Source: Octopus vulgaris
Taxonomy: Eukaryota
Reading direction: 5' to 3'
Assembly: GCA_951406725.2 (NCBI GenBank)
Contig: OX597837.1
Location: 682,001-746,000, forward strand
Length of the DNA stretch: 64,000 bases
The translations under genes and the position numbers were made by a program. Position 1 is the first letter of the stretch. Each line of letters opens with the position of its first letter. The notes beneath the pieces were generated by a model. That model made no database searches and was not told the DNA's origin. It worked only from the letters and a program-made list of their open reading frames with translations. Below are positions 1-64,000 of the stretch, piece by piece.

Positions 1-243
1 ATATATATATATGTATATATATATATGCATATATACATATATATATATATATATATATGTATATTATAGAGGCATAAATGTACACATATAATATGCCCTA
101 TACAATATAGATATAATTAATTTGTTCAAAAAGAAAAAAATTATTTTCGGATTTCTTTTCTTTTATGAGGTTTTCACGCTAGCTACCCGGATAATTTCTT
201 GTTAAGATCCCTTATTAAGAGATTATCCTTAATTATTAAACTT

Positions 244-358
244 ATATATGTATATACATATATACATATATATATATATATGCATATATATATATATATG
301 CATATATATATATATGCATATATACATATATATATATATATATGCATATATCTATATA

Positions 359-390
<32 letters not shown>

Positions 391-396
391 CACACA

Positions 397-436
<40 letters not shown>

Positions 437-503
437 TCTATATATATATATATAGATATACATATATATATATATATATAGATATATATATATATATATA
501 TAT

Positions 504-544
<41 letters not shown>

Positions 545-596
545 TATAGATATGCATATATCTATATATATATATGCATCTATATATATATATGCA

Positions 597-638
<42 letters not shown>

Positions 639-679
639 TATATATGCATATATATATATGCATATATATATATATATGC

Positions 680-712
<33 letters not shown>

Positions 713-986
713 TGCATATATATGCATATATATATGCATATATATGCATATATATATATATATATATGCATATATATATATGCATATATACATATATATA
801 TATATATATGCATATATACATATATATATATATACATATATACATATATATATATGCATATATATATATGCATATATATATATATATATATATGCATATA
901 TATATATGCATATATATATATATATACATATATATATATGCATATATATATATATATATGCATATATATATATATGCATATATATA
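244..986. repeat. (TA)n microsatellite with interspersed TGCA/TACA variants
   Basis: Alternating TA tract read directly; the overlapping YI-rich ORFs are translation artefacts. Confidence 0.97.
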
Positions 987-1738
987 TAACCTTTGCATTT
1001 GATTTTTTAATGTCTTTACCCCCATACTTTCGTGAGTTGAATTGAGCAAACACTATATGAGAGAGATTTTCTTTAATTATTAGAAATAGTTTAAAAAAAG
1101 TTTTTTTAGCTTACTATTTCTAATGAGTTCAGTATGTCAGCAAAGTAATTTATTTTACTAAGCCCTTTTATATAATGTAATAATTTGAATTCGCCTTAAA
1201 TGGTCCCTTTACATACTGAACACTTGGTGAAATTGATTAATAATTAATTAATTAATTTTACCCTCAATTGTTGAAATTATAATTCATCTCTCTCTATTTA
1301 ATGTTTCGGATTTACCGAAAAAGCATAATGTTTGCTGATTTTAACCCACGCTGGTGGAAAGGAGAGCAGAAATTCTTCGCTTGCATATTTTGGGTGTGCT
1401 GGCACTGTTAGTTTCGAGCAGATCTTCAGAAGCGATAAGAAGCCGAAAGGGTATGCTCCCACTTTCAGTGTTTTCAAATCCAAACCAAGGAGTTCTGAGC
1501 TGATGATAGAAATGTCGAGTTTGACTAATCTTGAAACGTACGTTCTCAAATAACCTTTGCATTTGATTTTTTAATGTCTTTACCCCAATACTTTCGTGAG
1601 TTGAATTGAGCAAACACTATATGAGAGAGATTTTCTTTAAGTATTAGAAATAGTTTAAAAAAAGTTTTTTTAGCTACTATTTCTAATGAGTTCAGTATGT
1701 GGCAAAGTAATTTATTTTACTAAGCCCTTTTATATAAT
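987..1738 (+). mobile_element. Non-coding HHR-bearing repeat, about 1.33 tandem units of ~564 bp (retrozyme / Penelope pseudo-LTR-like)
   Basis: 987-1175 is repeated near-identically at 1551-1738; an HHR motif lies at 1496-1548; (TA)n flanks both sides. Confidence 0.7.
1496..1548 (+). ncRNA. Type I hammerhead ribozyme motif
   Basis: TGAG-CTGATGA-[T AGA..GTCGA gt TTGAC..TCT T]-GAA-ACGTACGT-T-CTCA: stem I TGAG/CTCA, intact core, palindromic stem III, GUU cleavage triplet. Confidence 0.8.
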
Positions 1739-1743
1739 ATATA

Positions 1744-1795
<52 letters not shown>

Positions 1796-2002
1796 TATAT
1801 ATACATATATATATATATGCATATATATGCATATATATATATATATATATATATGCATATATATGCATATATATATATATGCATATATATATATATATAT
1901 GCATATATATATATATATAGGCATATACATATATACTATTTTACTTGTGTGCGTGTGTGTGTGTGTGTGTGTGAATATGTGTAATTTCTCCTGCAATCAC
2001 TT

Positions 2003-2127
2003 CACAACCGGATGCTGGTGGTTTTATGTCCCCGTAACTTGGCGGTTCGGCCAAGGACACCGATAGAAAAAGTACATGGCTTACAAAGAATAAATCCTGG
2101 GGTCGATTTCTTCGACTAAAGCGCTTT
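2003..2127 (+). mobile_element. 3' part of long octopus-type SINE
   Basis: GTCCCCGTAACTTGGCGGTTCGG...GCTTACAAAGAATAAATCCTGGGGTCGATTT matches the 3' half of the full copy at 55543-55947. Confidence 0.85.
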
Positions 2128-3476
2128 AAAACGTTATGTTCCGTCTGCCAACACGCAACAAGGTGTTGGCGATGGTATGATCATGCAGAGGCACAATGCC
2201 CTCAGGGAGGAGCTGCCCGTTGTTGCACTTTCCGATTCCTTGCTTTACCCAGTACGCGATGCCAGGCTTGGTGGTCAGTCCCGACACGGGCGTTAAAGTG
2301 CCCAAGGAGGATAGCTTCCCAGGCTGGGCTGACGTGATGAGGGAGTCGAGTTCCTCATAGAACCTGTCCTTAACTTCTTCAGGGTTGGTCATGGTGGGAG
2401 CGTAATGGTCGCACTAGTCTTGTTTCCAAGTGGGAGCTGCATCTTCATCAGCCGATCGTTGATACCCTCGGGGGAGCTTTCCAGTTTCCGCACGTGTACT
2501 GACTTGATGGCAGCCTCACCAGCCTCACGACGCTCTTCGCTGCTGCGACCACTCCAAAAGAAAGTGTAGCCGCCGCCTGTCTCTGTCAGCTGGCCTTTTT
2601 TGTCCGCAAGGCGGGTCCCGCTCAGTGCTGCGATATCGACATTGTATCGGCTCAGTTCTCTGGCCATCAGGGCAGTTCGTCTCTCTGGTCTGTCCGCTTT
2701 TGTGTTGTCAAGCAGAGTTCTCACGTTCCAAGTTGCGAAAGGTGAGCAACTTTGTTTGTTTTCTTTCTTTGTTTCGACCGCTTGGAAAGGATTCCCGCCA
2801 GCCGCGGTTTGCTGACCAGGGTGAGGTGCGAGCGGGCTATGCCTATAGGGCAACCTTTTCTAGCCCCGTCCTCATGCTGCGGAGGCGAGCAGAACGATCC
2901 TGAAGAGGGCTGTTCGGTCACTCAGGAGGCTGCCGGACTCCACTGCTGCCTCAGTTCAGTGAGGGGCGACCACATGTCCTGCGCCGCCTGTGTGTGGGTT
3001 CACGACTGCAGCTACCAGTGTATCCTCACCTGCTACTTCACCGTTTCCCCATCGCCACAGGACTTTGTGATGTTGGTGTCATGATGTCATGACGTGCGCG
3101 TGACTTGGATTATAGTGAGGGTGACTTGCACAGGATCAGCCTCACTCTCTCGTCCTGGTGCGCCGGATCCGGTGGCAAGACAAAGTCAAGACGGTTGAGA
3201 ATAGACCAGGGATGCATGAGCTGCCGGAAGGTGGCATGCACGGCGCAATCCAACCGCATTAGAGGCTCCACTCCGGATTTTGGATGGCTATTGACTCATG
3301 AGAGAGTTCCTCTGCCATTTGACAGGTTTTCTTTTTAGTCCTGCTGGGTGTCCAAATCAACCTCTTCACCAAGAAATCTTGGTGGGGTGCCAGTTTAGTC
3401 GCCAACGACCCGACCACATGTGTCATCAGGTTGTACTGGGTTACATGTTACCAGTAGCTCCAAAGCGGAGACCTGC

Positions 3477-3478
<2 letters not shown>
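2126..3478 (-). mobile_element. RTE-clade LINE 5' portion: 5' UTR plus frameshifted APE endonuclease
   Basis: ORFs 2389..2853 (ATWNVRTLLD..RPERRTAL.ARELSRYNVDIAALS..GGYTFFWSG) and 2126..2392 (MTNPEEVKDRFYEEL) are RTE endonuclease motifs; no RT region present. Confidence 0.9.
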
Positions 3479-3532
<54 letters not shown>

Positions 3533-3599
3533 GAGGCGTGTATTTCTATATCGGGCGATAGACAGGTGTCTCTGGCATAAACACATCGCTGAAATGACC

Positions 3600-3699
3600 N
3601 NNNNNNNNNNNNNNNNNNNNNNNNNNNNNNNNNNNNNNNNNNNNNNNNNNNNNNNNNNNNNNNNNNNNNNNNNNNNNNNNNNNNNNNNNNNNNNNNNNN
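3600..3699. other. Assembly gap (100 N)
   Basis: Run of N. Confidence 0.99.
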
Positions 3700-3871
3700 G
3701 AAATGACCAGCGTTAGTGTTTCATTAATGTAGGCATTAAACTATTTACTACTAATATACACAAACCGATCAATGAACAACGGAAAGACACGAAAGAGGAC
3801 TGAAAAAATCTACACGTCTTGCATAAAAACGTAATTATATATGTATGTGTGTGCGTATGTATGTATTTATA

Positions 3872-3919
<48 letters not shown>

Positions 3920-4013
3920 AATATATATACGCACACATACATATGCAGAAAAAAACAGGAAAGTGAAAACAGAAAAATATATTGCAGAAAATGAAAATGA
4001 AGAAAAAAGATAT

Positions 4014-4075
<62 letters not shown>

Positions 4076-4744
4076 GGAGAGAAAGAGTGAATTGCTGAGC
4101 AAGAGAATGGTGTGATGTGCAAGGCTCCTGGAGAGGGTCTCATGTTTGACTAATGGAGTGTAACATCGACATAATTGTTATGTCTACTTCAGCTGGTCTC
4201 TGTATTGTTTATACACATATGCACACAAAAGCACACATATACATAAACGCAAGCACACACGCACGCAAATACACACAAACACTCTAATATACACATGAAT
4301 TCACATATATTCCCACGTTCAGACATAGGCGCACATAAGAAGACTGATTCCTTGTTCTACATCCGTTTCAGCTGATTGCAACTGAAACAGAATGGTTCGT
4401 AAGTCTGTTGATAAAAGCTGTAGAATAATGTGGAACTGGATATTATATTTGAGAGTCATAAGACTTGTCACCCAGCCTCATGCTCCCGGTGGCTGAAATG
4501 GAAACGGCGTTGCCCTAGAAGATCGAGTGAGAAACGCTCTGGTACAGCCACACCGATCCACTGGGTGCATACCGACGGGTCGTGAGCAGAGATGTAGTCC
4601 AGGCTCAAGAACGCCTGCTCCCTCCAAAGCCTTGACGATTTTCTAGGTGTGCTTTAAATATATATACATATAAATGCAAACATGTACACGCATAGATACT
4701 CATACCTATATATTTGCATTTCATTTATCCATAATATACGTAAG

Positions 4745-4807
<63 letters not shown>

Positions 4808-4962
4808 AGGTCCCGGGTTGAGTCGGGGTTAACCACAGTAAATAAGGTACTCAATACATAGCAGAGTTAAGTAATTTATTTTATAGAAGGAGCTTCTACA
4901 GGACTAGAACTGTTTCATGAATGAAACAGTTCTAGTCCTGTAAACTCCTTCTATAAAATAAA
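4808..4962. repeat. Penelope-like terminal fragment with foldback hairpin (4875-4962)
   Basis: TTTATTTTATAGAAGGAGCTTCTACAGGACTAGAACTGTTTCAT / ATGAAACAGTTCTAGTCCTGTAAACTCCTTCTATAAAATAAA inverted arms between microsatellites. Confidence 0.65.
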
Positions 4963-5023
4963 AATATATATATATATATATATATATATACAAACGTACA
5001 TATGTATATGTACACATATATAC

Positions 5024-6713
5024 CGTCAGAAATTAATTAGCACCCTTGATTTTCTCTTCACTCAAGGTATTTGCTGTCACCTAGTGGCCATATCTCGAAC
5101 TATTGCTTTGTTGTGAGTTCACTGTTGCGCAGAACGATGACGTAACTTTGTTTGCAGAGCAGTTTGAGAGTCTACAGCCTAATGATGTTGACATAGCAGT
5201 GCAACAACAACTTGGAGTGCGGATGCAGACAAATCTTCCTTTGTTTAATAGATATAGGTAGCGCCTCGCAAGGACCGAAATCACACCGTACTAAGTTTTC
5301 TCATCGCGTAAGACGTTTTGAACAGCTCGTAGGTTAATTGATTTGTGTATTTGCAAGATTTTTTTTCTCACAAATTCTCCTACACTCTGCTTGATGACGT
5401 CACTTCTGGTTCACAAAACTTTCTGTTATACATCAAATAAGGTGAGAAATTCTGCTTTCTTTCTTTTTTTGTTTAATGAATAATAACTCATAGCAGTTTT
5501 GTTATAGCATAACATTATTCAAATGAATAGTTTTAATGAAAATAACTGGTTTTTATCGTTCATTCCTAGATGGGCCCAAGACCTCGCATGACCTTGGAGA
5601 GACGGTACGAGGCTCTCTCGTGGCGTGGGAAGCTGTCGGAGGCTGCAATAGCCAGAAAACTTGGTGTAACCAGGCGCACAATTCAGTGCTTATTTAAGAA
5701 ATACGAGGAAACCGGATCAGCAGCTGACAAAAAGGGTAGGGGACGGAAGAGGCTGACGACCCAGCGGGAGAACCGGGTGCTGATCCAAAAGTCGCTGTAC
5801 AACCGAAGGGCAACGAGCCGGCAACTGGCGGAGGAGATGCAAAAGATGACAGGGAAGCAGTTGTCTACAACCATCGTCAAGACCAGATTACTGGAAGCTG
5901 GTCTAAAATCCTGTAGGGCCGCCCATAAGCCGCTCCTTACAGCCCAAAACTGGAAGAGGCGGCTGCTCTGGGCCCGTGCCCACAAGACATGGACCGTGCA
6001 GCAGTGGTGGACAGTGATGTTCACTGACGAGTCGCGATTCAGTCTCGTCAGTGACAAGCCTGTCCATGTGCGACGCCGCAGGGGTGAGCGCTTCAACAAA
6101 GACTGCATTGCTCTCACCATGAAGCAAGGTGGGGGTGGTCTGATGGTGTGAGGGGCGTTCAGCTACAGTGGTGTTGGGCGGCTCTATGCCGTCGAAGGCT
6201 ACATCAACGCAGCAAAGTACGTTGAGATAGTACGGGATACCTCTTTGGTGGCGAGGAGTACGTGCTCCAGCAGGACAACGTGCCTTCCCACACAGCCAAG
6301 CTCACAACCGGTTTCTTCAAGGACCATGGGGTGACGGTCATGGACTGGCCTGGCCAGTCACCTGACCTGGCCAGTCACCTGACCTGGCCAGTCACCTGAC
6401 CTGGCCAGTCACCTGACCTGAACCGACACAAGCTGTTTGGGGCACTTCTTGCTGCATGGAGGGCCATCCCTGCACAGTACCTGCAGGCACTCATAGACAG
6501 CATGCCGACCCGCGTAGCAGCTGTCATTGCTGCCAAAGGAGGAGCAACAAGATATTGACTAAATTTCACGATTAATAACAATTATGTGGTGTGCTGGGAT
6601 ATGTTTTAATAAATTTTTGATTATAAACGATTTCGTTTCTGATAATAAGTTAATTAAATTAAGAAAATGTAAGAAAATGTAGAAATTTGAGAAGTGCTAA
6701 TTAATTTCCGACG
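5024..6713 (+). mobile_element. Tc1-family DNA transposon, near full length, defective
   Basis: TIR core CGTCAGAAATTAATTAGCAC (5024-5043) versus GTGCTAATTAATTTCCGACG (6694-6713); set in TA tracts; encloses a transposase. Confidence 0.92.
5570..6559 (+). pseudogene. Tc1 transposase pseudogene
   Basis: HTH (IARKLGV), GRGRK motif, KPLLT..RLLWA, VMFTDESRF, GGGLMV*G (TGA at a Trp codon), QQDN, WPGQSPDL, LIDSMPTRVAAVIAAKGGATRY; carries stop, frameshift and deletion. Confidence 0.92.
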
Positions 6714-6741
6714 CCAGGTGTATATATACATATGTATAAGC

Positions 6742-6789
<48 letters not shown>

Positions 6790-6942
6790 CAATTTAGCTA
6801 GGTGTTAAATTTATGAGATGTGTCATTTGTTTGTATAAAATAATAAAGTTGAACTGAATTTATCATTTAATTATTAAATTATTAAATTTTTTAATTTATT
6901 GTTTTGGTTTCCATTTCCATTTCTAATTTATATATATATATA

Positions 6943-7100
6943 GTTGAAATTTATAGAAAAACAAAAGACGAAGACTAGCGTATGAACAGCATGTAGGTGT
7001 ATTAGTTTGACCCTCGGAAAAAATGAAAAAGTCTTTTACGTTTCGGGCCTACGCTCTTCAACAGAAGAGAAAATAAACACAATGAAAATAAAAACTTTAT
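6943..7100 (-). repeat. Penelope-like terminal repeat with HHR-like motif (CTGTTGA core)
   Basis: Minus strand CTGTTGAAGAGCGTAGGCCCGAAACGTAAAAGAC; a homologous copy lies at 62321-62430 (+). Confidence 0.55.
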
Positions 7101-7138
7101 ATTTCAGTGGTCCAGCTCTACACACACACGTACACACG

Positions 7139-7189
<51 letters not shown>

Positions 7190-7678
7190 ACGCACACACA
7201 CACACATTCACACATACACACTAGCAGTTGCACATGGCGTTGCTCGTGTTTTCCTTGTTGAAGTCAAGTCTACGTCCGACTTTGTATTGAATAAGCATTT
7301 CCTTAAAGACTATTCTATCGATTTTGTTGAAATTTTATACGTGCAAACATGCAAAAGCTGGAGGAAAAATAACATCGCTATGGGAATTTCCATTCAAACG
7401 CTCGATTGAGCTCACAAACATCGATTCCAACTGAGCATTATCGAGTTTTCGAAAAATTCCGGCCTTATTTGAACTTCAGGGCATGTGATCTACCTAAGTG
7501 CTAAAAGTCATTAAAAGCGGTTGGACGCTGTGGGAGGAGTTAGATAACCCCCCTCATACACACACACACTGTTACACATTTATATATATATATATGTGAA
7601 GCAGGTGTACAAGAAGTACGGCCACTACTTTATTTTTGTTGAATATTAATATTATTTTAATTGTATTTATATTTTTAA

Positions 7679-7892
7679 GGCGGCGAGCTGGTACAAATGT
7701 TAGCATTCCGGGCGAAATGCTTAGCGGTATTTCGTCTGTCTTTACGTTCTGAATTTAAATTCAGCTCAGGGCGACTTTGCCTTTCATCCTTCCGGAGTCG
7801 ATGACTTAAGTACCAGTTGCGTACTGGGGTCAATCTGATCGACTGTTCCCTCCCCCAAAATTTCAGGCCTTGCACCTAGAGTTGAAAAGGAT
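7679..7892 (+). mobile_element. Short tRNA-derived octopus-type SINE
   Basis: GGCGGCGAGCTGG...GAAATGCTTAGCGGTATTTCG...GACTTTGCCTTTCATCC...AAGTACCAGTTGCGTACTGGGGTC; multiple copies in the window. Confidence 0.9.
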
Positions 7893-8270
7893 AACATATT
7901 TTCGTGTGTGCGTATGTATATGTATATATATATACATCCAAGAGTGTGTACGGCTATATATATACTCGTTCATATATATTTATATACAATTTGATAACAG
8001 CTTACACAAACTATGATTCGCAACTAAATGCTATGCTCACGTATGCCTGCATATATCCCTACATACAAATATGCATATATTCTTTCTCCATTATTAATGA
8101 AAATTAAGACATTGTCAGGAATGTTTGCACAAACTCACCAACGTTTCTGTATATGTAGTCGGAAATTCAGTATCTTTACACACATTTCTACGCTTACAAC
8201 TAAGCACATACTTGTGTATCATACATAAATTCTAGCTAGTTTATCTATCTATCTACCTATCCATCTGTCT

Positions 8271-8392
8271 ACCAGAGTAAGCACATAAATGTGAAATAAG
8301 GTGGGAAAAACTAGTACTCGAATACCGGAGGTAGAGTAATATTATTAATAACGCTGCAAACACATCACAAAAACTCTGTTGTCTTTGCAGCT
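8271..8392 (-). repeat. Penelope-like 3' tail fragment
   Basis: Reverse complement aligns with 48330-48440 (ATATTACTCTACC.C.GGTATT.GAGTACT..TTTTCC.ACCTT.TTTCACATTTATG). Confidence 0.55.
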
Positions 8393-8403
8393 TTATGAAT
8401 AAA

Positions 8404-8445
<42 letters not shown>

Positions 8446-8448
<3 letters not shown>

Positions 8449-8669
8449 AGCTGGCAGAAACGTTAGCACGCCGGGCGAAATGCGTTGTCGTATTTCGTCT
8501 GCCGTTACGTTTCGAGTTCAAATTCCGCCGAGGTCGACTTTGCCTTTCATTTTTTCGGGGTCGATAAATTAAGTACCAGTTACGCACTGGGGTCGATGTA
8601 ATCGACTGAATCCCTTTGTCTGTCCTTGTTTGTCTCCTCTGTGTGTAGCCCCTTGTGGGTAGTAAAGAA

Positions 8670-8671
<2 letters not shown>
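8446..8671 (+). mobile_element. Short tRNA-derived SINE (same family as 7679)
   Basis: GCGAGCTGGCAGAAACGTTAGCACGCCGGGCGAAATGC...GAGTTCAAATTCCGCCGAGGTCGACTTTGCC with a B-box-like GTTCAAATTCC. Confidence 0.92.
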
Positions 8672-8703
<32 letters not shown>

Positions 8704-8829
8704 CAACATCACAATCAAGGAACGGCCATAATAGGCCATTCACCCACTAGAAATAACAGCCAAAGCTTCAACCGCAAAATAACATTAATTCCGCAAACCA
8801 GGAGAAAATTAAAAAACATTTACCCTGTA

Positions 8830-8936
8830 ATTTCTTATACGATGCACCGTTTCATCTACTGTTTAATGGTAAACTAACCTGATTAAATTAAATCAAGCCA
8901 ATCTTCCATAGGCCCTTAGATTCGTCAGTAAGAAAT
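8830..8936 (-). ncRNA. Type I hammerhead ribozyme motif with extended stem II
   Basis: ATTTCTTA-CTGACGA-ATCTA...TAGAT-GAA-ACGGTGCATCGT-A-TAAGAAAT: 8 bp stem I, intact core, quasi-palindromic stem III, GUA triplet. Confidence 0.82.
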
Positions 8937-9405
8937 AGCCAGATCGGAACAGATATTTTCACGAGGCATTTCTGTCCCTGCCTCGGCAATATCTGACCTA
9001 AAATTTTCAAATCATCGCACTCGCGCCAAATTTATCGGCAGCAAATAAATATAAGCCGCCGATTCCATTACGGAATCAACCAGAAAATTCATAATTAATC
9101 AATATAGGGTGGCAAAAAAAATTTTGTAGAATTTTTTTGCCACCAGCGGCCTAGTGGGAAAAAATTAAATAAATTAATTTTTTCCCACTAGGCCGCTGGT
9201 GGCAAAAAAATTCTACAAAATTTTTTTTGCCACCCTATATTGATTAATTATGAATTTTCTGGTTGATTCCGTAATGGAATCGGCGGCTTATATTTATTTG
9301 CTGCCGATAAATTTGGCGCGAGTGCGATGATTTGAAAATTTTAGGTCAGATATTGCCGAGGCAGGGACAGAAATGCCTCGTGAAAATATCTGTTCCGATC
9401 TGGCT

Positions 9406-9512
9406 ATTTCTTACTGACGTATCTAAGGGCCTATGGAAGATTGGCTTGATTTAATTTAATCAGGTTAGTTTACCATTAAACAGTAGATGAAACGGTGCAT
9501 CGTATAAGAAAT
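9406..9512 (+). ncRNA. Hammerhead motif, inverted twin of 8830-8936 with A9>U
   Basis: Same fold, but the core reads CTGACGT (position 9420). Confidence 0.7.
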
Positions 9513-10208
9513 TACAGGGTAAATGTTTTTTAATTTTCTCCTGGTTTGCGGAATTAATGTTATTTTGCGGTTGAAGCTTTGGCTGTTATTTCTAGTGGGT
9601 GAATGGCCTATTATGGCCGTTCCTTGATTGTGATGTTGAACTTATAAATGGTCTATGACTATTTAATTTTTTCCCACTAGGCCGCTGGTGGCAAAAAAAA
9701 TTCTACAAAATTTTTTTTGCCACCCTATATTGATTAAATATATATATATGTATATATATATATGCATGCGTCAGTGTTTTTGCGCGCGCGCGTATGTGTA
9801 AGGAAAAGTGATCAATGTATGTTGGTAGATATCTATAAAACACTCATTGTTAAACGGATCTGCTTAACTATATCAAATGATCGGATAGTAATGAATGTAA
9901 GTAGAATTGAGTTTGAAGGTAATTCGTCATGTATAACTAGTAAAACCAAAAATCACTGAGAAGAATTTCAAGAAATTCGGAGTATATTCCATTTCGAGTC
10001 GAGTCCATTTTGCGATTGCCTCGATAACATTGTCAGCTTATATTTTCGGATATACTCATTTCACTGGTATTTTATACTTCTTTCTCTGTATGTAAATGTG
10101 GCGATAATGTATAATATAATACTTCATGTAATTCATATTGTAATTGTCTCCATTCTTATTCTTGTAGTTTTACATGTGTGCATGTATATATATATATATA
10201 TACATAAG

Positions 10209-10429
10209 CAGGGTTGACCAGAAGTCATCCGATATTAAATAAAAATACTATCTGTAATTCTGTGCTGACTCGAATGGAGAAATATGTCGCCCAAGGACTT
10301 CAGTTTGAACAATTTTCATGATGTTTCATATTTAGATGCTTTTATTAAATTCATTCAGTTGATAAACATAAATAAATCTTGGGATAAAATGGTTTTGATT
10401 TACTGTCAGGTGACTTTTGGCCAACCCTG
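10209..10429. mobile_element. Tc1/mariner-type MITE
   Basis: Imperfect TIRs CAGGGTTGACCAGAAGTCATCCGA / TCAGGTGACTTTTGGCCAACCCTG followed by TA. Confidence 0.75.
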
Positions 10430-52131: not shown

Positions 52132-52696
52132 TAAGTTGATCCTTACATATGTGTGTACATACATTCATACACATATATATACACGAACATATATATATAT
52201 ATATATATGTCTGTGTGCAGGCGAATATCTCTGAATGCATATGAGTGCGGGAACGCAATTGTTTGTAAAATAAAAAGAGTAAAAGGGAGATAACCGATGG
52301 CAAACAATCCAGCACAATGCCAGCAATCTTATCCACCATTGTAGGAAAGAAAGTAAGTAAAGAAGTAGAAAGAAAGAAAAGAAAAAGAAAAAAGGAAACA
52401 AGGAAAAAATAAAATATGAACATTACAAACTGACATTGTCCAAATGGGAAATGATTGTACAAATAAACAATAAAACGCCAATACAAAATGCTTATTTTTC
52501 AATGGAAGGCGTTAAAACAAATTTTGTCTCGCTTCGTTCGCCATTTTCTTTTCATATTAATTCCGTTTCTTAAGCACAAATATGTACACATAGATGGCAA
52601 AATATATGTGTGTATATGTTTATGTATGCATGTAAGAATATAATGATATACATATACATAGGCATAAATCTTTGTATGCATGCAGCTAACTCACTT

Positions 52697-52740
<44 letters not shown>

Positions 52741-52927
52741 ACTTTCCCTCTCTCACTCGCTTTCTCTTTCTGTCTGCATACATAAAAATATACATACACA
52801 CACTCGCACACCACAAGTGAATGTACTGAGGATGGTAGTGGAATATAATGTATACGAGATATACGTGTATATATGTGTGTGTGTGTGAGTATGTGTGTGT
52901 TTGTATGTATATATGTATGTATGTATG

Positions 52928-52959
<32 letters not shown>

Positions 52960-52978
52960 CATACACATATATATACAC

Positions 52979-53013
<35 letters not shown>

Positions 53014-53112
53014 CATATATATAAATATGTATACTTTCATATATATATACACACACACATATATATATATATAAATATGTATACTTTCATATATATATTA
53101 TACATATATACA

Positions 53113-53171
<59 letters not shown>

Positions 53172-53443
53172 GCATATAATTTTACATTAATTAATATTAT
53201 ATATACATATTAAGCATCTTTTACGCACATGCACATGCGTTGACAATTAAACGTATTTAATAAGTTTATTAATATCCAATGTAGTTATGCAATGGTAGGA
53301 GACTTATTCTTAGAGAAATAGAGATAAAAAGAAAAAAATGAAGACACAGGTACGGAATGGTTAGGAGATGGTGAGGAGGTTGGTACAAGATATTTCCCTC
53401 AGGAACACTAACAATTGTCCGGATATAGATTGAATCGTCCTAT

Positions 53444-53477
<34 letters not shown>

Positions 53478-53541
53478 GGTGTGTGTATGTATGTGTGTGT
53501 ATGTGTGTGTGTGTATGTATATATGTGTGTGTATATGTGTG

Positions 53542-53647
<106 letters not shown>

Positions 53648-53858
53648 TCGCTATGCATGTATACACATACATATTTTCATCCCTACATGTATTTGTGCTT
53701 CTGTGTGTGTATGTGTGTGTATTAATGCATTCATTTATGTCTGTGAGTCTAAAATATAGATTGATATATGCGTTTGTATATATTTTTATATACATACATA
53801 CGTATATATAACAACAACAATAATAATAGTAATAATATAAATATACATACATACGTAC

Positions 53859-53905
<47 letters not shown>

Positions 53906-54895
53906 CAATAATCCTGAGCTCGTTATGTCCGAATGCGGTTACATGTAAACATGTCATTTATTTCTTAACCTTCCTCTCTCTGTTTCTCTTAATCAATCTC
54001 TCCCATTCTCCCACTTTCTCACTACCTCTCTATCTCTCTCCCTCTTCTTACTAAACGCTCGTATCTTAAAAGCAGAAGAGACACATCCATCTGATGCTTA
54101 CACTTTTACATACATGCTTGGATGTATCCTGTCCCTCTCCCTCTCCATCCACACCCGCGAAGGCTATCCTTGAATCACTGCTGCTGATGAGACATCCCCC
54201 CCCCCAAAAAAAAAAACTACACTCCTAAAATCCTATTGGAGCGTCAGATCATTTCTATTTTGTTTATTTTATTTGTTATGATTTATTTTAATCCATTTCA
54301 TTTTTATTAAATGAACACAAATGCTCGTGTGGCTGTGTTTTATAGGAAGTTTTTGTAGCTGTACCCTTCCGCTACAAATTTTGTTTAACGTCTTCAAAAT
54401 TTGAATAAATTTTGTCTCTTTTAAGACATATATCGATGTAGTGTCATGTAGAATCGAAAATGAGGAATTCATCTGACAACTTAATACATAGAATTAGTCA
54501 GTTTCAGTTTGGTTATTTTTCAAGTCAAAATTCGAGCCTATCAAATGTTTTAACATTTTCAAATATCAATTTTTATATATTACAATTCATATGTAAGCAT
54601 TAGATAGATGTGTCTCTTCTGCTTTTAAGATACGAGCGTTTGGTGAGAAGAGGGAGAGAGGTAGTGAGAAAGTGGGAGAATGACATACGAACCATTGTCG
54701 ACCACATTCAGCATCGAAAGAAATGGGATTATTGTAGGATGTTCAATACACATTCTTCTAGGATCCAAAGGAAGTTTATGTGCCGCATACTTTTTCTTTC
54801 TTTTCTTTTTTATTTAACATTTTAGACATACCCCAACATTCTGCCTCTCCCGTCTAATGTCCATATCTTCCTCACAACAGGTATTATTAATAAAC

Positions 54896-55090
54896 CTTTC
54901 TACAAATGGCACAAGGCCTGAAATTTGGTGGGAGAGAGACAAGTTGATTTCATCGACCCAATCTTTAACAGGTACTTAATTTATCGACCTCAACAGGATG
55001 AAATTCAAAGTGTGCCTCGGAACGTAGAGACGGACGAAATGCTGCTAAGAATTTTGCCCGGCATGCTAACGTTTCTGCCAATTCGCCGCA
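54896..55090 (-). mobile_element. Short tRNA-derived SINE, diverged
   Basis: GGCACAAGGCCTGAAATTTGG...GGTACTTAATTTATCGACC...GACGAAATGC...GCTAACGTTTCTGCCA.TTCGCCGC. Confidence 0.85.
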
Positions 55091-55129
<39 letters not shown>

Positions 55130-55291
55130 GTAATAATAATAATAATAATATTAACAGTAATAATAATGATAATAATAATAAGAAGCAAACCGTTTGTAGT
55201 TGTTGTTGAATTTGTGAAAGAGCTTGTCAATAATGCTTTTATTGGCTTCAACCAGATCACGTGAATTTGCTGAGGCACCGCTATTAAATGC

Positions 55292-55410
55292 TTTTATTCT
55301 TTTGCTTGTTTCATTCATTATGACCGTGGCCATACTGGGGCACCACCTTGAAGAATAGGCTCCAGTACTTAGTATTTTTTGCGGAACCGCTAAGTTACGT
55401 GTACGTAAAC
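55292..55410 (-). mobile_element. Long SINE 3' fragment
   Basis: GTGGCCATACTGGGGCACCACC...GAACCGCTAAGTTACG...CGTAAACAC. Confidence 0.75.
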
Positions 55411-55450
55411 ACAATTACTAAACACGCACGCACACAAACGCACACACACG

Positions 55451-55530
<80 letters not shown>

Positions 55531-55542
55531 TATATACAAATA

Positions 55543-55947
55543 CAGGTGTGGCTATGTGGTAAGAAGTTTGCTTCCCAACGACATGGTTCCGGTTTCAGCT
55601 CCACTGGGTGGAACCTTGGGCAAGTATCTCCTACTATAGTCTCGGTCCGACCAAAGTCTTGTGAGTGGATTTGATAGACGGAAACTGAAAGAAGTCCGTC
55701 GTATATATATGTATATGTATATATATATGTGTGTGTGTCTTTGTGTTTGTGTTTGTCTACATCCCCACACCATCGGTTGACGGCCAACGTTGTGTTTACG
55801 TCCCCGTAACCTAGCAGTTCTGCAGAAGATACCGATAAAATAAGTAACAAACTTATAAAGAATAAGTTCAGAGGTCGATTTCGTTGACTAACGGGTGGTG
55901 CTCCAGCATAGCCACAGTCAAATGACTAAAACAAATAAAAGAATAAA
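55543..55947 (+). mobile_element. Long octopus-type tRNA-derived SINE, full length, with internal microsatellite
   Basis: GTGGCTATGTGGTAAGAAG head, CCTTGGGCAAGT.TCT core, GACGGAAACTGAAAGAAG, internal (TA)(TG)n, tail GGTGGTGCTCCAGCATAGCCACAGTC..TAAAAGAATAAA. Confidence 0.92.
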
Positions 55948-55962
55948 GTAAATGATAAAGTA

Positions 55963-56014
<52 letters not shown>

Positions 56015-56422
56015 GACGGGCATCTTTCAGCTACCAAATTGTCTCACAAAGCTTTGGTCGGCCCGATGCAATAGTAGAAGACTCTGCCCAATGGGGAAAG
56101 TAAAATTCTTACCATTCAGCTACGTCTGTGCCTACTTTTACCAAAATAATATTTTTCTCCCATTTTCCCCTATAAGAAAATATCTGTACTTAAAATTCTT
56201 CGCTTTCTTTATGCTTTACTCTTTTTCGTTTGGGGATTGTCCTCCACTATGCATTGCTATTGCTGGATCTCCTGAATATTTGAGTTCAGTCTATGCAGAG
56301 GCTGACCTTGTTTTCCATTCTTTCGAGCTCGTTAAGACCAAATAACCACGTTAATTACTGGGACCGATGATGTTAACTTATCTCCTGTCTTCAAATCTGT
56401 TGAGCTTCAACATAAACTAGAA

Positions 56423-56485
<63 letters not shown>

Positions 56486-56487
56486 GT

Positions 56488-56519
<32 letters not shown>

Positions 56520-56604
56520 CGATTGTTACTGCTGCTACAATTGCTATGCTGAATGAAAAAATCAATAAAAATCATGAACAAAAGATATGAACACACACAA
56601 ACAT

Positions 56605-56638
<34 letters not shown>

Positions 56639-56753
56639 GTACACTCTCACGTATATTATAACAAACATAAGCATATATATATATATACATACATACACAT
56701 CCACGTATACATATATAAATACATATATATATACACATACAAACACACACACT

Positions 56754-56823
<70 letters not shown>

Positions 56824-57080
56824 TATACACGTATCTATACACGCATAAATCAAAACAAAGACAACACTTAAACAAAACCCAGTCGGTTCCTAAACGAAAC
56901 AATACCAAAAGCCAACAATATGGTTCGTTTATATTCATAGATTTTAGACCATTATTGCCGAAGATACTTCACCTGACCATTTTCTGGTAAGGTGCCAAAC
57001 TTTGACAGGACAGGTTTCAGGGTGGGGGTTGGTGGGTGGTGAACGCCCAGTATTTCATTCTTTATTGCTTTTTCCATTCA

Positions 57081-57153
<73 letters not shown>

Positions 57154-57446
57154 TTGTAATTCTTGGTTTTGCTTTGTTTTATTTGAATATACGTATACTT
57201 ATTTGTTTTGTTTTAGTTAGTTGTATATTACTTATTTGGTTCTTTACCCCCCCCTACTTCCGGTTGGAAAACGTCAGACAGCAGAGGACGCGAGAAGTGT
57301 TGTAAAAGGGTTCGGTTTTCGTGTTTTGGCGGAAGTGCGTGATCTTCATTGTGTGTATTGACATGTATGTATGTATGTATGTATGTATGTATATATGTAT
57401 GTAGATATGTAGGGGCTATGTATGCGTGTATGTGTATTTGACCGTG

Positions 57447-57499
<53 letters not shown>

Positions 57500-57653
57500 A
57501 TACATTATCGATGTATGCATGTATGCGTACATGTGTATATATAAATATGTAGGGGTATGTATACGTGTATGTATATATGCCTGTATATTCATGTATTGTG
57601 CATGCATATACACAATATGTATGTATATATTCATGTATGTACGTATCTATCTT

Positions 57654-57774
<121 letters not shown>

Positions 57775-57849
57775 ATGTGTGTGTGTAAGTGACTCATTTC
57801 AGAATTTTCGAGACTTTTTCTAGATTATTGCAGTTTTAGTGTGTCATCC

Positions 57850-58110
57850 AATAAGCTGACCTGCCACCTTTTATTTTTAAAGACTGAAGGAGACGTCTGC
57901 AGTACAACTTTGAGCGGCCTCTACTAAAGGTTGCTGATCACAGCTGACTAGTTTACAGAATGCAATCGGGACGTGAAGACACTTTGAAAGATTAGGATCT
58001 TATCGAGAACCAATGGGTTTCTATTCTTGCTAGATGGTCGGCTATAAGCAACTGGCGGTGCCCCAGCATGGCCACAGTCTTAGGGCTGGAACATATAAAA
58101 GAATAAAAGA
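57850..58110 (+). mobile_element. Diverged 3' end of CR1-group LINE / shared tail
   Basis: Ends GGCGGTGCCCCAGCATGGCCACAGTC..CTGGAAC..TAAAAGAATAAAAGA. Confidence 0.55.
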
Positions 58111-58111
58111 A

Positions 58112-58484
58112 ATTGAGGAGGTTTCGAGGGTTCCAGGAAGGGATTTCGTCGCAGAAGGCCAGATAATCTGTACCAGGGCAATACACCAATCCCAAATTCC
58201 ATCCTGGTAACCAACTTCCTGAATCGATGGGCATCAGAAAAGTCCTGCATCAGATAAACATCAGAACTGTCCAGACCTTGCTCTCTATGACTTTTGGTTG
58301 TTCTTCCAAGCTAAGACAGAAAATGAAAGACCGTGTAAGGCCCTCCAGAAAGTGTCTGCGGTACGATAACAGTTGCGTCGAAGTCAGGCGTCCCTACTTT
58401 AAAGGGGCTTAGAGTTTTGTATTTCTTTGAGATTAATAATTGTCTTTCTTTAAAAAGCCTCAAAGCTCCTGGGGTACACCTTAT
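58112..58484 (+). mobile_element. Decayed mariner transposase 3' fragment
   Basis: FRRRRP, YQGNTPIPNSILVTNFL (resembles HQDNAPxHxSxLVTxFL), PDLALYDFWLF (resembles SPDLAPxDFWLF). Confidence 0.7.
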
Positions 58485-58549
58485 ATGTATGTGTATGTAT
58501 ATACATCTGCATGCATATACATATGTGTATGTATGTATGTATGTATGTC

Positions 58550-59087
58550 AGGTCACTTTCGAGTGCTACTGGTATCATGTACACCCAGTACAACCTGTTA
58601 CATGGTCGGGCCGTCGGCGACTAATCCGGTGATTCCACCAAGCTTTCTTGGTGAGGAGGGCGATTATTGGACACCCTGCGGGATGAAAAACCAAACCCGT
58701 CAAAGGGCGGAGGAACTCTTGGGAGTCAACGGCTATCCGATAAATGTGTATGTTTTTTTTCTCTTAAGGCTTAAGGCTGTATCATGCGAGGGGACAAAGA
58801 AATAATCGGACTGAATACCCGATCGTGCGGTTAAACCATTGAGAGTGAATGACTTCTAGCCTTTGTTAGGGCATCCATCCAGGAGAAGGTAACTCAGGTA
58901 ACTGGGATGACTCCGACATAAAACCTGCGGCTCAGTGGTTACCGATGATGTTGACTTGTTCTTCTTTTCGGATTATGGCTGCTGTTGCTTAGTGAGTGGG
59001 ATTGACTCAGTGCACAGCCTTTCCTCACTTTACAAAAATCTTCTTGCACAGGCATTGCACGATAACAACATTGTTCATGATTGTTCA
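58550..59087 (+). mobile_element. Solo RTE 5' UTR-like element
   Basis: Homologous along its length to 27545-28075 (-); bounded by microsatellites. Confidence 0.75.
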
Positions 59088-59088
59088 T

Positions 59089-59124
<36 letters not shown>

Positions 59125-59996
59125 GTGCGTGTGCGTGTGTGTGTTCCTATGTATGTGTGAAGCATTACGTATCCGAAGATGTATTCCGTGCTTTTGACTA
59201 TACATTAGACAAACAGCCTATTTTCATCGAGAGCCACTTTTGCTAATATCACAGTTCTTTCACTTTAAAGCCGAGCATTTTTCTAGAACATTTTCAAAGT
59301 AACAACACCTGGCACTGGTTCTTCGAGGCCTCCATGGACTTTGTTCAGTATTTCCTTTCAATAGTACTTTAAGATTCGCTTTTTTGTAGGTTTACAGGTT
59401 TTGCTGTCGTCTGTCAACTTCGGCACCTCTTCCGCAGTAGTACTTCTCTCTGCCAAAAGCAGATCGTTCAAACATCATGGAAACCATAACCAGTCTTTCT
59501 ATTTATTTCTAATATATATTCAGTGTTAGTTCCTGCTGTATATTCCAACATTATTAAAACATCAGGGTGTCATTTGAGGCTTTATCTATTTAGTTCGACG
59601 ATGTTGGCTTTGGTGTTAAAATAAATGTTGGTTGTGTTATTTGCGTTGATGGGAATGACAGGGGAGTTAGCGCTAATGGGAGTGTGACGATGCTGTTATC
59701 GGGTTTTTGATACTGCTTGATGCTGTTGTTCTTTGTATTGATGGTAAAGCTGATGATGGTGTACTTAGAAATGGTAGTGGCGAATAGTGCGTGTGTGTGT
59801 GTGTGTGCGCGCGCGTTAAGAAAACATAATAGTTATCGATCTCTCAATCTTCACCTCTCTATGATTGATAGAGAGATGCAAAAAGATGTCATATACGCAT
59901 CTATATCGTCCGTAATGATGATGGTGGTGATGATAATGATGATGACGATGATGATTATGACGATAGTTACGAGACCTTGTGTTCTAATACCGACAA

Positions 59997-61025
<1,029 letters not shown>

Positions 61026-62320
61026 CGCGCGTGTGTGTGTGTAAGTACATAGCTGATCTGACAGTAATATTTATGCAAATATATTCATAGAAAATGTATT
61101 TAGATGTTGTATTGCAATCTTGTAAAACAAGAAGTGTTTTGAATATTTTACTGTCGAAAACAATTCATTTATTAACGCTTGTTATCAGATACTTCATATG
61201 TATGGGTAGACGTTAGCATATGTGCGCCTTGGTGTATGTATGTGTTTATATGTGTCTATGTACTTGTGTGAGTCTGTATGTGTGAGTGTATGTATATGTA
61301 TGTATGTCTGTATTTCATATGCATTATAATATATACTTATACTTATATATACGTATACAGATGGGTATATATACATATACATACATATATATATATATAC
61401 ATATATATACATATATATATACATAAACATATATATACATATATATATACATATATATACACATATATATACATATATATATATAAACATATATATATAT
61501 ATGTATACATATATATATATAAACATATACATATGTATACATATATATATAAACATACATATGTATACATATATATATATATATATAAACGTATGTATAT
61601 GTGTGTATATATGTATATAAATACACATATATATATATTTATATAAATATATTTACACATGCATTAATATATACGCGTATGTGTGTTTGTGTATATTACA
61701 CGTGTACGTCTGCGCACGTATATTGTGTGTATGTGTATATCTGCGCATGTTTGTTTGTGTATGTGTGTGTGTTGTGTCTGCCTTTGTCTCTTTGCTTCAC
61801 TGATTTTCGTGTGTCAATTCTATACAAGACCAGACTCCGTGTCCAGCGATATGTTGGTGTCGTTGTTTATTTTCCGTTCTGAATGAGCTGTGTCTCTTTG
61901 ATGTTGTGGCTTTCAGTCATGTTACATCTTCGTTTAATTTTCTCTTTTGCTGCCATCTTGGAAATTATCCGTCTCTCTGTCATTTAAATGCTAAATAAAA
62001 ATTGCAAAGAAAAAAACACAAAACATTGTACTCTGATGTTGATGTTGTTATTGTTGTTTCCTTGTTGAGTTCGGAGGTGAGGTATAATTGGCCAGACTCG
62101 AGTCACGTGGGTCGCGGCTCAACCAACAAAATTGGTTAGTATTGACCCAAAGATCCATAGCTTCAAAAATGCCATACTTCCGTACAGTCGAGATTTACGA
62201 AGGGATAAGTTCTTGGCTTTTTATAAAAGAATATTTCATCATGTCGAACCGTTAATCCCTACACATTTTTACTCTCTCCTACTTTCTTTTTCTTTCTCTC
62301 TCCTTATTTTTTCCCCTGAC

Positions 62321-62430
62321 ATTCATTTCTGTTGAAGAGCGTAGGCTCGAAAAATCAAAGACTTTTCCATTCTTCCCGAGGGTTAAACTAATACACCTGC
62401 TTGTTCCTTCACTTGTCATCGTCTTTCGTC
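62321..62430 (+). repeat. Penelope-like terminal repeat with HHR-like CTGTTGA core
   Basis: CTGTTGAAGAGCGTAGGCTCGAAAA..AAAGACTTTT..CCGAGGGTTAAACTAATACACC; homologous to 6943-7100. Confidence 0.55.
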
Positions 62431-62431
62431 A

Positions 62432-62632
62432 CCCGCCATCACTTGGCAACCGATGCTTGTGCGTTTATATCCCCGTAACCTAGCTGTTCGGCAAAACACA
62501 CCGATAGAATAAGTACTAAGCTTACAAAGAATAAGTCCAGGGAGTTGATTTCGTCGATCAATATCTTTTAAGGCGATGCTCCAGCATGGCCACAGTCAAA
62601 TTACTGAAACAAGTAAAAGAATAGAAAAGAAT
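62432..62632 (+). mobile_element. Long SINE 3' half
   Basis: CCCCGTAACCTAGCTGTTCGGCAAA...GGCGATGCTCCAGCATGGCCACAGTCAAATTACTGAAACAAGTAAAAGAAT. Confidence 0.88.
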
Positions 62633-63170
62633 ACACACATACGAGAGTTCCTGTCTTTGGATAAAAGAAAATTCTTGAGGATCAATTATGGTTTTATCCA
62701 AATTCAATTTCCCCTCTCAGATTCATACACTTATTACAATGGCCCTCCGGGTTTTTTAAGCCTTGTAAAAGAACTCGGAAGGTTGGGCCTCCAACCAGGC
62801 CTTTCGCGATACCCTTAAAGGATTTCCAAGTGGTCTTTTCCGATCTCTTGGATACCATTAATAAACTGCACGAGTCAATCTTTTGTCTGTGATCCTTAAA
62901 ACATGGCCAACCAAGCGGAACTTATGTCTTCGGTATTCTGCAATCACACCGTTCACTCCGTTTCAAGGTGCTTTCTTAATGATATATTAAAAGCTAAAAT
63001 ATATATACGTATGTAAATGTGTATATGTAAGTTTATATAACAGTGTATATAGAATGAACAACGAAAGCGCTTATAGACAATACGATAACTCTGTCGCGGA
63101 AGCTTCTTGCCATTTTGTTTTACAAAGGCTTTTAAAAAAGGGAGTAATAATTTTGAAGATCATTTTTCTT

Positions 63171-63236
<66 letters not shown>

Positions 63237-63249
63237 CATACATACATAC

Positions 63250-63875
63250 ATGAAATTGTATCATACAAAGATATTGTGAATGAAGCTAGAGTGACCCAAG
63301 AATATTATACCAGAGTAAGAAAAATATGGCAGTCTGAACTCTCTTCTTACAAAAAGGCAATATCCTACAATGCATTGGCAGTACCAGTGCTGATTCCAAC
63401 ATTTGGGATACTCGACTGGTTTGTAGAATGAATCCTCTCCATAAACATTAAGACCCGCAAGATTCTAACATCAACTGGAAATCTCCACAAAATTAGTGAT
63501 ATCGCACATTGGTGTGTGACATGACGTTGATGAAAAAATTATACAATGCCATTCGGAAAAAACACTGTCCTGTAATAAATATAGAGAACCCCCTGGTATT
63601 TAATCCGTACACAAATACCAGCACAAAGAATACTGGTGGAACATTCCCCTTAAAACATCTGCCGGATATTGTTGTTTGGGATACAAGATAACGTATGTAC
63701 CGTCATAGAGGTCAGCCGTCCTGCTAATGTGAATATACCTCTGAAAATGAAAGAGAAAGAAGATAACTCGAAACCTCCAGCTTCTCTATCCGGATTACAA
63801 ATTTACATTTATACATATAGTGATTGGAGCATTTGGTTTTTGTAAGTAAATACCTAATTGTCAGTCTGGATAAAT
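63250..63875 (+). mobile_element. R4/Dong-like LINE fragment with internal deletions
   Basis: RVTQEYYTRVRKIWQSELS..KKAI..N..AVPVL.PTFGILDW, LYNAIRKKHCP, KEYWW, PDIVVWD; begins after (CATA)n. Confidence 0.78.
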
Positions 63876-63882
63876 GAAATAC

Positions 63883-63952
<70 letters not shown>

Positions 63953-64000
63953 AGGTGTATTTGCATGACTATATATGTGTGTGCATGAATATGTGAGCTT

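Follow-up and report, generated by a model that had tools for sequence, protein, structure and literature searches.

A palindromic insertion of a 489-nt hammerhead repeat in Octopus vulgaris: probably a recent non-LTR retrozyme copy with a Penelope-like footprint

Non-LTR retrozymes of metazoans are described as short, non-coding repeats with a GC content below 50%, arranged head-to-tail and carrying one type I hammerhead; they are predicted to form well-folded circles and occur as many diverse copies, both as dispersed monomers and as partial tandems (PMC7229834; bioRxiv 10.64898/2026.07.22.740005). The enzyme that moves them is still a matter of proposal, since the repeats show no motif naming a helper (PMC7761336, a 2020 review), and a 2026 preprint argues for a helper from co-occurrence and pseudo-LTR homology, mainly in vertebrates (bioRxiv 10.64898/2026.07.22.740005). 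In the giant squid genome, 235 hammerhead matches were counted without further study (PMC6962438). No paper on an octopod or cephalopod retrozyme was found in the literature, where supplementary lists could name one. Inverted heads or tails are not described in the main texts of the retrozyme literature searched (PMC7229834, PMC7761336, bioRxiv 10.64898/2026.07.22.740005), nor are octopods mentioned in those of PMC7229834 and the preprint; their supplements may differ.

Penelope-like elements are the second point of reference. Their insertions have been reported to comprise partial tandems, an inverted 5'-truncated copy and a one-sided tail, with a bias to (TA)n in some clades, and a (TA)n preference is given for the Naiads of Octopus, though cephalopod Naiads are called long inactive (PMC8557442). 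Palindromic head-to-head junctions were read as self-priming by Arkhipova et al., and pseudo-LTR ends were shown to act in trans (PMC3846280). For a purified anole element, cutting and extension of both strands have been reported, with two internal RNA start sites that delimit the tail and uncut RNA as the template (PMC11167929). Pairs of opposite-strand hammerheads 100-700 bp apart have also been described (PMC4209133), and 31 recently active Penelope-like families are reported from O. vulgaris (PMC13282606). Nothing on Penelope hairpin priming was found in the literature beyond the work cited here.

The locus lies in a 64-kb stretch of O. vulgaris DNA (the window, i.e., the whole stretch that was analysed), which is rich in TA microsatellites (Table 1). 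Inside one of these microsatellites it holds a mirror-image copy plus 1.15 head-to-tail copies of a 489-nt unit; read in the ribozyme sense, the arms stand head to head and the right one is 98 nt longer than the left. The initial annotation had described a near-perfect palindrome of about 935 bp followed by a restart of the unit, and both were recovered: the palindrome measures 937 bp (two 466-nt arms and a 5-nt loop), and the 75-nt restart carries one extra A in a poly-A run, with eight A against seven in both arms. Exactly one mismatch separates the arms over their 466 nt (99.8% identity), at 8922/9420. This is position A9 of the hammerhead core, which is U in the right arm; the change at A9, taken before as one of a few arm differences, turned out to be the only one. 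No ORF was found in the element, whose longest stop-free stretch is 58 codons (9174-9737), and self-comparison detected no further copies of the unit within the 64-kb window. The layout (a head-to-head inverted 5' copy, a one-sided tail and a TA target) is that of the published Penelope-like footprint, to which the initial annotation had not related the combination of palindrome, one-sided tail and (TA)n.

Table 1. Coordinates of the features of the locus and of the palindromes of similar layout in the window
Feature	Position	Strand	Basis
Left (TA)n target microsatellite, directly adjoining the left arm	8670..8702	unstranded	sequence
Left arm: unit positions 1-466 in inverted orientation, with the 5' end at the centre	8703..9168	-	self-comparison
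Palindrome-centre loop, 5 nt, TTAA-flanked; putative snap-back point	9169..9173	unstranded	sequence; mechanism proposed
Right arm, 466 nt	9174..9639	+	self-comparison
Full 489-nt non-coding unit, GC 37%	9174..9662	+	sequence and family evidence
One-sided tail, 98 nt: last 23 nt of the unit plus 75-nt restart (9663-9737)	9640..9737	+	self-comparison, flank distances
Right (TA)n target microsatellite; target-site duplication unreadable inside the TA repeat	9738..9763	unstranded	sequence
Type I hammerhead, intact core CUGACGA; predicted cut after GUA, after 8838	8830..8936	-	descriptor scan; predicted
Second hammerhead copy, core CUGACGU (core nucleotide 9, at 9420, is U); predicted cut after GUA, after 9504	9406..9512	+	descriptor scan
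Predicted long-range helix enclosing the hammerhead domain	9260-9272 / 9548-9560	+	constrained fold and variants
Main element, tail 98 nt	8703-9737		flank distances
Palindrome, tail 56 nt	29636-29918		flank distances
Palindrome, 77 nt to TA run	4875-4962		flank distances

Each arm carries one hammerhead copy, and these two were the only matches when both strands of the 64 kb were scanned with a relaxed hammerhead descriptor. Among 2000 dinucleotide shuffles of the unit, the strict descriptor matched none (0/2000) and the loose descriptor three (3/2000). The core CUGANGA ... GAAA ... UH in a three-way junction is complete in the minus-strand copy, whereas the plus-strand copy has U9; a change of this kind at core position 9 lowers hammerhead activity. 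Stems I, II and III comprise 8, 5 and 4 bp, respectively: stem I is open-ended (9406-13/9505-12), a stem II region of 68 nt stands between the core and GAAA, and stem III is closed by the palindromic loop UGCA. The 8-bp stem I and a stem II of about 70 nt had been recognised correctly by the initial annotation, which counted six G.U pairs in the inner helix of stem II where five are present. No Rfam hammerhead match was obtained over the window, either at gathering score or at E values up to 10, a blindness that we infer to be due to the long stem II; at gathering score no Rfam model of any kind matched the 64 kb. The 81 sub-threshold Rfam matches (E up to 10) were mostly to miRNA and sRNA models on the palindrome centre, and a miRNA reading of it was rejected.

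The active hammerhead fold was predicted to lie 2.1 kcal/mol above the minimum and to make up approximately 0.8% of the ensemble, in a model without tertiary contacts or Mg. The long stem II would also fit poorly into the usual geometry of the tertiary contact between loops 1 and 2, and the mussel retrozyme likewise lacks most of the loop-contact nucleotides (PMC7229834). According to the initial annotation, good folding is restricted to the ribozyme strand. This is borne out by the 107-nt hammerhead (z -4.05, opposite strand -1.90) and only in part by the whole 489-nt unit (-152 kcal/mol and z -5.9, opposite strand -110 kcal/mol and z -5.6). Circularising the unit, a check proposed in the same annotation, gave a fold of -149 kcal/mol (z -5.7). 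Further hairpins had been listed in the unit as well, a description that needs partial revision: the small one at 9265-9281 loses a pair in the majority allele of the family (9265A), while at the paired positions of the predicted long-range helix the pair is kept in 5/5 listed variants, so that the variants would favour this helix over the hairpin.

The stretch was present in 20 of the 24 public sequencing runs listed (18 of them with half of its words or more), which belong to 9 studies and four organism codes (A-D); among them are runs of 41 and 51 million letters, which contain it at a share of 0.78. The single unit was mapped in four of these 24 runs, namely two DNA runs, one of them possibly the source sample and the other from a different study and organism code, and two runs guessed to be RNA. 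Contigs matching the unit numbered 5,176 and 16,632 in the DNA runs, and 183 and 118 in the runs guessed to be RNA. All 29 bins of the unit were covered in 4/4 runs, and the share of contigs continuing into unlike sequence was 0, 0, 0 and 0.05. Depth profiles of the runs were kept out of copy-number estimates and of the location of ends. Joints leading from about 9662 back to about 9174 were found in both DNA runs at depths of 164-1,744, and therefore the 489-nt period is a trait of the family; the head-to-tail evidence consists of these joints together with the restart at the locus, no listed piece spanning the whole unit. With thousands of variant contigs per DNA run, the family is multicopy and diverse; the unit is repeated elsewhere and stands in tandem in other copies, in support of the initial annotation. 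In run X16, the match of one contig stops at 9635, where ATATATAT follows, 4 nt from the end of the left arm; this recurring 3' end is represented by a single contig, and the second end (9247 equivalent) is absent among the loose ends listed. Exact-pattern scans of viral contigs, metagenome contigs and prokaryote genomes, where an animal repeat is not expected, gave no matches.

Position 9420 reads A at approximately 100% of the depth in all four runs, and hence U9 is private to the right arm of this locus. Among the 40 examined of 75 variant rows, the only core positions found to vary were N7 (C/U/A) and the return to A9. In the hammerhead stems, the variants at 9425 and 9484 would swap A-U for G-C, their phase not being given by the data, and those at 9413, 9485 and 9509 give G.U pairs; among the stem variants listed, 9488 U to C breaks a stem II pair and has no partner among those rows. 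A loop III variant turns UGCA into UAUA, which is still palindromic, its two changes standing at equal depth in three of the four runs and at near-equal depth in the fourth. Palindromic loops III have been described for dimer-competent type I hammerheads (PMC4209133). Scoring covered 39 of the 75 variants (the 40 best supported minus 9420) against the structure predicted from this copy, with phase absent: 21 lie outside the predicted pairs, 12 leave a pair intact, 5 break one and 1 is compensated by a partner variant. The 5-6 pair-breaking variants among 39 compare with 12.5 +/- 2.3 expected from random placement (P about 0.005). Thus, family variation appears mostly to spare the predicted helices, as it would under RNA-structure constraint, which is support rather than proof.

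The unit resembles metazoan non-LTR retrozymes in all the general traits listed above. Its 489 nt exceed the 150-450 nt given for retrozymes by Cervera and de la Pena in 2020 (PMC7229834) and lie within the 51-972 nt of Li, Clavereau and Pollet in 2026 (bioRxiv 10.64898/2026.07.22.740005), whereas its 68-nt stem II region contrasts with the stem II of about 4 bp plus loop of metazoan retrozymes. With the satellite-2 hammerheads of newt and axolotl it shares the type I fold, the tandem unit and a palindromic loop III that allows dimer folding (PMC7229834), and it differs from them in the long stem II and in the 4 bp of stem III, which would make activity of the monomer plausible here. Of 9 retrozymes predicted in Xenopus, 8 failed to cleave in vitro (bioRxiv 10.64898/2026.07.22.740005). 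None of the listed runs with the stretch is recorded as RNA, which has no bearing on whether it is expressed. The two runs in which the octopus unit might be read as RNA are only guessed to be of that kind, and contigs cannot reveal circles.

Endonuclease-bearing Penelope-like elements (Penelope/Poseidon, Neptune and Naiad) share with the locus the inverted 5' copy, the palindromic junction, the one-sided tail, the partial tandem, the (TA)n target and a hammerhead near the 3' end (PMC8557442, PMC3846280, PMC11167929). Unlike them, the locus has no reverse transcriptase or GIY-YIG ORF, its tail is non-coding and measures 98 nt against the 30-40 nt in print, and its hammerhead is of the full type rather than the minimal Penelope type, which has an extra nucleotide after A9, G10.1-C11.1 and little or no stem III. 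Non-autonomous Chlamys elements, of which MRC1 is one, are likewise non-coding and depend on Penelope; they have pseudo-LTRs and insert as head-to-tail multicopies. They are found in green algae and are described as helper-like at their 3' ends, and most Chlamys elements lack a hammerhead (PMC8557442).

Five long palindromes from the self-comparison of the window were checked for their flank distances. In three of them one arm adjoins (TA)n and a further 98, 56 or 77 nt separates the other side from a TA run. The one with the 56-nt tail, on its left, is a palindromic insertion in (TA)n with 136-nt arms (29581-29918 with the tail). Each of its arms carries a minimal hammerhead (29794-29829 on the plus strand and 29760-29725 on the minus strand) with the extra nucleotide, G10.1-C11.1 and the palindromic loop of Penelope motifs, and with the 3-8 pair swapped to G-C; the scan for minimal hammerheads gave no matches in 10 block-shuffled windows. 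Among the papers cited here, U3-A8 is a natural variant of this pair and G3-C8 is described only as an engineered rescue. A 30-codon frame through the tail (29579-29668, minus strand, ATG at 29668) was considered as the start of a Penelope ORF and set aside as unsupported, with no match in 1.84 billion proteins. In the palindrome at 4875-4962, the arms are 91% alike, (TA)n adjoins on the right, and about 70-77 nt of extra sequence and a TA/TG run lie on the left (4800-4962); no hammerhead was found in it. The fourth palindrome (49032-49326), with 75 nt to a TA run on the right and a TG/GA flank and no TA run on the left, has arms 88% alike and, with the microsatellite flank on its left (49032-49400), is possibly a decayed insertion of similar kind. 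The fifth (20491-21133) lacks the tail and TA layout; in the region 20491-21255, nested SINE pieces are enclosed by two inverted copies of a different short element. Arm identities of the other palindromes with this layout range from 88 to 97.5%. Since the layout recurs at unrelated palindromes, a process with this footprint has acted on several sequences in the window that are not related to one another. No reverse transcriptase or GIY-YIG ORF was detected by a simple motif scan of its six frames, and neither a helper element nor homology to a Penelope pseudo-LTR was found within the 64 kb.

Other repeats were also observed in the window. Two copies of a common SINE, 77-82% alike, lie just upstream of the element (7644-7892 and 8446-8608), the second resembling an octopus SINE, and further copies occur near 20.8, 21.2, 23.3, 24.5 and 55 kb. 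Broken LINE copies with endonuclease-like and reverse transcriptase frames are present on the minus strand (43589-46147 and 39455-41249); the best named relative of the reverse transcriptase fragment at 43592-44533 comes from Argonauta hians (57% identity), a protein without a name scoring higher and the majority of the matches being unnamed as well. By eye, a frame at 5570-6300 resembles a Tc1-type transposase. A direct duplication of about 1,430 bp with 98.3% identity (31222-34100) represents either a recent duplication or an assembly error.

Taken as a whole, the locus is probably a recent copy of a many-copy, non-coding 489-nt hammerhead repeat, likely a non-LTR retrozyme and likely inserted into (TA)n by a Penelope-like reverse transcriptase-endonuclease acting in trans. 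By analogy with coral, mussel and axolotl, in which monomer cleavage and ligation have counterparts (PMC7229834), tandem source loci would be transcribed and their hammerheads would cut the RNA into 489-nt monomers to be ligated into circles. The helper enzyme would nick both strands of a (TA)n tract, and on a circular or uncut multimeric RNA the cDNA would start at two internal sites, which correspond to 9639 and 9737. The left-primed cDNA would extend through the hammerhead as far as 3 nt upstream of the unit start, fold back at the TTAA hairpin and copy itself, yielding the mirror arm, while the right-primed cDNA, starting 98 nt further downstream, would supply the one-sided tail and with it more than one unit length. 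The change of A9 to U would have followed in one arm, or be a base-call error. Both arms stop within 3 nt of one 5' point, which is the TTAA-flanked hairpin and not the cleavage site. The complementarity of the left arm to the tandem junction extends 3 nt further, to 9171, and the first three loop bases are the antisense of the three bases before the unit start. The stop point and these loop bases fit a snap-back of left-primed cDNA with the tail from right-primed cDNA, the order of the two steps depending on the three matching bases; the seven A of both arms, against eight in the restart, also fit. The cut site is intact within both arms, and the right side is longer than one unit; the template would therefore have been a circle or an uncut multimer. 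With a single hammerhead per strand, the plus-strand one bearing U at A9, the locus itself is unable to release a circle or monomer. Provided that the difference is real and that the arms are not repaired from each other, hand arithmetic with one difference in 466 at the octopus rate of PMC13282606 dates the insertion to about 0.3 million years (upper bound about 1.7).

It is unlikely that the locus is instead the 5'-truncated stub of an autonomous Penelope-like element, with the unit as its pseudo-LTR and no separate non-autonomous family. Such a stub would share the layout of Penelope-like insertions (PMC8557442, PMC3846280), and 152 and 336 contigs cross the unit ends, their continuations being listed in part; nevertheless, in two organisms the end of the unit is joined, at the same register, to its own start, the tail has no ORF start, unlike Penelope tails (PMC11167929, PMC3846280), and the hammerhead has neither the extra nucleotide after A9 nor the G10.1-C11.1 of the minimal motifs. 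The initial annotation had left the choice between a young retrozyme and a pseudo-LTR insertion derived from a structured RNA. The insertion type stood, and youth is plausible with one mismatch in 466 nt; of the two options, the retrozyme fits better, because the unit closes on itself, has no ORF and carries a hammerhead free of the Penelope marks. An origin of this copy at the DNA level, the family being real, is quite improbable; here no RNA intermediate would be involved, a break in the TA tract having been repaired with a piece of satellite array and the palindrome produced by template switching. TA tracts are fragile, the tandem arrays exist as DNA donors, and arms intact across the cleavage site would be trivially explained by DNA copying. 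This origin is at odds with the recurrence of the arm, tail and TA layout for unrelated sequences in 64 kb, with a second copy (one contig) whose end, followed by TA, lies no more than 4 nt away, and with variation of the family as if under RNA-structure constraint.

That assembly or a chimeric read created the palindrome around an ordinary single or tandem copy seems very improbable. A fold-back read would have mirrored the flank too, whereas the two arms of this locus end at separate points, each bordered by TA and then by different sequence, and older palindromes of like layout with arms 88-97.5% alike are not expected from an artefact, even though the 99.8% arm identity, the absence of a strand-change joint at the palindrome centre among the joints listed from the public runs, and the near-exact 1.4-kb direct duplication in the window (31222-34100), maybe an assembly error itself, would all agree with one. 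It is scarcely credible that the locus matters as a source of double-stranded RNA for the host, as an ADAR or Dicer substrate. A read-through transcript would be predicted to form a 466-bp hairpin, but no transcript across the centre was seen in the runs examined, and a look around the locus by means other than gene prediction identified no host gene. The two DNA runs show A-to-G changes at 9 and 10 places, the two putative RNA runs at 11 and 13, so that no RNA-specific excess is evident between these unmatched individuals. Even the DNA runs have A-to-G as the most frequent of the listed changes on the ribozyme strand (9 and 10 places against 4 and 8 T-to-C, numbers too small for a firm call), a skew that edited templates could leave.

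Retrozymes and Penelope footprints are both already known kinds. The insertion footprint of the octopus repeat offers a line of evidence on the retrozyme helper that differs from those used so far, and one locus does not settle the question. The long stem II widens the range of hammerhead shapes missed by Rfam models, and a high-copy family with arm differences and two end points makes both the helper and the origin of inverted ends testable from one genome. It is possible, and put forward tentatively, that an octopod retrozyme family with a long stem II has dispersed copies bearing the full Penelope footprint genome-wide, with two fixed start sites, a one-sided tail and snap-back arms in (TA)n. 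If so, the structure of these copies would be direct evidence that animal retrozymes are moved by Penelope enzymes, which copy a circular template for more than one round, and that fold-back of the cDNA creates the inverted pseudo-LTR.
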